Shown: positions 1 through 64,000 of the stretch, one piece after another | Layout of the letters: every line of letters begins with the position of its first letter | How positions within the stretch are numbered: position 1 is the first letter of the stretch | Assembly: GCA_944391475.1 (NCBI GenBank) | Contig: CALXTR010000003.1 | Coordinates: 50,823 to 114,822 of the forward strand | DNA length: 64,000 nt | Direction of reading: 5' to 3' | Source: an uncultured Alphaproteobacteria bacterium | GTDB lineage: Bacteria; Pseudomonadota; Alphaproteobacteria; RF32; CAG-239 | Program-made: the position numbers and the translations under genes | The notes under the pieces: model-generated | Told to the model about the DNA's origin: nothing | Database searches by the model: none | Seen by the model: only the letters and a program-made list of their open reading frames with translations

Positions 1-252
1 ATGAGGAGAACTAAGATGAAAAAATTAATGATTTTAAGCTTGGCCGCTCTAGTTTCAGCTTGCGCCTCTGCTCCTGAAAGAACCTACCCCTATGGCATGA
101 CAGAATCAGAATGGAGCGAACTTTCCATTCAAGATAAAGCCGCCATCAGACGTGATTTTTACTTTGTTGAAAAAGGCAAAATGAGCTTTGTAAACCCTGA
201 CCTAAAAGTTGAAGGCAAAAAAGAGGCAGTTCCCAATTTCCGCAAAGATTAA
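1..252 (+). CDS. Small lipoprotein. The ATG is at the window edge, so the true start could lie upstream.
   Basis: N-terminal signal peptide with lipobox LVSAC (MRRTKMKKLMILSLAALVSAC). An intrinsic terminator follows. Confidence 0.45.
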   Translation: MRRTKMKKLMILSLAALVSACASAPERTYPYGMTESEWSELSIQDKAAIRRDFYFVEKGKMSFVNPDLKVEGKKEAVPNFRKD

Positions 253-265
253 ACCAATCAGTGCT

Positions 266-294
266 AAAAAATTCCCTTCGGGGAATTTTTTTTG
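266..294 (+). terminator. Rho-independent terminator
   Basis: aaaaaattcccttcggggaattttttttg: GC-rich hairpin (ttccc/gggaa) followed by a T-run. Confidence 0.7.
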
Positions 295-388
295 CTTTTA
301 ATCCTTGTTAAGCTAAGCTGTTCCTTGACTCTCTGCAATAATAGTGCTAAATAATTTTTTGGTTTTTATACAGTTAAGGAATAAACAA

Positions 389-1810
389 ATGACACTCAAA
401 TTATACAACACACTTACCCGCTCGGTTGAAGAGCTCAAACCGTCTAACCCTGACAATGTGGTAAGAATGTACTGTTGTGGTCCGACTGTATATAACTATG
501 CCCACATTGGCAACCTCCGTACTTATGTGTTTGAGGACATTCTGCGCAAGACCATCAAACGCGCCGGTTTTGCTCTTAAACATGCCATGAATATTACCGA
601 TGTCGGACATTTGACCAGCGATGCCGATGAAGGCGATGACAAAATGCTCTTGGCTGCTGAAAAAGAAAAACTCAGCGTGTTAGAGATTGCTCGTAAATAT
701 GAAGATACATTTTTCAAACACACTTCGGCCTTAAACATTGAACGCCCCGACATTGTCTGCCGTGCCACCGAACATGTGGAAGATATGATCAAGTTTGTAA
801 AAAAACTTGAAGACAACGGCTATGCTTATGTTTCTAATGGCAATGTATATTATGATACTGCCAAATTTCCGCGTTATGGCTGCTTGTCTGGGCAAAATCG
901 CGAAGATTTGAAACATGGTTCACGTGTTGAACAAGATACTAACAAACGCAACCCCTCCGACTTTGTCCTTTGGTTTACTATCTCCAAGTTCAAAGATCAA
1001 ATTTTGCAATGGGATTCGCCTTGGGGAAGAGGTTACCCCGGCTGGCATATTGAATGCTCAACCATGGCCATGAAATATTTAGGCGAACATTTGGATATTC
1101 ACTGCGGCGGCGTAGACCACATTGCCGTCCACCACGAAAATGAAATTGCTCAAAGCGAAGGCTACCTCGGACACAAATGGTGCAACTGCTGGATGCATGG
1201 TGAATTTTTGCAGATGAAGGACCAAAAGATGTCCAAATCCAAGGGAAATTTCATTACTCTTGATACTTTGATTGAGAAAGGATATCTACCTGAACACTAC
1301 CGTTATTTGTGCTTAACTTCGCATTATCGCTCATCTCTGGTTTTCTCTTACGACAACCTCGATGCTGCCGCTAATACTTATCGTAATCTGCTCAACAAAT
1401 ATAAAGAGTTCAGTCAATCAAATGATGGTAGTTCTAATCGTTCAGAAGAACTTTATAGCAAATATCTCGAGGAATTTGATAGCTATATGTTTGATGACCT
1501 CAAAACTCCGCAAGCTCTAGCTACCATGTGGGCGGTCGTTAAGGATAAGGAAATGAGCTCCCAAGACAAGTTCAAGTTCTTAAACAACATTGATGTCCTA
1601 CTAGGTTTAGGCTTGGCTAAAAATCTGGCTCTTGAAAGCGCACAAAGCACCGAAATTCCAGCCGAGATTATGGCTTTGGTTGAGGAGCGCAAACAAGCCC
1701 GCCTCAACAAAGATTGGGCCAAATCTGACGAACTGCGTGATTTATTGGCTTCCAAAGGTTTTATCGTTAAAGACCTACCCAAAAACGAAGTCGAAATCTC
1801 CATTGCTTAA
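389..1810 (+). CDS. cysS: Cysteinyl-tRNA synthetase
   Basis: HIGH motif (CCGPTVYNYAHIGN), KMSKS motif and the class I CysRS architecture. The start is at the ATG at 389 (MTLKLYN), which has an upstream AAGGA; the track ORF starts further upstream at 344. Confidence 0.93.
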   Translation: MTLKLYNTLTRSVEELKPSNPDNVVRMYCCGPTVYNYAHIGNLRTYVFEDILRKTIKRAGFALKHAMNITDVGHLTSDADEGDDKMLLAAEKEKLSVLEIARKYEDTFFKHTSALNIERPDIVCRATEHVEDMIKFVKKLEDNGYAYVSNGNVYYDTAKFPRYGCLSGQNREDLKHGSRVEQDTNKRNPSDFVLWFTISKFKDQILQWDSPWGRGYPGWHIECSTMAMKYLGEHLDIHCGGVDHIAVHHENEIAQSEGYLGHKWCNCWMHGEFLQMKDQKMSKSKGNFITLDTLIEKGYLPEHYRYLCLTSHYRSSLVFSYDNLDAAANTYRNLLNKYKEFSQSNDGSSNRSEELYSKYLEEFDSYMFDDLKTPQALATMWAVVKDKEMSSQDKFKFLNNIDVLLGLGLAKNLALESAQSTEIPAEIMALVEERKQARLNKDWAKSDELRDLLASKGFIVKDLPKNEVEISIA

Positions 1811-1832
1811 ATATAATCATAATACACTTAAA

Positions 1833-1859
1833 AAGAACCCGATTTGGGTTCTTTTTTTT
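1833..1859 (+). terminator. Rho-independent terminator after cysS
   Basis: aagaacccgatttgggttctttttttt. Confidence 0.7.
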
Positions 1860-1972
1860 GTTACTAGCCAGAATTTATCTTATGAACGACAAAACTATTG
1901 ACATGCTGTGAGTGATAAAGTATGTATAAATACAAACACTTATATTATTAACTTTTTAAATTTATCACAATT

Positions 1973-2356
1973 ATGAAACTTACACCTCAAGAAGTTAATC
2001 GTCTGTTTAGAGAATGTACTGTTAGTTCTTCATCAAAAGATGTGCAAGAAGAAAGCATCACTGCCAACGGAATTTTCCATCGTGCCAGATTTTCTAAAAG
2101 TAAAATTGAGCAAAACAAATCCTCAATTCTCACACTTTTTAACGAACTACCCGATGGTTTTAGAAAAGAAAACGGCGACGGAATGTCCTTTTTGAATATG
2201 TGTGTTGATCGCTACGGAAATTATTGGACCAGCAATCATACCACCATGGAACTACTGGTTTTGCTAGGAATTGCCATTGATGCAATTGAGTTTAACGTTC
2301 CAACGCAGCTTTGGCCAATGCTTCCAGGAAACGTTCCCAACATCATCATTAAATAG
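1973..2356 (+). CDS. Hypothetical protein (127 aa), orphan
   Basis: Clean ORF, followed by a hairpin (ccctgtaagcagcagcttacaggg). I recognise no family. Confidence 0.45.
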   Translation: MKLTPQEVNRLFRECTVSSSSKDVQEESITANGIFHRARFSKSKIEQNKSSILTLFNELPDGFRKENGDGMSFLNMCVDRYGNYWTSNHTTMELLVLLGIAIDAIEFNVPTQLWPMLPGNVPNIIIK

Positions 2357-2577
2357 ACCATCTTCTACATCCCTGTAAGCAGCAGCTTACAGGGATTATT
2401 TTCATTTTCCAACCAAATATAATTAACCGTTTTTTTACCATCAGGTTATAATTTATTTACAGAAGCCTTTGTCCAAAATTTTTTCCATAAGAACTATAGA
2501 AAGCGGACTTTTAACCGGTAGAATTATCCATTTAACCGGATTTATATGTATAAACCTATTTTGACAAAGGAACAAAC

Positions 2578-3450
2578 ATGACCAGCAGTATTTCAAGCAC
2601 TAGCAATGTAGATGAAAACGGCGTTGCCGGATGGGAAAAAAGCGTAACGGACGTTAACAATATTGATGAAAGCTTTGCCAATACCCGTGACCTTGGCTAT
2701 ACCCGTCTTAATTATTCACGTATCACCACCATTGCCCAACTTGGTGAATATAACGAACGAGATATATATAAAGTTCAAGTTCAATCTAATGGTAAATTAA
2801 GTATCAGCTTAAGAAATGAAGGCGTTGAAGAAAACGTATTGGATTTATCCGAATATGAGCAATATCTAGATGAACTCAAACAACAACTCGACCCCGAAGG
2901 ATATGCAGAAGAACAAGCAGCCCAAAAGGCCGAGCAAGAGGATTTAGATTTATTAGAAACCACCGCACCGGGGATGACCCTCAAAGTATATATGGTCAAA
3001 AACGGCAAAGAAGTATTAATTGCCGACAGCACTGCCGAAAAAGATTCGGAAGAGTACCAAAATATGTCTGCCATTTTGAGTGGAGACTATCGTGCCACCA
3101 AAGGAAATTATTATATTGAAGTCGGCAAAACTGAAGACGCCGACCCTAAGGCCGACCACCCCTATGCGATGCAAATTTTACAAGGCACCACCTACAAGCA
3201 TGATTACGTCATGACACAAAGTGATTCCGCCGATACCACCAATAAAGAAATATCGACCACCCAGGATACATCGCTTAATTCCACCACCGGAACTTCGGCT
3301 ATATCAGCAGCCTATGCTGCTCAAATTCAAGCTGTCCGCGATGAAGGAGCTGCCAATTTGCTGGCCTCTGGTGCTAGTAACCTATCATCACTTACTGCAG
3401 ATGATAGTAACAGCAATGCCACAGCCTTATTTTCAGCCTTATTGTCCTAA
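2578..3450 (+). CDS. Acidic hypothetical protein with a pre-peptidase C-terminal (PPC)-like domain and a Ser/Thr-rich tail
   Basis: RBS aaagga upstream. PPC-like pattern: ESFANTRDLG...IAQLGEYNERDIYKVQVQSNGKLSISL...GNYYIEVG. Acidic coiled linker and low-complexity S/T C-terminus. No signal peptide. Confidence 0.5.
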   Translation: MTSSISSTSNVDENGVAGWEKSVTDVNNIDESFANTRDLGYTRLNYSRITTIAQLGEYNERDIYKVQVQSNGKLSISLRNEGVEENVLDLSEYEQYLDELKQQLDPEGYAEEQAAQKAEQEDLDLLETTAPGMTLKVYMVKNGKEVLIADSTAEKDSEEYQNMSAILSGDYRATKGNYYIEVGKTEDADPKADHPYAMQILQGTTYKHDYVMTQSDSADTTNKEISTTQDTSLNSTTGTSAISAAYAAQIQAVRDEGAANLLASGASNLSSLTADDSNSNATALFSALLS

Positions 3451-3626
3451 TAGTGCTGATTAATCTATTCGTCTGAAAATAAACTTCCACTAGCTAACGC
3501 AAGTGGTATTACCTGTTCCGAACTACGTTCGCCCTGCCCAAAGGCTTCGCAAGCCTAACGGCTGGGCAGGTATGTCTACATCTACCTGCTTACGCAGGTA
3601 GTGTTACGTTCGAATCATAAATCCTT

Positions 3627-3684
3627 AACTCAACATAAAAAAAGAGGCCGACAAGCGACCTCATTTTTTATGGCGTACCCGGAG
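3627..3684. repeat. Partial direct copy of the tRNA-Arg 3' end plus its terminator (attR-like scar)
   Basis: ctcaacataaaaaaagaggccgacaagcgacctcattttttatggcgtacccggaggg is 57 of 58 identical to 3873-3930. Confidence 0.8.
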
Positions 3685-3872
3685 GGCTTGAGGATAAAAA
3701 CAACCGTTACTCCGGTTGTTTTTACCGCAAAAGGCGCAGTTTTCTTAACAAGCAAGGAATGCGTAAGCTTTCCGAAGCGAGATTAGGAAACAAGTGACCG
3801 CAGCGAGTTAGCGAACTTGTGAGCTTAGGAGCCAGAACGAACCCACGAGTGGGTTCAAATCCGCCGGGACTC

Positions 3873-3930
3873 AACATAAAAAAAGAGGTCGACAAGCGAC
3901 CTCATTTTTTATGGCGTACCCGGAGGGATT
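3873..3930. repeat. Direct repeat copy 2. It overlaps the genuine tRNA-Arg 3' end and its terminator.
   Basis: Same 58-mer as 3627-3684. Its 16 nt of tRNA 3' end continue into the full tRNA at 3912-3988. Confidence 0.8.
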
Positions 3931-3988
3931 CGAACCCACGACCCTTGGCGTCGGAGGCCAATACTCTATCCAACTGAGCTACGGGTAC
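3912..3988 (-). tRNA. tRNA-Arg (anticodon CCG)
   Basis: Reverse complement reads GTACCCGTAGCTCAGTTGGATAGAGTATTGGCCTCCGACGCCAAGGGTCGTGGGTTCGAATCCCTCCGGGTACGCCA. It has a 7-bp acceptor stem, a GTTCGAATC T-loop and the anticodon loop CUCCGAC. A hairpin plus T-run terminator follows. Confidence 0.85.
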
Positions 3989-4139
3989 ATTGTTATGACG
4001 AACCTCTTTTACATCACTTTTTTGCAAAATACCACAAAAATTTTCAATTTTAAGCAGATTTTTCTTGACTTCTCCGTCAAATATGACTATTAACAAGCCA
4101 ACAAGTTTATTTTATTGATTAATCATAAGGATAATAACA

Positions 4140-4433
4140 ATGTCTAAAAAATGTGATATCGCAGGCACCGGTGCACAGAGCGGAAACAACGTCAGCCACG
4201 CTAACAACCGCACTCGCCGTCGTTTTCTGCCCAACCTGCAGAGTGTTTCTCTCCTGAGCGAAACTCTGGGTAAAATTTTCAAATTAAAAGTTTGCTCCAA
4301 GACCCTGCGTTCCATTGAGCACAATGGCGGTTTGGATGCTTACTTGGAAAAAACATCAAATACCAAGTTGACTGAAGAAGCTAAAAAAATCAAAAAAACT
4401 ATTGCTAAAAGCAAAGCTTCTGCTCAAAAATAA
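4140..4433 (+). CDS. rpmB: 50S ribosomal protein L28
   Basis: MSKKCDIAGTGAQSGNNVSHANNRTRRRFLPNL matches the L28 N-terminal signature. Length is about 97 aa, typical of the alphaproteobacterial form. Confidence 0.88.
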   Translation: MSKKCDIAGTGAQSGNNVSHANNRTRRRFLPNLQSVSLLSETLGKIFKLKVCSKTLRSIEHNGGLDAYLEKTSNTKLTEEAKKIKKTIAKSKASAQK

Positions 4434-4454
4434 TTAGTAAAGACAATCAGTCTT

Positions 4455-4486
4455 AAAGAGAACCTTTTATAGGTTCTCTTTTTTTA
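4455..4486 (+). terminator. Rho-independent terminator after rpmB
   Basis: aaagagaaccttttataggttctcttttttt. Confidence 0.7.
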
Positions 4487-4583
4487 TCCCCATTATCCCC
4501 ACAATCCACAGGGTATAAAAAATTTCTGCCTATGCTTTTTCTAAAAACTTGTTTATAAGAAGGGCAACAGAAAGGAAAGAACT

Positions 4584-6059
4584 ATGGAAAATCTCGAAAT
4601 CACCCAACTCCCCCAAAACATTGAAGCAGAACAAGCTCTACTTGGTGCCTTGCTTGCAAACAACAAGGCTTTTGAGAAAGTTTCCGAGTTCTTAAAACCT
4701 CAGCACTTTGCCGACCCCATTCATGGCAAGATCTATGAGATTATCTCCAAACTCATCACTCGCGGCCACGTTGCCGATGTCATCACCTTAAAGAACTACT
4801 TTGAACAAGAAGGGATATTAGAGGAACTCGGTGGTTACAAATACTTAATTAAACTTGCCGACAGTTCGTCGCCTCTCACCAATGCTGAATATTATGCGCA
4901 GTTCATTTATGATAAATACCTGCGCCGCCAACTAATCTCGACTGGCTTTGAAATTGTTAATGATGCTGTCAAAGAAGATATCGATTCGGATGCCATGTCC
5001 CAAATTGAAACCGCTGAAAAGAAACTTTTCGAACTCGCAAACATTGGTGAAACTCAAGGCGGTTTCCAAGACTTTGCCACTGCATTGAACACCTCTTTAA
5101 CCAACATTGAAACCGCCTACCAAAGCGACGGCAAACTCTCTGGCTTGCCTACCGCTCTAGATGCCTTAGATAACAAAACCGGTGGCTTGAACAATTCCGA
5201 CCTCATCATTATCGCCGGACGTCCGGCCATGGGTAAAACTGCTCTAGCTACCAATATTGCCTATAATGTGGCTGATTATATGTATCATGCCAAAGACATT
5301 GATCCCAAAAACAAAGGAGTGGCCTTTTTCTCTCTCGAAATGTCCGCTGACCAGTTGGCCAGCCGTGTGTTGGCAACTGTCACCCAAACCAATGCCCACA
5401 AAATGCGTACCGGCGAATTGGAAAAAGCCGAGTTTATGCGTATTGCTGCTGCCGTTCAAGAGTTGGAAAATATCCCACTGTATATTGATGATACTCCGGG
5501 CTTAAGTATTAACTCGATTCGCACCCGTGCCCGCCGCCTCAAACGCAACAAAGGTTTAGGCGCCATCGTAATTGACTATATCCAGCTGATTGTAGGCTCC
5601 GGCAGCAAGAAAACCGAAGGCAACCGCGTTCAAGAATTGTCTGAAATTTCTCGCGGATTAAAGATTTTAGCTAAAGAACTCAACCTTCCGGTCATTGCCT
5701 TATCCCAGCTCAACCGTGGTGTAGAACAGCGCGATGACAAACGTCCGGTCATGTCTGACTTGCGTGAATCCGGCTCCATCGAGCAAGACGCCGATAGCGT
5801 AATGTTTGTGTACCGTGAAAATTACTACATTCAGAACGAAGAACCCCAACCCAAAGCCAGTGAGACCCCTGAACACTTTGCCAAACGCCATGAAGAATGG
5901 GAAGCCCGCGTCCGTGCCACTACCAATCTTGCCGAGGTCATCATCGGCAAAAACCGCCATGGCTCTACCGGAACCGTTCAACTGTTTTGGAATGGCGAAT
6001 ACACTCAGTTTGGCAACCTCGCCAAAGAAGAATACCTGCCCGAGAGAATTGGCGACTAG
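4584..6059 (+). CDS. dnaB: Replicative DNA helicase DnaB
   Basis: N-terminal DnaB domain (QLPQNIEAEQALLGALL), Walker A AGRPAMGKTALATNIA and RecA-like C-terminal motifs. Confidence 0.95.
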   Translation: MENLEITQLPQNIEAEQALLGALLANNKAFEKVSEFLKPQHFADPIHGKIYEIISKLITRGHVADVITLKNYFEQEGILEELGGYKYLIKLADSSSPLTNAEYYAQFIYDKYLRRQLISTGFEIVNDAVKEDIDSDAMSQIETAEKKLFELANIGETQGGFQDFATALNTSLTNIETAYQSDGKLSGLPTALDALDNKTGGLNNSDLIIIAGRPAMGKTALATNIAYNVADYMYHAKDIDPKNKGVAFFSLEMSADQLASRVLATVTQTNAHKMRTGELEKAEFMRIAAAVQELENIPLYIDDTPGLSINSIRTRARRLKRNKGLGAIVIDYIQLIVGSGSKKTEGNRVQELSEISRGLKILAKELNLPVIALSQLNRGVEQRDDKRPVMSDLRESGSIEQDADSVMFVYRENYYIQNEEPQPKASETPEHFAKRHEEWEARVRATTNLAEVIIGKNRHGSTGTVQLFWNGEYTQFGNLAKEEYLPERIGD

Positions 6060-6307
6060 TCTTTCGTTTCCTTAAGCTCCGTTTCAGCCCGATATTCCTG
6101 AGAGCAACAGCCGTTAGTAGAACACTGAGCCGAATATGTTCCTGAGCTAAAACTCTGCCCCGGAGCAATTTGCGGAGCATCAAGCTCGCCTCGTTCAATT
6201 TCTTGGCGCATTTTTTCGAGCTTCTGGCGCTTACCTTCACAACAAGCACAACCTGAGCTTTGCACCGGAGTCTGCAATAACATTTTAGCCAACCATCCAA
6301 ACATCAT
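6056..6307 (-). CDS. Small Cys-rich hypothetical protein of about 83 aa, convergent with dnaB and overlapping it by 4 nt
   Basis: Start MMFGWLAKM preceded by GGAAAGGAAAT. Motifs GCACCEGKRQKLEKMRQ and NGCC suggest a possible DUF1289-like metal-binding protein. Weak. Confidence 0.35.
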   Translation of the reverse strand: MMFGWLAKMLLQTPVQSSGCACCEGKRQKLEKMRQEIERGELDAPQIAPGQSFSSGTYSAQCSTNGCCSQEYRAETELKETKD

Positions 6308-6368
6308 ATTTCCTTTCCATTTTAAATTTATTATAATATAATCACCAAAAATTAAAAAAGGGGAAAAA

Positions 6369-6800
6369 ATGTCAAACCATTTTTGGGAAGAAAAAGATTT
6401 ATCCGACTTCACCGAGGAAGAATGGGAAGCAATCTGCATGAACTGCGGCAAATGCTGCCTCATCAAACTCCAAGATGAAGACAGTGAAGAAATTTACTAT
6501 ACCAAAATCACCTGCCGCTATTTTGATAAAGAGCACTGCAAATGTAGCGAATATCAAAACCGCTGCACTTTGGTTCCGGCTTGCCTAAAACTAACCAAAG
6601 CCAACTTGGGAAACATTCCCTGGATGCCCAAGACTTGCGCTTATCGCACTTTATATGAAAGCAAAACCCTTCCGGCCTGGCACCCTTTACTCACCGGCAA
6701 AAGAGATGAAAACCATAACATCAAAAACTTTTGTATTAACGAAAAAGAAATCAATCCAGACGATATTGAAGATCATATAATTGATTGGGACGAACTATGA
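6369..6800 (+). CDS. ycgN: UPF0260/YcgN family protein (Cys-rich)
   Basis: EEWEAICMNCGKCCL...PKTCAYR...LPAWHPLLTG matches the E. coli YcgN signature. Confidence 0.85.
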   Translation: MSNHFWEEKDLSDFTEEEWEAICMNCGKCCLIKLQDEDSEEIYYTKITCRYFDKEHCKCSEYQNRCTLVPACLKLTKANLGNIPWMPKTCAYRTLYESKTLPAWHPLLTGKRDENHNIKNFCINEKEINPDDIEDHIIDWDEL

Positions 6801-7303
6801 GTCAAAAATCACCTTCTTTTGCCACCGAACACGACCCTCAAAGCCGCTATGATGATTTGGAGCGCTTTGAACCCGAATTTTGGAAGAAAAAGAAACTTGA
6901 AGAAATGAGCAAAGAAGAATGGGAGCTGTTGTGTGACGGCTGTGGCAAATGCTGCCTTAATAAAATTGAAATTAAAGGCAAAATTAAATTTACCAATACC
7001 CGCTGCCGCTTTTTGAACTGCGATAACTGCCTTTGCCGCATTTACGACCACCGCTTTGAAGTTGTTCCCGATTGCCGCGACATTACCTTAGATGCAGTCC
7101 GCGAAAAACCTCGCTGGCTGCCTAAGACCTGCGCCTACTGGCTGTTAGATAACGGCTACGACTTGCCCGCTTGGCACCCCTTGATAACAAAGCGAGCCGA
7201 TTCCGTGCACCAAGCGCATATGTCACTTCAGGGCCGTGAGGTTATATCAGAAACCGAGGTAAAAAATTATGAAGATCACCTTATTGACTGGCCGGACCTT
7301 TGA
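6797..7303 (+). CDS. Second UPF0260/YcgN paralog; its ATG overlaps the stop of the first (ATGA)
   Basis: EEWELLCDGCGKCCLNK...PKTCAYW...LPAWHPLIT. The ATG at 6797 overlaps the upstream TGA. Confidence 0.8.
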   Translation: MSQKSPSFATEHDPQSRYDDLERFEPEFWKKKKLEEMSKEEWELLCDGCGKCCLNKIEIKGKIKFTNTRCRFLNCDNCLCRIYDHRFEVVPDCRDITLDAVREKPRWLPKTCAYWLLDNGYDLPAWHPLITKRADSVHQAHMSLQGREVISETEVKNYEDHLIDWPDL

Positions 7304-7979
7304 TTTTGAGGCCGCATTAGGGTTTGAGATAAAAGTTACCCGTTCGCCCTTGGCCCGCAAACTCACCCTCCGCATTGATACCAAAGACCGCCTACCCGCA
7401 CTGACGATTCCCAAATATTGCAGCAACAAAAAAGCGGTAGAATTTGTGCGCGCACATCAAAGTTGGATTGCCGAAACTCTGGAAAAATTGCCGCCTTCTC
7501 GCAGTTTTGAAGATGGCGAACATATCACCTTATTTGGCAAAGAATATCAAATTTGCCACCAACCAGATGCCCGCAGTGGTGAATATACCCGCTCTGGGGT
7601 ATTGTATGTATCCGGTGAGGCTGATTTCTTACACCGTCGCGTTAAAGATTTCATCAAGAAAAAAGCTGCTGATGAATTTTACAAACGTTCTTGCCGCATG
7701 GCCGAAAAGCTCGGTTGTGAGGTGCATGACATCTGCATTAAAGACACCAAATCGCGCTGGGGCAGTTGTTCTAGCCGCAATAATATAAATTACAACTGGC
7801 GGGTTTCATTAGCTCCTAACTTTGTCATCAATTACCTCATTGCTCATGAGGTTGCACATCTCCGCCACCAAGACCACTCCCCGGCATTTTGGGATACGGT
7901 CAAACAGCTTTGCCCTCGCTATAAACAAGGCCGCGATTGGCTCAAAGAAAACGGCCGCACCTTATATTCTTACCGATAA
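7269..7979 (+). CDS. ygjP: YgjP/DUF45 (M48-like) metal-dependent hydrolase
   Basis: HExxH in IAHEVAHLRHQDHSPAFW, and a YgjP-like N-terminus (RKLTLRID). RBS GAGGT. Overlaps the upstream gene by 35 nt. Confidence 0.8.
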   Translation: MKITLLTGRTFDFEAALGFEIKVTRSPLARKLTLRIDTKDRLPALTIPKYCSNKKAVEFVRAHQSWIAETLEKLPPSRSFEDGEHITLFGKEYQICHQPDARSGEYTRSGVLYVSGEADFLHRRVKDFIKKKAADEFYKRSCRMAEKLGCEVHDICIKDTKSRWGSCSSRNNINYNWRVSLAPNFVINYLIAHEVAHLRHQDHSPAFWDTVKQLCPRYKQGRDWLKENGRTLYSYR

Positions 7980-8065
7980 TCCCAAGCCCAAAATCTGGAC
8001 TATTGATTTCAAGCTCAAAAATTTCTATATTAAGTAATAGTAGAAATCAGAGGAGAAAATATACA

Positions 8066-8776
8066 ATGGAAAATAAAACTTTTGCCAGACCTACCGCTTC
8101 GGCGATTGTAGATGAAGGTCTGCGCCAATACATGATGAAAGTATACAACTTCATGGCCGGTGGCTTGTGCATCACCGCCTTGGTTGCATATTTGATTGCC
8201 AACACTTCGCTGCAAGGTCTGTTTTTTGGTCCTAAAGGCATGACCGGACTCGGCTGGTTGGCATTTCTGTCTCCGTTCATCATGGTCTTTGCCTTTGGTT
8301 GGGTCATTTCTCGTGGCACTGCCGCTCAAACCAGACTGGCATTCTGGGTATTTTCCGGATTAATGGGAGCATCTCTTTCTCCAATTTTGATGGTCTATAC
8401 CGGAGAAAGCGTCACTAAGATTTTCTTAATCACCGCCGCCATGTTTGGCGCCATGAGCATCTATGGTTATACCACCAAAAAAGACCTTACCGCCATTGGC
8501 TCGTTTATGATTATGGGTGTATGGGGCATTGTGATTGCCTCTTTGGTTAATATGTTTTTACAAAGTAGCGGCTTGTCTTATGCCATTTCGTTCATTGCAG
8601 TTATTGCATTCACCGCTTTGACTGCCTATGACACGCAGAACATCCGCCAAATGTATTATTCCGAAGACATTGACGAAATTGCATCCAAAAAGGCTGTTGC
8701 CGGAGCATTGAGCTTGTATATGGATTTCATTAACATCTTTATAGCCTTGCTCAACTTGTTTGGTGATCGTCGTTAA
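8066..8776 (+). CDS. Bax inhibitor-1/YccA family membrane protein
   Basis: The ATG at 8066 follows AGAGGAGAAAA. Seven TM segments with the BI-1 family pattern (MENKTFARP..., GAMSIYGYTTKKDLT). Confidence 0.8.
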   Translation: MENKTFARPTASAIVDEGLRQYMMKVYNFMAGGLCITALVAYLIANTSLQGLFFGPKGMTGLGWLAFLSPFIMVFAFGWVISRGTAAQTRLAFWVFSGLMGASLSPILMVYTGESVTKIFLITAAMFGAMSIYGYTTKKDLTAIGSFMIMGVWGIVIASLVNMFLQSSGLSYAISFIAVIAFTALTAYDTQNIRQMYYSEDIDEIASKKAVAGALSLYMDFINIFIALLNLFGDRR

Positions 8777-8795
8777 GCATAATCAACAAGATTAG

Positions 8796-8817
8796 GCCTC
8801 CTTCGGGAGGCTTTTTT
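8796..8817 (+). terminator. Rho-independent terminator
   Basis: gcctccttcgggaggctttttt. Confidence 0.75.
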
Positions 8818-8829
8818 AATAAAAAAATA

Positions 8830-8857
8830 TTGACTCAACAAGATTTTATGATTATAA
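8830..8857 (+). promoter_or_regulatory. Putative sigma70 promoter for the rpmH-rnpA-yidD-yidC-engB operon
   Basis: TTGACT, 16 nt, TTATAA, located about 90 nt upstream of rpmH. Confidence 0.35.
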
Positions 8858-8949
8858 AACACTCGTCCGAGGCTTTGTAAAATCACAAAGCTTAAATAAT
8901 TAATAAAAACAACAGTCCGGGAACAGTCCCGGCCAACCGGAGAAAACAA

Positions 8950-9084
8950 ATGAAACGTACATATCAGCCTTCCAAATTGGTAAGAGCCCGTCGTCATGGC
9001 TTCCGTGCTCGCATGGCAACTGCCGGCGGTCGCAAAGTTTTGGCAGCACGCCGTTTAAGAGGACGCAAAAAACTTTCAGCCTAA
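8950..9084 (+). CDS. rpmH: 50S ribosomal protein L34 (44 aa; too short to appear in the ORF track)
   Basis: Translates to [44 protein letters not shown], a textbook L34, immediately upstream of rnpA. Confidence 0.92.
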
Positions 9085-9097
9085 GCAGGTTTTTGCC

Positions 9098-9502
9098 ATG
9101 ACTGAAGTCCGCATCATCAAGAAACGGAAAGATTTTTTAAAAGTCGCCAAGCAGGGTGAAAAAGTGGTTCAATCCACCTTGATTCTGCAAGCGGCTTTTA
9201 ATTTGTCAGTAGAACCTGATTGTTGCCATATAGGCTATACCGCCACCAAAAAATTGGGAAAAGCACATATTCGTAACCGCACCAAAAGAAGATTGCGCGC
9301 TGCTGCCCGTGTTGTATTTGGCATGAACGGACTTCAAGGAGTACAATATGTACTCATCGGACGCTACCGCACTGCCGATTGCCCTTTTGAACAACTGCTA
9401 AAAGAAATGCAACAAGCCCTCAAAAAAGTCAACAAACTGCTGCAAAAGGAGGAGGCAACGCATGAGCAAACTGCTGATCCGACTACTGATTCTGCCAATT
9501 AG
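9098..9502 (+). CDS. rnpA: RNase P protein component
   Basis: Sits in the rpmH-rnpA-yidD-yidC synteny. Basic protein with an RnpA-like KKRKDFLKV...[14 protein letters not shown] region. Confidence 0.88.
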
Positions 9503-9710
9503 AGTTTATCAAAAACTCATTTCACCGCTTTTCCCCGGAGTTTGCCGTTATCGCCCCACTTGCTCAGAATATATGATTGAGGCCATTCAAATTCACGGCG
9601 CTTGCAAAGGCATTTGGCTGGGCACCAAAAGATTATTGCGCTGTCACCCTTGGGGCGGCTCCGGTTATGATCCGGTCCCTCCCAAAGAAAACACGGATAA
9701 AAAGGCATAA
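9462..9710 (+). CDS. yidD: Membrane protein insertion efficiency factor YidD
   Basis: YidD signature: [12 protein letters not shown]...[15 protein letters not shown]...G...[15 protein letters not shown]. Overlaps rnpA by 41 nt. Confidence 0.9.
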
Positions 9711-9784
9711 ACTCTTGCTCAGAGCTTGAAATTAGGGTACAAAGACATAAAAATACTGAGATTGATTAAGGAGTATAATTCATA

Positions 9785-11473
9785 ATGAAAGACGAAACCC
9801 GGGGTCTGTATTTGGCCATTATTCTTTCCATGGTAGTAATTTTCATCACCAACTGGATGTTTCCGACTACCGAACCCCAGATACAAAACGATGTAGAAGT
9901 TCCTCAAACCGCATTAAATATGCCGGAAAATGAAACCACAAAACCTGAAAACGAGGTTAAAGAAGACAAGGTCGTACTAAGCACCGCTCAAGCTGTTGCC
10001 CAAGACCGCCGTATTAACATTGTCAATCAGGACATTCGCGGTTCTCTTCGCTTAAAAGGTGCCCGTTTTGATGAATTGTATCTCCGCAAATATCGCACCG
10101 AGATTGACCCGCAAAGCCCAGCGGTTGAATTGTTATCTCCTTCCCAAACCGCTAACCCCTACTATGCTGAGTTTGGCTGGTTGTCCTCAGATAAAAGCAT
10201 CAAATTGCCGGACAACAACACCGTCTGGACTGCCAAAAGCCGCGAATTAACCCCGCAAACCCCCTTGGTACTGGAATGGAACAACGGCCAGGGACTACGT
10301 TTTATTCGTAAGATTTCGGTTGATGAAAACTATATGTTCACCATCGACCAAAATGTTGAGAACAATAGTGGTAAAACTGTTGCTCTTTTCCCATACGGAT
10401 TAATCAACCGCCACTATGAAAAATCTGCCGAGAACAGCAGTGTTGTACACGAAGGCATGATAGGCGTTCTCGATTCGTCATTAAAAGAAGTCAAATATAC
10501 CAAGTTAAAAGAAATCGGTGAGAAAGAAAGCTTTGAAACCAACGGCGGCTGGGCCGGTTTTGGTGATCGCTATTGGTTTACTTCTTTCATTCTTAACAAT
10601 ACTGACAACGGCAAAGTCAAATTCAGCCGCACTGGCGACAACAATTATCAGGTTGACTACGTCGGACAAGCTGTTGAAATCGTTCCCGGTTCAGTTGGTA
10701 GCAACAGCATCAAATTTTATGCCGGAGCTAAAGAAATTAAACTTTTGGATTACTACACCGACAAACTCAACATTAAGAAATTTGACCTCGCTGTTGATTT
10801 TGGTTGGTATTATTTCTTGACCAAACCGTTCTTTTATATTTTAGATTTCCTATATCACTTTATCGGCAACATGGGCTGGGCCATTTTACTATTTGCCGCC
10901 TTGTTGCGTTTGGTAATGTTCCCAATTGCCAACAAATCTTATGAGAGCATGTCTAAGATGAAAAAAGTGCAGCCAAAATTAAAAGAGCTGCAAGAAAGAT
11001 ATAAAGACGATAAAGTAAAACTCCAAAAAGAGATTATGGAAACCTACCGCAAAGAAAAAATCAATCCGGCTGCCGGTTGCCTTCCGGTTTTAATCCAGAT
11101 TCCGATTTTCTTCTCTTTGTATAAGGTGCTAAACATTGCCATTGAGATTCGTCACGCTCCCTTTGTTGGTTGGATTCAAGACCTTTCAGCCCCTGACCCG
11201 CTGACAATATCCGTTTTAACCAGCTTGCCGATTCCAGGCTTGCTAGATATTGGCGTTTGGCCTATTTTGATGGGTATCAGCATGTACATTCAACAAAAAC
11301 TCAATCCGGCTCCGGCCAATAAAGATCAAGCTCGAGTCTTTGCCATGATGCCGCTGATTTTCACCTTCATGCTCGGACATTTTGCATCCGGTTTAGTCAT
11401 TTACTGGACCTTGAGCAATATCTTGTCCATTATTCAGCAAAAAGCCATCATGCATAAATTGGGAGTAAAATAA
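9785..11473 (+). CDS. yidC: Membrane protein insertase YidC
   Basis: Large periplasmic domain followed by the conserved 5-TM core ([33 protein letters not shown]...). Confidence 0.95.
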
Positions 11474-12141
11474 TGGGTTTTGAACCGGCCGCTTTCACTC
11501 AAGAACAAATCGACATTGCCAACAAATTATTTAAGCAGCCTTGTCGGTTTGTTTTAGGTGTGGCCGATTTATCCCAACTTCCGCTCAGCGGATTACCTGA
11601 AGTTGCCTTCATCGGGCGCTCTAATGTTGGCAAATCAAGCCTGATAAATGCATTGACCGGACAAAAGGGCTTGGCCAAAACCTCCAATACTCCAGGACGC
11701 ACTCAGCAGCTCAACTACTTTGAGTTTGAAGGACAAATTTATTTGGTCGACCTCCCCGGATATGGATTCGCCCAAGCTCCCGAAAACTTGGTCAAACAGT
11801 GGCAAAAACTCATTTTTGCCTACCTTCAGGGGCGTGTTGAACTCAAACGGGTCTTTATGCTCATTGACTCCCGCCATGGTGTCAAAAAGGTTGATGAAGA
11901 CATTATGAAAATGTTGGACACTGCCGCAGTCACCTACCAAATTGTTTTAACCAAAACCGATAAAATTTCTGCCCCTGCCTTAGATAAGGTTGTTAAAGCC
12001 ACCGAAGAAATTGTCAAAAAGCATGGCGCCGCTTATACCCGTGTGTTAACTACCAGTTCCGAAAAAGGAATTGGCTTAGAACAGGTTCGAACCGAGATTG
12101 CCTCGCTGATTTATTATATTGACAAAAACCGACAAATCTGA
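11473..12141 (+). CDS. engB: Ribosome biogenesis GTPase EngB/YihA
   Basis: G1 motif [14 protein letters not shown] and G3 DLPGYG. ATGA overlap with yidC. Confidence 0.9.
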
Positions 12142-12185
12142 TATGTTGTGAGCTACAAATCGAATAATTATAAAAATCTATACAT

Positions 12186-12410
12186 ATGCAAAAGAAAAAG
12201 AATTATTATTGGCGATTTTTGTTAGGAGCAATTGTGCTTATCATCGCCACTGTGGTAATTTTTTGTATCACTGATGGATATGCACAACTTTGGGCCCTTG
12301 TTCCATTTTGTGGCATTATCCCCTTGGGAATTTGGCGATTAAAACTAGATGAAAAGGAGAAAAACACTCCTTCATCGTACAATTATCGCTACAGGTATCC
12401 AAGGAAGTAA
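12186..12410 (+). CDS. Small hypothetical membrane protein (74 aa)
   Basis: Two hydrophobic segments. No clear RBS. A bidirectional terminator lies downstream. Confidence 0.3.
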   Translation: MQKKKNYYWRFLLGAIVLIIATVVIFCITDGYAQLWALVPFCGIIPLGIWRLKLDEKEKNTPSSYNYRYRYPRK

Positions 12411-12457
12411 GATTTAAGACCGCAATATTTGCCTTAGAGCAATATTCCGGTCTTTTT

Positions 12458-13219
12458 TTATTTTACAAATTTTTTATAAGCTTGTTTTCGTTCCGAACGG
12501 TTCATTGACCAAAGATTTCCCCAACCGTTAATCGGCTGCACTTCAAATTTAGATTGCAAATTAAAGTCCCGCCGCAAAAATAAACTCGTACATTTGGTAT
12601 AAGCATTCATCGGGCAAAAGCCATAAAAATCCACCTGAATAAGGTCAGCATTTTTGAGTACTTTCACCGCCTCACGATATTCTTGACTGGTATTAATACG
12701 GTCGCTGTCATCAAGAATAATCATTCCCCCGGGAGCTAGCTTGAGCACCGCCGTGCGCGCACACTCAGCACGACGCTTACCATCCACCACAATCACATCA
12801 TAAAGCTCTTCATCTTCCAGAATAGCATCTTCATAAATTTCGCCTTCTTCTCTCCAGCGTATATCCAGATTAGACTGCTTAAATTCTTGTTTCCAGCGAT
12901 TAAACCAAATCGGATTATCTTCCACACTCACCACCTTTTGAGCCCGCTCCGCCCAAAAAGGAGAAGAATATCCGCACCCAAATTCAAAAACTTTTCTATT
13001 GGCATAATCAAACTGCGAAATATATTCAATGGCCGGATAAGTGTACCAAGGAATTGGGTTACCGTCTTTATCCTGACAAAGTTTTTCATCAATTGAGCGC
13101 TCCAAACCAAAATCTTTTTGAAGCATCTCCACTGCTTTTAAAAATTTTTCGCTAAACAAAAACTCCTCCTCTTGAAAAGCCCTTTCTGAGCTATATATCA
13201 TAAACGAAAAAAATACCAA
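12458..13219 (-). CDS. Class I SAM-dependent methyltransferase (TylF/FkbM-like O-methyltransferase fold)
   Basis: Motif I VFEFGCGYSS, post-I acidic DVIVVDG, and LKPGGMIILDD. Confidence 0.65.
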   Translation of the reverse strand: MVFFSFMIYSSERAFQEEEFLFSEKFLKAVEMLQKDFGLERSIDEKLCQDKDGNPIPWYTYPAIEYISQFDYANRKVFEFGCGYSSPFWAERAQKVVSVEDNPIWFNRWKQEFKQSNLDIRWREEGEIYEDAILEDEELYDVIVVDGKRRAECARTAVLKLAPGGMIILDDSDRINTSQEYREAVKVLKNADLIQVDFYGFCPMNAYTKCTSLFLRRDFNLQSKFEVQPINGWGNLWSMNRSERKQAYKKFVK

Positions 13220-13240
13220 CCTTTTTTATGGAGATAATTC

Positions 13241-13453
13241 ATGATTTATCTGCAACGTATTGCTCTGATTTTGGTCATTATTGGTGGCTTAAATTGGGGC
13301 CTAATTGGTTTTACCGATATTGACTTGGTCGCCTTGTTGTTTGGCCCAATGAGCATTTTAAGCCGAATTGTATACATTTTGGTCGGTCTTTCGGCCATTC
13401 TTATGTGCTGGGGTGTACCTTGCAGTTTCCGCAATAATAATTCCCAAAACTAA
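13241..13453 (+). CDS. DUF378 family small membrane protein
   Basis: GGLNWGLIGF motif, two TM helices, 70 aa. Confidence 0.7.
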   Translation: MIYLQRIALILVIIGGLNWGLIGFTDIDLVALLFGPMSILSRIVYILVGLSAILMCWGVPCSFRNNNSQN

Positions 13454-13477
13454 CTTAGTTTCTTTCTCCGAAAAAAA

Positions 13478-13510
13478 ACGACCTCTGTCAGAATGACAAG
13501 GTCGTTTTTA
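13478..13510. terminator. Bidirectional intrinsic terminator between the DUF378 gene and holA
   Basis: aaaaaaaacgacctctgtcagaatgacaaggtcgttttta, with an A-run and a T-run flanking the hairpin. Confidence 0.55.
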
Positions 13511-14551
13511 TTAATATGAACGTCTTTGAAGCTTTGCCGCCGCAGAAGAAATCTGCATAATCGTGTAACTCACAATTTCTTCCACCGGCATATTGGTAGT
13601 TTTGCAATCGCGCTCACATTTGTATAGCAAATCCATCACTCCGAGCAATTTATCTTTGCGCCAAAACGACAACTGACGCTTAAATGCCGGCTCGCGGAAA
13701 AATATAATCCGCGGCACCAACTTGTAGATTGCCTTATCGGGAGTTTCGCCATTTTCCATATATCCCAAAACCGTCAACAATTTGCTGAAATGATAAGTCA
13801 GATTCCGCACAATTGAGATAGGCTCATTTCCTTCATTAATCATCTTATAAAAAGCTTTTTGCGCTTTTTCGCTGTCACCGCCTGCCGCATAGTAACACAC
13901 ATCATCAGAAGTAGAAGATGAGGCATCAGAGACAATAGTTTCGACATCAACTACGGCAATATCTTTTTTTCCGCCCATATAGGTAATCAGCTTTTCAATT
14001 TCGCCCAAATTGGTTTTGCGGTCATTTGACAAACGCGCACATAAAATTTTGAGAGCCTCATTTCCAATAGTATATCCGTTTTCGACCAACTTGTTGCGAA
14101 CTGTTGTATACACATCTTCATCTCGGTCTTCATAACAAGCGATTACCGCCATATCCTCGCGGCTTTCCGCTAAAGTTACTAAGGAAGATTTTTTATTAAA
14201 ACCGGCCCCTGAAATAATCACCAAAGTATCCGAATTGATGGTTTCGAGCATAGTTTTAATGTGTTTGGTCAAATTGTTATCAGCATCTTTAATCACAATC
14301 ACCCTACGCCCGCCCAAAAGCGACTGACTGGCATATTCTGCCATCAAAGTTGAACTATCAGCATTAACATCAGCCCCATTGAGGTATACCACTTGGAAAG
14401 GATCATAGATATTCGGGCAAATCACCGTGGTCAGACTTTTCACATATTCGGCTTGCAAACCTTCATTACTACCATAGACCAGAAAGACCTTGATTGTCGT
14501 ATCGGGCTTTTTGATATATTTGTCAATCTGCGCTTGCTTATAAATCGCCAT
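13511..14551 (-). CDS. holA: DNA polymerase III delta subunit
   Basis: Conserved leuS-lptE-holA order. N-terminus VFLVYGSNEGL and overall HolA-like AAA+ lid domains. Confidence 0.82.
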   Translation of the reverse strand: MAIYKQAQIDKYIKKPDTTIKVFLVYGSNEGLQAEYVKSLTTVICPNIYDPFQVVYLNGADVNADSSTLMAEYASQSLLGGRRVIVIKDADNNLTKHIKTMLETINSDTLVIISGAGFNKKSSLVTLAESREDMAVIACYEDRDEDVYTTVRNKLVENGYTIGNEALKILCARLSNDRKTNLGEIEKLITYMGGKKDIAVVDVETIVSDASSSTSDDVCYYAAGGDSEKAQKAFYKMINEGNEPISIVRNLTYHFSKLLTVLGYMENGETPDKAIYKLVPRIIFFREPAFKRQLSFWRKDKLLGVMDLLYKCERDCKTTNMPVEEIVSYTIMQISSAAAKLQRRSY

Positions 14552-15089
14552 AGGAGTCCTTATTATACATTTCTTTATGGAAATATGCCCCCAACCGCAA
14601 AGCTATATCGTTAGCGATAATTTTAGCGGCATCTTCTTCAGTTTTTTTCTGCGCCATAGTGGTAGAATAAGGGTTAGAAAGAATGTCGTAACTCACAAAA
14701 GAAATACTATTGCCACTGACTAAGGTTTTGCCGTTGGCTACCAATTTATAGCGCACCAAATACCGCACTCTTTCACGGGTTGCCGTAATATCCTTACGCA
14801 AAGCTTGTTGAGTAACTTGTTTGCTTGCCGGTGTCACATAAAGACGATATTTAGGCTTTTTAGGGGAGCCCAGCGGCGTAATCAAATCCAACAACTGATT
14901 TCTGATTTGCTGGCCAAAACGCTCAGCAATCGGTTCAATTGAAATTTGTTCCATTTCCGTTGTAATGGAATTATCAAATTTGCCGCCAAAATACCACCCG
15001 GTATTATTTTGCTTTTTGGCATATAGAGGTTCAAAACCACAAGCTGTCAACAACGACAACACCAAACCAAGAACTAATATCTTTTTCAT
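14538..15089 (-). CDS. lptE: LPS-assembly lipoprotein LptE
   Basis: Lipoprotein signal MKKILVLGLVLSLLTAC. Position between leuS and holA. The ATG at 15089 has an AAGG RBS. Confidence 0.75.
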   Translation of the reverse strand: MKKILVLGLVLSLLTACGFEPLYAKKQNNTGWYFGGKFDNSITTEMEQISIEPIAERFGQQIRNQLLDLITPLGSPKKPKYRLYVTPASKQVTQQALRKDITATRERVRYLVRYKLVANGKTLVSGNSISFVSYDILSNPYSTTMAQKKTEEDAAKIIANDIALRLGAYFHKEMYNKDSYGDL

Positions 15090-15158
15090 TCGTAACCTTT
15101 GCAAAATTAATTACCTTCAATTTAACCACAATTAGCCTTCAAGTCCACCATTTTTTAT

Positions 15159-15195
15159 CAAAAAACCCCGTGAAAATTCACGGGGTCTAAAAAGC
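15159..15195 (-). terminator. Intrinsic terminator downstream of the leuS-lptE-holA unit
   Basis: aaaaaaccccgtgaaaattcacggggtctaaaaag, a palindrome with flanking A and T runs. Confidence 0.5.
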
Positions 15196-15209
15196 TGATT
15201 AGTAGTACC

Positions 15210-17699
15210 TTAAGCCGCCACAATATTGACGATTTTGTTTGGCACCACAATAATCTTCTTAATCTCCTTGTCTGCTACCTGACGTTTAACATTATCAAGC
15301 GCCAAAGCCGCAGCCTCCACATCAGCTTTGGGAGCATCTTTAGGCATTTCGATAGTGCCACGCATCTTGCCGCAAATCTGAACGGCAATAGTCACAACAT
15401 CATCTTGCGCCAAAGCAGCATTTCCTTTCGGCCAAGTTTCAGCCACAATCAAGGTTCCATGCCCCAATCTCGTCCACATTTCCTCAGCTAAATGCGGAGT
15501 AAATGGACACATCAATTTGAGCAATGTTTCATAGAGTTCAGGAGCAATTTTATCTAAGCTTGCCAAATGGTTAACATAAACCATCAGCGAAGAAACTGCC
15601 GTATTAAACTTCATCTGGTCAATACGCTCCGTCACTTCCAAAATACATTTGTGCATTGCGCGCAAATCTTTATCGCTTGGTTTAACATCTTTGTAAACTT
15701 TCTTAAACAGGTTAAAGACCTTGCCCACAAAGCGATAAACCCCGTTCAAGCTTTCTTCCGACCACATTGCTACTTGATCAAACGGCCCGATAAACATCTC
15801 ATAGAGGCGGAAGGTGTCTGCCCCGTAGTTTTCAACAATATCATCGGGGTTAATTACATTTCCGCGAGATTTTGACATTTTCTCACCGTTTTCAGCCAAA
15901 ATCATACCATGCGAAGTACGTTTTTGATAAGGCTCTTTGGTCGGAACACAACCAATATCATACAAGAACTTGTGCCAGAAACGGGAGTAGAGCAAGTGCA
16001 GAGTTACATGCTCCATACCACCATTATACCAATCAACCGGCATCCAATATTCCAAAGCTTCTTTAGAGGCAAACTCTTTGTCATTATGGGGATCACAATA
16101 ACGCAAGAAATACCACGAAGAGCCAGCCCAATTCGGCATGACATCGGTTTCACGACGGGCATGACCACCGCATTTCGGGCAAGTAGTATTGACCCAATCG
16201 GTCGCTTTGGCCAAAGGAGAGTCGCCGTTGTCATTAGGCATAAAATCAGAAACTTCCGGCAGGGTTAAAGGCAAATCTTCTTCCTTGAGCGGAACCCAAC
16301 CGCATTTTTCACAATATACCATCGGGATTGGCTCACCCCAATAACGCTGACGAGAGAAAACCCAATCTCGTAGTTTGAAGTTAACCTTTGCACGACCAAA
16401 ACCTTTTTCTTGAGCATAATCAATCGCTGCTTTCATCGATTCTTCTTTATTCATGCCATCAAGAAAAGAGGAGTTGATATGCGGACCATCTTCTTCAAAA
16501 GCTTTTTCGCTGATATCACCACCTGATAACACTTGGATAATCGGCAAATTAAAGGCTTTAGCAAAATCATAGTCGCGCTGGTCGTGCGCCGGTACTGCCA
16601 TAATTGCACCGGTTCCATATCCGGTTAAAACATAATCGGAAATAAATACCGGTATCAGCTCGCCATTAAACGGATTTTTCGCTTTAATACCTTTGAGTTC
16701 CACTCCGGTCTTGCTATCATTCATTGTCCGTTGCAAATCAGACTTTTTGGCAGTTTCAGCCACATAAGCTTGCACTTCGGCAGCATTAGAAAATTCATTC
16801 ATCAGCTCACTGACATAAGGATGCTCTGGCGCTAACACCATATAGGTAACCCCAAAAGCAGTATCCGGACGAGTAGTAAACACGGTCAATTTTTTATCTG
16901 CAAAGGGGGTACCGTCAGCTTTTGCCAAACCAAAATCAAGCTCAGCACCTTCCGAACGCCCAATCCAGTTGATTTGTTGTGCTTTGACTCGATCCAAGAA
17001 ATCCAAGTCTTTTAAATCATCAATCAAGCGATCGGCATATTTGGTAATTGCCACCATCCACTGCTCTTTATCTTTGCGAACCACTTGCGCACCACAACGC
17101 TCACAACAACCATTGACCACTTCTTCGTTAGCCAACCCCACCTTACAACTCGGGCACCAGTTAATGGCAATTTTATCTTTATATGCCAAACCGTTTTCAT
17201 AGAGTTTGAGGAACATCCACTGTGTCCACTTATAATATTTAGGATCACAAGTAGAAATACATCTGTCCCAATCAAAGCTAAACCCGATAGATTTCATCTG
17301 ACGAGTAAAGTTTTTAATATTTTCGGCAGTTGAGATTGCCGGATGGATTCCGGTTTTAACCGCATAGTTTTCAGCCGGCAAACCAAAAGCATCAAAACCC
17401 ATTGGATACAAAACATTAAATCCCTGCATCCGTTTTTTGCGAGAAATAACATCTAAAGCAGTATAAGAACGCGGGTGCCCCACATGCAAACCGGCTCCCG
17501 ATGGATAAGGAAACTCAACCAATGCATAAAACTTTTCTTTGTTTTTATCTATCTCAACCTTATAGGCCTTCTCCTCATCCCAAATATTTTGCCATTTTTT
17601 CTCAATTGCATGAAAATTGTAACGGTCTTCCTCCCGCCATTCTTTAGCCCAATCTTCATAGCTGTCTTTACCGTTATAACGGTTTTTATTTTTTATCAT
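15210..17699 (-). CDS. leuS: Leucyl-tRNA synthetase
   Basis: HIGH motif (PYPSGAGLHVGH), KMSKS, and the CP1 editing domain. 829 aa, with a short N-terminal extension. Confidence 0.95.
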   Translation of the reverse strand: MIKNKNRYNGKDSYEDWAKEWREEDRYNFHAIEKKWQNIWDEEKAYKVEIDKNKEKFYALVEFPYPSGAGLHVGHPRSYTALDVISRKKRMQGFNVLYPMGFDAFGLPAENYAVKTGIHPAISTAENIKNFTRQMKSIGFSFDWDRCISTCDPKYYKWTQWMFLKLYENGLAYKDKIAINWCPSCKVGLANEEVVNGCCERCGAQVVRKDKEQWMVAITKYADRLIDDLKDLDFLDRVKAQQINWIGRSEGAELDFGLAKADGTPFADKKLTVFTTRPDTAFGVTYMVLAPEHPYVSELMNEFSNAAEVQAYVAETAKKSDLQRTMNDSKTGVELKGIKAKNPFNGELIPVFISDYVLTGYGTGAIMAVPAHDQRDYDFAKAFNLPIIQVLSGGDISEKAFEEDGPHINSSFLDGMNKEESMKAAIDYAQEKGFGRAKVNFKLRDWVFSRQRYWGEPIPMVYCEKCGWVPLKEEDLPLTLPEVSDFMPNDNGDSPLAKATDWVNTTCPKCGGHARRETDVMPNWAGSSWYFLRYCDPHNDKEFASKEALEYWMPVDWYNGGMEHVTLHLLYSRFWHKFLYDIGCVPTKEPYQKRTSHGMILAENGEKMSKSRGNVINPDDIVENYGADTFRLYEMFIGPFDQVAMWSEESLNGVYRFVGKVFNLFKKVYKDVKPSDKDLRAMHKCILEVTERIDQMKFNTAVSSLMVYVNHLASLDKIAPELYETLLKLMCPFTPHLAEEMWTRLGHGTLIVAETWPKGNAALAQDDVVTIAVQICGKMRGTIEMPKDAPKADVEAAALALDNVKRQVADKEIKKIIVVPNKIVNIVAA

Positions 17700-17703
17700 T
17701 TAC

Positions 17704-18144
17704 CTATCCCTTATTTGATAACAAATCTTTTCTATACAAATTTCTAGCCTGAAGCAAAATTTGATGTTTAATTTCTGCGGCGAGAGTCTTATCCGCCTTC
17801 ACATCGACCCACTGCCCATCTTCCAGCTGACGTTTATAGACCTTAACATTCAAACCGTCGCTACGCAGTTCTCGGGTATATACTTTGGCTTCCACCTTAA
17901 ACAAATCGTTGGGGCTGCCCTCCATTCTTATCCACTTGGTAACAATGATACCCCCATTTTTATCTTCAATTTCTATGGGCAAGCTGCCCAATTTGTCCAG
18001 TGCGCCCTGCCACAAATAGTGGTTCACCCCGGCTTGTTCTACCGGAATTTGTTTTTCCTCACTTGCAAACGGGTTGAGCGATGACCAAGAACAACCTCCG
18101 GCCAAAAGCAAAAGCCCAAGCATCATACCAAAATATTTTTTCAT
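17704..18144 (-). CDS. Putative lipoprotein
   Basis: MKKYFGMMLGLLLLAGGCSW lipobox. The start at 18144 has an AGGGG RBS. Confidence 0.5.
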   Translation of the reverse strand: MKKYFGMMLGLLLLAGGCSWSSLNPFASEEKQIPVEQAGVNHYLWQGALDKLGSLPIEIEDKNGGIIVTKWIRMEGSPNDLFKVEAKVYTRELRSDGLNVKVYKRQLEDGQWVDVKADKTLAAEIKHQILLQARNLYRKDLLSNKG

Positions 18145-18305
18145 TTTTACCCCTACAAAAAACGCAATTGTCAGTAAGGTATACCAATTTGAAACAAAAC
18201 ACAAGCTGCATCAAAGATTTTAACAGCTGATTTTATCAAAAAATTCGGACTTGTATTTAACATAAAATATAACTAGAATGCAAGAAAATTAAGGAAGAAA
18301 AATTA

Positions 18306-19610
18306 ATGAGCAACGCCAGACAAATCAGTGTAGAAATCATTTTTCAGATTCTCAATAACAAAGTTTTTTTCAGCGAGGCCAAAGCAGCGCTGAAAGTTGA
18401 AGAAAACGCCGAGATATCTTTTATCAATATGCTGGTTTTAACCACACTTCGCCGCCTCACCTTCATTAAAAAAGTTCTGTACCAATTTATAAAAAAAAGA
18501 GCCACCCCAAATTTACGCTTTGTTGATTGCGCTTTGTATGTTGCTGCCGCTGAAATGCTATTTTTAGAAACGCCGGATTACGCCGTAATTAACAGCTACG
18601 TTGAGCTCATCAAAAAGAAACAAGACAAATATGTTGCCAATTTTGCCAACGGTGTTTTAAGAAATCTCGCGCGTATAAAAGATAAGGTAATATGGTCAGT
18701 AACATCTGAATTTTTTCCACCCGAATTTATTAAAGTTCTCCAAGGATATACTCACGAACAGATTCGTCAAATTGAGGAATATTCAATCCAAGAAGCTCCG
18801 CTGGACTTAAGCTGCAAAAGTTTAGAACAAGCCAAACTATGGAGTTCTAAGCTTGACGGTACTTTATTGCCTAATAGCTCGATTCGCCTAGAAAACAACG
18901 GCAAAATTTCTGCCCTTCCCGGATACCGAGAAGGAGCTTGGTGGGTACAAGACTTTGCCGCCTCATTACCGGTTTTATCTTTAGGAAAAGTTGAGGGCTT
19001 GCAAGTACTAGACTTATGCGCCGCCCCCGGAGGCAAAACTGCCCAGCTTATCAGCTATGGCGCAAATACAACTGCTTTAGATATTTCCAAGAGCAGACTC
19101 CAGACCTTAAAAGAAAATCTGAAAAGGCTCAATTTGACCGCGCAAGAGATTATTTGTGCCGATGCATTAACATATCTTAAAGACTATGCAGGACCTCTTT
19201 TTGATATCATATTGCTTGATGCACCTTGCTCGGCCTCTGGCACACTTCGCCGCCACCCCGAGCTCATGCATATCAAAAACACTAAAGATATTAAAGAAGC
19301 CGCCAAACTACAACGACAATTACTTGATATGGCGGGCAATGCATTAAAAAAAGACGGCATATTGCTATATACCGTATGTTCAATCGCAAAAGCGGAAGGA
19401 GAAAAACAAATCCAAACTTTTCTTGAACAAAACTCTGACTACCGCTTACTGCCAATTAAGATTAATGACATTGATTTCAGTGGCACCAAGAGCCTATCAC
19501 TACTAATTAGCAAAGAAGGTTATATCCGCACTCTACCCTATTATTCCGGCCCACAAGGAGGCATGGATTCATTTTTTGTAGCCAAACTTCAAAAGGTAAA
19601 AAACTCATGA
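18306..19610 (+). CDS. rsmB: 16S rRNA m5C967 methyltransferase RsmB/Sun
   Basis: NusB-like N-terminus. SAM motif DLCAAPGGKT, catalytic DAPCS...TLRR and PC motifs. Confidence 0.9.
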   Translation: MSNARQISVEIIFQILNNKVFFSEAKAALKVEENAEISFINMLVLTTLRRLTFIKKVLYQFIKKRATPNLRFVDCALYVAAAEMLFLETPDYAVINSYVELIKKKQDKYVANFANGVLRNLARIKDKVIWSVTSEFFPPEFIKVLQGYTHEQIRQIEEYSIQEAPLDLSCKSLEQAKLWSSKLDGTLLPNSSIRLENNGKISALPGYREGAWWVQDFAASLPVLSLGKVEGLQVLDLCAAPGGKTAQLISYGANTTALDISKSRLQTLKENLKRLNLTAQEIICADALTYLKDYAGPLFDIILLDAPCSASGTLRRHPELMHIKNTKDIKEAAKLQRQLLDMAGNALKKDGILLYTVCSIAKAEGEKQIQTFLEQNSDYRLLPIKINDIDFSGTKSLSLLISKEGYIRTLPYYSGPQGGMDSFFVAKLQKVKNS

Positions 19611-20527
19611 GCGACACCAAAGACCACAACAACAACCAATCCCCCATTTATCTCTTAGGGGAAACTCCGCTGAGTATTTATTTAGCCTTTATTTTGGATT
19701 CTGCCGGCCAAAAACCACTAATCATCACCACTCCTCGGCCTGATACACCCGAGGTGGTTGATATTACTATCAAAGAAGCACAAAGCTTAAAAAAGCATAA
19801 ATTTAGCTATACTCGCAAAAGCTACACCTTTGAACCAGGGAAGCTGCTACTCATTACTTCACCGATTTCCAAGCTCAAATCAGAGCTGATGTTGCTTTCG
19901 CCCAAAAACTTAAGCTCCACCCCAAGTGTAATATTTTCCACTATAGAAAATGTTTCAATTGCCGAAACCTTACTGGGAAAATCTTTAATTCGGGGCTATG
20001 TTGACGGTTGGCTGCAAAACGGCAATCAAACCATTTCTCTACTAGGGGATAAACCCAAAATCAGCCTCGTTAAAAATTATTCCGTCTTAGAAGATTGTCT
20101 AGCAGTTTTGTCTTTGTTTAACCAAATTGAGCTTGACTGCCAGACCACAGAAAACAATAACCAAATTTTCTGGGAACATTTTGCAGTTGAGTTTTTAGGT
20201 TCAGTTCTTTCTGCCTCCACTCAACAAAATATTTATAACCTTATCAAAAGCAAAGATCGGCAACGCGAAATTGAAGCCTTTGCTGTCGAACTTGCCCAAT
20301 TGGCACAACACCAAAAAGCCGCTCTTGACCCCGCACAAATTAGCCAACAATTGCAAAATATCCCCATGCAATACTCTTTTCCTGCCCAGAAACTCGATTC
20401 GGAAGCCATCAGCGAACTCAACCACTATTACCGCTTTCTGATAAACCAAAGTTCTACAGCCAAGCTTCGCCTACCCAAACTTCGTTCTCTTATGAAAGAA
20501 ATATATTTTCGAATTAATTCATTTTAG
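19607..20527 (+). CDS. Hypothetical protein, possibly a degenerate ketopantoate-reductase (PanE/ApbA)-like Rossmann protein
   Basis: ATGA overlap with rsmB. N-terminus IYLLGETPLSIYLAFILDSAG resembles a GxGxxG dinucleotide fold in which the glycines are lost. There is loose C-terminal resemblance to PanE. Confidence 0.4.
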   Translation: MSDTKDHNNNQSPIYLLGETPLSIYLAFILDSAGQKPLIITTPRPDTPEVVDITIKEAQSLKKHKFSYTRKSYTFEPGKLLLITSPISKLKSELMLLSPKNLSSTPSVIFSTIENVSIAETLLGKSLIRGYVDGWLQNGNQTISLLGDKPKISLVKNYSVLEDCLAVLSLFNQIELDCQTTENNNQIFWEHFAVEFLGSVLSASTQQNIYNLIKSKDRQREIEAFAVELAQLAQHQKAALDPAQISQQLQNIPMQYSFPAQKLDSEAISELNHYYRFLINQSSTAKLRLPKLRSLMKEIYFRINSF

Positions 20528-20586
20528 CTTGAAGAAAAAAATAAAACCGCTAAACTAACCATAAGGCAACCAGTAGGGGAAACAGA

Positions 20587-21654
20587 ATGTATTCGGAAAA
20601 TCTTACCATTTATGCCGTTGCGGTCATGGCTTTCATTTTAAGTTTCGGCGGCTTTTATTATTTAAGCCTCCGCAACGAAGAATTAGCCCCTCGTAAAAAT
20701 GCACCTTTTGTAATTATTTTTCCGATTTTATCTCTGAGTTTTGCTTTTTTGTTTTACCAAATATCCAACCAACAAGATTTTATTTATAACCTATCTTGGG
20801 CAAACATTTTGTTGCCTTTACTTGGAAGTGCACTGATATATGTCAGTTGGCGTTTTGTGCGCTCTGCTCATATTGCAACCCTCATGATGTTTTTTTGCTC
20901 CGCCAGCGCCTATTTTTTTCAACCAGATGAGTTTTCAATTGCTTCCACAATTGCTCCATGGCTCAGCGGTTTACTTCTGTGCTTAGGACTATTTTTCTTT
21001 ACCTTTTTTTATCCCTACATTAGTGGGATAGATGGCATTTTAGGACTTCAAACCGCCAGTATCGGACTTGGGATTTTTGCTCTTTCGTTGCTTGGCGGTG
21101 TCCCTACTTTACTTGGTGGTTTCGGCCTAAGTTTAGGCGCCATTTTCTGTGCGTTTCTGATTTTTAATTGGTATCCGGCCAAACTAAGTTTAACCAAAGG
21201 CGGCGCACATGCGATTGGTTTTATTATCGGCTGGCTGATGCTTTGCGGCACATATGAAGGTAGTGGTCCGGCAGTTATTATTTTTGCGATGTTCTTTGTC
21301 GTAGAAATCTTAAGCGCTCTGCTCAAAAAAATGACCCTTCGCCCCGAATATGCCAATCTATCGGCCAACACCAACTGCTATGAGGCAAATTTATCTGGTT
21401 TTCCACCCTCATCAATTTCTGCCAACATCTTCCGCCTTTTGTTAATTTTGCTGATGATGGGCTGCTTTGAGCTCTATGCCCCTAATGCCTATACCATTCC
21501 GTTGTTTACCATGGTAGTTACCATCTGGTATCTCTCCAAAATAAAAAATTGGCAAACTTCCGGCAAGACCATTCGCGAGCTCAACCAAGATCTGATGATT
21601 GAGATTAAAAACAATCTTAACAATGTCAAAAATCAAATCAACAAGGAGAAATAG
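20587..21654 (+). CDS. Polytopic membrane protein, divergent glycosyltransferase family 4 (MraY/WecA-like), apparently missing catalytic motifs
   Basis: ISGIDGILGL resembles DGIDGL, and FNWYPAKLSLTKGGAHAIG corresponds to FNxxPAKxFMGDxGS with the GDxGS lost. About 10 TM segments. Confidence 0.45.
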   Translation: MYSENLTIYAVAVMAFILSFGGFYYLSLRNEELAPRKNAPFVIIFPILSLSFAFLFYQISNQQDFIYNLSWANILLPLLGSALIYVSWRFVRSAHIATLMMFFCSASAYFFQPDEFSIASTIAPWLSGLLLCLGLFFFTFFYPYISGIDGILGLQTASIGLGIFALSLLGGVPTLLGGFGLSLGAIFCAFLIFNWYPAKLSLTKGGAHAIGFIIGWLMLCGTYEGSGPAVIIFAMFFVVEILSALLKKMTLRPEYANLSANTNCYEANLSGFPPSSISANIFRLLLILLMMGCFELYAPNAYTIPLFTMVVTIWYLSKIKNWQTSGKTIRELNQDLMIEIKNNLNNVKNQINKEK

Positions 21655-21663
21655 ACCTCAACC

Positions 21664-23028
21664 ATGACCCCCATAAGCTGGCTGCAACAAAAAATTTCTA
21701 ATTTATCTCCCCGTAAGGAACCCCAATCCCTTACGGCAGCCGACCTTATAGACTTTAAAATCGTGGTAGTTGAATTTTTAGACAATGTTGAAAGCAACTG
21801 CGGAGAAATCATCACACGCCTTCTTGATAGCAAAGAAGGGCTATCGGCGACTTACTATGACGATCCCTTTCCCAAAACTTTCCTCAATTTGGAAAGCCGC
21901 ACCCTTTTTGACTTGATTGACCGTGGACAGTCAATAATTGAACGCAGCCGTGCCGATGTTTTGGTCTGGGGTTGCCGCGAAGGCAATAAAATCAGGCTAA
22001 ATTTTCAAACCGAACAACAATATGAAAATGAAGACCACGCCTTTGTATCTTTACTAGACAGCTTATATATCCCCGCTGCAATTTTCACCGCAGGTCAACC
22101 ATTACCACATGCCATTGGCAATTTGATTTATGGCGCCGTTATTAGTTCGATTAATACTTTTTCCAAAGAAAAGCAGATTCAAAAACGCTATTTACTCAAG
22201 AAGATAATCAACCAGTTATCAAAAGACGATTCTGCCAAAAGCCTCTCCATTGATTATCTCCCCTATATTATGAATTTTCTGGGAATTATCTATTTAAGCT
22301 ATAGTTATGACAACCATCAAGAAAAAGATTTCAAGATAGTTCGCAACTTGTTTGATACAGCATTAAAACACCAAGATTTAATCAAAAACCCCATTCATCT
22401 TGGTTGCATATATTACCATTTAGGCCAATTATACGATAGTGCCACCCAAAATATGGTTCATCGCCCCATGTCATATTATCGCGATGCCATCACCTTTTAT
22501 CGCCAAGCCCAAAAACATTTGAGCAAATATAATTACCCTTATGACTATGGGTACATTTCCTATAAACTTTCAGAATTGTTTTTTAATTATTGGAAACAAA
22601 AGAACGACATTCAGGCTCTGCGCGATGCCGTGTTCCAATTGCGCGAAAGCGAGAAAATCTACACCTATGCGCAATTTCCCGAATTTTGGTCAGAATTACA
22701 AGGCAGATTGGGCTATTTGTTGTCATTGCTCGGCAGTTTCACTAATAGTGAAGAAATTTGCGAATTAGCCATTGCCAGCTACAAAAACCAACAAAAAGTC
22801 ATTACCGAAAGACGAGATCCATTGGCTTGGGCACGTATCCAAGAAGACATCGGCGAAATTTATTACCGCTTGGGTAAAGAAGCCGCGGATAAAGATTTGC
22901 TGGAAGAAGCCTTAGAATATTTTCACGACGCTTTGTATATATTTGAAAACGCCGAAGACGAAGAAGAAGTAAAAAAACTTAATACGCATATCGCAAAAAC
23001 CAGCCAAATTTTATCTCTCAGCCGCTAG
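21664..23028 (+). CDS. Hypothetical TPR-like helical repeat protein (454 aa)
   Basis: Repeated aromatic-rich helical hairpin motifs (YYHLGQLYD, YYRDAITFYRQA, IYYRLGKEA). No enzymatic motif. Confidence 0.45.
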   Translation: MTPISWLQQKISNLSPRKEPQSLTAADLIDFKIVVVEFLDNVESNCGEIITRLLDSKEGLSATYYDDPFPKTFLNLESRTLFDLIDRGQSIIERSRADVLVWGCREGNKIRLNFQTEQQYENEDHAFVSLLDSLYIPAAIFTAGQPLPHAIGNLIYGAVISSINTFSKEKQIQKRYLLKKIINQLSKDDSAKSLSIDYLPYIMNFLGIIYLSYSYDNHQEKDFKIVRNLFDTALKHQDLIKNPIHLGCIYYHLGQLYDSATQNMVHRPMSYYRDAITFYRQAQKHLSKYNYPYDYGYISYKLSELFFNYWKQKNDIQALRDAVFQLRESEKIYTYAQFPEFWSELQGRLGYLLSLLGSFTNSEEICELAIASYKNQQKVITERRDPLAWARIQEDIGEIYYRLGKEAADKDLLEEALEYFHDALYIFENAEDEEEVKKLNTHIAKTSQILSLSR

Positions 23029-23063
23029 TCAGCAATGCATAAATAAGATATGTAGATTTTAAA

Positions 23064-23357
23064 TTCTCCGTAAAATTGCTCTAGACGACCATTATACGAG
23101 CTTTAAGTAAAAGGTCGGATAGTGAGGAGAATAATAAGAAACCAGAAAAAATACGACTGAGTGTATAAAGACATACACGATTGGAGTATTTTTTCTGGCT
23201 TCTGTATTAGTCACCCGCTAGACGAGCTTAAAGTAAAAGTTCGGAGTTTTAGGTTAGTAGAGTAGTTTTTAGGGCGAGAAAAGCTTGAGCGTATATAGAA
23301 ATACGTGAGCTTTTCGAGACCCGCTAAAACTGCTCTAATAACCCAAAATACGAACTT
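23064..23357. repeat. Block of modular about 125 bp palindromic repeat units (standalone copy), directly abutting the lptG-like stop codon
   Basis: Shares ttctccgtaaaattgctctagacgaccattatacga, ctagacgagcttta, tattagtcacccgctagacgagc and the gagYgtatawagaaatacRYg hairpins with 30478-30748 and 44730-45016. Confidence 0.8.
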
Positions 23358-24464
23358 TTACCCGTCTTCCAAATGCAACAACACCGACACACTAATCATC
23401 GTGACAATCAAAGTCGGCGTCCACACCGCAAGCAAACCGGGAATATCCCCGTTCACCCCAAAAGCATAAATCAGCTGAGAGAGAAAATAGACCAAGAAAC
23501 CGGTAGAAATTCCCCCCACAATCAAATACATCACCCCTCCGCGCCGATTGTTAGGACGCAAAGCAAACACCGCTGCCACTAAAACCATCGCACACAGCAA
23601 GAAAGGAGATGCCAACAAAGACCAGTAACGGAGCTGATGCTTTTGAGCTGAAAAGCCTGATTTTTCATAAAAGCTGATAGTCCCAGGCAAATTCCAAAAC
23701 GAAATAGCTTCCGGCGGCACAAAATTTTCTTTGATTCTATCAATGGTCAGTTCAGTTTTATATTTAACATTGTTTGCGGTTTTAACCGGCTTTCCGGCCT
23801 CATAAATTTTGACATCGGCCAGCTCAAACATATTATTTTTAAGTGTTGCGGCAAAGGCCTGAATATTTTTGATTAGTTCGGAGTTTCGTCCTAGCTCCAA
23901 AATACTAACCCCATGCATCAGCAACACATTCTTATCTTGGCGAACTGATTTTGCCTGCAGCACCAAGAAACAATCTGCATCAATCGCCTCACGCAGCCAC
24001 AAGCCTTTTTCAGAAAAGAGCACCGCTTTAGGGTTACGGGTTTTGAAACGATAATCAAGTGTTTCATAAAGTTCATTCATCCGTGCGGCAATCGGATTAA
24101 TCACGGTGATATTGATTACCCCGATAATAAAGGTAGTCAAAAGCACCGGCGCCAAAAATCCCCAAATAGAAACTCCGGCAGCCCGAATAATCACAAATTC
24201 GTTACTTTTACTAACTTTCCAAAACGTAATCATTGCCGCAATCATCATCACAAACGGAAAGACCAGCTCAAGCGTTTTGGGCAGTTTGGTAATTGCCATT
24301 TCCATCACAAACCCAAAACCGGCATCATCACGTCCGGATGTTCGGCGCAGTAATTCCACCACTTCAAACAGCAAGACGATACCCATCACCATCATGAGCA
24401 CGCCAAAAAAGCTAAACAAGAGCTGCTTACTTAAATATTTTCCTAAAATCGACTTTGGGTTCAT
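23358..24464 (-). CDS. LPS export ABC permease, LptF/LptG family
   Basis: YjgP/YjgQ permease topology: six TM segments with a periplasmic beta-jellyroll insert. Whether it is LptF or LptG cannot be decided from sequence. Confidence 0.8.
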   Translation of the reverse strand: MNPKSILGKYLSKQLLFSFFGVLMMVMGIVLLFEVVELLRRTSGRDDAGFGFVMEMAITKLPKTLELVFPFVMMIAAMITFWKVSKSNEFVIIRAAGVSIWGFLAPVLLTTFIIGVINITVINPIAARMNELYETLDYRFKTRNPKAVLFSEKGLWLREAIDADCFLVLQAKSVRQDKNVLLMHGVSILELGRNSELIKNIQAFAATLKNNMFELADVKIYEAGKPVKTANNVKYKTELTIDRIKENFVPPEAISFWNLPGTISFYEKSGFSAQKHQLRYWSLLASPFLLCAMVLVAAVFALRPNNRRGGVMYLIVGGISTGFLVYFLSQLIYAFGVNGDIPGLLAVWTPTLIVTMISVSVLLHLEDG

Positions 24465-24508
24465 GTTTATAATCCGATAATACTGGCACTAAGATAATAA
24501 AAAAGCTC

Positions 24509-25450
24509 TCACTTGGCAAGCTTATTATCTTCTTTGCGTGTAGGTTGAAACAATTTCAAAATTTCAGGATCATCTTGTTTGGCCTCAATCACTTCCTTGC
24601 GGATTTTACGGTTGCGAGCAAACAGCTCAAACAATTTGTCACCTTCGTCCCATCGAATATTGCGTTCTAAGGCAATCAAATCCTCAACAAAGCGCTGAAT
24701 TAGCTCCAAAATTGTGGTTTTATTATTAAGCAAAATATCGCGCCACATTGTCGGGTCAGAACCGGCAATACGAGTAAAATCGCGAAAACCCGAGGCCGAA
24801 TATTTAATAATTTCTTGTTGTTCATAACCCTCAAGATCAGCCACCGTTCCCACAATTGAAAAAGCAATCAGGTGAGGCAAATGCGAAACCGCAGCCATCA
24901 CTTTGTCGTGGTGCTCAGGCGACATAAAATCGATTCGCATTTTAGCAGATTTCCACATATCTGCAATTTTTTGTATCGCTTCTTGAGGAGCGTTACCTGA
25001 TGGGGTTAGGATACACCAACGTCCTTCAAAAAGCTCATAGAAACCAGCCTCCGGCCCCGACTTTTCGGTACCGGCCACCGGGTGACCGGGAATATAGATA
25101 ACCCCGCTTTGGGCTGGAATATGCGGCATAATTTGTTCAATGGCAAATTTTTTGATTGAGCCGACATCAGTGATAATTGCCCCTGACTTTAGTACCGGAA
25201 CAATCTCTTCAGCTATCTTACCATACACCCCAACCGGAGTAGACAGCACCACCAAATCTGCCCCCTTGGAGGCTTGTGCAGCAGATTGAGCATAAGCATC
25301 GGCAATTTTGAGCTCCACGGCCTTATGCATATAATCAGCGTTGGTATCAAACACCACCACTTCACGACACAGCTCATTGCGCTTTAGCACTCGAGCCAAA
25401 GATGAGCCAATAAGTCCAATACCGATAATTGCAACTTTATCAAATAGCAT
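24509..25450 (-). CDS. tyrC: Prephenate/arogenate (cyclohexadienyl) dehydrogenase, TyrA family
   Basis: N-terminal GIGLIGSS Rossmann motif and the TyrA core (HPVAGTEKSGP, PHLIAF). Confidence 0.85.
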   Translation of the reverse strand: MLFDKVAIIGIGLIGSSLARVLKRNELCREVVVFDTNADYMHKAVELKIADAYAQSAAQASKGADLVVLSTPVGVYGKIAEEIVPVLKSGAIITDVGSIKKFAIEQIMPHIPAQSGVIYIPGHPVAGTEKSGPEAGFYELFEGRWCILTPSGNAPQEAIQKIADMWKSAKMRIDFMSPEHHDKVMAAVSHLPHLIAFSIVGTVADLEGYEQQEIIKYSASGFRDFTRIAGSDPTMWRDILLNNKTTILELIQRFVEDLIALERNIRWDEGDKLFELFARNRKIRKEVIEAKQDDPEILKLFQPTRKEDNKLAK

Positions 25451-25463
25451 CTAGATACCCTTA

Positions 25464-26393
25464 TTAATCAAAATAACCCAAAGAGAGGTAACGCTCCACC
25501 GCATCAGGCAGAATTATGACAATATTTTTGCCCTTAAATTCTTCTCGTTTAGCGATTTCGATTGCCGCACTCAGAGCTGCTCCGGCCGAAATCCCCACTG
25601 GCAAACCTTCAACTTTTGCCACTTCTTTAGCCACCAATAAAGCGTCTTCGTCGGTGACATCAATCACTTCATTGACCAAGTTTTTATCATAGAATTTAGG
25701 AACAAAACCCGCACCGATGCCGGGGATTTTGTGAGGACCGGCCTCTCCACCGTTTAAGACCGGACTAGATTTTGGCTCCACCGCCACCACATATAAATCC
25801 GGATTATACGAACGCAAGGTTGAGGCAATTCCGGTTAAAGTACCCGAAGTACCCACTGTTGCTACCAATACATCAACCGCTCCGCCGGTATCTTCAAAAA
25901 TCTCAATACTGGTGCTAAAACGATGCGCATCAGGATTAGCTTCGTTAGTAAACTGGCTCAGCAACAAAACATTGGGATTTTTTTCAGCCAGCATATCGGC
26001 TTTGGCAATTGCTCCGCTCATACCATCTTCAGCCGGCGTCAAAATCACCTCAGCCCCAAAATGACGCATCAAGAGAATGCGCTCTTTGCTCATATTTTCA
26101 GGCATGGTTATTACCAATTTATACCCTTTAGCGGCACAAATAGCTGCCAACCCAATACCCGTATTACCGGAAGTTGCCTCCACAAATACAGTTTCATCTG
26201 TGAGTTTTCCGCTTTTTTCGGCATTTTCAATCATTTTGAGAGCCACTCGGTCTTTAATCGAAAAAGCCGGATTGTAAAACTCGCATTTTGCCAGCAGATT
26301 AGCTTTCACTTTGTGAGCTTTAGCCAGTTTAGAGAGTTTGAGCATGGGTGTTTTGCCAACCATTTCTGCCACCGAATTATAAATTTTTGTCAT
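25464..26393 (-). CDS. cysK: Cysteine synthase (O-acetylserine sulfhydrylase)
   Basis: PLP-lysine motif SIKDRVA, and GNTGIGLA, GTSGTLTG. Confidence 0.9.
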   Translation of the reverse strand: MTKIYNSVAEMVGKTPMLKLSKLAKAHKVKANLLAKCEFYNPAFSIKDRVALKMIENAEKSGKLTDETVFVEATSGNTGIGLAAICAAKGYKLVITMPENMSKERILLMRHFGAEVILTPAEDGMSGAIAKADMLAEKNPNVLLLSQFTNEANPDAHRFSTSIEIFEDTGGAVDVLVATVGTSGTLTGIASTLRSYNPDLYVVAVEPKSSPVLNGGEAGPHKIPGIGAGFVPKFYDKNLVNEVIDVTDEDALLVAKEVAKVEGLPVGISAGAALSAAIEIAKREEFKGKNIVIILPDAVERYLSLGYFD

Positions 26394-26493
26394 CTTTCAA
26401 CCTTTTACCTTGTTTATAATCCATAAAATATACTTTAATAAGTATCAAGACTTGAGTATTATTACAATCAAATTAAGGAATAAAGCACAAAAA

Positions 26494-27057
26494 ATGAAAA
26501 AGATTGTATTTATCATCCTCAGCTTGATGTTTGCCGCACCGGAAAGTTCGGCTAATAGCCTTGACGAACTTTACCGCGATTTAATCCGCGCCGATAATGA
26601 AGGCTATTTACCCTTGTTTGTCAAGAACCGTAAAGTGCCCGATATTTTGAGTGATGATAAAATTCCTGCAGCTCCTAAAACTACAACCACCACTACCACC
26701 CCGACAGATGTTCCGCAAGAGGTCAGTTTTGTTGACCCCCGCCAAAAGGAAGCCGAAACCGCCAAAGCAGAAGCTTTAGCTTGGGAAAATGCAATCAAAG
26801 CCATTCAGGAAAATCGGGTCACACCGGTTGAGTTAGAAGAGATTATCAAAAGAGTAGAACAAAACAATCCTCGCGCGGTTGAGATATATGCCTGGATGTT
26901 AACCAAAGGCGTGGGCGTCAAACAAAACCTGATTAAGGCCTTTCAGCTGTACCAGCAAGCTGCCAAATTAGGAGTGCTCAACGCCGAAAACAATGCCGCA
27001 CAAATCTATCGAGTTTTATCTCCTGACGAGAGAGCCTATTTAGCTAAAAACTCTTAG
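26494..27057 (+). CDS. Secreted Sel1-like repeat protein with a poly-Thr linker
   Basis: Signal peptide MKKIVFIILSLMFAAPESSA, a TTTTTTTP tract, and the Sel1 repeat YAWMLTKGVGVKQNLIKAFQLYQQAAKLG. The start at 26494 has an AAGGA RBS. Confidence 0.6.
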   Translation: MKKIVFIILSLMFAAPESSANSLDELYRDLIRADNEGYLPLFVKNRKVPDILSDDKIPAAPKTTTTTTTPTDVPQEVSFVDPRQKEAETAKAEALAWENAIKAIQENRVTPVELEEIIKRVEQNNPRAVEIYAWMLTKGVGVKQNLIKAFQLYQQAAKLGVLNAENNAAQIYRVLSPDERAYLAKNS

Positions 27058-27743
27058 TGATGCAGAGCTTTGTCTTCTTCTGCCTCTTTCATCAGCTCTT
27101 TAACAAAGCGTTTGAGTCCGACCTGACGTACTCTCTTCATCCGTTCTCCGGAGATAATTTTTTGCACCTTTTTGATGGTTTCTTCCAAATCCACATTCAC
27201 AATCACGTAGTCAAACTCATCCCAGTGCACAATTTTATCTAAGATGATACCCATTCTTTTTTCAATCACCTCTTGAGAGTCGGTTCCGCGGCTTTCCAAG
27301 CGGCGGCGCAGTTCCTTAATTGAGGGTGGCAAGAGATAGATTGTCACCACATCATCACCGGCTTTAGCTTTCATCTCCCGAGCACCGGCCCAGTCAATAT
27401 CAAACAGCACGTCTTGCCCAATATTGATAAAGCTATCGACCTCAGAGCGCAAAGTTCCGTAACGAGCCGAATATTGCGATTCGACATGTTCATAAAAAGC
27501 ATCTTGCGCCAAATATTGGTCATATTGTTCATCGGTCACAAAGATATAATCCACGCCGTCAACCTCGCCCGGACGTTTAGGTCTGGTGGTTACCGAAACC
27601 GAGAATTTGATATTTTTATCACGAGCCAACAACTCTTTGACCACGGCACTTTTACCGGTTCCGGAAGGTGCTTCAATAATAAACATGGCACCTTTACGCA
27701 CTTTTCTTAAATTATCAATAATTTCATCCATCACACACCTCAC
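27054..27743 (-). CDS. gmk: Guanylate kinase
   Basis: P-loop IEAPSGTGKS, then TTRPKRPGEVDGVDYIFV. Confidence 0.9.
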   Translation of the reverse strand: MRCVMDEIIDNLRKVRKGAMFIIEAPSGTGKSAVVKELLARDKNIKFSVSVTTRPKRPGEVDGVDYIFVTDEQYDQYLAQDAFYEHVESQYSARYGTLRSEVDSFINIGQDVLFDIDWAGAREMKAKAGDDVVTIYLLPPSIKELRRRLESRGTDSQEVIEKRMGIILDKIVHWDEFDYVIVNVDLEETIKKVQKIISGERMKRVRQVGLKRFVKELMKEAEEDKALHH

Positions 27744-28660
27744 TCTATATTTTGAACTTGTTCTCTAAATTGCTCAATCAGCGCTTTTAGCTCCATTCCG
27801 CAGTTTGTCAGTTCGATTTCAGCAGACTTGGAGCAAATTGTGTTGCTTTCACGATTGAGCTCCTGACACAAAAAGTCGAGCCTCCGCCCGATATTTCCAC
27901 CGTTATTAAGTAACTCTCCGGCTGTTTTGATATGCGCTTTTAAGCGGTCGATTTCTTCTTGAATATCAGCTTTGGTTACATATAAAACCACTTCTTGCGC
28001 CAAACGCTCCTCGCTGATTTGGTTAGAAGGCTCGAGCCAAAGCGCAATCTGTTGTTGGAGTTTGTCTTTAAGACGAGCTGGCAGATTTTGAGCAATTTCA
28101 TCAACTTTAGAAACCACTTCACTGATTTTATAAATAATCTCGCGCAGAGCGGCGGCAATTTTTTCACCCTCGGCCTGACGATCTTGTTGCAAAGCCTCAC
28201 AAGCCTGCGCAAAACTCTCTAAAATTTCCGATTGCAGTTCGGCAATTTCTTGTTCATCAAGTTTGTGATCCTCAATCTCGACCACCCCGCGAATATTTAA
28301 TATTTCGGCCGGATTAGGCTTTTGCATCAAGTTTTGATTATCTTGGTAGAGCTGCAAAATTTGGCTAGTAATTTTAGCAAGCAACTGTTCATTAATTTTG
28401 AGCTCCGGTTCACTGTTTGAGGCCGATACATCTAAAACCGCATAGACATTGCCGCGGGTTAGATATTCAGCAGCCAAATTTTTCACCGATTGGCTCATCG
28501 CATCAAGCCACATCGGGAGTTTGGTTTTGAGCTCTAATGATTTGCCATTAACCGATTTCAGTTCCCAAAACCAAGTATAATCGGTTTCCTTCACCCGAAA
28601 CGCACCATTCACCCGTGCAAATCCGGTCATACTGGATATATACAAAATAACACTCCTCAA
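27740..28660 (-). CDS. yicC: YicC family stress-induced protein
   Basis: MTGFARV N-terminus and the YicC_N/DUF1732 pattern. Conserved gmk-yicC adjacency. Confidence 0.85.
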   Translation of the reverse strand: MRSVILYISSMTGFARVNGAFRVKETDYTWFWELKSVNGKSLELKTKLPMWLDAMSQSVKNLAAEYLTRGNVYAVLDVSASNSEPELKINEQLLAKITSQILQLYQDNQNLMQKPNPAEILNIRGVVEIEDHKLDEQEIAELQSEILESFAQACEALQQDRQAEGEKIAAALREIIYKISEVVSKVDEIAQNLPARLKDKLQQQIALWLEPSNQISEERLAQEVVLYVTKADIQEEIDRLKAHIKTAGELLNNGGNIGRRLDFLCQELNRESNTICSKSAEIELTNCGMELKALIEQFREQVQNIE

Positions 28661-28720
28661 ATCAGATTTTTTATATTATATTAGCGATTATAAAGACTAA
28701 ACCTTAACTCAGGATTAAAA

Positions 28721-29491
28721 ATGCTAAAAAATGCCGAAAATATCTTAATCACCGGAGCAAGCAGCGGAATTGGCCGAGCTCTGGCAATATACTATGCTCA
28801 AAACGGAGCTAAGAATTTGTTTATCTGCGGCCGAAATTTTGAAAGACTTTCCGCTGTTCAAAACGAATGTACCAAATATGGTGCGACGGTTTATCCGTGC
28901 ATTTTAGATGTTACCGATAGACAAGCTGTTAAAGAATGGATATTTAACTGCGAGCAGGTTGCACCGCTAAACTTAGTCATTGCCAATGCCGGTGTAGCCA
29001 CTCTGCAAGAAACCCCGGAGCACATCTACAACACTTTTGAGACCAACATTTTTGGGGTTGTCAATACGGTATTACCGAGCATTGAAGTATATCGAAAAAG
29101 AGATAATAAGGCAGATAAGCGCAAAGCCATTGCCATCATCAGTTCGATAGCGGGTTATCATGGTATGCCGAGTTGTCCTTCTTATAGTGCCTCTAAAGCC
29201 TGCGTTAAAGCTTGGGGCGAAGGCTTAAGAGGAGATTTGAAAGGAGATAAAATTAAAGTTAGTGTGGTGTGCCCCGGCTTTGTCCGTTCAGGGATTACGG
29301 ATAAAAATACTTGCCCCATGCCATTTTTCTTAGAAAGTGAGAAGGCCGCTGCAATCATTGCTCAGCGCATAGATAAGAATATCGGGTTGATAGCATTCCC
29401 CTGGCCTACCCGATTTTTTGCATGGTTTGGTTCCATTTTACCCAACCGAATTAGCCAGTTTATATACGACCGCCTTCCGCATAAAGTTTAG
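28721..29491 (+). CDS. Short-chain dehydrogenase/reductase (SDR)
   Basis: TGASSGIGRA cofactor motif, NAG, and the catalytic YxxxK (YSASK). Confidence 0.85.
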   Translation: MLKNAENILITGASSGIGRALAIYYAQNGAKNLFICGRNFERLSAVQNECTKYGATVYPCILDVTDRQAVKEWIFNCEQVAPLNLVIANAGVATLQETPEHIYNTFETNIFGVVNTVLPSIEVYRKRDNKADKRKAIAIISSIAGYHGMPSCPSYSASKACVKAWGEGLRGDLKGDKIKVSVVCPGFVRSGITDKNTCPMPFFLESEKAAAIIAQRIDKNIGLIAFPWPTRFFAWFGSILPNRISQFIYDRLPHKV

Positions 29492-29517
29492 ATAATAAGG
29501 CCTTAATTAAAACTCCG

Positions 29518-29546
29518 CTTGGTGCGGAGTTTTTTTGTGCCCGAAA
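29518..29546 (+). terminator. Rho-independent terminator after the SDR gene
   Basis: aaaactccgcttggtgcggagttttttt. Confidence 0.75.
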
Positions 29547-29576
29547 AATCCGCTTGCAAATTTTACGAGATAGGAT

Positions 29577-30050
29577 AAGCTAAAACTGCACTCGGGAGAG
29601 CCGAGTGCGGAGTGTAGTAACTCCTTGGTCAGAAAAGAACAACTCCTTTAATGGGGAGCTGGGGAAATAAGGCTATGCACGAATAACCCAGACTGTTTCT
29701 GTGTACAGTTTGGCCCCTAAATCCCCCTTAAAAATATATTTTAGTTTAGCTAGAAAAAGATAGATGCGAGCAAAATGGTGTAGCGGATAGTTCTTCATAT
29801 CCGCAAAGCATTTTACGAAGCAGATGCTTTTTATAGCTAAATCCGCAGGACAAGCCTCCAATCATCATCCTACTTGCCATTTTTCTTGGTGTTAGCAATA
29901 AGTAGCACCTGCGAAAAATGCCTGCGTATTATAATGATTGGGCGGCTTGCTAAAATATGTCTTTAAGGGAGATTTAGGGGCATCCTCCCCACCTTGATTT
30001 GTTGTCAAGGTGGTTTCTTTTTAACCGGAAACCTAAAGGGAGTTTAGAAC
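29577..30050 (+). promoter_or_regulatory. Structured leader of XRE module copy 1: conserved 5' hairpins and a terminator-like hairpin plus T-run immediately upstream of the RBS. It carries a nested MITE-like insert.
   Basis: Conserved gcactcgggagagccgagtgcggagt hairpin, ctcctttaatggggagc, and ccaccttgatttgttgtcaaggtgg followed by tttcttttt, 20 nt before the RBS. Homologous to 44170-44368. Confidence 0.45.
29714..29980. mobile_element. MITE-like 267-bp insertion with 19-bp terminal inverted repeats inside the leader; absent from the paralogous module
   Basis: Terminal inverted repeats cccctaaatcccccttaaa at 29714 and tttaagggagatttagggg at 29962 (18 of 19). Internal hairpins. No ORF. Confidence 0.45.
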
Positions 30051-30299
30051 ATGGGTCATCATCGTAACCGTATTAAATCTTGGCGAGAATGCCGCCAAGA
30101 AATTGGCGAAAAAATTAAGGAAATGCGATTAGAGTTGGATTTACCACCCGAAACCGCCGCCGAAATTTTGCGTATCGGCACCAATCATTTGCTTTGTTTA
30201 GAAAATGGCGATATCCGCAAAATGGAAATTTCTTATCTCCATTCTATAGCTTATAAATATCACTATAAGTTAAAAATCAGTTTTGAGAAAAAAACATAA
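30051..30299 (+). CDS. XRE-family helix-turn-helix protein (82 aa), paralog 1
   Basis: HTH LDLPPETAAEILRIGTNHLLCLENG. RBS AAAGGGAG. Roughly 70% identical to the 44369-44614 product. Confidence 0.7.
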   Translation: MGHHRNRIKSWRECRQEIGEKIKEMRLELDLPPETAAEILRIGTNHLLCLENGDIRKMEISYLHSIAYKYHYKLKISFEKKT

Positions 30300-30477
30300 C
30301 GTAAGCAAAAAGAGTTATTCCTCAATTGCTTTAGCAATATTTAAAGTCATCCCTCGTTTTTCGGAGAAAAACGTCCAGGGATCTTCGAATTTGTAAATAA
30401 AAAAACAACCTTCCGATTATTAAAAACTAACTCGAAGACCCCTTAACGACTACTAACGTAGTCGAGGGGTGACATTA
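30300..30477 (+). repeat. Conserved hairpin pair downstream of the XRE gene (copy 1)
   Basis: tcatccctcgtttttcggagaaaaacgtccagggatcttc and ccccttaacgactactaacgtagtcgaggggtgac are nearly identical to 44615-44729. Confidence 0.6.
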
Positions 30478-30748
30478 TCTAGACGAGCTTTAAGTAAAAG
30501 GTCGGATAGTGAGGGGAATAATAAGATTTCAGAGTGGCGGCGACTGAGTGTATAAAGAAATACACGGGTTCGAGCCGCCAGCTCGCAAAATCTGTATTAG
30601 TCACCCGCTAGACGAGCTTTAAAGTTCGGAGAATGAGTCGTATAGAGTAATTTCTAGGAGCGAAACAAACCCTAGCGTAGATAGACCTACGTGGGTTTGT
30701 TGAGTTCTCCGTAAAATTGCTCTATACGACCATTATACGAACTTTAAG
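30478..30748. repeat. Block of about 125 bp palindromic repeat units (module 1 tail), abutting the ftsH stop codon
   Basis: Units begin with ctagacgagcttta and contain the hairpins gtgtataaagaaatacac and cgtagatagacctacg. Ends with ccattatacgaactttaag. Confidence 0.8.
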
Positions 30749-32614
30749 TTAGAGTTCGGGGACAGAAGAATGCGTCCTCCTCTCTTCAGCTACCGGAACA
30801 TCTTCGCTGCGCTCCAACTTCTCGCCTTTGACCACTTGCTTGATTTCATCACCGGTCAGGGTTTCATATTCAATCAAGGCTTCGGCCAAAAGTTCCCATT
30901 CTTTGCGTTTGTCTTGCAAAATTTGCTTGGCTTCATTATAACCCGACATCACCAAGGACTTGATTTCGGCATCAACCAAACGGGCCGTATCTTCACTCAT
31001 ATTTTTGTTTTGAGTAACCGACTTGCCTAAAAATACTTCGCCCGAATTTTCGGCATACAACACCGGACCAAGCAAATCGCTCATTCCCCATTCGGTCACC
31101 ATAGAGCGCGCCAAGTTGGTTGCCGCCGCAATATCCGAAGAAGCCCCGCTGGTCACATCATCTGCCCCAAACTTGATTTCTTCTGCCACGCGTCCACCCA
31201 TCATAATTGCCAAGCGCGATTTCATTTTCTGCTTAGAATAAGAATATTGGTCTTTTTCGGGCAGTTGTTGCACCATACCCAAAGCCCGTCCCCGCGGGAT
31301 AATCGTTGCTTTGTGAATGGGGTCGGTTTCTTTAACATATAGCGAGCAAATCGCATGTCCGGCCTCGTGATAAGCGGTGAGTTGCTTTTCTTTCTCGTCC
31401 ATCGCCATTGACTTGCGCTCTGAGCCCATCATCACTTTATCTTTAGCTTCATCAAAGTCCTTAGAAGTAACTTTGTGCTTGTTTTTGCGCGCTGCTAATA
31501 AGGCGGCCTCGTTCACCAAGTTGGCCAAATCTGCCCCCGAAAACCCCGGAGTACCCCGAGCAATTACCGACAAATTAACATCTTTGGCTAGCGGCACTTT
31601 TTTGACATGAACTTTCAAGATTTCTTCTCGACCTTTTTTGTCCGGATTAGAAACCACCACCTGACGGTCAAAACGCCCCGGACGCAACAAAGCCGGATCC
31701 AAAACATCGGGACGGTTGGTTGCCGCAATCAAAATCACATTTTCATTGTCTTCAAAACCATCCATCTCCACCAACAATTGGTTTAAGGTCTGTTCGCGTT
31801 CATCATTACCACCGCCGAGTCCGGCTCCACGATGACGTCCCACCGCATCAATTTCATCAATAAACAACAGGCAAGGAGCATTTTTCTTGGCTTGAGCAAA
31901 CATATCCCGCACTCGCGAGGCACCCACACCCACAAACATCTCCACAAAATCTGAACCCGAAATTGAAAAGAACGGTACATTAGCCTCACCGGCTACTGCT
32001 TTGGCAATTAGGGTTTTACCGGTTCCCGGAGGTCCGACCAGCAACACGCCTTTAGGGATTTTGCCGCCCAAACGCTGAAATTTTGATGGTTCTTTCAAAA
32101 AGTCGATTACCTCTTCAAGCTCTTGTTTGGCCTCATCGGCTCCGGCCACATCTGCAAAAGTAACTTTTTTAGTATTTTCAATCAACCGCGCGCGTGATTT
32201 TCCAAAACTCATGGCTTTGTTGTTGCCTGAGCTTGCCTGACGCATAAAGAAAATCCACACCCCGATTAGCAAAATCATCGGGAACCAAGAAATCAGCACT
32301 CCCCAAAACGTATTAGCCGAAGTGTCTTCCGGACGAGCCTCCACTTTTGCTCCGCTGGAACGCAAGGTTTCAATCATGGTCGGGTCATATGGGGCATAAG
32401 TACTAAACTTGGTACCATCGGTTGCCGTACCCATAATATTTGCCCCCTCAATCATCACCTCGCTGATTTGCTTATTTTCGGCTTTACTCATAAAGTCCGA
32501 AAAAGCAATTGTCTGATAACCACGACTTTGCGGATTATTGCTAAACATATTCATAATTGCAGAAAGCAGCACGATTGCCACCAGCCAAATAATGATACTT
32601 TTTCCTGATTTCAT
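30749..32614 (-). CDS. ftsH: ATP-dependent zinc metalloprotease FtsH
   Basis: Two N-terminal TM segments, AAA+ Walker [12 protein letters not shown], and the HEAGHA zinc motif. Confidence 0.95.
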
Positions 32615-32706
32615 TCCATTTCCTCTAAAGATTTTGTTCTTTATATAGATATAGAGTCAAATCCCCCAAAACACAATAGCGATTTTCAACTTAGGCCACC
32701 AAAAAA

Positions 32707-32735
32707 CTGCCGTTGATATAAGCGGCAGTTTTTTT
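32707..32735 (-). terminator. Intrinsic terminator after trxA (end of the addB-addA-trxA unit)
   Basis: ctgccgttgatataagcggcag flanked by an A-run and a T-run; bidirectional capable. Confidence 0.7.
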
Positions 32736-32759
32736 GAGTTAAGTAATTGAGGTTAAAAC

Positions 32760-33074
32760 TTAGCAGTATTGATTAATCCAAGCTTCCAAAGTGGCCTTAG
32801 AGTTCAGACCTACTTTCGTATCCACCTGTTTACCGTCTTTAAATAAGAACATAGTCGGGATACTACGGATACCAAACTGAGCAGCCGTATTTGGAGCTTC
32901 ATCAACATTCATTTTGCAAATTTTGATTTTATCGCCCATAGATTTGGAAACTTCTTCCAAAATGGGGCCCAACTGGCGGCAAGGTCCGCACCATTCTGCC
33001 CAAAAGTCGACCAACACCAAACCTTTAGACTTCAAAACCTCGGATTCGAACTGGCTGTCATTGATAGATTGCAT
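32760..33074 (-). CDS. trxA: Thioredoxin
   Basis: Active site WCGPC (VDFWAEWCGPCRQ), 104 aa. Confidence 0.95.
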   Translation of the reverse strand: MQSINDSQFESEVLKSKGLVLVDFWAEWCGPCRQLGPILEEVSKSMGDKIKICKMNVDEAPNTAAQFGIRSIPTMFLFKDGKQVDTKVGLNSKATLEAWINQYC

Positions 33075-33166
33075 GATATATTCCTTTCTTGTCTGAGTAA
33101 TCGCGTTTCTTCTAATATAGTGTATAATTTTGTGAGATTAAAGAGGAATTGTTACAAAAATGCATT

Positions 33167-36100
33167 TTATTCCACCCGCATCAAATTTGCCGTATCGGTC
33201 CACAAAATAAAAGTCGAGATTTTCTTGCCCGGATATACCTCCGATAATAAAGATTTATAAGCCTTTAGCTGACTGATATAAGCTTTTGGCACTTCGCTAA
33301 GCGAACTTGCCGCCGGACGGTTAGTCTTATAATCTACCACCATCACCTCACTTGGCATCACCACCAAACGATCCACCTGACCGGAAATAATTTTGCCATC
33401 AGCTAATCCCATAATCGGCACTTCGGCCTGAGATTGTGGTGAAAACAGTGGAGCAAATTCCGGATTTTCAATTAGCTCTGCCACTTCCTCGCAGATTCGC
33501 TCTTGTTCAGACTGAGGCAGCTCTGCCGCATTTTTCGCCACAAACTCACGCATCAGTTCTCGCTTGTTCTCATCTCCGGCTAGCGGCACAAATTGCAGCA
33601 ATTTGTGAATAATCAAACCGCGCCGATATCGATTCGCTTCTTTTTTGCCGAGTGGCGAAAACAGTGCCGGCTCATCTTCTTCCATTTTCGAAGGCGCTAA
33701 CGGCCGCGCTAAAGCACCTTCTTCGGGCGCCGACTGATAAATCCAATCAAATTCAGGGCGGGTCAATTCTTGGACTATTGGAATTTTTTTGCTTTCAGGT
33801 TCAATTTGTTGCTCGGAGCAATAATTAATTGCGCCGCTATCATCACTCTGCCCAATACTGCTAAGAGATTCTTTACAAATCTCATACCAAGATTCCGCAC
33901 TGGGTTTACTTTTTTGGCTCTTGTAATAACCGCAAATGCATAACCTATCCTCGGCACGGGTCAAAGCAACATATAACAAGCGCCGATATTCTTCTAAAGT
34001 GGCAACTTTTTCAGCTTGTTTAATTTTCTTGCAGTTGCTTTCATAATCTTTGGAAGATAGAGGATAATAAAACACCTCATCCCACAACATATCAGATTCG
34101 TTTTTAACTTGAGGCACTCTGACCGTATCTGGCAAAATCACCACCGGCGCTTGCAAACCTTTGGAGCCATGCACCGTCATTACCCGAACTGCATCGGCAT
34201 CGCTTTGTTCCAACTCCCGTTTGATTTCCACTTCATCTTTGGACATCCAATCCACAAATCCTTGCAAATCTGGAATATGCTCTTGCTCAAAATTAAGCGT
34301 AAGGTTCACAAACTCGTCCAAACCATCTTCAGCCTCGGGTCCCAAACGCGAGACAAATTTTTTCCGCCCCTCAAGCTTACTCAACACATGGGCATATAGC
34401 TCAAACGGACGCACTTTTTCCGCTAAAGAACATAAATCTGCCAAACAGCTATATTCTTGAGCGTATTTGGGATTAGAACCCAAACTGCTCCAGAGCGAAA
34501 CTCCTTTTTCCCGCGGGTAGCACAAATCAAACAAATCATCATCATCAAGCCCAAACAATGGCGATTTCAGAACTTCGGCCAAAGAAAGGTCATCACTTGG
34601 CAACAACAAAAATTTTCCAAGCGAAACCAAATCTTGCACCGCAATTTGTTCCGAGAGTTTGATTTTATCAACACCGGCAATTGCCACTCCGGCATTTTTG
34701 CAAGCCCGCACCAGCTCTTCCACAAAACTGTTGCGCCGCTGTACCAAAATCATAAAATCGCGATACCGCAACGGACGATTTTGCGATAGTAAAATTTCGC
34801 CGCCTTCCACCAAATTACGAATTTTTAACGCAATTTCTTTAGCCAAACGCGAACTGGTAGATTCGGCCACCACTCTTTCAACCGGAGGCTGCCACACATC
34901 TGGATTTTCGCCGTCTTGCGGCTCGGTTAGAGGCCAAAATTCAATTTTCCCGGCATCACCGATTCGAAACGGGATATGCGTAATATCTTCACTTTCTTCC
35001 GCCACTCCGGGTTTATATTGCGGATTCGAAAACACCACATTAACTGCATCTAACACCGCCGAGGTAGAGCGGAAAGAAACTTCCAAATTCACCTCATCAA
35101 AAGTATCACTTTCCGCTAAGATTTCGGCAAAATACTTTCGCATCCGCTCAAATTCTTTGGGCTCTGCACCTTGAAAACTATAGATAGATTGCTTTTTATC
35201 ACCCACCGCAAAGACCGTGCGTCGTTTTTCTCCGGCTCCGATATCATCAAAGAACCCCGCACTCAAAGCCTTGACAATTGCCCACTGATCCGGAGAGGTA
35301 TCTTGTGCCTCATCAATTAAGATATTATCAATACCGCCATCAAGCTTAAACATCACCCACTGCGGCACTTGCGGACTATCCAAAAGTTTGCGGGTCAGCA
35401 CAATCAAATCCTCATAATCGAGCTTTGAATGCTGCGCCTTAAATTGGTTATATCCGCCAATCAAATCTTCTGCCAAATACAACACTGCTTTAGTCGATTC
35501 GAGCAAATGAACTGCTGTAAGTTTATCATAAAGCTGTTGCAAACGAACTGCCTCCGCTAGCGCCACCTCAGGCAACTCGGGATAAAAAGCCACTGCATCT
35601 TTAGTTCCGAAACGCGCCGGAAGTTCGTTTCCTTTGTTCAAAAAGCACTGTCGATATGCCTCCAAATTATCCGCCACAGCTCTGGTTTCAAGCAACTTAA
35701 ATATGGTTTCGGCTTTCGCATTATCGGTCTTTGCCCCATGTTGCCAAGCCTCCGCCAAATTGCGCAAAATGTTCCAATCAATCTGGCTGACAAATTCACC
35801 AATCAACTCTTCTTCCGTGCTGGTTGGTGAGATTCCCATACGGTAAGCCAACTCATTTATGACGGCATCAGGAGTTTTATATTTAGCAAACATCCGCGAA
35901 ATTTTGTTGCGCGAGTTAGCAATCGCACTCATAATTTTCGGAAAAGAAAATTCACTCACCTTTCCGGTTAAAAACGACATTGCCTGCGCCGCCCGACTTT
36001 GCGGATTGTTCTCAATTTCAGCCAGCAACTTGCCGCGCACCTCATCTAATGCCTCTGCGGCCAAACGATCATCCATCACCTCAAAATAAGGCGAGATATG

Positions 36101-36559
36101 AGCTTCAATCGGAAATCGTTTCAAAATTTCCTGGCAAAAACTATGAATGGTCTGAATTTTCATTCCGCCCGGAGTGTCTAACAAAACTGCAAACAAACGT
36201 CTGGCCTTGTCTTCCAACTGGGCTAAATCTTGCGGATTGTCGGGTAAATCTCCCAGCAGCTTTTTCAGTTCTTTATCAAGCTTTTCGGTCGGCATCACCG
36301 CCCAAGCACTTAAACGAGCCGAAATACGCTGACTCATTTCCACCGCCGCCGCTTTGGTATAAGTCAAACACAAAATCCGCCCCGGCAAACAACCACTAAG
36401 CAAAATCCGCAAAACCCTATCAGAGAGCACTTTGGTTTTTCCGGTTCCGGCCGATGCCTGCACCCATACCGATTTTTGCGGATTTGAGGCTTTGCGCTGT
36501 TGTGCGGTCGCCAGTTCTCCACGTTTTTCTCGGCTTTGTTTAATTGTTGCTTGCTCCAT
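33167..36559 (-). CDS. addA: Double-strand break repair helicase-nuclease AddA (alphaproteobacterial type)
   Basis: UvrD-like motifs (ASAGTGKT Walker A, DEAQDTS), a C-terminal PD-(D/E)XK nuclease, and the conserved addB-addA-trxA synteny. Confidence 0.9.
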   Translation of the reverse strand: MEQATIKQSREKRGELATAQQRKASNPQKSVWVQASAGTGKTKVLSDRVLRILLSGCLPGRILCLTYTKAAAVEMSQRISARLSAWAVMPTEKLDKELKKLLGDLPDNPQDLAQLEDKARRLFAVLLDTPGGMKIQTIHSFCQEILKRFPIEAHISPYFEVMDDRLAAEALDEVRGKLLAEIENNPQSRAAQAMSFLTGKVSEFSFPKIMSAIANSRNKISRMFAKYKTPDAVINELAYRMGISPTSTEEELIGEFVSQIDWNILRNLAEAWQHGAKTDNAKAETIFKLLETRAVADNLEAYRQCFLNKGNELPARFGTKDAVAFYPELPEVALAEAVRLQQLYDKLTAVHLLESTKAVLYLAEDLIGGYNQFKAQHSKLDYEDLIVLTRKLLDSPQVPQWVMFKLDGGIDNILIDEAQDTSPDQWAIVKALSAGFFDDIGAGEKRRTVFAVGDKKQSIYSFQGAEPKEFERMRKYFAEILAESDTFDEVNLEVSFRSTSAVLDAVNVVFSNPQYKPGVAEESEDITHIPFRIGDAGKIEFWPLTEPQDGENPDVWQPPVERVVAESTSSRLAKEIALKIRNLVEGGEILLSQNRPLRYRDFMILVQRRNSFVEELVRACKNAGVAIAGVDKIKLSEQIAVQDLVSLGKFLLLPSDDLSLAEVLKSPLFGLDDDDLFDLCYPREKGVSLWSSLGSNPKYAQEYSCLADLCSLAEKVRPFELYAHVLSKLEGRKKFVSRLGPEAEDGLDEFVNLTLNFEQEHIPDLQGFVDWMSKDEVEIKRELEQSDADAVRVMTVHGSKGLQAPVVILPDTVRVPQVKNESDMLWDEVFYYPLSSKDYESNCKKIKQAEKVATLEEYRRLLYVALTRAEDRLCICGYYKSQKSKPSAESWYEICKESLSSIGQSDDSGAINYCSEQQIEPESKKIPIVQELTRPEFDWIYQSAPEEGALARPLAPSKMEEDEPALFSPLGKKEANRYRRGLIIHKLLQFVPLAGDENKRELMREFVAKNAAELPQSEQERICEEVAELIENPEFAPLFSPQSQAEVPIMGLADGKIISGQVDRLVVMPSEVMVVDYKTNRPAASSLSEVPKAYISQLKAYKSLLSEVYPGKKISTFILWTDTANLMRVE

Positions 36560-36564
36560 TAGTA

Positions 36565-39447
36565 CTAACTCTCACTCTCATCAGCCACAACCGACCATTC
36601 TCTCACCCGCGCCAAATGCTCATAATCCGAATATTCCGGCAACCGCTTTGGATTCGGCTGACAAACATAAGGCGTAGTTTCAAATTCAAATAAATTAACC
36701 AGCTTTTGCAACCGCTCATAAGTGTTATCAAGTAGTTGGTTCATGTCTTTCTCAATAATGGTTTCTTGCTTGGCTAACTGCCAGTAAATCAGTTTATCCA
36801 CTTCTCGGGCATTAAGCTTGCCAAATCCACCGCTCCGCGCAATCAAGCCCTCAATCGGCAATTGGGGCGCATATCCGGCTCTGACCTCGGTTTCTTTGCG
36901 GGCTTTTCCGGTTTTATAATCAATAATGTTATATTTTCCATCTATGGTTTCGTCAACCCGATCGGCAATTGCCGTAACCTTAAAACCGCGCGGCGTCTCA
37001 ATTTCTACTTCCCCGCGCACTTCATTATGCACTTGTGCCACATTCGAACGATAAGTTTTTTCTTGTTCCAAAATCCAGTCAATGCTTTTTATAAAATTCG
37101 GCCACCAAAAAGCTTTGGTTTCTGAGGCAATCTGATTTTGATTAAAATAAACCTCACCAAGTTTAATCAGCTCCTCGCGAGCATTATCCGGCAGTTGTTT
37201 AGGATATTTGTTGTTAAACTGTTGTAAAATAGCATGAATGATTGTTCCGTAATCAGCCGGTGTCAATTCACGGTCCAGTTCATCTAGTGGTTTGAGGTTG
37301 AGAATATATTTTGCAAAAATCGCATAAGGATCACGCATCCACATCTCAATTGCACTGGCCGAAAGTTCTCGCGGACGAGCTTCAAGCGGCGGCATCGGCT
37401 GAGGCGGATTAATCGGCACAACCCTTTGCGGCCGATCCAAATGCTTGGCCCACAAACGATACACCGCATTTTCCAAACTTTGCGGCTCAATGTTAAGTGC
37501 TTTTAAGACTGTTTCCAAACGCAGCCACCAGCGCGATTTTACCATCGGCGTCCCTTGCACTCTCTCGGCTCTGGTCAAATAGACTTCCTCTCCGGCCAAG
37601 AGCTGACTAAAATCAAAAGCATTAACCCCAATCTCTCGCTCCGGTAACGGAAAACCGAAATCTTTCTTCATCGGGCGCGACATCCACGGGTCAGAACCGG
37701 CTGCTTTCGGCCAAATTCCTTCATTTACTTCACCTATAATCGTTACATCAAAATGGTTTAAGCGCGCCTCAATCGGCCCCAAAATCTTTAACCGCGGATG
37801 CATACCAAATTTCGGCCGTACATTTATCGAAATCATCAAAGTTTCGAGCAAACCGGCATATTCTTGCGGGTTAATCTCGCCCAAGACCTCCGCTTGCTCA
37901 TCTAAATCAGCCACCAAACGGGCTGCTGCTTCTCCGTCATCTCCGCCCCACAAAATCTGCGCTCCGTCTTTTCCCGGACGCGAGACCAGTTTTTCAGCTG
38001 TTTTAATATGACAGGTCAGTAGTTCCTTGAAATCCACTTTGCTTTGCGATAACAACAAAGCCAAATCGGCCAAAATAGCTTGTGCAGATACTTCAAATTG
38101 GGATAATTGCTCATCATCTTGCCCTCGCCGCCACACATTTTTCTCCAAACGGCGTATAAGCTGACGCACTTCACCATATTCTTGCCCCATACAACAAAGC
38201 GGATTTTTCCAAAGCTCGGCCAAATGTAATTTTTTATCCGCTGTCGCCGCTTGCACAATCTGCCGCAAAAAGATACCCACTCCCGAAAGCGCCAAAGGTT
38301 TTCCGGCCGAATCATCAACTTGGACATTCCAGCGCTCCAGCTCATTTGCCACTCGTCGAGCCAAATTTCTGTCTTGGGTTACCAAAGCCGCCGTCTTGCC
38401 TTCTTCTTCCAAGGTTTCGCGCATAATAAGGGCAATTGCTAAAGCTTCTTCTCTGATATCGGCACAGTTAATCAGATTGATTCCGCCCCAAGCCTGCGGC
38501 GAAAAACTCTGGCTTGGAAGCTCACGCCATTTTTCGCTTGAGAGAGCCGGACGCATCACCTCTGCAATAAACCTTTCCGCTTCTAGATTCGCCGCCGGAC
38601 ATAAATCTTGAACTTCATAGCGATTAATCTCAAGATAATCCAGCAGTTCTTTAAGCTCAAATTGAGGATGAGTTTCATCAACCATCTGCCAATCCTCATC
38701 ACTCAAAAACTTGTCTAAGCCCGCCAAATAAAGTTCGCCGTTTTCAAGCCCCAATACGGTCGCCACCAATTTTTTCATCGCCGGAAAGGCGGCCGTTGTT
38801 CCCGCAATCACGATTCGCCCTTGAGGTCGATTTTGTTGCCAAATCTCGCTTTGTGCTTCAAGTAGACGGTTGCGGCGCAAACTGGCATCAATCAGTTGGC
38901 GCTCTTCTAAAATCTGCGGCCAAAAATGAGTAATGATTTTGAGAAATTTCAGAGTATCTTGCCAGTGAGCGGCATAATCTTCAGGTACCAAATTTTCTAA
39001 GTTATCAAAACTGAGCTGTTTGTTATTGACCATATCAATCAAACCGCCCAGCTCTTGAGCCAAAGCACAAGCCTGCGCCAAAGACATTTTCTCCACCCCA
39101 AACTCTGCGGGCTTTGCCATGATAATCCGCACAAACAACAGCAAACGCTCGGTTGTCCCAATTGCCGGATACATACCGCTCAGCAATTCACGTGCATTTC
39201 CACCGGTTAGGAATAGTTCTTCGTCTTCCACCTCCCCGATTGGCATCATCTTAGGCAAGAGCATCGGGGTCAAACCCCGCAAACGCACAAAAGCTTCTTT
39301 CATACTTCGCACCGCCCGACGATTCGGCAGCAGCAACAACACCTTAGAAAGCTCCGGCAAATCGGACTGATATTCTTCCAGCAAATGCTCGGCTAAAGTT
39401 TCGGAAAACCCCAAAGAAGAAGGTATATTATAAATTTTTTTGCTCAT
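36565..39447 (-). CDS. addB: Double-strand break repair protein AddB
   Basis: 960 aa partner immediately upstream of addA with a 5-nt gap. It has a degenerate helicase-like N-terminus and a C-terminal nuclease-like region. Confidence 0.8.
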   Translation of the reverse strand: MSKKIYNIPSSLGFSETLAEHLLEEYQSDLPELSKVLLLLPNRRAVRSMKEAFVRLRGLTPMLLPKMMPIGEVEDEELFLTGGNARELLSGMYPAIGTTERLLLFVRIIMAKPAEFGVEKMSLAQACALAQELGGLIDMVNNKQLSFDNLENLVPEDYAAHWQDTLKFLKIITHFWPQILEERQLIDASLRRNRLLEAQSEIWQQNRPQGRIVIAGTTAAFPAMKKLVATVLGLENGELYLAGLDKFLSDEDWQMVDETHPQFELKELLDYLEINRYEVQDLCPAANLEAERFIAEVMRPALSSEKWRELPSQSFSPQAWGGINLINCADIREEALAIALIMRETLEEEGKTAALVTQDRNLARRVANELERWNVQVDDSAGKPLALSGVGIFLRQIVQAATADKKLHLAELWKNPLCCMGQEYGEVRQLIRRLEKNVWRRGQDDEQLSQFEVSAQAILADLALLLSQSKVDFKELLTCHIKTAEKLVSRPGKDGAQILWGGDDGEAAARLVADLDEQAEVLGEINPQEYAGLLETLMISINVRPKFGMHPRLKILGPIEARLNHFDVTIIGEVNEGIWPKAAGSDPWMSRPMKKDFGFPLPEREIGVNAFDFSQLLAGEEVYLTRAERVQGTPMVKSRWWLRLETVLKALNIEPQSLENAVYRLWAKHLDRPQRVVPINPPQPMPPLEARPRELSASAIEMWMRDPYAIFAKYILNLKPLDELDRELTPADYGTIIHAILQQFNNKYPKQLPDNAREELIKLGEVYFNQNQIASETKAFWWPNFIKSIDWILEQEKTYRSNVAQVHNEVRGEVEIETPRGFKVTAIADRVDETIDGKYNIIDYKTGKARKETEVRAGYAPQLPIEGLIARSGGFGKLNAREVDKLIYWQLAKQETIIEKDMNQLLDNTYERLQKLVNLFEFETTPYVCQPNPKRLPEYSDYEHLARVREWSVVADESES

Positions 39448-39520
39448 AACGCGAGTTTAAAACAATCTTTACATTAGTCAACAAAAAAGGTCTTCCGCCA
39501 CAGCAGAAAACCTTTCTTTA

Positions 39521-39865
39521 TTAAAGAGGCAAAATTGCCCAAATGAACTTAAACGGCAAGACCATAAATTTCTTACCATGAATCGTTTCAACAACCACAT
39601 ATTCGGTCAAACCCAAATTGCAGTTAGCCACCACAATTTCTTTTTTGCGCACCGACCTTGATGCCACCCGACAACCATAACGTAATTTTTTAGCCACATT
39701 TTCGACTGAAAAATTTTCATCTTCACCATTATCGGTTTGTGGTTTTAAACAGCCCCATAATCGTACGCTTATATGATTAGACCAAGGATAACTACACAAA
39801 GAGACATTATCCATCAAGTCGGCAGGTTGCGGCGGGCGAAAACCATCTAAACATTTCTGCTCCAT
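39521..39865 (-). CDS. Hypothetical protein (114 aa)
   Basis: Clean ORF upstream of addB. I recognise no family. Confidence 0.4.
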   Translation of the reverse strand: MEQKCLDGFRPPQPADLMDNVSLCSYPWSNHISVRLWGCLKPQTDNGEDENFSVENVAKKLRYGCRVASRSVRKKEIVVANCNLGLTEYVVVETIHGKKFMVLPFKFIWAILPL

Positions 39866-39912
39866 ACCTAATAATTTTAAAATAGTTACTATAATCAGTT
39901 ATAAAAAAACTC

Positions 39913-40506
39913 TTACTTCTGACGCAAATAAGCTACAAATTTTTCCAGAGCTCGACCCCGATGCGAGATAAGTGCTTTTTCTTCTGCGCTAAAATGACCA
40001 AATGTCTTATCATATCCTTCAGGAATAAAAATCGGGTCATAACCAAAACCGGCATTACCGCTTTTTTCCAAAGCTATTTTTCCATCCACCCGACCTTCAA
40101 AAACTTTAGTTTCCTCACCGGGAACCGCTAAGGCTAGAACACAAGAAAAGTGAGCACTTCGGTTGTCAAAACCACTTTGCTTCAGCTCAGCTAATAACAT
40201 ATCCATACCTTTGTCAAAATCGCGGTTTGGTGCATAGCGAGCCGAATATACTCCCGGCCGGCCCGAAAGCGCATCAACACACAAGCCTGAATCATCGGCC
40301 AAACAAGGCAAACCTGAAAGTTTGGCTAAAGTTTCAGCCTTCAGGCGCGAATTTTCTTCAAAAGTAGTTCCGGTTTCTTCCACATCCGGAAGACTTAAAT
40401 CTTGAGCCGAACAAACTTCAATCTCAAGCGGAGCCAACATTTTTCTAAATTCGGCAATCTTACCTTGGTTGTGCGAGGCAATAACGATTTTTTTGAAATT
40501 AAACAT
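39913..40506 (-). CDS. rdgB: dITP/XTP pyrophosphatase (Ham1/RdgB)
   Basis: IVIASHNQGKIAEF, and FGYDPIF...KTFGH. Conserved rph-rdgB pair. Confidence 0.9.
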   Translation of the reverse strand: MFNFKKIVIASHNQGKIAEFRKMLAPLEIEVCSAQDLSLPDVEETGTTFEENSRLKAETLAKLSGLPCLADDSGLCVDALSGRPGVYSARYAPNRDFDKGMDMLLAELKQSGFDNRSAHFSCVLALAVPGEETKVFEGRVDGKIALEKSGNAGFGYDPIFIPEGYDKTFGHFSAEEKALISHRGRALEKFVAYLRQK

Positions 40507-40507
40507 T

Positions 40508-41221
40508 TTATTTTTTTCCTAAAGCTTGTTTTTGTGCATCAATCAGTTCGGCAATACCTTTTTTAGCCAAAGCATACAAAGCATGAAACTGATCATCATC
40601 AAAAGGCATACCTTCGGCTGTTCCTTGGATTTCTACAATTTTGCCACTTTCAGTCAGCACAAAATTCATATCCGCCTGCGCATTAGAATCTTCCACATAG
40701 TCGACATCTAAAACCGGCTCTCCGTTATAGAGCGCACAAGAAACCGCGGCCACAGCTTCTTTAAGCGGATTAACCAAAAGTTTGCCTTCTTGTTGGAGTT
40801 TGGCTAAGGCAATAGATAAGGCCACATAACCACCGGTAATTGAGGCAGTACGAGTTCCACCGTCAGCCTGAATAACATCGCAGTCAATACAGATTGAAAT
40901 ATCTTTCATGGCGTTAAGATCGACCACAGCCCGCAAAGCACGCCCAACCAAACGCTGAATTTCTTGAGTGCGCCCCGAAGGTTTGGTTGTTTCACGCGCT
41001 ACCCTAACTTGAGTTGAGCGCGGCAGCATTCCATATTCGGCCGTAATCCACCCTTTGTTTTGGCCTTTGAGCCAAGCCGGAACTTTATCCTGCACACTTG
41101 CCGTACAAACCACATGCGTATTGCCACATTTAATCAAACAAGAACCTTCAGCATAAGGATTAAAATTGGGTACAATTTCAATTTTGCGGAGTTCATCTGC
41201 TTTTCGATTAGAATTTCTCAT
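40508..41221 (-). CDS. rph: Ribonuclease PH
   Basis: R(A/P)DELR, and GSCLI.GNT.V.C.AS; 237 aa. Confidence 0.95.
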
Positions 41222-41268
41222 GATATGTCTTCTATAAAATTAAGTTAGTCGCTTAAGAGATATAATGC

Positions 41269-43305
41269 TCATAAATGACCGCTTGTCAACAGCTTATAAT
41301 ATTGGTAGACACTACCTTCTTTCACATCCCAGCTAAAATCTTTGCGCATCGCCGCCACTTCCATTTCAGTCAGTTTTTGGGGATGATTAGCAAACACATC
41401 TAAAGCCTTGAGCAAAACATCGGCATAAGCATTAACATTATTTTTGAAGTGCTTGCCGTCTTTTTCACTGCCATAGACCTGACGAGTGTTACCAAAGAAG
41501 ACTAAAGTCCGAAAACCGTCCGTTCCGTCTTCAATCGTATCCACCAACCCTCCGGTTGACATTGCCACCGGCAGACTTCCTTTGGCCATGGCCTCCATCT
41601 GGGTCAGTCCGCAGGGCTCAAAGCGACACGGCATCATATAAAAATCACTCGCCAGCTGAATAGCATAGGCAAACTCGTCTTTATAGCCGCGGAAGACAAA
41701 GATTCTTTTTGCTGCTTCTGGGTTCAAGTCCGCCACGGTATCTTTGAGTTTCATCAAATGCTCAAAGCATTTCATATCACCGGCGCCACCCAAAATAAAT
41801 AACGGCGCGACCTTAATTTTTTTGGCCTTATAAAGTTCAATAATGGCACTGGCCACAATGTCGTAACCTTTTTGTTCCACCAAACGGCTGGTCGCGCAAA
41901 ACATCGGGATTTCATCGCTGATATTTTCCAACTCCGAAATATCTTCAAATTTATAGAAATTAATCAGCGGCAAAGTTTTGCGACGATAATCGGCATCAAC
42001 CGCCAACTTAGAGATAAGGCGGATAAATTCGCGTTTGTTTTGCTTTTTGATTTCTAAAGAATTTTCATCATAACAACCAAAATTAAAGCCGACAAAATGG
42101 TTATTGATACAATTGATTTTTTTAGGATTAGGGGTAATCAGTTTCTTGTCATAACCATTAACAATCCCGACAAAAGTTCCATTTTCTTTACGCAGATTGA
42201 GGAGTTTGCAAAAATCATAACCAAAATCGGGCTCTTTAGAAACTTCTTCACAATAGTTGCGCGAAACCGTCACCACCCGATCTGCCAAATGGAAATTGCA
42301 ACAAGCCTGATTATAAACCCCGTCCACCACTAGAGAGTTATGAATACGCGGATTATCTTTACGACAAGCCTTAGCATTTTTGAGCACCGGTTTGATGGCA
42401 TTTTCATACAAAGAGTTAAGAATGCGCACGGTGTTTTGATTATCCCAGCCCTGATACCCCAAATGATGAGCCAAATGGATAACCGGAATATTACGGATTC
42501 TCTCTGCGGTCTGAGCCTCCAAACGCCCTTGTTTTTGGAGCATCACGGTCATATACTTGGTCAAACCGGCAATTGCCCCGCTGTGCCAGTCATTAGCAAT
42601 CAGGACATTCGGACAAGAGATTTCGACCAAATCATCATTATCGGCACACAAACTTTTTAGCAATACAAAAACTGCTTTAGAGAAGAAGGCAAAACGCTCC
42701 ACCTCGTTAATACCCAGCTTATTGAGCACATAGCAACCGTCCTGACAATCCGGATTGCGATAATCGGTAGTAATGCTAAAGAAACGATGATTTTTCAAGA
42801 AAATATAATCAACCAACCCTTTTTTAGCGGTATAAACGCCCACATCAAAGGACTGCAGAACATTATTTTTTCCAACAAAGGGAACATTGATAGTAGAGAT
42901 TTTTTTGATTTCGATAGAACGGTTTTCGGCACCGGTATAGATATTTTTACGAAGGAAAGCTTTTTTGTGTTTAGTATCGCCAAGATAAAGCGGAGTAACG
43001 ACAGTGATTTTATCACCCTGATTTTGGAAAGTGGAGTTAAATGCCTCAGGCAACTCAGTTGCCACCACTCCAAGCCCTCCAACTTTCATAAACGTCGCTG
43101 TTTCAGAAGAAATCATCCAGGCATTAATTTTGTGGATATTGGGCCATTTACCCGCCGCAGCACATTGTTGTTTTGCCACCTCATAAATCTCGGAAATCTG
43201 CTCACTCGGTATTGCTTCACCATGCAGTGCCGAAATTTTACCAAACTCGATCTTTGATAACAACCCCCGCTGATTAACTTTACTTGACGTAGGCTTATCT
43301 ATCAT
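41269..43305 (-). CDS. GT5-family (glycogen/starch-synthase-like) glycosyltransferase with an N-terminal extension and internal insertions
   Basis: KVGGLGVV corresponds to the GlgA K(T)GGL(A)DV motif. C-terminal GT-B motifs RLVEQKG and FEPCGLTQMEAM. 678-688 aa against about 480 for GlgA. Sits where hrcA is expected, between rph and grpE. Confidence 0.7.
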   Translation of the reverse strand: MIDKPTSSKVNQRGLLSKIEFGKISALHGEAIPSEQISEIYEVAKQQCAAAGKWPNIHKINAWMISSETATFMKVGGLGVVATELPEAFNSTFQNQGDKITVVTPLYLGDTKHKKAFLRKNIYTGAENRSIEIKKISTINVPFVGKNNVLQSFDVGVYTAKKGLVDYIFLKNHRFFSITTDYRNPDCQDGCYVLNKLGINEVERFAFFSKAVFVLLKSLCADNDDLVEISCPNVLIANDWHSGAIAGLTKYMTVMLQKQGRLEAQTAERIRNIPVIHLAHHLGYQGWDNQNTVRILNSLYENAIKPVLKNAKACRKDNPRIHNSLVVDGVYNQACCNFHLADRVVTVSRNYCEEVSKEPDFGYDFCKLLNLRKENGTFVGIVNGYDKKLITPNPKKINCINNHFVGFNFGCYDENSLEIKKQNKREFIRLISKLAVDADYRRKTLPLINFYKFEDISELENISDEIPMFCATSRLVEQKGYDIVASAIIELYKAKKIKVAPLFILGGAGDMKCFEHLMKLKDTVADLNPEAAKRIFVFRGYKDEFAYAIQLASDFYMMPCRFEPCGLTQMEAMAKGSLPVAMSTGGLVDTIEDGTDGFRTLVFFGNTRQVYGSEKDGKHFKNNVNAYADVLLKALDVFANHPQKLTEMEVAAMRKDFSWDVKEGSVYQYYKLLTSGHL

Positions 43306-43474
43306 TTTTACTCTCTCGCAACCACAAAAACACACCCCTCATCATTGCACAACTTCCTTTCTTTTCACAAAAGGGAGTATGCACCAACATAACTTCCGCT
43401 ATTGACTTGTTGTGTAATAATCACTAAATATCATAATATATACAAGCATAATCCAAAAGTTTAAAGAGGAAAAA

Positions 43475-44077
43475 ATGAAAAAAGAAAAAATAGTTGATAA
43501 ACCCGAATGTGAAGAAACTCAAACTGCGGAAAGTGAGCTTGAGCAAGAGCTTGAGAGTGTTGATACCGCTGAGAGCGAAACCGAAAATGAGCTCGAAGAT
43601 TTAGAGTTTTTGAAAGCGGAAAATCAACGTCTTAAAGAAGATTTTTTAAGAGCTTATGCAGATGCCGAAAACATCAAAAAACGCTGCGCCCAAGAAATTG
43701 AGAAAAACAACAAATATGCCATTTCCTCTTTTGCCAAAAGTTTGTTAAGCGTTGCCGACAATCTTCACCGTGCAATTGAAGCCATTCCCGAAGATAAAAA
43801 ACAAAGCTGTACTGAGGCCATGAGCCTGCTTAAAGGGGTTGAGCTTACCGAGGCAGAACTGATGAAAGTTTTTGATAAATTCGGGATTAAGAAGATGGAA
43901 ATTATTGGTACAGTATTTGACCCCAACTACCATCAGGTGATTCAGGAAGTTGAAGACAAAGAAAAACCCAACGGCACCATTGTTGCGGAACTCCAAACTG
44001 GATATATGATTAACAATCGCATTTTGCGTGAGGCCATGGTTGTAGTTACCAAAGGCGGACCGAGCGAACAGCATTAA
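43475..44077 (+). CDS. grpE: Nucleotide exchange factor GrpE
   Basis: Acidic N-terminus, coiled coil, and the GrpE core (YADAENIKKR, FDPNYHQ). Confidence 0.9.
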   Translation: MKKEKIVDKPECEETQTAESELEQELESVDTAESETENELEDLEFLKAENQRLKEDFLRAYADAENIKKRCAQEIEKNNKYAISSFAKSLLSVADNLHRAIEAIPEDKKQSCTEAMSLLKGVELTEAELMKVFDKFGIKKMEIIGTVFDPNYHQVIQEVEDKEKPNGTIVAELQTGYMINNRILREAMVVVTKGGPSEQH

Positions 44078-44100
44078 GCGATAAAAAAGGATTAAATTTT

Positions 44101-44136
44101 ACACTACTTACCGGAAAGGGTAAGTAGTGTTTTTTG
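44101..44136 (+). terminator. Rho-independent terminator after grpE
   Basis: acactacttaccggaaagggtaagtagtgttttttg. Confidence 0.75.
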
Positions 44137-44169
44137 TTGCAATTTTGCAAAAATACTTTAAGTTAGTAG

Positions 44170-44368
44170 ATGCACTCGGGAGAGCCGGGTGCGGAGTATC
44201 GAAACTCCTCGTATGAAAAAAATAGCTCCTTGAATGGGGAGCGACCGGAATAAGTGTGCCTTGCGCATAACGAAGAAGGTCGACTGACATACGCAGTTTC
44301 GAACTCCCCGCCTTAGGAAAGCTAGGGCGGTTTCTTTTTAACCGGAAACCTAAAGGGAGTTTAGAACC
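44170..44368 (+). promoter_or_regulatory. Structured leader of XRE module copy 2 (no MITE insert), with a terminator/attenuator hairpin directly upstream of the RBS
   Basis: Hairpin gcactcgggagagccgggtgcggagt, ctccttgaatggggagc, and gccttaggaaagctagggc followed by ggtttcttttt, then the identical RBS region aaccggaaacctaaagggagtttagaac. Confidence 0.45.
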
Positions 44369-44614
44369 ATGAGTCACAATTACCGCCGTCAAGCTTGGCA
44401 AGCCTGTCAGCAAGAGATTGGCGAACAAATTAAGAATATGCGCTTAGAGTTGGATTTACCTCCACAAATTGCCGCAGAACTTTTACATATCGGATTAAAC
44501 CAGCTTTTGTACCTTGAAAACGGCTATATTGGGAAAATGCAAATTACCGTTCTCCATGCACTGGCTTATAAATATCACTATAAGTTAAAGATAAGCTTTG
44601 AGAAAAAGAATTAG
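44369..44614 (+). CDS. XRE-family helix-turn-helix protein (81 aa), paralog 2
   Basis: LDLPPQIAAELLHIGLNQLLYLENG, with the C-terminus AYKYHYKLKISFEKK identical to paralog 1. Confidence 0.7.
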   Translation: MSHNYRRQAWQACQQEIGEQIKNMRLELDLPPQIAAELLHIGLNQLLYLENGYIGKMQITVLHALAYKYHYKLKISFEKKN

Positions 44615-44729
44615 AAAAAACAAAAGAGTCATCCCTCGTTTTTCAGAGAAAAACGTCCAGGGATCTTCCGATTAAAGAAACTAACTCGAAGACCCCTTGA
44701 CGACTACTAACGTAGTCGAGGGGTGACAT

Positions 44730-45016
44730 TACTTATGTATTAGTCACCCACTAGACGAGCTTTCATCTCCGGCACGGCTTAAAGTTCGGAGAATGAGTCG
44801 TATAGAGTGATTTCTTTGGCGATGACAATCCTAGCGTATATAGAAATACGTGGATTGGCTAAACAAGTTTCAACCTCTGGCACGGCTTAAAGTTCGGAGA
44901 ATGAGTCGTATAGAGTAATTTCTAGGAGCGAAACAAACCCTAGCGTAGATAGACCTACGTGGGTTTGTTGAGTTCTCCGTAAAATTGCTCTAGACGACCA
45001 TTATACGAACTTTAAA
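44730..45016. repeat. Block of about 125 bp palindromic repeat units (module 2 tail), abutting the fabG stop codon
   Basis: tattagtcacccactagacgagc, two copies of ggcacggcttaaagttcggagaatgagtcgtatagag, and the hairpins cgtatatagaaatacg and cgtagatagacctacg. Ends with ccattatacgaactttaaa. Confidence 0.8.
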
Positions 45017-45754
45017 TTAAATCATGGCCATACCACCATTAATATTAATAGTCTGTCCGGTGATATATTGAGCTTCATCAGATGCCAAGAAAGCAACCAC
45101 ATTGGCAATGTCTTGAGCTTCACCCAGCTTGCCTTCCGGAATTTTGGCCAACAAAGCAGCTTTCACATCTTCAGGCAAAACATCGGTCATCGGAGTACGA
45201 ATGAAACCAGGAGCAATCGAGTTAACCGTAATTCCGCGAGAACCAACTTCTTGAGCCAAACATTTGTTCATGGCAATCATACCGGCTTTTGAAGCAGAAT
45301 AGTTAGCTTGTCCGGCATTTCCGGTAACACCAACCACCGAAGCAATACCGATAATACGACCATAGTGACGTTTCATCATACCGCGAACGGCAGCTTTAGC
45401 CAATTTGAAACCAGCCGAAAGGTTAACATCGAGAACCAACTGCCAGTCTTCATCGCTCATACGAATAAACAAGTTATCGCGGGTCAAACCGGCATTGTTA
45501 ACCAAGATATCAATGCGGCCGAGTTTGTCTTCCACATTTTTAACCAAGTTTTTAACATCATCAGGGTTGGTCAAGTTAGCTACAAAGATTTCGACATTAT
45601 CACCGAGCTCAGCTTTGAGTTTTTCCATCGGCTCAGCGCGCATATCAGTCAAAGCCAAAATTGCACCTTGAGCATGCAAGGTACGAGCAATTTTATCACC
45701 CAAACCGCCGGCTGCACCGGTAATCAAAGCTACTTTTCCATCAAGTCTAAACAT
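45017..45754 (-). CDS. fabG: 3-oxoacyl-ACP reductase
   Basis: TGAAGGLG, NAG, and YSASKAG; 245 aa. Confidence 0.93.
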   Translation of the reverse strand: MFRLDGKVALITGAAGGLGDKIARTLHAQGAILALTDMRAEPMEKLKAELGDNVEIFVANLTNPDDVKNLVKNVEDKLGRIDILVNNAGLTRDNLFIRMSDEDWQLVLDVNLSAGFKLAKAAVRGMMKRHYGRIIGIASVVGVTGNAGQANYSASKAGMIAMNKCLAQEVGSRGITVNSIAPGFIRTPMTDVLPEDVKAALLAKIPEGKLGEAQDIANVVAFLASDEAQYITGQTININGGMAMI

Positions 45755-45776
45755 ATTATTTCTCCATATAAGATTA

Positions 45777-46724
45777 TTACAAGCTGCTAGCCAGCGTTTC
45801 GATTTCTTCAGCAGAACCTGCAGAAACCGCTTTCATTTCTTTATCGCTTCTCTTCACGATTCCCGAAAGAACTTTTCCGGCACCAAGTTCAACCACATCG
45901 GTCACTCCTTGTTCTTTCATATAAAGAACGGTTTCGCGCCAACGCACCGAACCGGTTACCTGTTTGATAAGATTTTGCACAATTTCTTTTTCATCATCAA
46001 CCGCAGAGGCCAAAACATTCGCAATCAACGGAATTTGCGGTTTATGAGCTTGAACTTTACCCAAAGCCTCAGCCATCACCACGGCAGCAGGCTCCATTAA
46101 GGGACTGTGGAACGGTGCACTAACCGGAAGTTTGATGCAGCGTTTAGCCCCAAATTCGGGAGCCAGTTCAACCGCCCGATTAATAGCCTCCATATGTCCG
46201 CTCAAAACCACCTGACCATCAGCATTATCATTAGCGGCCACACAAACATTGCCACCCTCTGCACAAGCCTCGGCTAAAGCCTCCACATCTTTGAAGGAAA
46301 CACCCAAGACTGCAGCCATTCCGCCAACTCCGACCGGCACCGCCTTTTGCATCGCCTCACCACGAGTACGAAGCAAACGAGCTGTATCCGAAAGAGAGAA
46401 CACTCCGGCAGCACAAGCAGCCGAATATTCACCCAGCGAGTGACCAGCCACAAACGCGGCTTTGTCTTTGAGTTTGATACCAAATTCGTTTTCCAACACT
46501 CTCACCACGGCCATTGAATGAGCCATCAGTGCCGGTTGCGCATTAACCGTTAGGGTCAATTCGCTTTCCGGTCCCTCACACATAATTTTGAACAAATCTT
46601 GAGAAAGAGCGTCATTAACTTCCTGAAATACTTCCTTGGCCGATTTGAAATTATCTGCCAATTCTTTACCCATGCCAACAAACTGAGAGCCTTGGCCTGG
46701 GAACACAAAAGCATATTTCATCAA
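45777..46724 (-). CDS. fabD: Malonyl-CoA:ACP transacylase
   Basis: FPGQGSQ, and the active site GHSLGE. Confidence 0.95.
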   Translation of the reverse strand: MMKYAFVFPGQGSQFVGMGKELADNFKSAKEVFQEVNDALSQDLFKIMCEGPESELTLTVNAQPALMAHSMAVVRVLENEFGIKLKDKAAFVAGHSLGEYSAACAAGVFSLSDTARLLRTRGEAMQKAVPVGVGGMAAVLGVSFKDVEALAEACAEGGNVCVAANDNADGQVVLSGHMEAINRAVELAPEFGAKRCIKLPVSAPFHSPLMEPAAVVMAEALGKVQAHKPQIPLIANVLASAVDDEKEIVQNLIKQVTGSVRWRETVLYMKEQGVTDVVELGAGKVLSGIVKRSDKEMKAVSAGSAEEIETLASSL

Positions 46725-46818
46725 TACCTCTTATTACTATTAACATTCGATTAATCAATATCTATTATTGTGATAAAGGTCAAGACAAAAACCAAGCTTA
46801 TACGACACAAAGGAGTCT

Positions 46819-47253
46819 TTGATAATGTTTGAACTCGTCCCCGGGCTGGCCAAGAAAATGCCCATTACCGATTTAAAGTTATGTAAAGTCTTATTTGAAG
46901 ACAATCGCTTTTACCCTTGGATTTTTTTGGTTCCCAAGCGAGAGAACGTCAAAAACATGACCTATCTTTCCATGGAAGACCGCCTGCAATTGATGAGAGA
47001 AATGGCTCTTTGCGAAAAAGTCATGTGCGAGCTTTTTCCACATGACCAAACCAACGTAGCCATGATTGGCAACAAAACTCCGCAGTTGCATATTCACATT
47101 CTCTGCCGCAAAGAGGGCGACCCCGATTGGCCAACCACCGTCTGGAACAACCATAGTGAGCCTTATCCTCTAGGCGAGGCACAAAAAGTGGCCGAAAGCA
47201 TCAAAAAAGCCATTGAAGCCGCAAAAAATGATCCTCAATATGGGCAAAATTAA
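46819..47253 (+). CDS. HIT-family (histidine triad-like) protein
   Basis: PWIFLVPKRE, and a histidine-triad variant QLHIHIL. Confidence 0.65.
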   Translation: MIMFELVPGLAKKMPITDLKLCKVLFEDNRFYPWIFLVPKRENVKNMTYLSMEDRLQLMREMALCEKVMCELFPHDQTNVAMIGNKTPQLHIHILCRKEGDPDWPTTVWNNHSEPYPLGEAQKVAESIKKAIEAAKNDPQYGQN

Positions 47254-47312
47254 ACCTTTTTTGAGAAATTTGGGCATATAATTGCCGCAAATTAGAATAT
47301 GGAATTAGAAAA

Positions 47313-49595
47313 ATGGCTCGTACTAAAAACAAAAAAAACCTCAGCTTAGTTCAAAAAATCACCCGCCGAGTTTTTGGCAGTGCATTAATGTTATTTTGCG
47401 GATTAGTAATTTTGAGCTGTTTTTTCTATCATTCATCAGATAACAGTTTAACCGCCGCCGGATATGGCAAAATTCAGAATTATCTAGGTTTTTTTGGAGC
47501 TTCTTCGGCTGAAATATGCTTGGTTTGGTTTGGTTTGTCATTGCCGATTTTCCTAATTGCTCCCATTGCTTGGGGCTATGATATTTTGCGCCTGCGCGGA
47601 TTTGCGCATCGCTATGTCCGAGTTTTTGCATTTTTAAGCGGAACTATCTTTTTTGCCGCTTTCTTAGGACTGCTGCCCCAATATTTTGGGTCTTTCCAAC
47701 TTGGCGGCAATATTGGAAAATTTTTTGCCCGCCAATTTTTGAGTTTGTTTAGCAATTTCTATGTCTATGCTTATGGCAAACATATTCTGGCGCTCATTTT
47801 CTTGATTATGAGCTGGCTCGCTTTCAATCTGGCTGCCGGATTAACTTTCCGTCACTGGGGTAATGGCATAAAAATTGCTGCGCACGGTAGCAAAATAGCT
47901 GCCATTTGGCTGTGGAACGCTCTCAAAGTAATCTTCAATTTCCACTCCAAAGAAGGCGAGGAAAAAACCTCTCGCATTGCCAAGAGCAAAGCCCCTCGCG
48001 AACGTAAAGAGCCCAAACTCAAAGAAGAAAAGATTTCCGCTCCCGGAAAAACTAAGGATAAGAGCGAAAAAATGCCGGTTATGCACTCTGAACCAGACGA
48101 CAACTATCAGTATCCGAGTGTCGACATTTTAACCAAACCCAAAGCGCACAGTTCAAATAACATGAACGAGAAAGAGCTCGAAAAAATCGCCGCTGATTTG
48201 GAAAATGTTTTGCAAGAGTTTGGTGTCAACGGCAAAATTGTCAAAATCCGCCCCGGACCAGTCGTCACCTTATATGAACTCGAACCCGCTCCCGGCACCA
48301 AAACCGCCCGCGTTATTGGCTTGGCTGATGATATCGCCCGCTCCATGAGTGCAGTTTCGGTGCGTATTGCCGTAGTTCCGGGCAGTAACACCATTGGTAT
48401 TGAAATGCCTAACCCCACCCGCGAGATTGTATACTTCCGCGAGCTGATAGACACTGACGAGTTCCGCAATGCCAAAGGCGCCTTAACCGTTACTTTGGGT
48501 AAGGATATCGGGGGCAGAAATATTTATGCCGATTTAACCAAAATGCCGCACTTGCTGGTTGCCGGTACCACCGGTTCGGGTAAGTCTGTGGGTGTCAACA
48601 CCATGATTGTTTCCTTGCTCTATAAGATGCGTCCTGACGAATGCAAACTCATCATGATTGACCCCAAAATGTTGGAATTTTCAGTTTATAACGGCATTCC
48701 GCATTTGCTCACTCCGGTCATTACCGACCCGGCCAAAGCCGTCATTGGTCTCAAATGGGCGGTAAAAGAAATGGAAGACCGCTATCGCGCCATGGCTCAG
48801 CTCAATGTTCGTAACATCTCGGGCTATAACCAAAAATTAAAAGAGCTCAAAGCCAGCGGCCAAACTGTCAAAAGAACCGTTCAAACCGGATTCGATATGG
48901 AAACCGGCAAACCAATTTATGAAGAGCAAGAACTAGACCTCACCCCCTTGCCCTACATTGTGATTATAGTAGATGAAATGGCCGACTTGATGTTAGTTGC
49001 CGGCAAAGATGTAGAAGCCGCCATCCAGCGTCTGGCTCAAATGGCTCGTGCGGCAGGCCTACACTTAATTATGTCCACCCAGCGTCCGTCAGTTGACGTC
49101 ATCACCGGTACAATTAAGGCCAACTTCCCGACCCGCATCAGCTTTCAGGTTACCTCAAAAATTGACAGCCGCACCATTTTGGGAGAACAAGGAGCCGAAC
49201 AGCTGCTCGGCATGGGTGATATGCTGTATATGCCAGCCGGTCAACGCCCCACTCGTATCCACGCCGGATACATCAAAGACCCCGAGATTGAAGAGATTGT
49301 CGAATTCTTAAAATCGCAAAAAGAACCCGAATATGTCGAAGGAGTCACCGAAGGCGAGTTAAACGAGAAGGATACCGGAGCGGTGTTTGATAAAGGCGAA
49401 TTTGGTAGTGGCAGCGATGAAGATTTATATGCTCAGGCCGTAGCCATTGTCCAAAACGACAAGAAAGCCTCAACCAGCTATATCCAGCGCAAACTCCGCA
49501 TTGGCTACAACCGCGCCGCCTCGTTGATTGATAAAATGGAAGCCGAAGGTATCATCAGTGCTGCCGATCACGTTGGCCGCCGCGAAGTATTATAA
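47313..49595 (+). CDS. ftsK: DNA translocase FtsK
   Basis: N-terminal TM domain, a Pro/Lys-rich linker, motor domain with Walker A GTTGSGKS, and the gamma domain. Confidence 0.95.
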   Translation: MARTKNKKNLSLVQKITRRVFGSALMLFCGLVILSCFFYHSSDNSLTAAGYGKIQNYLGFFGASSAEICLVWFGLSLPIFLIAPIAWGYDILRLRGFAHRYVRVFAFLSGTIFFAAFLGLLPQYFGSFQLGGNIGKFFARQFLSLFSNFYVYAYGKHILALIFLIMSWLAFNLAAGLTFRHWGNGIKIAAHGSKIAAIWLWNALKVIFNFHSKEGEEKTSRIAKSKAPRERKEPKLKEEKISAPGKTKDKSEKMPVMHSEPDDNYQYPSVDILTKPKAHSSNNMNEKELEKIAADLENVLQEFGVNGKIVKIRPGPVVTLYELEPAPGTKTARVIGLADDIARSMSAVSVRIAVVPGSNTIGIEMPNPTREIVYFRELIDTDEFRNAKGALTVTLGKDIGGRNIYADLTKMPHLLVAGTTGSGKSVGVNTMIVSLLYKMRPDECKLIMIDPKMLEFSVYNGIPHLLTPVITDPAKAVIGLKWAVKEMEDRYRAMAQLNVRNISGYNQKLKELKASGQTVKRTVQTGFDMETGKPIYEEQELDLTPLPYIVIIVDEMADLMLVAGKDVEAAIQRLAQMARAAGLHLIMSTQRPSVDVITGTIKANFPTRISFQVTSKIDSRTILGEQGAEQLLGMGDMLYMPAGQRPTRIHAGYIKDPEIEEIVEFLKSQKEPEYVEGVTEGELNEKDTGAVFDKGEFGSGSDEDLYAQAVAIVQNDKKASTSYIQRKLRIGYNRAASLIDKMEAEGIISAADHVGRREVL

Positions 49596-49598
49596 TTC

Positions 49599-64000: not shown

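Follow-up and report, generated by a model that had tools for sequence, protein, structure and literature searches.

Does the end of a tRNA gene, found again with its terminator a short distance downstream, mark the place where an island was once integrated and later lost? The question is raised by the tRNA-Arg(CCG) gene of the window, the 64,000-nucleotide stretch of DNA analysed here. The original prediction took the repeat for an att-like scar, left by one integrative element that had been almost wholly deleted, with two neighbouring genes as possible remnants. The region 3628-3930 is probably a single unit of a tRNA-linked repeat (TLR). TLRs are small, non-coding cassettes rich in hairpins, and the class is assigned here by architecture and not by sequence descent. 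The element would be a new, alphaproteobacterial (type-C) addition to the known TLR class.

Layout of the repeat at tRNA-Arg(CCG)

The features of the locus are as follows, starting from the tRNA gene.

3912-3988, minus strand: tRNA-Arg(CCG) gene (ARAGORN; Rfam tRNA, 64.8 bits)
3869-3930: proximal copy of the 62-nt direct repeat, comprising tRNA nucleotides 58-76, terminator T1 and ACTCAAC
3877-3911: T1, a bidirectional intrinsic terminator with stems at 3885-3891 and 3897-3903 (terminator scan, both strands)
3849-3868, minus strand: inverted copy of the 3' strand of the tRNA T-arm/acceptor, CCCGGCGGATTTGAACCCAC as against CCCGGAGGGATTCGAACCCAC in the antisense of the tRNA
3838-3857: hairpin H, in which an antisense copy of the T-stem/T-loop pairs with a sense copy of tRNA nucleotides 49-57 (GTGGGTTCG, minus strand)
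3690-3836: type-C TLR core, with plus-strand ends CTTGAGGA...GAGCCAGA (alignments, nhmmer, covariation)
3671-3689, minus strand: distal copy of tRNA nucleotides 58-76, AAGCCCTCCGGGTACGCCA, matching at 18 of 19 positions, CCA included
3628-3689: distal 62-nt repeat copy, with terminator T2 (stems at 3644-3650 and 3656-3662)

The direct repeat is real, although its dimensions differ from the 58 nt, 246 and 188 first given: the two copies are identical at 60 of 62 positions, start 241 bp apart and are separated by 179 bp. A repeat of 62 nt at 97% identity is far beyond chance. The tRNA share of the proximal copy is the last 19 nt of the gene (AATCCCTCCGGGTACGCCA, 3912-3930), from A58 in the T-loop to CCA. 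The 16 nt originally described as duplicated are indeed repeated exactly, and this 16-mer occurs at just two sites in the 64 kb window, one in each repeat copy, but the shared tRNA stretch is actually 19 nt long with 18 matches. From CCA, the block of identity extends a further 43 nt, made up of the bidirectional hairpin/T-run terminator and ACTCAAC. The terminator scan found this terminator in both copies, as had been predicted; at T1, the stems lie between an A-run and a T-run.

The TLR unit occupies 3628-3911, directly 3' of tRNA-Arg(CCG) and on the same strand, with the distal copy of the tRNA end forming its 3' end on the tRNA-sense strand. The inverted copy, at +44..63, has an alignment score of 14 against 7.1 +/- 1.3 for shuffles, and together with T1 and the 3' part of the tRNA it makes up a palindrome, I1, with arms of 43 nt. 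The sense GTGGGTTCG is found at +66; in E. coli units, the corresponding features are at +51..83. The perfect 8-bp palindrome that had been pointed out at this locus (gaacccac-ga-gtgggttc, 3840-3857) lies within hairpin H and is the same structure, and the bidirectional hairpin reported between the copies is likewise present at 3695-3724 (aaaaacaaccg...cggttgttttt), where it is terminator-like on both strands.

Read along the tRNA strand, the proposed unit would run from tRNA-Arg(CCG) and T1 to the inverted T-arm/acceptor copy and a sense T-stem 5' part with TTCG, and then through a hairpin-rich core of ~150 nt to the copy of tRNA nucleotides 58-76 and T2. With this layout, the unit looks like a partial copy of the tRNA (nucleotides 49-76 plus the terminator) with a discrete cassette interrupting it at the T-loop.

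The 179 bp between the repeat copies contain no integrase or integrase remnant, and the only ORFs there are chance frames; when read by eye, neither small ORFs nor a tmRNA-like tag in the interval were conserved between species. No tmRNA or other known RNA was found in the interval by ARAGORN, and Rfam gave the tRNA alone. A promoter scan of 3300-4200 detected no promoter-like site. By analogy with RtT and RrA/B/F of E. coli, a putative RNA of the unit would be made by read-through of T1, with the internal hairpin or T2 as its end point; its tRNA-like 3' end would be trimmed by the enzymes of tRNA 3' processing. Since T1 looks strong, with a 7-bp GC-rich stem and 7 U, such read-through may be low.

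In strains that have no unit, the single terminator is found ~50 bp beyond the stop codon of a 290-aa gene (window 2578-3450) and thus probably serves both of the convergent genes. Each unit supplies a second bidirectional terminator between these two genes, plus a third terminator-like hairpin.

Related species and other tRNAs

By its rpmB (L28) gene, which lies beside the tRNA, the window belongs with uncultured Alphaproteobacteria of gut and rumen. A scan was made of the 30 closest species representatives, in 24 of which tRNA-Arg(CCG) is divergent from rpmB. Units follow the tRNA in seven of these 24 species (L003, L010, L011, L014, L021, L026 and L029), with one to three units each, in arrays of up to 3 copies. 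The spacing is 177-211 bp, compared to 241 in the window, and L029 has two perfect 201-bp units. Units of type B occur in L003, L010, L011, L014 and L021, and units of type C in the window, L003, L014, L021, L026 and L029 (twice). The duplicated terminator is each species' own sequence, as seen in the window, L010, L021, L026 and L029. The 179-bp interval of the window aligns with type C over its whole length (nhmmer E = 3e-32), which makes it a complete unit and no deletion remnant. A deletion hybrid of B and C was also considered for the window unit and rejected, since the alignment gives full-length C; just the inverted copy adjacent to T1 resembles that of a B unit.

RNAalifold predicts five helices in the type-C core, the strongest being the conserved helices 3739-3753/3777-3791 and 3695-3706/3713-3724. 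Compensatory changes are found in 15 of the 37 predicted pairs, a number reached by 0 of 500 shuffles, and slid controls give 2-6. The RNAalifold energies of the two type-C strands are -18.8 and -19.9, and neither these nor a comparison of G-U with A-C counts clearly favours one strand. The core profile gives nhmmer E values between 3e-32 and 6e-22 in relatives, and of 8e-9 at tRNA-Pro(UGG) loci.

Among L021, L026 and L029, the core is 77-80% identical (80% for L021-L029), while the terminators are only 49-60% identical (60% for L021-L029). In the pairs that include L021, rpmB is 80-81% identical (80% for L021-L029) and the intergenic spacer between rpmB and the tRNA 58%; in the closer pair L026-L029, rpmB is 92% identical. 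In the L021 pairs, the ~150-nt type-C core is thus as conserved between species as rpmB. The cores of the window (3754-3830) and of L014 have an internal ~40-nt duplication of the motif CTAA(C/T)TCGCTGCGGTC, relative to L021, L026 and L029.

The cores are also found at other tRNAs. L017 has a type-B TLR after tRNA-Pro(GGG) (L017:7654-7985), with Pro-specific ends and a core that is 80.7% identical over 88 nt (E = 1e-14). Its 87-nt repeat (period 178) takes in 19 tRNA nucleotides, the terminator and the first part of the unit. The tRNA-Arg(CCG) of L017 carries no unit. The type-C core appears beside tRNA-Pro(UGG) in three faecal-virome and IMG/VR contigs (L226, L231 and L237). The core there is inverted relative to the tRNA and interrupts the tRNA copy within the anticodon loop. 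The anticodon arm is found first, as an inverted copy; sense nucleotides 26-37, the core and nucleotides 40-76 (37 nt) follow. The repeat in L231 and L237 is confined to these 37 tRNA nucleotides. The inverted copy of the window can be aligned, position by position, with the true tRNA-Pro 3' repeat of L226.

The core ends, CTKGAGGA...GAGCCAGA, are identical in the tRNA-Arg and tRNA-Pro(UGG) contexts. The presence of the same core, inverted, in a split copy of tRNA-Pro(UGG) indicates that it behaves as a discrete modular cassette, and the core is shown to be a conserved, folded module tied neither to one tRNA nor to one orientation. Because of the inversion, an RNA made by read-through at tRNA-Pro(UGG) would be the opposite strand, which weakens the idea of a single conserved sense-strand sRNA. 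In L231 (120-447), one type-C core follows another head to tail at the junction GAGCCAGA/AGAGGAAG, uninterrupted by a tRNA fragment or terminator; cores can thus duplicate by themselves.

Comparison with the TLRs of E. coli and origin of the units

Repeats of 178 bp are known from E. coli tyrT. There are 22 TLRs at ten loci in E. coli, each ending in the same 18-19 nt as the tRNA or 5S gene that precedes it; they include rtT/rttR at tyrTV, rsX1-4 at serX and rpK at proK, and are represented in Rfam by RtT (RF00391) (PMC8144298). Although they have been known since 1978 (Egan & Landy 1978; Rudd 1999), no function or origin has been established for them (PMC8144298).

The E. coli loci serX and proK, when read directly, have the layout of the window, with the intrinsic terminator duplicated with each unit. 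The order at serX, proK and tyrTV is tRNA, (terminator), inverted T-arm copy, sense GGTTCGA, core, 19-nt AATCC...CCA and (terminator). The finer features in common are an inverted T-arm/acceptor copy at +41..81, a sense T-stem 5' part with TTCGA at +65..83 and a 3' fragment that begins at AATCC, and they are specific to the tRNA in each case (Arg, Pro, Ser and Tyr). The criterion of an inverted T-arm together with a sense T-stem/TTCGA was extracted here from serX, proK and tyrTV, not from the literature. Of the 12 TLRs examined, 11 have an inverted copy with a score of 10-17, compared to ~7 +/- 1.3 for shuffles and 5-8 at three TLR-free control sites, which lack these features. Short junction motifs, GGTTCGA/CT and GAGT/AATCC (the slash marks the junction), are common to the units of both groups.

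Like the window unit, the E. coli TLRs are located directly after the tRNA, on the same strand, and carry 18-19 nt of the tRNA end from AATCC, and in both groups the period is 170-250 bp and arrays consist of 1-4 units. The units described here differ in their alphaproteobacterial host, in their association with tRNA-Arg(CCG) and in a core that has its own terminator-like hairpin and is also found inverted at an anticodon-loop split.

The cores themselves are not demonstrably related. Rfam RtT has no match in window 3300-4200 at E <= 10; it does match the B unit of L021 end to end on the tRNA strand, with 16.2 bits, where the gathering score is 45, and E = 2 (4227 families). The nhmmer profiles of B and C have no match at the E. 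coli TLR loci, and a Smith-Waterman comparison of the cores alone with those of E. coli was not significant (best 22/1000 shuffles). Since the core alignments are not significant, what is claimed is a shared architecture and not a proven sequence homology. A metagenome scan with the pattern GGGTTCNNNCTN{8,38}CGCTGCGGT returned 120 unrelated contigs and no true match, the pattern being too loose.

The RrA, RrB and RrF sRNAs are located between T1 and T2, the dual terminators of E. coli rrnA/B/D, and are made by read-through of T1 (PMC8144298). They resemble the window unit in lying between two terminators and in having as their 3' end a repeat of the final 18 nt of the stable RNA encoded upstream, and their proposed expression is by T1 read-through followed by RNase E-type processing at the repeat (PMC8144298). 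The upstream gene is 5S rRNA in their case and a tRNA here, and binding of Hfq and CsrA has been shown for RrA/B/F.

The TLR architecture in gut Alphaproteobacteria means that the phenomenon is no enterobacterial oddity. It provides several handles on the origin of TLRs: a new core with compensatory changes, cores that cross between tRNAs, a variant in the anticodon loop, and exact gain and loss. For annotation, a tRNA 3' end repeated a few hundred bp downstream need not mean an island boundary. A broader view, and a rather improbable one at present, is that TLRs are widespread non-autonomous cassettes across bacterial classes, which insert in the T-loop or anticodon loop of tRNAs and regenerate an intact tRNA end and terminator, the spare junction being a possible harmless landing pad for serine-recombinase prophages. 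Such a spare landing pad would spare the real tRNA gene, and the L237 prophage described below does sit in the spare copy.

How did the unit arise? One possibility is a mini integrative element, that is, a non-autonomous cassette put into the tRNA loop by a recombinase encoded elsewhere, from which a ~240-bp circle might be excised and re-integrate to build arrays. The T-loop and the anticodon loop are the two classical integrase sublocations in tRNAs, and the tRNA copies are split exactly there (58/59 and 37/40, respectively). The units, at 180-250 bp, are about as long as a lambda-type attP. The sharply conserved core ends in two tRNA contexts and both orientations, the polymorphism of presence and absence among strains and the restriction of the repeat to 37 tRNA nucleotides in L231 and L237 would all suit such an element. 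The units also resemble the attL/attR pairs of integrative elements in tRNA genes, and the non-autonomous derivatives of such elements (CIMEs), in their loop-starting direct repeat of the tRNA 3' end, their tandem accretion and, again, their presence/absence polymorphism.

However, no tyrosine integrase was seen near any locus examined, and the full loop sequence is not kept at both junctions (left TTCGA/CT, right GAGT/AAT), as conservative site-specific recombination would require. The repeat holds the species' own terminator in the window, L010, L021, L026 and L029, which an imported attP would not, and the different sequence after the distal CCA in L231 and L237 is explained by a serine-recombinase prophage. 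By comparison with attL/attR and CIMEs, the locus has no integrase, a host terminator within the repeat, a unit of just ~240 bp, no junction that retains the full loop sequence, and an inverted copy of the tRNA end. With splits centred on the loops and discrete ends of the core, a site-specific origin is still to be considered, but the mini-element is an unlikely explanation.

Even less likely is a neutral local rearrangement, in which template switching at the terminator hairpin gave a pattern of duplication, inverted duplication and duplication with filler DNA, a functionless product that persists by chance. The observed order of tRNA end, terminator, inverted copy, sense copy and terminator is the one to be expected from a double template switch at a quasi-palindrome, the unit-free strains are viable, and a strain of E. 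coli has been made without any of its 22 TLRs. Nevertheless, the architecture recurs in two bacterial classes and at at least five different tRNAs, the core is conserved like rpmB, with compensatory pair changes, and it has discrete ends and recurs at another tRNA. An origin by reverse transcription with stops at m1G37 or A58 was considered too and rejected, as it does not fit tRNA-Arg consistently and nothing speaks for it. A TLR unit remains the preferred reading of the locus.

Prophages at the tRNA end and variation among strains

The tRNA end is nevertheless used for integration. In L210 (1309-2838) and L211, which belong to the same species as the window, a large serine recombinase with Resolvase, Recombinase and Zn_ribbon domains is encoded by a prophage or island that abuts the CCA of tRNA-Arg(CCG); identity to the window starts at 3910, and T1 is missing on that side. 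The tRNA-side junction, at CCA and without T1, is the only one seen in these two strains. The same serine-recombinase junction at tRNA-Arg(CCG) is found in the IMG/VR contigs L221-L223. The recombinase ORF at this tRNA continues into the antisense of the tRNA.

A similar situation is found at tRNA-Pro(UGG) in L226 and L237, two members of one species whose sequences agree at 99% as far as the distal CCA of the TLR. Past this point, L226 (2997-3068) carries the duplicated terminator and L237 (10185-12310) unrelated sequence, with genes for DUF2924 and a large serine recombinase that begin ~0.6 kb past the distal CCA. The L237 prophage directly follows the distal (TLR) copy of tRNA-Pro(UGG), and the real tRNA and its terminator are untouched.

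The junction between the tRNA end and the terminator is a true attB for large-serine-recombinase prophages, and it is duplicated by each TLR unit. The joining point is the tRNA-CCA/terminator junction inside the repeat, both here and at tRNA-Pro(UGG). The 62-mer is about the size of a large-serine-recombinase attB. Serine-recombinase junctions elsewhere show no long repeat, and since serine recombination leaves none, it does not explain the 62-mer. The repeat here duplicates the attB and is not a product of its use. The att-like reading of the block, and of the tRNA 3' end as a real attachment site, is therefore borne out, but the 62-mer is not the scar of an island. No description of a TLR duplicating the attachment site of serine-recombinase prophages was found in the literature; a duplicated attB could matter for the choice of site by prophages.

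Strains with an identical L28 were taken to belong to the same species. Among these, L206, L209, L215 and L216 have no unit and one terminator, with the same flank of cysS, the 127-aa gene and the 290-aa gene. L213, L214 and L219 have a 37-bp 5' stub alone, and L207, L208, L212, L217 and L218 the stub plus a full unit, with a 99-nt repeat and a period of 239. L217 and L218 contain a further partial unit, which is joined to a truncated 290-aa gene and has an insertion of ~3 kb within it; their lineage thus once had two units. The differences between strains are shown to be exact gains and losses of units, as recombination between repeats would give, and the duplicated tRNA-end/terminator blocks to be substrates for homologous recombination.

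This variation also bears on the integrative element of the original prediction. Of the related strains, L206, L209 and L215 have empty sites, and the occupied sites hold the 241-bp unit alone. The 179-bp interval is a full-length unit that recurs in six other species and in tandem arrays, rather than the residue of one element. The 127-aa and 290-aa genes, proposed as its remnants, lie outside the repeat and are present in the unit-free L206, L209 and L216, as well as being kept in the strains with extra insertions (L217 and L218); the PPC domain ascribed to this flank could not be confirmed, neither protein having a Pfam match. The same kind of duplication is present in related genomes, with the 3' end of a TLR as its second copy, which is essentially what the prediction itself had named as speaking against it. 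That the repeat represents attL and attR of a large integrase island, later almost wholly deleted, is thus very improbable and largely refuted: the direct repeat of the tRNA 3' end, the variable flank downstream of the tRNA among strains and species and the recombinase-bearing island or prophage at tRNA-Arg(CCG) in L210, L211 and L221-L223 are as it would predict, but the interval is a complete conserved unit, the repeat reaches 43 nt into the host terminator, the recombinase is of the large serine type with a CCA junction that lacks a long repeat or T1, the two genes are found with or without the unit and carry no mobile-element signature, and no element with the 62-mer was found in phage and plasmid collections.

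The ~3-kb insert in L217 (6324-9460) and L218 (5263-8400) lies in the second TLR copy, carries genes for a 143-aa, an HxlR-family and a 202-aa protein, and has CAGA on both sides. A deletion at an AAGCT microhomology, with window position 3338 joined to 3765, has removed the distal part of this second copy as well as the 3' end of the 290-aa gene. The window and L209 have an intact 290-aa ORF, which is found in pieces of 97-133 aa in other strains (L206, L216 and L217 were compared); the ORF seems to be undergoing decay in part of the species.

Another difference between strains is a highly structured segment of 133 bp at window 3484-3616 (z = -4.6 and -5.0 on the two strands), which has ATAAA on both flanks and is missing from the sister strains L206, L209 and L216. 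It has no match in Rfam. Homologues that are 74-80% identical are found in three unverified faecal-virome scaffolds (L224, L225, which has an internal duplication, and L227), where they are likewise bounded by ATAAA and have no tRNA nearby. The segment resembles an insertion of the MITE type, perhaps an IS200/IS605-like one that has subterminal hairpins, or else a small RNA gene.

Follow-up and report, generated by a model that had tools for sequence, protein, structure and literature searches.

MraY, the phospho-N-acetylmuramoyl-pentapeptide transferase of the PNPT superfamily, is an essential protein and a heavily studied antibiotic target, and its gene is usually located in the dcw cell-wall cluster. 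The literature that we searched describes no dead or conserved non-catalytic bacterial paralogue of MraY, nor any cluster in which rsmB is followed by the three genes reported here. These genes lie in a 64,000-nucleotide stretch of DNA from an uncultured Alphaproteobacterium (the window), which contains neither a canonical mraY nor a canonical panE. We refer to their products as P1, which has the fold of ketopantoate reductase (PanE/ApbA), P2, which derives from MraY, and P3, a tetratricopeptide repeat (TPR) protein. The initial annotation regarded P1 and P2 as apparent pseudoenzymes, and proposed either that the genes are decaying or that they encode a repurposed membrane complex.

Results

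Three genes form a conserved unit with rsmB

The initial annotation placed a three-gene cluster after rsmB at 19607–23028, and three open reading frames (ORFs) are found exactly there; the reported overlap of the first with rsmB is also present, the two sharing an ATGA (the last position of rsmB is 19610, the first of P1 is 19607). The four genes are as follows.

18306–19610, plus strand: rsmB, encoding the 16S rRNA m5C967 methyltransferase; opens the conserved unit (Pfam, NCBIfam)
19607–20527, plus strand: P1, 306 aa, PanE/ApbA fold with neither the catalytic Lys nor the glycines that bind the cofactor (profile, Foldseek, dN/dS)
20587–21654, plus strand: P2, 355 aa, MraY-derived Glycos_transf_4 membrane protein with 11 predicted transmembrane (TM) helices (PF00953, matches to MraY structures in the PDB, motif counts, hydropathy, dN/dS)
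21664–23028, plus strand: P3, 454 aa, cytoplasmic, more conserved than any other member (homologues, identity, dN/dS)

The rsmB product contains a Methyltr_RsmB-F domain (171 bits) and a NusB domain by Pfam, and matches the NCBIfam RsmB model with an E value of 3e-80, a score under that model's curated cut-off. Scans of the region with Rfam found no structured RNA, and a consensus scan for terminators turned up nothing convincing within the cluster; the terminator-like matches in the genes on the plus strand are weak 5-bp stems.

The order rsmB-P1-P2-P3 is kept in all 44 species-level genomes with enough flanking sequence in what we call the gut clade, that is, the uncultured gut Alphaproteobacteria whose species-level genomes were recovered with P3. 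Eight distant loci also carry P2-P3 (P3 is 28–43% identical in the six for which this was measured); rsmB lies directly in front in all seven that have upstream sequence, P1 is present in just one of the eight, and the neighbouring genes differ in several. Thus, wherever a related locus includes enough flank, rsmB is immediately 5′ of either P1 or P2, and neither P2 without P3 nor P3 without P2 was found wherever flank was present. Both loci recovered in a metagenome scan with a four-sequence P3 alignment have the P2-P3 gene order. Because the distant loci keep P2-P3 after rsmB and mostly do without P1, the core unit is rsmB-P2-P3, of which rsmB is a member, and P1 is dispensable in related lineages. 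The genes of P2 and P3 are start/stop-coupled, with a median gap of 1 nt; in 40 of 41 genomes the gap is no more than 10 nt, with values from −4 to +8 nt. The median gap between rsmB and P1 is 0 nt. With rsmB controlled for, evolutionary rates covary between P1 and P2 (0.70) and between P2 and P3 (0.59), which counts as weak evidence. We note that leuS-lptE-holA and a DUF3576 gene likewise keep their local synteny well across the gut clade. An anti-phage defence system was considered and rejected: PADLOC gave no support, with no match for P2 or P3 and, for P1, just 13 bits (E 0.006) to an unrelated effector model.

Median identity to the window is 65% for P3 (42 species), 51% for rsmB, 31% for P2 and 26% for P1, so that P3 far exceeds P1 and P2 in conservation and surpasses even rsmB. 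All three ORFs are intact and of constant length in 40–42 species-level genomes (P1, 293–322 aa; P2, 350–361 aa; P3, 447–456 aa), and those present in the eight distant loci are likewise intact and constant in length. The dN/dS ratios are 0.06–0.19 for P1, 0.05–0.22 for P2, 0.006–0.047 for P3 and 0.06–0.17 for rsmB, and P1, P2 and P3 are under purifying selection in approximately 50 related genomes. Because they are intact and selected in this way, P1-P2-P3 make up a working but uncharacterised module associated with the membrane, as opposed to genes in decay.

P2 is related to MraY and lacks its catalytic residues

Profile, structure and alignment comparisons upheld the PanE-like, MraY/GT4-like and TPR-like folds initially ascribed to the three proteins. 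P2 passes PF00953 (Glycos_transf_4; 35.4 bits against a cut-off of 27), a domain already annotated on 10 of 14 of its database relatives, and the P2 family profile matches MraY structures (8g01, E 6e-5; 4j72, E 1e-3). P2 is not an MraY orthologue, since it scores just 16 bits against the NCBIfam mraY equivalog (cut-off 192). Only MraY structures and this mraY model are matched, and for this reason we favour MraY over WecA/GPT as the closer relative and set aside a WecA/GPT ancestry; the argument is not decisive, and is weakened by the fact that WecA-type enzymes also have an extra C-terminal TM helix. In further likeness to MraY, relics of loop C (NGIDG), loop D (FNWYPA) and loop E (NTxYYQANxSGxP) are collinear in P2, its conserved Glu residues match those of the MraY RQEF and VVE motifs, and its cytoplasmic and periplasmic loops alternate in the same way. 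The parts of P2 on which the comparison turns are as follows.

21022–21036, plus strand: P2 residues 146–150, SGIDG, relic of the MraY loop-C DGxDG (aligned to NLTDGLDGL of MraY)
21163–21210, plus strand: P2 residues 193–208, FNWYPAKLSLTKGGAH, relic of MraY FNxYPAQVFMGDVGS with Lys204 at the catalytic Asp (HMM alignment, E. coli and Aquifex MraY)
21490–21651, plus strand: P2 residues 302–355, extra helix TM11 and basic, predicted cytoplasmic C-terminal tail, past the MraY-aligned region

Alignment to PanE and to MraY bore out the loss of catalytic residues in P1 and P2 alike. The DGIDG-like and FNxxPAK-like motifs initially noted in P2 correspond to residues 146–150 and to FNWYPAK within residues 193–208 (FNWYPAK...LTKGGAH in the window), where KGGAH does replace GDxGS. 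The DD motif (D117/D118 of Aquifex MraY) is absent: columns 81 and 82 of P2 are A/S/T and G/A/L, and no acidic pair occurs at residues 78–92 in any of 42 gut-clade orthologues; in a few distant orthologues TM3 ends in a lone D/E or in DE/EE. In loop C (NxxDGxDG; D193, D196) N occupies the first Asp column in 36 of 42 orthologues, and the second is D in 19, E in 9, P in 8, A in 3, C in 2 and N in 1; the motif is missing from seven of the eight distant orthologues. At column 204, equivalent to the catalytic Asp of loop D (D265), we find N11, D9, E5, Q4, T4, R3, S3, K2 and P1, so that an acidic residue is present in 14 of 42 orthologues, about a third, and the column is unconstrained. The His cluster of loop E (HHH) is replaced as well, PIHHHYELKGWPE aligning with NTxYYQANLSGxPP and the columns being Y/C, Y/F and Q/K. 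The relic motifs have decayed differently from lineage to lineage, and none of the P2 lineages retains all the residues that are essential in MraY. By comparison with MraY, then, P2 lacks DD and the first Asp of DGxDG, has HHH replaced, and does not conserve the Asp of GDxGS; in addition, its N-terminal half is shorter by approximately 40 residues, it gains a C-terminal TM helix and a basic cytoplasmic tail of 35–40 residues, and its gene follows rsmB and is coupled to that of a TPR protein.

Hydropathy and the distribution of Lys and Arg indicate 11 TM helices in P2, one more than the ten initially described, followed by a basic C-terminal tail of 42 residues. K+R are enriched on loops homologous to the cytoplasmic loops of MraY. 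The MraY alignment stops at approximately residue 295; beyond it, the hydrophobic core of TM11 spans residues 306–313, W314 is invariant in 48 sequences, and the tail contains a mean of 8.2 K+R. Little or no variation is seen at D64, E224 and E240. Because the most invariant residues of P2, D64 and E224, are predicted at the ends of periplasmic loops, away from the side that would face P3, the key site of P2 may be periplasmic.

P3 joins an N-terminal alpha/beta domain to a TPR superhelix

The initial description of P3 as a 454-aa all-helical repeat protein is correct in its length and in the TPR solenoid, and fails at the N-terminus, where the structural model has an alpha/beta domain.

21751–22086, plus strand: P3 residues ~30–141, N-terminal alpha/beta domain (secondary structure of the model, pLDDT mostly 70–93)
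22108–23022, plus strand: P3 residues 149–453, TPR superhelix of the LGN/Pins, Rap and kinesin-light-chain type

The second region forms the superhelix of helical hairpins typical of TPRs. Matches of P3 to TPR models in Pfam and to NCBIfam are all sub-threshold, none reaching a curated cut-off, and no relative of the alpha/beta domain was found in Pfam or, with a profile of the domain, in the PDB below an E value of 0.19. P3 thus differs from the TPRs of LGN/Pins, Rap phosphatases and kinesin light chain in its sub-threshold scores against TPR sequence models, in the added, unrelated N-terminal domain, and in its own invariant motifs (NYPYDYG, LRDAVFQLREAEKIYT, FPEFW and YKNQQKV). Searches returned 421 homologues, the best 120 of which are at least 62% identical. 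P3 is the conserved core of the module and not a mere scaffold. Neither P1 nor P3 begins with a hydrophobic stretch, and accordingly there is no apparent signal peptide in either.

P1 has a ketopantoate reductase fold without the catalytic Lys

As a single sequence P1 is sub-threshold against ApbA_C (18.1 bits, E 0.0036, cut-off 22.7), does not match the Pfam model for the ApbA N-terminal domain, and falls far short of the NCBIfam model TIGR00745 (18 bits, cut-off 141). The PanE-like assignment is nevertheless sound: a family profile of 38 sequences matches the 2-dehydropantoate 2-reductase 3hwr over its full length (E 3.3e-15), and a search with Foldseek using an AlphaFold model (built from a 19-sequence alignment; pLDDT 88.7) returned structures of PanE and D-mandelate dehydrogenase (1yjq, 2ofp, 3hwr, 3hn2 and 4ol9; E 1e-14, TM scores of 0.7–0.8) with the same two-domain fold. 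Two sites matter here.

19658–19675, plus strand: P1 residues 18–23, GETPLS, at the GxGxxG site (aligned to GAGAVG of 3hwr)
20171–20179, plus strand: P1 residues 189–191, W-E-H, at the W-x-K motif of the catalytic Lys (LWAKLILN of 3hwr aligned with FWehfavy)

Among 41 orthologues only the first glycine, G18, is invariant. The second column is N13, T9, S8, D7, G3 and C1 (N/T/S/D in 37) and the third is A20, S10, G9 and T2, in agreement with the loss of glycines initially reported. Column 191, equivalent to K176 of the E. coli enzyme, is N10, H8, A7, W5, Y5, F3, T2 and S1, with Lys in none of the 41 (an adjacent column has K in 7), whereas W189 is invariant. The equivalents of Asn180 and Asn184 are Y/R and S/A/Y. 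Column 270, equivalent to the substrate-site residue Glu256, is Glu in 23 of 41 sequences, including the window (E270). P1 therefore shares with PanE/ApbA and D-mandelate dehydrogenase the two-domain fold and the Trp of W-x-K, and about half of the sequences have the Glu256 equivalent; it differs from PanE/ApbA in having G-x-[NTSD]-x-L-[ASG] in place of GxGxxG, in lacking the catalytic Lys, in its replaced Asn180 and Asn184 equivalents, and in an identity of only 11–16%.

Discussion

Our preferred reading, to which we assign a probability of roughly 55%, is that the locus encodes a non-catalytic inner-membrane module, expressed from an operon under selection, in which an MraY-derived scaffold works with a cytoplasmic TPR adaptor and, in the gut clade, a PanE-fold accessory. 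The repurposed non-enzymatic complex initially suggested fits the strict co-occurrence, the coupling of P2 to P3 and the correlated rates; the complex itself, whether of P2 and P3 or also of P1, and its role are what we infer. In such a module, conserved as an operon in uncultured, low-GC, gut-associated Alphaproteobacteria with P2-P3 as the core pair, P2 would have lost the phospho-sugar transferase active site of MraY and gained an 11th TM helix that puts its basic tail in the cytoplasm, and would now be a scaffold or sensor. P3, with its new alpha/beta domain and a TPR superhelix that could enclose a peptide, would be the strongly constrained functional partner, most likely docking on the cytoplasmic loops or tail of P2 and recruiting or regulating a client. 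P1, whose catalytic Lys is gone and whose dinucleotide-binding loop is no longer intact, would be an accessory subunit gained in the gut clade. The most likely role would be to regulate or sense the synthesis of polyprenyl-phosphate-linked envelope precursors, for example through MraY itself; against this, an envelope role does not explain the constant link to rsmB.

Loss of function altogether, i.e. enzyme genes mid-decay in a reduced genome, would account for the missing catalytic residues of P1 and P2 and for their fast divergence relative to rsmB, but intact ORFs of constant length across the gut clade and the distant loci, dN/dS values as low as those of rsmB for P1 and P2 (0.05–0.22) and lower still for P3 (0.006–0.05), conserved start/stop coupling and the extreme constraint on P3 rule out pseudogenisation, and we give this proposal scarcely any credence. 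Inherited synteny of functionally unrelated products is very improbable: conserved synteny does extend to leuS-lptE-holA and DUF3576 in the gut clade, yet P2 and P3 are always together where flank is present, are adjacent in eight distant loci of which several have rearranged flanks, lie −4 to +8 nt apart in all but one of 41 genomes, and covary in rate beyond the effect of rsmB. P1 and P2 might instead remain enzymes with re-wired active sites that form, with P3, a new pathway of glycolipid or envelope modification, P2 for instance moving a different phospho-sugar to polyprenyl phosphate by means of other acidic residues and P1 reducing a sugar or keto-acid. The retained loops of gut-clade P2 (FNWYPA(R/K)L, NGI(D)G and NTxYYQANxSGLxP), its near-invariant D64, E224 and E240, the Glu256 equivalent of P1 and the A or G in the third glycine column of P1 (29 of 41, as in GxGxxA-type sites) point that way, and the acidic D265 equivalents in about a third of P2 sequences, together with D/E at the end of TM3 in some distant ones, leave a little room for residual or altered chemistry even under our preferred reading. 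Weighing against re-wired enzymes, the full MraY residue set is kept in no lineage and the DD pair is missing from the whole gut clade, the distant orthologues lost the relic motifs independently and almost completely while retaining P3, the invariant acidic residues of P2 are predicted to be periplasmic, away from the nucleotide-sugar site, and the catalytic Lys column of P1 is unconstrained. We consider such a pathway improbable.

A module that works with RsmB, for instance to tether or regulate at the membrane the methylation of 16S rRNA or the late stages of 30S biogenesis, and that has no tie to the envelope, would explain why rsmB is the one constant neighbour wherever flank suffices, even in distant loci in which every other neighbour differs, why it is start/stop-coupled to the next gene (median gap 0 nt), and why in one locus (L051) the unit comes after rplU-rpmA-obg-rsfS. 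Such a role is without known precedent, the architecture of RsmB (NusB plus methyltransferase) is ordinary, and operon membership by itself often reflects co-expression and not shared function; we judge it unlikely, and less likely than a role in envelope-precursor synthesis. A broader proposal, somewhat speculative and rather doubtful in its entirety, is that P2-P3 are an undescribed type of bacterial envelope regulator. In it, a dead MraY paralogue would still bind the lipid carrier, or precursors that are lipid-linked or nucleotides, or would heterodimerise with the real MraY, and would signal via P3 as its dedicated adaptor; co-expression with RsmB would couple cell-wall precursor flux to ribosome biogenesis or growth rate in these gut bacteria.

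If the non-catalytic module that we favour is correct, a non-catalytic MraY paralogue, always paired with P3, is fixed throughout a whole lineage of uncultured gut Alphaproteobacteria, where purifying selection acts on it. Nature would then offer, in this module, a clean case of a polytopic membrane enzyme that became a scaffold, its relic motifs decaying independently from one sub-lineage to the next. P3 is a new, strongly constrained family, and its function probably matters to these abundant uncultured gut bacteria; regulation of envelope-precursor synthesis is a testable hypothesis. The immediate impact is limited, as the module is lineage-restricted and its role inferred.

As to how the module might work, the closest described system is the LapB (YciM)-YejM (PbgA) pair, which controls LPS synthesis in Enterobacteria. 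The likeness that we propose is a functional analogy and not homology, and concerns a possible mode of working, with no claim that the module belongs to that system: YejM has a sulfatase-like periplasmic domain where the module has an MraY-like polytopic core, and the FtsH/LpxC link of LapB-YejM is not part of the analogy.

Purifying selection maintains an rsmB-linked gene cluster

Sequence reading alone had led the initial annotation to place three ORFs after rsmB, the first overlapping it in an ATGA, and both the positions and the overlap are exactly those found in the window.

18306-19610, + strand: rsmB, first gene of the cluster
19607-20527, + strand: P1, ORF of 306 aa, PanE-like (ketopantoate reductase, KPR) protein
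20587-21654, + strand: P2, ORF of 355 aa, MraY-like membrane protein
21664-23028, + strand: P3, ORF of 454 aa, TPR protein

P2 begins 59 nt after the P1 stop and is preceded by a GGGGA Shine-Dalgarno-like box, and P3 starts 9 nt past P2, with AAGGAG lying within the end of P2. The remainder of the window is ordinary housekeeping (cysS, dnaB, yidC, leuS, lptE, holA, lptG, ftsH, addAB, ftsK, lptD, surA, ksgA and others), and neither a canonical mraY nor a canonical panE is present within the 64 kb. Contigs identical or nearly identical to the window occur in the MAG GCA_949288025.1 and in several gut metagenome assemblies. The related genomes come from the guts of humans, mice, deer and other hosts, are all titled uncultured (Alpha)proteobacteria (titles include 'Proteobacteria bacterium CAG:495' and 'Azospirillum sp.' UMGS bins), and belong to what we take to be the GTDB order RF32.

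A P3-based scan, with one genome per species, yielded 44 loci. Every locus of this gut clade with sufficient flank has the order rsmB-P1-P2-P3 with intact ORFs of constant length; four P1 copies that tblastn missed because of their divergence were picked up as ORFs. Relative to the window, median identity is 26% for P1, 31% for P2, 51% for rsmB and 65% for P3, and pairwise Nei-Gojobori dN/dS is 0.06-0.19, 0.05-0.22, 0.06-0.17 and 0.006-0.047, respectively; P3 is among the more constrained genes of its neighbourhood. One suggestion of the initial annotation, that the genes are in mid-decay, is rejected because the ORFs are intact and dN/dS across P1-P3 is low (0.006-0.22); all three genes are kept by purifying selection. 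We note that a contig labelled 'MAG: Lactobacillus sp.' (JAISFX010000019.1) carries the full alphaproteobacterial leuS / DUF3576 / rsmB-P1-P2-P3 arrangement and is probably mis-binned or mislabelled.

The rsmB-P1 gap has a median of 0 nt (10 nt or less in 37 of 39) and the P2-P3 gap a median of 1 nt (10 nt or less in 40 of 41). In contrast to these start/stop-coupled junctions, P1 and P2 are separated in all 40 genomes by a spacer of 60-122 nt (median 75; 20528-20586 in the window), where an internal promoter, or some regulatory element, could serve the P2-P3 core pair. With rsmB controlled for, distance matrices gave partial correlations of 0.70 (P1-P2), 0.59 (P2-P3) and 0.53 (P1-P3), which lend the association of the three weak support since rsmB, being a single gene, represents phylogeny poorly.

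P1 and P2 descend from enzyme folds and appear to lack their active sites

As a single sequence P1 matches Pfam ApbA_C only below threshold (E 0.0036). A profile of 38 family members aligns along its entire length with structures of 2-dehydropantoate 2-reductase (3hwr, E 3.3e-15; residues 19-298 on 21-300), and the AlphaFold model (pLDDT 88.7) superposes on ketopantoate reductases of E. coli, Geobacter, Mycobacterium and Pseudomonas and on D-mandelate dehydrogenases (E ~1e-14, TM 0.7-0.8, identity 11-16%). Among 41 orthologues the first glycine of GxGxxG is invariant, the second column is N/T/S/D in 37 and the third is A/S/G. Opposite the catalytic lysine (W-x-K) stand N/H/A/W/Y/F/T/S, with lysine in none; both substrate-site asparagines are replaced, and the Glu256 equivalent is kept in 23. 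With glycine loop, lysine and asparagine columns altered, P1 is, as judged from these alignments, a protein of KPR fold without the enzyme's catalytic signature. The PanE-like assignment with lost glycines thus held up, save that the first glycine stays.

P2 passes the threshold for Pfam Glycos_transf_4 (35.4 bits against 27), and the only PDB entries matched by its family profile are MraY structures (8g01, E 6e-5; 4j72, E 1e-3). Three relics are collinear with MraY: llNGIDGi with NLTDGLDGL, FNWYPAKLSLtkags with FNxYPAQVFMGDVGS, and NTxyYQANLSGlPp with PIHHHyELKGWPE. E224 and E240 are the counterparts of two conserved MraY glutamates. None of the 42 gut-clade orthologues has an acidic pair at or near the DD position; their GDxGS aspartate column reads N11 D9 E5 Q4 T4 R3 S3 K2 P1 (lysine in the window), Asn or Ser stands in for the first of the two DGxDG aspartates while the second persists in 19 of the 42, and the histidine cluster is Y/Y/Q. 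These columns, with the profile matches, bear out the earlier description of an MraY/WecA-like fold without GDxGS. P1 and P2 are shown, at the level of sequence, to be homologous to PanE and MraY, respectively, and to lack the catalytic residues.

Family-averaged hydropathy and K+R counts predict 11 TM helices in P2, N-out and C-in. K+R cluster in those loops that are homologous to MraY cytoplasmic loops; the loops bearing D64 and YAPN have 0-0.5 and the 42-residue tail 8.2. TM11 and the tail lie outside the aligned MraY region because the alignment stops near residue 295, and from this topology we infer that through them a conserved stretch, basic and amphipathic, reaches the cytoplasm. D64, E224 and W314 are invariant over 48 sequences. 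YAPN also counts among the invariant residues of P2, as do NYPYDYG, LREAEK and FPEFW among those of P3.

The conserved core is rsmB-P2-P3

An exhaustive P3 profile search of 1.84 billion representatives added ~25 full-length P3 clusters (438-457 aa), with only generic multi-TPR proteins ranking lower. Six of these, together with two JGI loci, make up eight loci outside the gut clade (GC 31-42%); the six P3 proteins are 28-43% identical to that of the window. A P2 homologue lies directly before P3 in all eight (hmmsearch E 1e-37 to 1e-89), and rsmB lies directly before P2 in the seven with upstream sequence. P2 and P3 are never apart in the available data and are translationally coupled, and rsmB belongs to the conserved unit. 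Since distant loci keep rsmB-P2-P3 and only one of the eight has P1, the core is rsmB-P2-P3, with P1 a clade-specific addition. That one P1 homologue, the only one detected beyond the gut clade (L056:4757-5929), has an 85-residue, highly acidic N-terminal extension followed by the same degenerate G-D-N-A-L-A loop.

In the eight distant P2 orthologues the relic motifs are more eroded, each lineage in its own way (for example, LNKVYG, LSALPF and LNGMSA in loop C; MSAAGK and LNALHE for FNWYPA), the pattern expected if catalysis had already been lost in the common ancestor. The remaining neighbours vary in several loci, one having a methyltransferase and a ferritin gene (L052). In another (L051:2514-8350), rsmB-P2-P3 directly follows rplU-rpmA-obg-rsfS, a ribosome-biogenesis gene string.

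Other features of the window

The intergenic region 3' of P3 (23029-23357) holds two direct copies of a ~38-nt unit (23082-23119 and 23208-23245; core ACGAGCTT(T)AAGTAAAAG(G/T)TCGGA). It further contains an inverted repeat of 18 bp (23137-23154 / 23186-23203) and, at 23345-23361, the core in reverse complement. The 24-nt core recurs exactly, as a third copy, at 30483-30506 (0 matches expected by chance). The repeat resembles a small dispersed element of the REP/MITE type, and the region has no Rfam match. Six ORFs lack any Pfam match at E<=1e-5. Both GC skew (-0.275) and AT skew (-0.141) reach their extremes for the window in the 50-52 kb segment.

49599-52640, - strand: ORF, 1013 aa
52801-54324, + strand: ORF, 507 aa
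2578-3450, + strand: ORF in 172-300 aa set
6785-7303, + strand: ORF in 172-300 aa set
12458-13219, - strand: ORF in 172-300 aa set
62654-63556, + strand: ORF in 172-300 aa set

A proposed role and a functional analogy

P1, P2 and P3 may act jointly at the inner membrane, where P2 would be an anchor or sensor, the TPR groove of P3 would bind the cytoplasmic tail or loops of P2, or a client, and P1 would be an accessory. Our best guess, from ancestry and from analogy with LapB-YejM and with a probability of no more than about 0.2, is that the module senses or regulates polyprenyl-phosphate-linked precursor synthesis, through lipid or nucleotide binding retained by P2 or through a heterodimer with dimeric MraY. 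Such a role accounts neither for the constant rsmB link nor for the location of the invariant D64 and E224 on the predicted periplasmic side.

Neither P3 nor the module has an above-threshold match in Pfam, NCBIfam or PADLOC, and the rsmB-linked module is not described in the papers found by our literature searches. We regard it as a solid, somewhat surprising family-level finding in a common but uncultured gut lineage, with roles still at the level of proposal. Pseudoenzymes and TPR adaptors are already known; what is new is a conserved pair of dead MraY and TPR protein tied to rsmB. LapB-YejM combines a TPR adaptor with an enzyme fold that is catalytically dead, and P2-P3 would, by analogy, resemble it in pairing the two.

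Follow-up and report, generated by a model that had tools for sequence, protein, structure and literature searches.

Strain typing by ERIC-PCR, which exploits ERIC elements, is practised worldwide; to our knowledge, no mobilising enzyme and no role of the conserved core have been established for them. An orientation rule for ERIC copies next to stop codons was reportedly set out by De Gregorio et al. in 2005. The ERIC consensus has the core CCCCAG-GAG-CTTAC-ATAA-GTAAG-TGA-CTGGGG, and copies fuse to the 3′ ends of genes in reverse-complement orientation (Delihas 2007, PMC2759123). Terminal inverted repeats, TA termini, target-site duplication and co-transcription have also been described for ERIC, together with an orientation-dependent effect on RNase E decay (PMC2229807, PMC3184786). 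Shorter palindromes of 20-40 bp, namely REP, dRS3 and the GTAG- or CGTC-tagged types, make up the BIME of E. coli, the NIME of Neisseria and the RIME of Rhizobium (PMC3733652).

We analysed a stretch of 64,000 nucleotides from an uncultured alphaproteobacterium, here called the window, which carries several blocks of palindromic repeats next to the stop codons of housekeeping genes. We propose that these blocks consist of non-autonomous, hairpin-forming repeats of the ERIC/IRU superfamily and that they form a new family in this host, a reading that we consider likely.

Repeat arrays in the window and the genes they abut

A preliminary description of the window had reported three blocks with shared motifs at 23064-23357, 30478-30748 and 44730-45016, and both coordinates and motifs proved correct, with block 1 starting slightly further left at 23059. 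It had also proposed a modular palindromic repeat family of about 125 bp, which was borne out and extended, as the units are imperfect palindromes over their whole length, beyond the small hairpins first noticed. The three blocks are head-to-tail arrays of such palindromes, 125-135 nt long (typically ~128 nt) and of two types, X and Y. Blocks 2 and 3 share a 'pre' module upstream of each and also a duplicated small HTH gene, and a fourth block begins at about 63791, near the right end of the window. The features are as follows.

23059 to 23106, plus strand: block 1, leftover Y 3′ arm, 96-98% identical to the Y2/Y3b 3′ arm
23097 to 23231, plus strand: block 1, unit X1, with tip AGTGTATAAAGACATACACG at 23160-23179; single long hairpin, -49.1 kcal/mol, z -8.1
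23232 to 23357, plus strand: block 1, unit Y1, with tip at 23288-23307; hairpin, -58.7 kcal/mol, z -8.3
23358 to 23360, minus strand: TAA of the LptF/LptG-family gene, which on the mRNA strand base-pairs within the foot of the Y1 hairpin
30345 to 30477, plus strand: 'pre' module copy 1, a pair of hairpins separating the HTH gene from the array
30484 to 30620, plus strand: block 2, unit X2, with tip at 30547-30566; hairpin, -53.5 kcal/mol, z -6.0
30619 to 30748, plus strand: block 2, unit Y2, with tip at 30674-30693; hairpin, -66.8 kcal/mol, z -12
30749 to 30759, minus strand: stop and last three codons of ftsH (P-E-L-stop); TTAGAGTTCGG resembles the left terminus of a unit
44627 to 44731, plus strand: 'pre' module copy 2, 94-98% identical to copy 1
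44732 to 44764, plus strand: block 3, X-unit 3′-arm fragment, 94-96% identical to the right ends of X1/X2
44779 to 44866, plus strand: block 3, truncated unit Y3a, with left arm and tip (44833-44852) and without right arm
44887 to 45016, plus strand: block 3, unit Y3b, with tip at 44942-44961; hairpin, -62.1 kcal/mol, z -11
45017 to 45019, minus strand: TAA of fabG; the protein ends ...GGMAMI
63791 to 64000, plus strand: block 4, cut by the window end, Z units of 129 nt, with tips at 63846-63865 and 63975-63994

The repeats are confined to these blocks, as blastn within the window found no family copies elsewhere. The motif CTAGACGAGCTTTA, with at most one mismatch, has four copies, all in the blocks (expected 0.00), and the generalised tip AGYGTA-N8-TACRYG has seven (expected 0.02), with an eighth, one mismatch away, at 63846; every one of these copies, and hence all eight tips, lies on the plus strand. 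Y3b is 99% identical to Y2, X1 has a counterpart at 96% identity in a locus of a related genome (L008), and the truncated Y3a folds weakly (z -2.7). The 'pre' module also occurs without the HTH gene, in locus L010. Terminator-like hairpins were seen in the leaders of the HTH genes. A short hairpin made of 'pre' and X-arm sequence lies at 44712-44760, and an inner module is swapped in loci L095 and L100; together these raise the idea of nested insertion into the loops of existing hairpins.

The observation that each block ends at the TAA of a minus-strand gene is exact, with stops at 23358-23360, 30749-30751 and 45017-45019, and the last bases of Y1 run into the TAA. The genes had been named lptG, ftsH and fabG, of which the second is confirmed, the third is consistent with what we find and the first holds at family level only. 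The gene at block 1 encodes domain PF03739, which covers LptF_LptG, so that lptF and lptG are not distinguished. At block 2 the product is FtsH, with Peptidase_M41, AAA and FtsH_ext domains, and the alignment of the Y arm continues into the coding end of ftsH (30749..30759); the corresponding end codons in locus L009 read TTTAAAGTTCGG. The gene at block 3 encodes a short-chain dehydrogenase and directly follows a FabD-like gene, as is consistent with fabG, and its product ends in what we take to be the usual FabG C-terminus.

Block 4 differs in setting, as its Z units lie in frame inside a minus-strand, hemW-like radical-SAM gene whose HemN_C domain falls in 63546-63983. The intact gene of locus L106 encodes 558 aa with five in-frame 43-aa repeats, and the same array begins within the window. 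PDB homologues of the hemW-like protein align to its N-terminal radical-SAM part only.

Hairpin structure, the conserved tip and its ERIC counterpart

Complete units each fold into one long hairpin, with RNA minimum free energies of -49 to -67 kcal/mol and z of -6 to -12 relative to shuffled sequences. The family is wider than the three loci first described, being found in related genomes, in metagenomes and in the fourth block of the window, and 82 distinct units form hairpins of 105-150 nt. The covariation noted at the outset was upheld, with cgtaT...Atacg alternating with cgtaG...Ctacg and ccagaaaaaatac/gtattttttctgg with ggcggc/gccgcc; among 13 Y-type units, 31 of 46 pairs show compensatory double changes. 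The arms evolve fast and keep their complementarity. The conserved end of the hairpin is a tip of 22-26 nt with the layout GAG-YGTAN-loop-NTACR-YGA, comprising a 3x3 internal loop (GAG / TGA), a stem of 5-6 bp with covarying pairs, and a loop that varies from 4 to 10 nt across loci. In metagenomes this tip is shared by at least 35 repeat families whose arms are unrelated, and it is also found in Paenibacillus. As the metagenome loci were recruited by tip sequence, the 20-mer that they share is so by construction, and the independent evidence from them lies in their arms, positions and orientations alone. In four loci (L010, L047, L060 and L062) an insert of ~84 nt follows exactly after TACGTG.

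The two strands of a unit do not fold equally well. The arms taken alone still favour one strand: the difference averages -6.8 kcal/mol and has the same sign in 75/82 units, and on these grounds an excess of G·U pairs due to the tip only was rejected as the source of the asymmetry. Genes abutting a unit are without exception antisense to the strand that folds better. The preference for stop codons was strong. The non-redundant set comprises 23 cases with a stop codon at a distance of 38-98 nt, measured from the 3′ side of the tip; the gene is antisense in 23/23, and in 17/23 the stop falls at the unit's foot or within it (no more than ~60 nt from the tip). Among the loci surveyed there was no sense-oriented stop codon less than 65 nt from a tip, giving 23 antisense against 0 sense cases. 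X and Y units carry stop codons in all three frames and therefore cannot be translated through, and stops supplied by the element itself were seen as TAG within CTAG, as TGA, or as TAA within cgtaTAAtgg. Three-frame stops were rejected as the cause of the orientation bias, as both ends of Y carry stops. Scans of the arrays for promoters and for terminators gave nothing above background, and no T-tract terminator was found in them.

The tip has a counterpart in ERIC. The central inverted-repeat core of ERIC, GGAGCTTACATAAGTAAGTGAC, and the core here, GAG-CGTAK-loop-MTACG-TGA, share the layout GAG-xxTAx-loop-xTAxx-TGA, with differences confined to covarying stem pairs and the loop, and copies L108 and L109, from E. 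coli and Klebsiella, carry an intermediate form, GGAGCGTAC...GTACGTGAG. Trained on eight enterobacterial ERIC sequences only, a covariance model returned the three complete Y units as its top three matches in the window, at full length and on the plus strand only, with E-values that are rough because the calibration was short: Y2 was best (30623-30743, 28.2 bits, E 1e-4, compared with 10.5 bits on the minus strand), followed by Y1 (23243-23352, 26.3 bits, E 3e-4) and Y3b (44891-45011, 23.4 bits, E 2e-3). In the same search X units were not recovered (E 1.2) and Z units had no match; intermediate families score 25-59 bits. Global alignment of the arms to the ERIC consensus gave z ≤1.4 for the window units and z of 4-5.7 for L015, L048, L058 and L108. 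The shared tip could in principle be convergent.

The repeats had first been taken for a distinct family, unrelated to known ones. Tip and architecture match ERIC/IRU and the ERIC-only model recovers the Y units, and this match to a known MITE weakens the claim of novelty; what stands of it is that the arms have no significant primary-sequence similarity to ERIC and that the host is alphaproteobacterial. Rfam searches at gathering and permissive thresholds yielded nothing for the window beyond weak 'microRNA precursor' similarity to either strand, such as long hairpins in general give, and nothing for related loci. The tip pattern was not found in viral contigs, a Paenibacillus array had no match in phages, and a search of the full-text literature with the tip sequence found no paper.

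Turnover, mechanism and rival explanations

Closely related strains differ by whole units. In strain locus L098 exactly unit Y1 is missing beside the lptG stop and the flanking protein is identical; in L083 an extra X-type unit sits precisely between the TAA of fabG and the first of the Y units, again with an identical FabG protein. In both polymorphisms the extra unit sits directly against the stop codon. The length of the fabG array ranges from 260 to 474 nt among strains, the ftsH locus of a related MAG has a different unit content, and near-identical units (96-99%) occur at unlinked loci. Unit termini read TTAAAG...CTTTAA, and filled and empty junctions (gggTAA|AAGCTT against gggTAA|AAGTTCG...ACTT|TAAGCT) are compatible with duplication of TA or TAA and ambiguous in A/T runs. 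As the junctions lie in such runs, no clean target-site duplication can be read from them, and the strain differences could therefore be microhomology deletions instead of insertions. Of the generic features of MITEs, the units show terminal inverted repeats, many copies and polymorphic presence among strains, and no parent insertion sequence was found near the copies. Among 504 ORFs from 75 loci there was no transposase that recurred beside the elements or lay near any copy, and no Y1/HUH transposase, RAYT gene or other candidate enzyme.

We propose the following model for the arrays. The units would be moved in trans by an enzyme and would insert at TA/TAA, which would make the stop codon a tolerated target, and repeated insertion at the ends of existing elements would build the arrays. 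Co-transcription with the abutting gene would then give a hairpin in the 3′-UTR whose foot includes or touches the stop codon, so that a terminating ribosome would have to melt it. By analogy with the ERIC of Yersinia, the units probably modulate mRNA decay or 3′-end stability and would not be classical terminators, as they have no T-tract.

An alternative that we consider improbable, and that survives best of those weighed, is that the tip is a single-stranded-DNA recognition site for a recombinase or HUH enzyme, in the manner of IS200/IS605 ends, REP-RAYT or attC. If insertion were strand-specific, 3′ of TAA and on the lagging-strand template, the orientation bias and the growth of the arrays would both be accounted for. 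The asymmetric conserved tip, with its covarying stem and its loop of variable length, suggests that a folded strand is what is recognised; new units are found on the stop-codon side of older ones, as expected if the target is kept beside the element; and the insert after TACGTG described above also fits. In the window, where GC skew is negative throughout, the motif lies on the C-rich strand, and so it does in 45/53 loci. However, the better-folding strand would belong to the leading-strand template, contrary to the IS608 rule, no candidate enzyme was seen in any locus, and replication and gene direction are confounded, the only clear exceptions (L014, L043) breaking both rules together.

Somewhat less probable still is that the hairpins are a vertically inherited 3′-UTR regulatory RNA, selected and non-mobile, and repeated by local duplication or gene conversion. 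The extensive compensatory change and the conservation of the tip across phyla would both be expected of such an RNA, as would the recurrence of housekeeping neighbours (pheT, fabG, lysS, secA) and a diverged unit at the same fabG position in another species (L013). Against it stand the near-identity of units at unlinked loci, the whole-unit presence/absence among strains with identical proteins, the units inside a coding sequence and, in operons, a better-folding strand that is antisense to the only obvious transcript.

The likeness to Rickettsia palindromic elements (RPEs) that had been suggested is apt as to behaviour, because the 129-nt sister units sit in frame in the hemW-like gene, and the encoding of a peptide, here of 43 aa, by in-frame units is a hallmark reported for RPEs (PMC10969869). 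That the units belong to an RPE family is nevertheless very unlikely. The host is an alphaproteobacterium and the units are palindromes of ~105-146 bp, as for RPEs, but X and Y units cannot be translated through, the covariance model of sequence and structure points to ERIC, and blastn of a window unit against plasmids, rickettsial ones included, found no match. Chance resemblance or an assembly artefact is scarcely credible: repeats do break metagenome assemblies and several contigs end inside arrays, but motif counts are far above the shuffled expectation and the same arrays recur in many independent assemblies from different samples.

Comparison with ERIC and other known systems

Several described systems share parts of this organisation. 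BIME, NIME and RIME are likewise mosaic blocks of several repeat types and linkers, sited after genes and between convergent genes; the GTAG/CGTC-tagged REP and dRS3 types were rejected, as the hairpin here is ~128 nt long, the tip stem has 5-6 bp, compared with 8-15 bp in REPs, and there is no architecture with an unpaired tag. Correia/NEMIS and other MITEs are, as here, small, with terminal inverted repeats, TA-containing termini and strain-specific presence/absence, and are co-transcribed with their neighbours, as we suppose for these units. Typical MITEs conserve their termini and vary in the centre, whereas the units here keep their centre across phyla and vary at the termini. RPEs resemble them, on a comparison by description only, in an alphaproteobacterial host, palindromes of ~100-150 bp, several families per genome and an in-frame peptide module (Z), and differ in that most units here are intergenic, arrayed and untranslatable; the tip links the units to ERIC. 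Integron attC sites, which have R and L boxes (RYYYAAC/GTTRRRY) at the hairpin foot and vary at the tip, were rejected, as conservation lies at the tip and not the foot, the flanks are core housekeeping genes and no cassette ORFs lie between units. A tyrosine-recombinase core site (dif- or lox-like, two 11-bp arms and a 6-bp spacer) was rejected, as the stem shows covariation and the length of the loop ranges over 4-10 nt. Finally, the K-turn, hammerhead, group II intron domain V, ssoA CS-6 and sigma-54 promoter were set aside by eye, key consensus positions being missing.

More speculatively, ERIC may be one branch of a cross-phylum superfamily of ~130-nt hairpins in which the 22-26-nt tip alone is universal and is recognised by a widespread enzyme, a possibility to which we give less credence than to its alternatives taken together. 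It would then be spread over Enterobacterales, Alphaproteobacteria, Paenibacillus and other lineages from metagenomes; the enzyme would work on a single folded strand and insert copies 3′ of stops or in frame in genes, the arms would be free to drift while pairing is kept, and there would be a pointer to how ERIC-type elements move. If the link to ERIC holds, the family has a much greater age and a far wider distribution than the name suggests, and comparison across phyla isolates the ~24-nt tip as the constrained part, which could serve as bait for a partner protein and as a sequence-and-structure signature for annotating repeats in MAGs. The gain and loss of whole units at the stop codons of essential genes, and the in-frame 43-aa modules of a radical-SAM protein, are natural experiments that bear on the effects of hairpins on termination, mRNA decay and protein evolution. 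In practical terms, metagenome assemblies break at the arrays, which can also be annotated wrongly as ORFs.

ERIC itself is the closest counterpart. Both it and the units here are ~127 nt long and form a single long imperfect hairpin with purine-rich internal loops, and both are asymmetric between strands (-61.8 against -45.2 kcal/mol for the ERIC consensus, and likewise for eight natural copies). Natural ERIC copies L110, L113 and L114 have the stop of an antisense gene 7, 0 and 4 nt away, as here, some ERIC copies are translated as part of a gene, as are some units here, and an internal insert of ~70-85 nt is found in ERIC copy L111 and, here, in L010. The differences lie in the host, an alphaproteobacterium as opposed to Enterobacterales and Vibrio for ERIC in the literature (our search of plasmids with the ERIC consensus matched Enterobacterales plasmids only); in the loop, of 6 nt here and 4 in ERIC; in the second stem pair, G-C here and T-A in ERIC; and in the reverse complement, open in two frames in ERIC whereas X/Y units are stopped in all three. 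Unlike ERIC, the units here are strung head to tail into mosaic arrays that draw on two or three subfamilies (X, Y, Z) and include linker modules. On our best reading, the elements are distant relatives of enterobacterial ERIC, a known kind of selfish or regulatory DNA, and what is new is the alphaproteobacterial host group.

Palindromic arrays at three stop codons

The units are structured, strand-asymmetric and fast-turnover repeats that carry a conserved tip and, in a single orientation, either adjoin stop codons or provide them. Re-reading of the window bore out the sequences and coordinates given in the preliminary description for three plus-strand blocks, as well as its placing of each block against the stop codon of a minus-strand gene, the open reading frames ending flush against each block's last unit. 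Its account of the blocks as containing small hairpins had to be replaced: each unit of ~125-135 nt is one full-length imperfect palindrome that forms a single long stem-loop, with folding energies of -49 to -67 kcal/mol and z-scores of -6 to -12. Two unit types, X and Y, alternate along the blocks and are connected via arm fragments and short linkers (...CTCTGGCACNNCTTAAAG...).

Genes and units at the three blocks
23358-23360, minus strand: end of the block 1 gene, an LptF/LptG-family permease (PF03739)
30749-30751, minus strand: end of the block 2 gene, FtsH
45017-45019, minus strand: end of the block 3 gene, a short-chain dehydrogenase after a FabD-like gene, consistent with FabG
23097-23231, plus strand: X unit
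30484-30620, plus strand: X unit
23232-23357, plus strand: complete Y unit
30619-30748, plus strand: complete Y unit
44887-45016, plus strand: complete Y unit
44779-44866, plus strand: truncated Y unit

Allowing at most one mismatch, CTAGACGAGCTTTA occurs four times in the window, always on the plus strand and within the blocks (0.00 expected from shuffles), and a generalised form of the tip, AGYGTA-N8-TACRYG, occurs seven times, again only on the plus strand (0.02 expected). By blastn the repeat family within the window is confined to blocks 1-3. All three arrays are flanked by convergent genes, and ahead of both block 2 and block 3 stands a copy of a duplicated segment made up of a structured leader, an HTH gene of 81-82 aa and a two-hairpin 'pre' module. 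Read on the strand of the abutting gene, X and Y units present stops in all three frames within 19-35 nt, and the same holds for the opposite end read on the complementary strand. In the mRNA sense the lptG stop codon is paired into the hairpin foot, and those of ftsH and fabG lie 2-3 nt ahead of it. Promoter and terminator scans of the arrays found no T-tract terminators or recognisable promoters.

The two copies of the HTH cassette (29545-30299; 44150-44614) each hold a promoter-like TTGCAA-N17-TAAGCT, the leader and a weak-HTH protein of 81-82 aa; their non-coding ends are 94-98% identical and the coding region only ~74%. Just before the ribosome-binding site both leaders end in a terminator-like hairpin and T-tract (29989-30013; 44308-44330), with differing stem sequences, which may represent an attenuator or a small RNA. 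The leader of copy 1 is interrupted by a 269-bp element (29713-29981) with 32-nt inverted-repeat borders (GCCCCTAAATCCCCCTTAAAAATATATTTTAG), which looks like a second, unrelated MITE and is missing from copy 2 and from CALXUQ01, an uncultured alphaproteobacterial MAG whose ftsH-locus cassette is a chimera of both window copies. At two further loci (L002, L003) the cassette stands beside another left-hand gene. Elsewhere in the window, a 62-nt direct repeat (3628-3689 / 3869-3930, 97% identical), which takes in a terminator hairpin together with the 3' end of a tRNA gene (3915-3988, minus strand), looks like the scar of integration at that gene, and a 1013-aa ORF (49599-52640, minus strand) for which no Pfam match was found contains two 300-nt copies, 94% identical and 465 nt apart (49766-50530).

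The tip and its spread

A 21-nt junction pattern matches one species-representative genome, the MAG CALXUQ01, in which the flanking genes share 93-95% identity with the window and which carries more arrays at other loci. Together with the 72 metagenome loci returned by a scan with the 20-nt Y tip, these arrays extend the family beyond the three loci from which it was described. The common 20-mer of the metagenome loci is therefore present by construction, and it is their surroundings that are informative: in nearly every locus the tip (GAG-YGTAN-loop-NTACR-YGA) is the apex of a 105-150-nt hairpin, the arms of the units sort into 35 or more families dissimilar to one another, and GC content spans 31 to 67%. 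The covariation proposed for the hairpins was recovered in the stem of the tip, where pairs change together (CGTAG/CTACG, CGTAT/ATACG, CGTAC/GTACG, TGTAT/ATACA), the loop has a variable length of 4 to 10 nt, and the flanking GAG and TGA are retained. One tip-bearing family, arrayed with a period of 184-186 nt, has matches on plasmids or chromids of Paenibacillus urinalis and P. cellulosilyticus; the tip thus crosses phyla.

In these Paenibacillus-type arrays (L014 1706-2120; L063 12166-12713; L103 1490-1640) each period of 184-186 nt consists of the tip-bearing hairpin and a second hairpin with a CCAATNAA loop, and the arrays begin at the TAA of the upstream gene, with pheT, fabG, glyS and a ~1,200-codon gene as neighbours; we found no literature on them. 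Separately, an insert of ~84 nt (cagtcgatagttggcgattggcaagcacctcgtgcgcagacagagccttacgtgacgagcgagcttgcgagatcaac) directly follows the TACGTG of the tip in different unit families and species (L010 24-700, L047, L060, L062), which suggests a second element targeting the tip.

Turnover and orientation at the stop codon

Contigs from other samples that encode LptG or FabG identical to the window proteins carry different arrays, so the arrays change by whole units faster than the flanking proteins. At lptG, one contig (L098) is missing exactly the 128-nt Y unit of block 1, such that an X unit abuts the stop codon, and in two others (L095, L100) the inner ~76 nt of the Y unit is swapped for another self-complementary variant between the same outer arms. 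At fabG, strains differ in how far the HTH gene stands from the stop codon (260 to 474 nt), and L083 has an extra X-type unit exactly at the junction of the TAA with the first Y unit, which reads TAA-tt-TAA in other strains. The ftsH locus of the MAG also differs from the window in unit content. In both polymorphisms, at lptG and fabG, the variable unit adjoins the stop codon; as the junctions fall in A/T runs, they are compatible both with duplication of TA or TAA on insertion and with microhomology-mediated deletion. At a further locus (L008 4990-5200) a second copy of the last ~18 nt of a pheT-like gene, TAA included (ggagccaaaatccgataa), follows the first X unit, and the gene end was therefore duplicated along with a unit.

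The preference for stop codons that had been anticipated is borne out. In 23 non-redundant cases (~18 distinct loci) a long ORF has its stop codon 38-98 nt away from the tip, measured from the tip's 3' side; in 17 cases the distance is within ~60 nt, which puts the stop in the hairpin foot or inside the arm. Relative to the tip as written, the gene runs antisense in all 23, and none of the loci examined has a sense-orientation gene ending within 65 nt of the tip. Several of these stop codons come from the element itself, in differing frames (a terminal TAA, TAG within CTAG, TGA or TAA within cgtaTAAtgg), so that the repeat contains the ends of those genes; ftsH closes on codons (P-E-L-stop) that resemble a unit terminus.

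Of the two strands, the one bearing the tip as written forms the more stable fold; the arms alone, co-folded without the tip, give a mean strand difference of -6.8 kcal/mol, and the sign agrees in 75 of 82 units. The better-folding strand is the C-rich one, and of 53 loci, 45 show negative GC skew on the strand that carries the motif. Throughout the window (1-64000) plus-strand skew is -0.06 to -0.19 whatever the gene direction, which places the whole stretch on one replication arm with the minus strand leading. Gene direction and replication direction are confounded in these data. The tip may alternatively be recognised on folded single-stranded DNA, with polar insertion 3' of the TAA, which would explain both the growth of arrays at the stop codon and the replication-strand bias.

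In the model that we propose, the units would be non-autonomous mobile elements of ERIC type that are co-transcribed with the abutting gene; no mobilising enzyme was found near any copy in the loci examined. A terminating ribosome covers roughly a dozen downstream nucleotides and, because the hairpin foot includes or touches the stop codon, would have to open the hairpin. De Gregorio et al. in 2005 reportedly found that ERIC copies overlapping or adjoining stop codons favour one orientation. For Yersinia ERIC, the same study, as summarised in PMC2229807 and PMC3184786, is reported to have found that such opening exposes an RNase E site and lowers the upstream transcript, in one orientation only.

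Relation to RPE and ERIC

A fourth array lies within a gene: tips at 63846 and 63975 are part of 129-nt units (Z) inside a minus-strand HemN_C-domain ORF (window 63546-64000), which belongs to a hemW-like gene that is also antisense to the tip. On a contig running past the window end (L106, 4893-6569) this gene is intact (558 aa), and five in-frame 43-aa repeats (NLKQNSGVRNSRTNMYAQVSALRDFTLSSTLKTVKPCPEPKEE) separate Radical_SAM from HemN_C; solved homologues align to the N-terminal part only. In another strain (L105) this array is interrupted by a scaffolding gap of Ns. With such in-frame repeats the suggested likeness to Rickettsia palindromic elements holds in behaviour, as insertion within genes is reported for these elements (PMC10969869) and for some ERIC copies (PMC2759123).

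Rfam searches, a check that had been proposed, returned no family match for the units, and a full-text literature search for the tip sequence gave no match. A blastn query joining representatives of 34 of the 35 families matched records of E. coli, Klebsiella and Yersinia, where the tip reads GGAGCGTAC-ATAA-GTACGTGAGG, and this led to ERIC. The core of the E. coli 127-nt ERIC/RU-1 consensus is CCCCAG-GAG-CTTAC-ATAA-GTAAG-TGA-CTGGGG (Delihas, PMC2759123), and its 3x3 GAG/TGA internal loop and 5-bp stem are those of the window tip; the second stem pair is T-A in the consensus, A-T also in natural copies and G-C in the window. ERIC further carries second-tier motifs (AAGGCGGCAAG, GCGAACGCAGCCAACGCAG) that are present in many metagenomic families. 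It shares the strand asymmetry (consensus -61.8 vs -45.2 kcal/mol, eight natural copies alike) and the stop-codon rule: among eight natural copies examined, three have a gene antisense to the consensus whose end is 0-7 nt away from the right end. Internal inserts of ~70-85 nt occur in some ERIC copies, as in L010 here; in Salmonella copies (L111) a 76-nt insert lies ~14 nt after the core. ERIC-like copies between pheM and pheS in a plasmid-labelled E. coli record (L108 368-486, NZ_CP090612) and between recF and dnaN in K. aerogenes (L109) have a core (GGAGCGTAC...GTACGTGAG) that stands partway from canonical ERIC to the window tip, and are ~71% identical to the ERIC consensus.

Plain alignment of the window arms with ERIC gave no significant similarity. 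A covariance model built from eight enterobacterial ERIC sequences only, and run unfiltered over the window, placed the three complete Y units as its top three matches, at full model length and on the plus strand; their scores, with approximate E-values, are 28.2 bits (E 1e-4), 26.3 bits (E 3e-4) and 23.4 bits (E 2e-3). Read on its minus strand, the best-scoring of these units reached 10.5 bits, and other long window hairpins at most 16 bits; the X unit of block 1 reached only E 1.2, and Z units, a third type, were not matched in the window scan. With the same model several metagenomic families score 25-59 bits, intermediates that grade from ERIC towards the window family. Of the earlier view of a distinct family reminiscent of the Rickettsia elements, the palindromic, MITE-like character and the behaviour stand, but the closest demonstrable relative is ERIC. 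The family is a newly found one of an already known kind. The ERIC core is kept in Alphaproteobacteria, Paenibacillus and other lineages while all else drifts, and this conservation singles it out as the functional determinant.

Follow-up and report, generated by a model that had tools for sequence, protein, structure and literature searches.

Two genes for small XRE-type helix-turn-helix (HTH) proteins in the 64,000-nucleotide stretch of DNA analysed here (the window), which comes from an uncultured Alphaproteobacteria bacterium, are each preceded by the same leader, a well-supported and apparently undescribed structured RNA of ~165 nt with 20 covarying base pairs. The core of the unit is a sigma70-like promoter, this leader, an intrinsic terminator, a Shine-Dalgarno (SD) sequence and an XRE-fold gene of 81-82 aa, and conservation extends from ~50 nt 5' of the transcription start through to the stop codon. 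With the repeats that lie downstream of the core, copy 1 occupies 29554 (its -35 box) to 30751 and copy 2 occupies 44137-45019, both on the + strand, in the same orientation and 14.3 kb apart; the original prediction that the arrangement recurs at a second site therefore holds for both copies.

A second prediction, of higher conservation in the non-coding flanks than in the coding sequences, is borne out by the alignments. Between copy 1 and copy 2 identity is 90% over 39 nt in the 5' leader block, 98% over 42 nt from the terminator tail to the SD, 94% over 47 nt and 98% over 54 nt in downstream hairpins 1 and 2, and 98% over 133 nt in the terminal palindrome, against 74% over 244 nt in the coding DNA and 68% (54 of 79 residues) in the proteins. 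As dS for this pair of ORFs is 1.20 (dN/dS = 0.15), the similarity of the flanks reflects neither chance nor neutral decay. Across the paralogous ORFs synonymous divergence approaches saturation (mean dS 1.04) and the proteins are under purifying selection (dN/dS 0.13), yet the leader blocks of the window pair are 90-98% identical. The copies differ in length partly because the copy 1 leader carries a 269-bp insertion and for the rest because of unequal numbers of downstream repeat units; owing to the insertion, MAFFT misplaces the 5' leader when whole copies are aligned, and motif anchoring was used instead.

Conservation among paralogues starts, in copy 1, at a promoter-like element (29554..29581, +) with a -35 box TTGCAA at 29554-29559, a 16-nt spacer and a -10 box TAAGCT at 29576-29581, immediately 5' of which is an A-rich stretch; transcription would start at ~29588. 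A consensus promoter scan did not flag this element, so the call is made on conservation and spacing, as it is for the equivalent element of copy 2 (44137..44164, +; TTGCAA at 44137-42, 16-nt spacer, TAAGTT at 44159-64), from which the predicted start is ~44172.

The canonical form of the leader is that of copy 2 (44172..44339, +), as delimited by its minimum free energy (MFE) fold, covariation and a covariance model. It consists of P1 (44172-44192), a rod made up of helices P2a (44193-97 with 44303-07), P2b (44199-206 with 44295-302) and P2c (44210-15 with 44288-93), and the hairpins P3 (44225-42) and P4 (44243-81), all on the + strand. This is the general layout of the family: P1 is GNRA-capped, the long-range rod P2a-P2b-P2c joins nt ~22-45 to nt ~117-136 and closes a three-way junction that bears P3 and P4, and the intrinsic terminator follows directly. 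The copy 2 leader has an MFE of -74.1 kcal/mol (z = -6.06) and scores 169 bits with the covariance model, and the match of the model to copy 1 (29588-29751) scores 103 bits. The 5' part of the copy 1 leader (29588..29712, +), placed by conservation, folding and that match, holds P1 with a GAGA loop (29588-29608), a local P2 hairpin (29609-29624), P3 (29642-29659), P4 (29659-29691) and a remnant of the rod 3' strand (29692-29712), the rod arms of this copy being mismatched.

A MAFFT alignment of 24 leaders has 99% of cells paired and 12 pairs changed on both sides, compared with 32-49% pairing in slid controls, and the long-range P2 is also recovered independently by RNAalifold, with 17 of its pairs compensated. 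The covariance-model alignment of 30 distinct leaders has 98.0% of its cells paired, and both partners vary at 20 of its 49 pairs; it reaches a covariation score of 0.365, where shuffled versions give 0.155 (0/500), and slid controls pair at 48% at most. This alignment (A8) was fitted to the model, and since the leaders are related and recombining the counts are of non-independent events. In P2c all 8 counted pairs (9 are specified) change on both sides, the terminator stem covaries at 4 pairs, and covariation is also seen in P2b, P4 and, one-sided, in P1; compensatory changes occur in all five variable helices and P3 is invariant. Cognate rod arms pair with a mean of -24.4 kcal/mol, compared with -14.7 for non-cognate arms. 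U-G pairs are found in P1 (in 17/30 and 14/30 sequences) and in P3 (30/30), and as they are abundant the structure is assigned to the RNA of the ORF strand. The unpaired conserved nucleotides are UCC, AUAAG, CGAA-AA and ACUG, so that the leader has, as riboswitches do, a covarying structured domain with conserved unpaired positions in cis to a gene. Functional RNA structure in the leader, as originally predicted, has strong support from covariation in both alignments and from RNAalifold.

A divergent leader, L051, retains P1, the rod, P3, P4, the terminator and the hairpin that follows it despite different sequences. The rod arms are mismatched in 6 of 27 distinct leaders, one of which recurs in four independent assemblies (L073-76), and by eye in L048 too; with ~1/5-1/4 of distinct leaders mismatched the rod is not universally maintained, unless those copies are disabled. 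A gathering-threshold scan of the window against Rfam 15 returned only a tRNA, and at E <= 10 the two copies gave chance matches and miRNA-hairpin matches to the palindromes only, with no match to any alphaproteobacterial sRNA family. Many candidates in a survey of structured RNAs from the human microbiome adjoin HTH-XRE genes (PMC8040213); the conserved leader strings are absent from the first 200 of the 408 supplementary files of that survey. A small "P5" hairpin of the first structure was abandoned, as MFE folds put its bases in the 3' arm of the variable P2c. A leader peptide was likewise rejected: the P3-loop AUG lacks an SD, is absent in L039 and heads different short peptides in variants.

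The insertion in copy 1 (29713..29981, +) splits the 3' strand of helix P2. It is bounded by 32-nt terminal inverted repeats that are 91% complementary, and is highly structured in its own right. Full-length elements at 99% identity are present in two paralogues, L009 and L008, one per orientation, L004 has an inverted contig-end fragment, and the positional orthologue L006 is without it. Its terminal inverted repeats and multiple copies make 29713-29981 a MITE-like element, and it differs from REP- and MITE-type repeats in being found in leaders only and always at the same position. An invertible promoter switch at 29713-29981 was considered and rejected, as five other contigs with the exact copy 1 protein share the orientation of the window; the opposite orientation was seen at paralogous loci only, and no recombinase gene is nearby. 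Given its mismatched rod arms and the insertion copy 1 is atypical, and it is predicted to be fixed in, or to lean towards, a state in which the SD is hidden.

A hairpin followed by TTTCTTTTT ahead of the ribosome-binding site had been noted from the outset, and a terminator scan is positive in both copies, each of which has a G+C-rich stem-loop and then a U-run (TTTCTTTTT) that ends 13 nt ahead of the SD AAGGGAG. In copy 1 the expression platform (29982..30050, +; CATCCTCCCC), which is 98% identical to the copy 2 block, contains the terminator stem-loop (29989-30013) with its U-run (30014-22), a post-terminator hairpin of GGTTTC (30012-17) with GAAACC (30028-33) and the SD (30036-42). In copy 2, also on the + strand, the terminator is at 44308-44330 and its U-run at 44331-39, the post-terminator hairpin pairs GGTTTC (44329-34) with GAAACC (44345-50) within the block 44329..44368, and the SD is at 44353-59. 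Of the attenuator that was predicted here the terminator ahead of the ribosome-binding site stands, but a classical competing antiterminator was not found by inspection, by RNAalifold or in MFE folds; the most overlap seen was GGGGAG:CUCCCC over the two lowest terminator pairs, and no covarying antiterminator partner was found for the terminator arms. The terminator therefore looks constitutive, which would suit a free-standing small RNA no less than a leader.

The stretch from the terminator to the ATG is near-invariant and complementary to a strand of the rod; in copy 2 it is GGGAGTTTAGAAC that is complementary to the rod 3' strand GTTTCGAACTCCC. Computed energies for the full-length RNA give an SD-sequestering alternative fold of comparable energy: where the rods match (19 leaders), the rod state minus the SD-sequestered state comes to 0.9 +/- 1.8 kcal/mol, and in 5 mismatched leaders the SD-sequestered state is favoured by a mean of 8.6 kcal/mol, these being nearest-neighbour values with an error about as large as the differences. 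The SD/anti-SD pairing is built on CUCC/GGAG motifs, of which there are several per leader, so its specificity is limited, and the rod strand of L051 pairs equally well with the window SD.

The ORF of copy 1 (30051..30299, +) encodes 82 aa and that of copy 2 (44369..44614, +; P0046 in the protein alignment) 81 aa, both being XRE-type HTH proteins of type A. The best Pfam match of the copy 1 protein is HTH_25, at 19.3 bits against a cut-off of 24.6, that of copy 2 is weaker, and some relatives carry precomputed matches to PF13413, PF13560 or PF12844. The XRE assignment of the original prediction is sustained by the predicted fold: the AlphaFold model (mean pLDDT 73.5) is a compact bundle of four helices that Foldseek superimposes on solved XRE domains in the PDB (HipB, C.BclI, ClgR, SinR and ImmR) with probability 1.0 and TM 0.5-0.77, at E values of only ~1e-2. 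Profile searches beyond the family return HTH-repeat proteins only, and the family is limited to three 50%-identity clusters plus fragments. An antisense promoter-like site is present in the 3' end of both ORFs, with slightly raised third-codon-position conservation (0.84 vs 0.68-0.81).

The unit is not confined to a single pair, as there are at least 9 promoter-leader-HTH cores in one related MAG and dozens more loci in gut metagenomes. The same leader is found, in human-gut metagenomes, ahead of four protein types (A-D) that are 18-49% identical to copy 1, and it lies immediately upstream, on the same strand, of every HTH ORF examined. In nhmmer scans, first of 56 and later of 79 sources, each leader found had its HTH ORF, and the covariance model added a single weak match away from one (L038, 9312-9518, minus strand, 19.6 bits, E 0.0023). 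The HTH gene is monocistronic, with neighbours SDR, FtsH, GrpE and FabG in the window and housekeeping genes, mostly convergent, at the other annotated copies. No toxin, kinase, methyltransferase or nuclease gene is found beside any copy with annotated neighbours, and the adjacent co-transcribed toxin of HipBA-like type II toxin-antitoxin systems is absent, in keeping with the earlier remark that no partner toxin is visible.

There is clear exchange of sequence among copies at different loci. At the SDR-ftsH site a copy is present in the window and the MAG as well as in distant genomes (with a type B protein, ~30% identical), and the cassettes of the window loci are swapped relative to the related MAG, the flanks being 96-97% identical, the leader 79% and the CDS 82%. 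Some leaders are recombinant, their halves matching other copies, and mosaic proteins are present in the family alignment. The exchanges are explained by homologous recombination among paralogues, and some may be assembly chimeras (L074). Five type C loci encode one identical protein behind differing leaders, and the protein P0078 is found behind a canonical leader as well as behind the divergent L051.

The regions that follow the two ORFs contain further repeats. After copy 1 there are two REP-like hairpins (30345..30477, +; 30345-30391 and 30424-30477) and two MITE-like palindromic units, to which no strand is assigned (30478..30751; ~30478-30618 and ~30619-30751), and after copy 2 are the corresponding hairpins (44627..44731, +; 44627-44673 and 44678-44731) and palindromic units, again without strand (44737..45019; ~44779-44870, partial, and 44887-45019). 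The hairpins are lacking after several copies and one is tandemly repeated after another, and related palindromic units stand alone, with no HTH gene, at 23059-23340. The hairpins and ~133-nt palindromes are REP/MITE-like dispersed intergenic repeats and not integral to the unit; the "1.2 kb module" that was originally proposed as one whole is a composite. In form these blocks and the 269-bp insertion resemble REP/BIME, the Rickettsia palindromic element and Correia elements, which likewise are short hairpins or units of 130-270 nt with terminal inverted repeats, intergenic between convergent genes and in either orientation. An integron attC/gene-cassette reading of the palindromes was rejected on inspection, with the units scattered among housekeeping genes and every ORF having its own promoter.

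As the rod and SD-sequestering folds are near-isoenergetic in the full-length RNA we favour, with confidence evenly poised, a leader that is a cis-acting attenuator and translational switch, sensing a shared signal on behalf of a lineage-specific XRE family. The conserved unit would be a standardised expression cassette for small XRE-type DNA-binding proteins, in which the sigma70-like promoter would drive a structured 5' leader of ~165 nt; since the terminator directly follows the structured domain, most transcripts probably end as a stable RNA of that length. In read-through RNA the rod 3' strand GUUnnnAACUCCC could leave its partner to pair with the ribosome-binding region GGGAGUUUAGAAC, and the rod 5' strand would then collapse to a small local hairpin, so that the SD would be exposed in the rod state and hidden in the alternative one. 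A shared input, whether a metabolite, an ion or a common cellular factor, might tip the balance at the conserved junction and internal loops, and all paralogous regulators may then be switched together; copy 2 would be the canonical version of this switch. A riboswitch-like sensor by which one input gates at least 10 paralogous, recombining XRE regulators in a ~1.9 Mb genome, with terminated leaders possibly acting in trans, is a more tentative proposal that we regard as possible and on the doubtful side. Like riboswitch and attenuator leaders this one places just ahead of an ORF a structured domain in which stems covary and the nucleotides of junction and loops are conserved, and it has a terminator hairpin with a U-run and, by computation, two exclusive near-isoenergetic folds of which one hides the SD; unlike them it has no Rfam 15 match and a terminator without a competing antiterminator, and the gene controlled is a transcription factor with at least 9 paralogues per genome, each with its own leader.

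The main rival to such a cis-acting switch, which we judge rather unlikely, is an independent small-RNA gene that acts in trans, for example as a CUCC-rich anti-SD RNA, or sequesters protein; it would have a promoter and terminator of its own, the HTH would be expressed by leaky read-through only, and the RNA would be the chief product in place of the protein. This would suit the canonical terminator right after the structured domain in both window copies, with a stem that covaries in other leaders, the lack of a detectable antiterminator, the high stability of the terminated RNA (-74 kcal/mol, z -6), the high copy number and conserved promoter, and an RNA that is better conserved than the protein. 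Multicopy small RNAs are established in Alphaproteobacteria as the CcsR or 'cuckoo' RNAs, which have CCUCCUCCC anti-SD motifs in hairpin loops, lie downstream of a small protein gene and are co-transcribed with it. The leaders, too, have several copies per genome, are linked to a small ORF and contain C/U-rich stretches resembling an anti-SD (ACUCCCC, CCUCCUCC), but they are upstream of the ORF and their CUCC stretches are mostly base-paired. Against a small-RNA gene, neither set of nhmmer scans produced the RNA without its ORF, and the covariance model gave only one weak extra; purifying selection on the ORFs (dN/dS 0.13) also speaks against it, and a near-invariant stretch from terminator to ATG that is complementary to the rod is what cis control would call for, whereas a small RNA would have no need of it. 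Autoregulation, with the leader as target of its own HTH protein through DNA operators and/or RNA hairpins, has been reported for the Aca2-type HTH anti-CRISPR regulator, which binds both promoter DNA and a hairpin in its own mRNA. The units resemble Aca2 in having a small HTH gene, a structured 5' region and inverted repeats near the transcription start and ribosome-binding site; the P1 inverted repeat is exactly at the inferred start, and small autoregulators, HipB and restriction-modification controllers among them, have the same fold. However, the conserved leader nucleotides do not track protein type: they are the same for the differing recognition helices of types A-D, and identical proteins follow different helices, as at the five type C loci, where P1, P2b and P2c differ, and with P0078 behind both canonical and L051 leaders. 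The P1 DNA is moreover usually an imperfect palindrome because of its G-U pairs, and there is no anti-CRISPR or phage context, a viral contig scan with the ribosome-binding-site block having no match; such autoregulation is thus quite improbable.

Other explanations concern the gene or its spread. A mobile or selfish cassette, as the original prediction had suggested, would spread between intergenic sites with the flanks as recombination or mobilisation sequences, and many copies in unrelated contexts, mosaic proteins, recombinant leaders and the content swapped between window loci and the related MAG would be in line with this; we nevertheless consider it improbable, as there is no direct support for it. 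The promoter-leader-ORF unit as a whole has none of the marks of a transposable element or MITE, there being no terminal inverted or direct repeats or target duplication at its ends and no transposase or integrase nearby, its positions are stable (the SDR-ftsH site for example), covariation with G-U pairs points to selection at the RNA level, and the exchange between copies is accounted for by homologous recombination among paralogues. The proteins could also be orphan HipB-like antitoxins or restriction-modification controllers that have lost their partner, given that they are XRE bundles of ~80 aa whose best structural matches are HipB and C.BclI/C.AhdI (Foldseek TM 0.6-0.77 to 4pu7 and 2b5a). 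No partner toxin or restriction-modification gene stands beside any annotated copy, where the neighbours are housekeeping genes, the similarity is below Pfam thresholds and the fold matches, at E ~1e-2, are weak and such as XRE domains give in general, all of which makes this origin very improbable. Segmental duplication of two ordinary regulators followed by neutral decay would account for direct-oriented copies 14.3 kb apart, but is refuted by an ORF dS of 1.20 beside flank blocks that are 90-98% identical, by the 9 or more copies in one MAG and the dozens of metagenome loci, and by compensatory changes in all five variable helices.

Because the copies recombine, metagenome assemblies of these loci call for caution in practice. 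A leader that remains nearly unchanged before at least 9 paralogous regulators per genome, whose proteins have diverged to ~20% identity, is an unusual genetic set-up, and its source is uncultured Alphaproteobacteria of the human gut. If it is a small RNA it would be a high-copy family with an unusual obligate tie to a regulator gene, and if it senses a ligand it would be a riboswitch class that has as its output a family of transcription factors and not a metabolic operon.

The HTH ORFs of copy 1 (30051-30299, 82 aa) and copy 2 (44369-44614, 81 aa) lie in the same direction 14.3 kb apart and encode proteins that are 68% identical. Each sits in an intergenic gap with housekeeping genes on both sides, copy 1 between a short-chain dehydrogenase (SDR) gene (+) and FtsH (-) and copy 2 between GrpE (+) and a FabG-type reductase (-). 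The region that separates them is core chromosome, with genes for thioredoxin, two AddAB-like helicase-nuclease subunits (UvrD-helicase and PD-(D/E)XK domains), a Ham1-family protein, RNase PH and a glycosyltransferase. The original prediction had seen no partner gene for these regulators and this holds, with no co-directional toxin or target candidate beside any copy in the window or in the loci with annotated neighbours. The proteins give only sub-threshold matches in Pfam (HTH_25 at 19.3 bits against a cut-off of 24.6); as judged from a four-helix AlphaFold model (pLDDT 73.5), which superimposes with TM 0.5-0.77 on HipB antitoxins, restriction-modification controller proteins, ClgR, SinR and ImmR, the label of XRE HTH that they had been given is correct at the level of the fold.

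A repeat search confirmed that the non-coding parts of the two copies are more conserved than their coding DNA, which is 74% identical: the 5' leader block is 90% identical, the block from the terminator tail to the RBS 98%, the two downstream hairpins 94% and 98%, and a 133-nt palindrome 98%. The ORFs have a dS of 1.20 with dN/dS of 0.15, and twelve type A paralogues, the protein type to which both belong, have a mean dS of 1.04 with dN/dS of 0.13; the conservation of the flanks therefore far exceeds what neutral decay after a duplication would leave. Within the conserved 3' end of both ORFs there is also a promoter-like TTCTCA-16-TATAGT on the minus strand (30262-30289 and 44577-44604) that overlaps an inverted repeat, CTTATA...TATAAG; third-codon-position conservation is raised only slightly here, and the site is a possible antisense promoter or operator.

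The roughly 1.2 kb stretch around each copy had been taken as a single module, and in this the original prediction was wrong. When conserved motifs shared by the window and related loci were used as anchors to set limits, the unit that always travels together was found to begin ~50 nt before the inferred start of transcription and to end at the stop codon. The two downstream hairpins (30345-30391 and 30424-30477 in copy 1) follow some copies only, the second of them occurs as three tandem repeats at locus L005, and an element like the first is found in reverse orientation upstream of another module. In L053 (3000-3760), GAPDH and the promoter of a type D unit are separated by some 1 kb of non-coding DNA that is rich in G+C and in repeats and contains a hairpin-1-like element in reverse orientation. 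The ~133-nt palindromes (30619-30751 and 44887-45019) have long terminal inverted repeats and scored in an Rfam scan as generic long hairpins only; since a cluster of related MITE-like palindromic units at 23059-23340, between two convergent ORFs, has no HTH gene nearby, these repeats are independent of the regulator. Hairpins and palindromes alike are REP/MITE-like intergenic repeats outside the unit. The window has further repeats, among them a 62-nt direct repeat (3628-3689 and 3869-3930, 97% identity) whose second copy overlaps the 3' end of a minus-strand tRNA-Arg(CCG) at 3912-3988, and which resembles the att-type duplications that integrating elements leave behind. A 300-nt repeat (49766-50065 and 50231-50530, 94% identity, 465 nt apart) falls within a 1013-aa ORF (49599-52640, minus) and implies internal repeats in the encoded protein.

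Upstream alignments of the unit have a conserved TTGCAA/TTGCAT box, a 16-nt spacer and a TAAGCT/TAATCT/TAAGTT box, with the G of GCACUCGG, the first base of the leader, 6-7 nt further on; we infer a promoter here, as a simple consensus scan did not flag boxes of this kind. The copy 2 leader (44172-44339) has a minimum free energy of -74.1 kcal/mol (z = -6.06), and its canonical fold starts with P1, a hairpin with a GAGA/GUGA loop, followed by a long rod in which a 1-nt bulge separates P2a (5 bp) from P2b (8 bp), and the internal loop UCC/C separates P2b from P2c (6-10 bp). The rod closes a three-way junction that bears P3, with an NNAU loop, and P4, with conserved internal loops AUAAG and CGAA-AA and a variable tip. 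Directly 3' of this domain is an intrinsic terminator, as had been predicted, and then come a GGUUUC:GAAACC hairpin, the SD AAGGGAG, 8-9 nt and the AUG.

Covariation of the helices marks the leader as a structured RNA and bears out the earlier suggestion of functional RNA structure. When 24 leaders are aligned by plain MAFFT, pairing holds in 99% of cells and both-sided changes are found at 12 pairs, with 32-49% pairing when partner columns are slid by 1-3, and RNAalifold found the long-range P2 unaided on the terminated RNA. For 30 distinct leaders, in an alignment itself fitted to a covariance model, pairing holds in 98.0% of cells and both-sided changes occur in 20 of 49 pairs, including all eight counted P2c pairs (nine specified); none of 500 shuffles reached these values and slid columns gave at most 48% pairing. 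As the leaders are related and recombining, the counts from these alignments are not independent events. The P2b triplet has four matched haplotypes (UCG/CGA, AGC/GCU, CAC/GUG and AGU/ACU) that are not tied to particular P2c helices but occur with many different matched ones, and cognate rod arms pair better than non-cognate ones by 9.7 kcal/mol on average. G-U pairs are frequent, which shows that the constraint is on the RNA of the ORF strand and not on DNA palindromes. Furthermore, the divergent leader L051/L052 keeps every helix with a different sequence.

The arms of the rod are mismatched in six of the 27 distinct leaders that could be parsed, and by eye in L048. Such arms match those of other copies, and some of these leaders may be assembly chimeras; one recurs in four assemblies (L073-76). 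Copy 1 is itself mismatched, with a local P2 hairpin in its MFE fold, and the 3' strand of its P2 is interrupted by a highly structured 269-bp segment (29713-29981) with 32-nt terminal inverted repeats. This segment was seen inside leaders only. Two paralogues in a related MAG carry it, one per orientation, with 99% identity and in the leader position that it has in copy 1; L004 has it as an inverted contig-end fragment, and L006, the positional orthologue of copy 1, lacks it. Of two readings, a MITE-like element and a segment that was once invertible, we take the first, with the insertion spread from leader to leader by recombination. A demonstrated invertible switch is not accepted, five of five further contigs with the copy 1 protein having it in the orientation of the window.

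At the SDR-ftsH locus the window and L006 share 96-97% identity in the flanks but only 79% in the leader and 82% in the ORF. Within the related MAG, the copy 1 ORF has the higher identity to the grpE-fabG copy (88%) and the copy 2 ORF to the SDR-ftsH copy (89%). The HTH proteins are visibly mosaic, and from this and the swapped identities it follows that the copies recombine or convert one another. Between the window and L006, and between L003 and L002 (grpE flanks 99.8%, leaders only 86%), near-identical flanks surround leaders and ORFs with no more than 79-95% identity, which indicates that another paralogue has recently replaced the contents of the cassette. L074 (ERZ28659314 scaffold_640, 421-2937) runs from an SDR gene through the unit to FabG and FabD, so that the flank upstream of copy 1 is joined to the one downstream of copy 2, and is either a real deletion or rearrangement by unit-unit recombination or an assembly chimera across the repeat. 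The suggestion that the module is mobile was not borne out, with no transposon hallmarks among copies of the unit.

The HTH protein family is narrow. A word-indexed search returned 53 clusters at 65-93% identity and a profile of the four protein types 287 clusters; an exhaustive profile search of 1.84 billion representatives gave only three full-length 50%-identity clusters plus fragments, the remaining matches being generic multi-HTH-repeat proteins. Ten loci were found in species-representative genomes, nine of them in a single uncultured-alphaproteobacterium MAG (CALXUQ01), where two loci lie 14.35 kb apart on the same contig in synteny with the window. A metagenome scan with the 19-nt RBS block gave 40 stretches, about 20 with leader and small ORF, all ENA gut-metagenome contigs (several labelled human gut), and the others unrelated; viral contigs gave no match. 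The ORFs behind the shared leader form four homologous types, B being about 33%, C about 49% and D 18-21% identical to copy 1, with types C and D on large contigs from one sample. The type D protein P0078 occurs in two chromosomal contexts, following a canonical leader in one and a divergent leader in the other, and the type B protein P0072 occupies the YicC-SDR-[unit]-FtsH position of copy 1, so this position is old and stable.

No Rfam family matches the leader. A survey of structured RNAs in the human microbiome reports HTH-XRE genes as frequent beside unnamed candidates (PMC8040213), and the conserved strings of the leader are absent from the first 200 of the 408 files in its supplement. 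The leader family appears to be new; by kind it is either a candidate cis-regulatory leader or riboswitch or a small RNA derived from the 5' UTR.

In full-length transcripts GUUnnnAACUCCC, the rod's 3' strand, has its complement in GGGAGUUUAGAAC, a sequence made up of the SD and the conserved stretch up to the AUG. When these two pair, the 5' strand of the rod folds into a local hairpin, GGAGU...ACUCC. In constrained folding of 19 matched leaders the two states differ by 0.9 +/- 1.8 kcal/mol, and in mismatched leaders the SD-hidden state is favoured by 8.6 kcal/mol on average. No antiterminator was found in the leader and the terminator thus appears constitutive. On the folding energies, the leader resembles a bistable translational switch that comes after a terminator by which read-through is already limited; as the main alternative, the product with a function would be the terminated ~165-nt RNA. 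Conserved leader nucleotides are identical ahead of proteins with different recognition helices, and identical proteins are found behind leaders with different helix sequences, so the input to such a switch is probably not the encoded protein; it would instead be something common, whether a small molecule, an ion or a cellular factor of a general kind.

Follow-up and report, generated by a model that had tools for sequence, protein, structure and literature searches.

The segment from position 29713 to 29981 of the window (viz. the whole stretch of DNA that was analysed, 64 kb in length, from an alphaproteobacterium) is a non-coding foldback insertion, which is MITE-like in a broad sense and is confined to one strain lineage. 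It lies in the 559-nt spacer that extends from the gene for an SDR oxidoreductase (28721-29491) to the gene for a helix-turn-helix (HTH) protein of 82 aa. The explanation of this segment that we favour, with moderate confidence, is that it represents a non-autonomous foldback element, sharing its terminal module with a repeat family of cyanobacteria, which integrated free of any duplication and is tolerated by folding clear of the leader into which it was inserted. The inserted element and its parts are as follows.

29713-29981, no strand assigned: inserted foldback element of 269 bp, bounded by a 32-nt inverted repeat; the site is empty at the ortholog and in the paralogous leaders
29713-29744, plus strand: left terminal inverted repeat, GCCCCTAAATCCCCCTTAAAAATATATTTTAG
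29950-29981, minus strand: right terminal inverted repeat, reverse complement GCCCCTAAATCTCCCTTAAAGACATATTTTAG, with 3 mismatches to the left arm
29745-29841, no strand assigned: internal hairpin arm A, closed by an inverted repeat of 15 nt (29745-29759 / 29827-29841, 93%)
29851-29949, no strand assigned: internal hairpin arm B, which is not the reverse complement of arm A

The insert and the leader that carries it

In an earlier note on this DNA, the element was described as 267 bp long with terminal repeats of 19 bp. The two 19-mers are indeed found where they were placed, at 29714-29732 on the plus strand with 0 mismatches and at 29962-29980 on the minus strand with 1 mismatch, and the number of such matches expected by chance, based on dinucleotide-preserving shuffles of the window, is 0.00. 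However, the inverted repeat in fact extends over 32 nt, of which 29 are complementary (91%), its arms are 205 nt apart, and these arms form the exact ends of an inserted block of 269 bp. The GC content of this block is 39.8% in comparison to 42.4% for the window. The description of its interior as hairpin-rich is borne out by the predicted folds, where the DNA fold has an energy of -60.8 kcal/mol (z -8.66 versus shuffles) and the RNA folds show z values of -10.1 for the plus strand and -11.5 for the minus strand. The predicted structure is a closed three-way junction made up of a 32-bp terminal stem, arm A, a 9-nt mini-hairpin and arm B. The possibility that the interior is a degenerate full-length palindrome was also considered and rejected, as its self-reverse-complement score (-16) is that of shuffled sequences (-15.5 +/- 8.9).

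The earlier note was also essentially right in seeing no ORF in the segment. The two longest that touch the insert are of 62 aa (with a TTG start, and exiting the element) and 50 aa (TTG), and no match was found in a protein search with the concatenated element-encoded parts of these ORFs, which is a weak test since a 31-aa gene called in L121, one of the related contigs, was also missed by it. In searches against Rfam 15 at the gathering score, the sole match in the whole window is a tRNA (3915-3988), with none in the insert, and in the E-value search (E up to 10) of the region 29400-30900 only miRNA/snoRNA noise was obtained, which is due to the long hairpins. No tRNA or tmRNA genes and no tandem repeats were detected around the insertion site, and no promoter-like site was seen within the insert.

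The gene downstream of the insert belongs to a narrow family, of which 53 database proteins at a minimum of 65% identity are known, from ENA, NCBI and Logan only, and which is present in several copies per genome. Homologs of the HTH protein carry PF13413, PF13560 or PF13744. In related assemblies its genes are found in six contexts, viz. SDR/ftsH, grpE/fabG, EF-hand/proS, lpxA-like/pheT, topA and atpH/priA. Every copy is preceded by a conserved leader that starts with GCACTCGGG, upstream of which are found TTGCAA, a 16-nt spacer and TAAGCT or TAAGTT. The promoter-like site of this kind before the leader discussed here consists of TTGCAA (29554-29559), the 16-nt spacer and TAAGCT (29576-29581). 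The features of the gene and leader, and of the second copy in the window, are listed below.

29588-29712, plus strand: host leader, 5' part, with helices P1 and P2, the anti-SD, the GGGGAG strand, P4 and P5
29982-30050, plus strand: host leader, 3' part, with the CTCCCC strand, a terminator-like hairpin (29989-30013) plus T-run, and the GGTTTC/GAAACC hairpin
30035-30042, plus strand: Shine-Dalgarno sequence, AAAGGGAG
30051-30299, plus strand: helix-turn-helix gene, copy 1, 82 aa, with a weak match to PF13413 (HTH_25)
44172-44368, plus strand: copy-2 leader with the empty site, upstream of the gene for an 81-aa paralog (44369-44614)

The consensus structure predicted by RNAalifold for 18 leaders, from which the insert was taken out where present, includes P1, P2, P5, the GGGGAG:CUCCCC helix and the GGUUUC/GAAACC hairpin, and a long-range pairing is predicted between AACUCCUU and the Shine-Dalgarno region AAGGGAGUU. 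The terminator-like hairpin shows compensatory changes, and in P4 four pairs change on both sides, these changes being seen in only 2-3 haplotypes. The point of insertion falls in the linker that joins P5 to the CUCCCC strand and is predicted to be unpaired. When the real leader of 469 nt was folded, all of the consensus helices were kept and the insert formed an autonomous unit in a multiloop (-188 kcal/mol, z -11.6). Based on these predictions, an element carrying the 32-nt terminal inverted repeats and two independent internal hairpins would have entered the single-stranded P5/CTCCCC linker, and it would be transcribed together with the leader, as suggested by the promoter-like site and the terminator. 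If the insert folds as a closed three-way junction, which brings its two ends together, then the helices of the leader, including the anti-SD:SD pairing, GGGGAG:CUCCCC and the terminator, will be preserved, and we propose that due to this the insert is tolerated and is invariant in all contigs with this HTH allele. The predicted leader fold can thus explain the tolerance of the insert, which may well be neutral, but it should not be interpreted as showing a function. The insert is in this respect a well-polarised natural case of a long foldback element within a structured 5' leader whose predicted architecture is undisturbed, and it should be useful for studying the tolerance of regulatory RNAs to insertions. 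The paralogous leaders were also observed to be mosaic.

Polarity of the insertion and its carriers

As the earlier note had pointed out, the insert is exactly what the copy-2 leader misses, the copy-1 leader minus the 269 bp being collinear with 44172-44368. If only this bare comparison of two copies is considered, then the 269 bp could also be ancestral and have been lost from copy 2 as well as from the other leaders. However, the orthologous SDR-HTH-ftsH locus in a sister genome is empty, as seen in L143 (ENA scaffold_373), L144 (GCA_949288025.1) and L145. The first two of these loci align to the window with 97.6% and 97.8% identity over 9.9 and 9.7 kb, i.e. over the two flanks, with the 269 bp missing; the terminator hairpin of the sister ortholog is the same as in the window, and the leader in L145 is 193 nt long and without the insert. 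Further, 17 distinct leaders in the six genomic contexts are empty, 16 of them with lengths of 190-200 nt and that of L143 with 229 nt, and a leader of 463 nt is found only for copy 1 of the window and its near-identical metagenomic counterparts. If the insert were ancestral, the same precise deletion must have taken place in 17 or more distinct leaders from the six contexts, the 97.6%-identical ortholog among them, and this explanation, to which we assign almost no probability, is refuted by the empty ortholog and the empty paralogous leaders. Because the ortholog in the sister genome is empty, the difference between the two copies is due, as the earlier note had supposed, to an insertion and not to a deletion from copy 2; this is the outgroup comparison which that note had named as able to settle the question. 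The 269 bp were inserted after the strain lineage had split from the 97.6%-identical sister. In L143, a 36-nt tandem duplication is present directly 5' of the insertion site, which accounts for the 229 nt of its leader.

The HTH protein is encoded in identical form by seven contigs from two projects (with names beginning BRZ_ and ONAT22-1_). The insert is complete in L121-L125, whereas only its 3' part is present in L126 and L127, and in all of these there are 0 differences in 269 positions. The insert is thus polymorphic at the orthologous site, being present in the window and L121-L127 and absent in L143, L144 and L145. Among the carriers, the 5' leader varies, with 5-13 differences in 82-126 positions, while invariance equal to that of the insert is seen in the 3' leader, in the HTH gene and in the DNA downstream of it. 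Upstream of 29545, L122 and L123 carry another gene, which was considered as a candidate transposase but is glycosyl-transferase-family-3-like. There is a breakpoint at the repeated 5' leader, due either to recombination or to assembly.

The lack of any change in the insert, next to a 5' leader that varies, and a fold that is very stable and modular and leaves the leader architecture intact, are what might be expected if the insert is a selected RNA domain, which either expands the leader or forms a small RNA embedded in it, alters the regulation of the HTH gene and has been kept because it is useful. However, it will be incorrect to interpret the invariance of the insert in this manner, as the 3' flank, with the HTH gene and the downstream DNA, is equally invariant, and the invariance thus points to a 3' block of recent common origin and not to detectable selection. 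Additionally, both strands fold equally well, as is predicted by palindromy at the DNA level, no homologs for covariation, no Rfam match and no internal promoter-like site were found, and the 17 distinct leaders function without the insert. Selection for such an RNA is, in our view, improbable.

The junction and a cyanobacterial repeat with the same ends

The empty leaders have at the insertion site the form CAGTT-NNN-AAC-(T/G)CCCC, and the sequence of the ortholog is ACAGTT-ACTAA-CTCCCC. In the filled site, ACAGTT-TG[GCCCC...GGGGC]ATC-CTCCCC, the AAC of the empty linkers is replaced, and the length of the linker is kept at 5-6 nt between filled and empty sites, indicating that the 269 bp were added without a target-site duplication. 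In agreement with this, when filled and empty sites are aligned, no repeated bases are found flanking the element. The TTAAA/TTTAA that the earlier note had suggested as a target-site duplication does not flank the element, as both of these sequences lie inside the inverted repeat. In comparison to every empty site, 4-5 nt are changed in the filled junction, and the alteration of the invariant AAC indicates something other than a clean cut-and-paste event. The boundaries of the inserted segment are known to within about 3 nt, this uncertainty being due to the right-hand ATC, which may be part of the element. The lack of a duplication, together with the 4-5 changed nt, would argue against clean cut-and-paste by a DDE transposase and would favour integration of a hairpin/ssDNA type or an imprecise integration.

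The 19-mer has matches in at least 120 loci in GTDB genomes, nearly all of which are labelled as cyanobacteria. The genera among the listed matches include Nostoc, Anabaena, Microcoleus, Scytonema, Microcystis, Chamaesiphon and others, and the non-cyanobacterial labels among them are Gracilibacteria (1) and "uncultured bacterium" (2). In all of the listed loci, the match is the terminus of a GATC-bounded palindromic repeat of 75-90 nt, GATCCCCCTAAATCCCCCTTAAAAAGGGGGAC...CCCCCCTTTTTAAGGGGGGYTAGGGGGGATC. Bases 2-22 of the left arm of the insert (CCCCTAAATCCCCCTTAAAAA) are identical to the terminus of the cyanobacterial repeat at 21 of 21 positions, with 127 BLAST matches, and the variant in the right arm (T at position 12) has a 19/19 match in the cyanobacterial-repeat locus L079. 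The terminal module (G/A)ATCCCCCTAAATCCCCCTTAAAAA is present at both ends of the insert in inverted orientation. By our own estimate, which is not a computed value, it is very unlikely that identity at 21 of 21 positions with the consensus end of a hyper-abundant repeat has originated by chance.

What the insert and the cyanobacterial repeat have in common are paired C-run/G-run termini around a variable core. However, apart from the difference in hosts (an alphaproteobacterium for the insert versus cyanobacteria for the repeat), the two differ in most of their length. The cyanobacterial repeat contains internal CCCCC-TTAAAAA-GGGGG hairpins within its total of 75-90 nt, whereas in the window TTAAAAA is followed by TATATTTTAG and not by GGGGG; the internal CCCCCTTAAAAAGGGGG hairpins of the repeat are missing from the insert, whose core of 205 nt is unrelated, and nothing in the at least 120 cyanobacterial loci matches the insert interior. 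The GATC end of the repeat is represented in the insert only at the right, as CATC. Here, with ATC at 29982-29984, the right flank GGGGC-ATC resembles a GGGGG-ATC end, whereas the left end is without GAT. Larger cyanobacterial variants with other cores were also observed, of about 190 nt in L019 and about 130 nt in L043. No published name was found for the cyanobacterial repeat, which may belong to the MITE-like and small dispersed repeats known from Nostoc; such repeats were reportedly described by Elhai and coworkers (Elhai et al. 2008).

We read these results, from the sequence comparisons, as a terminal module that the ends of the insert and the cyanobacterial repeat share, which could have come about by common descent, by transfer, or because both converged on one binding protein. 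Because the outermost 21 nt belong to a module that is massively repeated in cyanobacteria, the ends of the insert probably form the recognition part of a family of mobile elements, and its interior would be a lineage-specific cargo. The element itself would have come from outside the sequence examined. The 21-nt terminal identity with an abundant cyanobacterial repeat hints at a recognition module that is common to phyla. A more far-reaching form of this reading is that CCCCTAAATCCCCCTTAAAAA defines a cross-phylum foldback family, a member of which, with a new two-hairpin core of 205 nt, entered an alphaproteobacterium and integrated into a structured leader without a duplication. We consider this form possible but doubtful. 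If it is true, then a hairpin-recognising insertion mechanism, so far undescribed, would be common to phyla.

The match of the termini to a foreign repeat family also argues against a palindrome that was made on the spot, when a replication fork stalled in the hairpin-rich leader and the template was switched or an inverted duplication arose. The leader is a hot spot of recombination and duplication, as seen from the duplication in L143 and the mosaic leaders of the paralogs, which would suit such an origin. However, neither in the leader nor elsewhere in the window or in the related loci is there a match to any part of the 269 bp, and the interior is not its own inverted duplication, as its score given above shows. 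A local origin is therefore very improbable.

Copy number, possible sources and known elements

The related loci that were scanned, L121-L165, comprise about 390 kb, which are partly redundant. In these loci and the 64-kb window, no second copy, no solo arm (allowing at most 7 mismatches over the 32 nt, or 3 over the outer 20) and no weak homolog of the insert was found, and this includes the 10 kb to the right of the window (L163). The insert has thus been seen at one locus only in the sampled sequence, and for this reason it looks like a tolerated passenger and not an established multi-copy jumping element. Neither among the PLSDB plasmids nor among the INPHARED phages did blastn detect a match to the 269 bp, and the 19-mer and an interior 22-mer have 0 matches in IMG/VR. 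The extended-repeat pattern, which includes the inner 10 nt ATATTTTAG, likewise has 0 matches in JGI metagenomes and IMG/VR. However, the leader motif, used as a control, also has 0 matches in the JGI metagenomes, indicating that the lineage itself is absent from JGI, and this negative result thus says nothing on close relatives. No match was found in the literature for the repeat sequence as a text string.

The single-copy status of the insert in all sampled sequence, its imprecise junction with 4-5 nt changed and no duplication, the instability of the same spot in the sister genome (the tandem duplication in L143) and the presence of a terminal 21 nt that is typical of another phylum are all consistent with foreign DNA that was acquired once, by uptake or transfer, and was joined to a fragile site of the leader through illegitimate recombination, this DNA being immobile in this genome. 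However, a random fragment is unlikely to end exactly at both of the 32-nt repeat arms, no donor sequence was found in the collections searched, and a related contig, L161, is labelled as gut metagenome, which provides no obvious meeting place with filamentous cyanobacteria. We regard such a one-off capture, which is one of the two main alternatives to the reading that we favour, as rather unlikely.

The label of a MITE, which was used in the earlier note, holds in so far as the segment is a derived non-coding insertion with terminal inverted repeats, but the target-site duplication implied by it is absent. The prokaryotic MITEs are smaller than 500 bp, with terminal inverted repeats of about 4-30 bp, are non-coding, are found at intergenic AT-rich targets, are co-transcribed into stable hairpins and show presence or absence among strains (PMC10969869). 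In its size, repeats, lack of coding capacity and strain polymorphism the insert resembles MITEs such as Correia/NEMIS of Neisseria and ERIC of enterobacteria. Correia elements duplicate a TA target. The insert differs from Correia in having no target-site duplication, and from both Correia and ERIC in that no other copies of it were found in the sampled sequence and its interior consists of two independent hairpins and not a simple palindrome.

If a DDE transposase that is encoded elsewhere in the genome has moved the insert in trans, as for a classical MITE derived from an IS, then the duplication must have decayed or never been visible and the other copies must lie beyond the sample. The size, the 32-nt repeats, the lack of coding capacity, the AT-rich intergenic target, the polymorphism and the stable fold all fit published MITEs, in which duplications wane with age and the copy number can be down to 1 per genome (PMC10969869). 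However, the insertion is young, as the flanks of the carriers are about 100% identical and it is absent at 97.6% identity; a target-site duplication should thus still be intact, yet there is none. There is also no copy in about 450 kb of lineage sequence. No transposase is encoded within the window, and none with matching ends was found in L121-L165; among the at least 120 listed cyanobacterial loci there is no IS with GCCCCTAAATC... ends, the sole paired matches (L046 and L112) being separate small elements. An origin of this kind, the other main alternative, is in our assessment unlikely. Of the genes in the window, the products AddA and AddB score well above the cut-off of the alpha-specific NCBIfam equivalogs, which marks the window as alphaproteobacterial, and all other genes that were checked are housekeeping genes.

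For the foldback element that we favour, other points of reference are the Rickettsia palindromic elements (RPEs), which are listed among the MITE-like elements (PMC10969869). The insert resembles RPEs in its alphaproteobacterial host, its ability to form hairpins, its location inside a functional transcript and its apparent tolerance by folding away. However, it has been seen in a single copy, and no similarity to them in sequence is expected. The RPEs are hairpin-forming inserts of about 100-300 nt in alphaproteobacterial transcripts or genes, where they are tolerated by folding aside, and they form multi-copy families, often located in-frame within ORFs. We know of no transposase for them. 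The insert also resembles the PATEs derived from IS200/IS605 elements in being hairpin-rich and without a target duplication, but a PATE has the subterminal hairpins of its parent IS and lacks long terminal inverted repeats like those of the insert.

By itself, a small non-coding insertion that is found in a single strain lineage belongs to ordinary bacterial genome dynamics. The earlier note had taken the insert as evidence of active or recently active mobile DNA in this genome; that such DNA is active in the lineage is true, but the evidence for this comes from an IS200-like element, which is polymorphic, and from a multi-copy palindrome of 133 nt, and not from the insert. The activity of small mobile or repeat DNA in the lineage is thus documented for families other than the insert. 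The IS200-like element (Y1_Tnp, PF01797), of 543 bp, is located in L164 at 18442-18984 and is missing at the same site in L163, and its insertion in L164 shows no target duplication. This element was considered as a parent of the insert and rejected, as blastn gives noise only (best match of 9-17 nt, E >= 0.7); the ends of the insert are not homologous to it, unlike those of a PATE with its resident parent. The 133-nt palindrome is present in the window at 30619-30751, 44887-45019 and about 23.2 kb, and in the window and related loci taken together it is found at 17 places.

The leader and the HTH genes that it precedes

Each gene of the multi-copy HTH family (81-87 aa) is preceded by a leader about 195 nt long that is conserved and structured, viz.:

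Window 29588-29712 and 29982-30050: leader of copy 1, in two parts around the insert
Window 44172-44368: leader of copy 2
Loci L128, L130, L133, L136, L140, L145, L147, L151-L156, L159 and L162, from the same lineage: further leaders, 5' of HTH genes

In these leaders a long-range pairing of an anti-SD with the SD sequence is predicted, as is an alternative, local AACUCC/GGGGAG hairpin. P4 and the terminator-like hairpin both show compensatory changes. As the leaders are mosaics built from two or three alternative modules, the number of independent covariation events is small. Rfam contains no match to the leader, which appears to be a cis-regulatory RNA not yet described (a switch or an attenuator).

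The copy-1 HTH gene (window 30051-30299) shares only 88% nucleotide identity with its ortholog in the sister genome (L143 10001-10246), the flanks of the same locus being 97.6-97.8% identical on both sides. The protein encoded by the sister's grpE-adjacent paralog (P0001) shows 93% identity to the window copy-1 protein; the window paralog in this comparison is located at 44369-44614. This pattern of sequence identities suggests either gene conversion among the HTH paralogs or diversifying selection.

Rearrangement at the insertion point

In the sister genome, a 36-nt tandem duplication (GCTATGCACGAATAACCCAGACTGTTCTAGTTACAG; L143, about 9850-9925) is present in the region orthologous to window about 29665-29705, and its end lies only some bases upstream of where the window holds the 269-bp insert. 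This duplication is lacking in locus L145, which carries the same HTH allele as L143. The linker region around the insertion point is a hot spot for rearrangement. Further, in other samples the insert-bearing leader and an identical HTH gene are attached to upstream DNA that differs from that of the window upstream of 29545:

L122 1-1235 and L123 1-227: glycosyl-transferase-family-3-like gene
L124 1-121: different promoter region

The junction with the glycosyl-transferase-family-3-like gene was found again in two projects. The different upstream joins are due either to a rearrangement mediated by repeats at the leader or to sequences having been joined across the repeated leader during assembly.

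Other repeats and mobile elements

Arrays made up of an almost perfect 133-nt palindrome and two shorter hairpin repeats lie 3' of the HTH genes and elsewhere:

Window 30619-30751, 44887-45019 and 23059-23307: 133-nt palindrome
Window 30345-30391 and 44627-44673: first shorter hairpin repeat
Window 30424-30477 and 44678-44731: second shorter hairpin repeat

In the sampled sequence of the lineage, 17 places carry the palindrome, which is, therefore, a true multi-copy REP/MITE-like family; it also yields spurious matches to plant miRNAs in Rfam on both strands.

The terminus of the cyanobacterial palindromic repeat, which is shared with the insert, was also found on three contigs not labelled as cyanobacteria, viz. 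L094 (JAAUUT010000028.1, labelled Candidatus Gracilibacteria) and L067 and L119 (both labelled uncultured bacterium). The accession series of L094 is near that of a Richelia MAG (L015, L053). These occurrences could be due to mis-binning or could be real occurrences of the repeat outside cyanobacteria.

An IS200-like element of 543 bp (L164 18442-18984) codes for a Y1 transposase of 134 aa and varies in presence between strains (empty site, L163 19211|19212); its insertion in L164 lacks a target duplication and adjoins a terminator hairpin. Locus L130 has another Y1_Tnp gene (5025-5453). Window 3569-3618 is a 50-nt copy, 100% identical, of one end of this element, with no transposase near it. 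Immediately beside this remnant are two 62-nt direct repeats (3628-3689 and 3869-3930; 97% identical, 241 nt apart), each holding a terminator-like hairpin, which lie at a tRNA gene (3915-3988, minus strand), the second repeat overlapping the end of the gene. This repeat pair may have been left behind when DNA was integrated or excised at the tRNA.

A 1013-aa ORF (window 49599-52640, minus strand) in which no Pfam domain was found contains 300-nt direct repeats (49766-50065 and 50231-50530; 94% identical). Two more distant relatives, L140 and L160, lack the entire 3.1-kb block 49596-52710 at the syntenic position; L128 has at least part of it.
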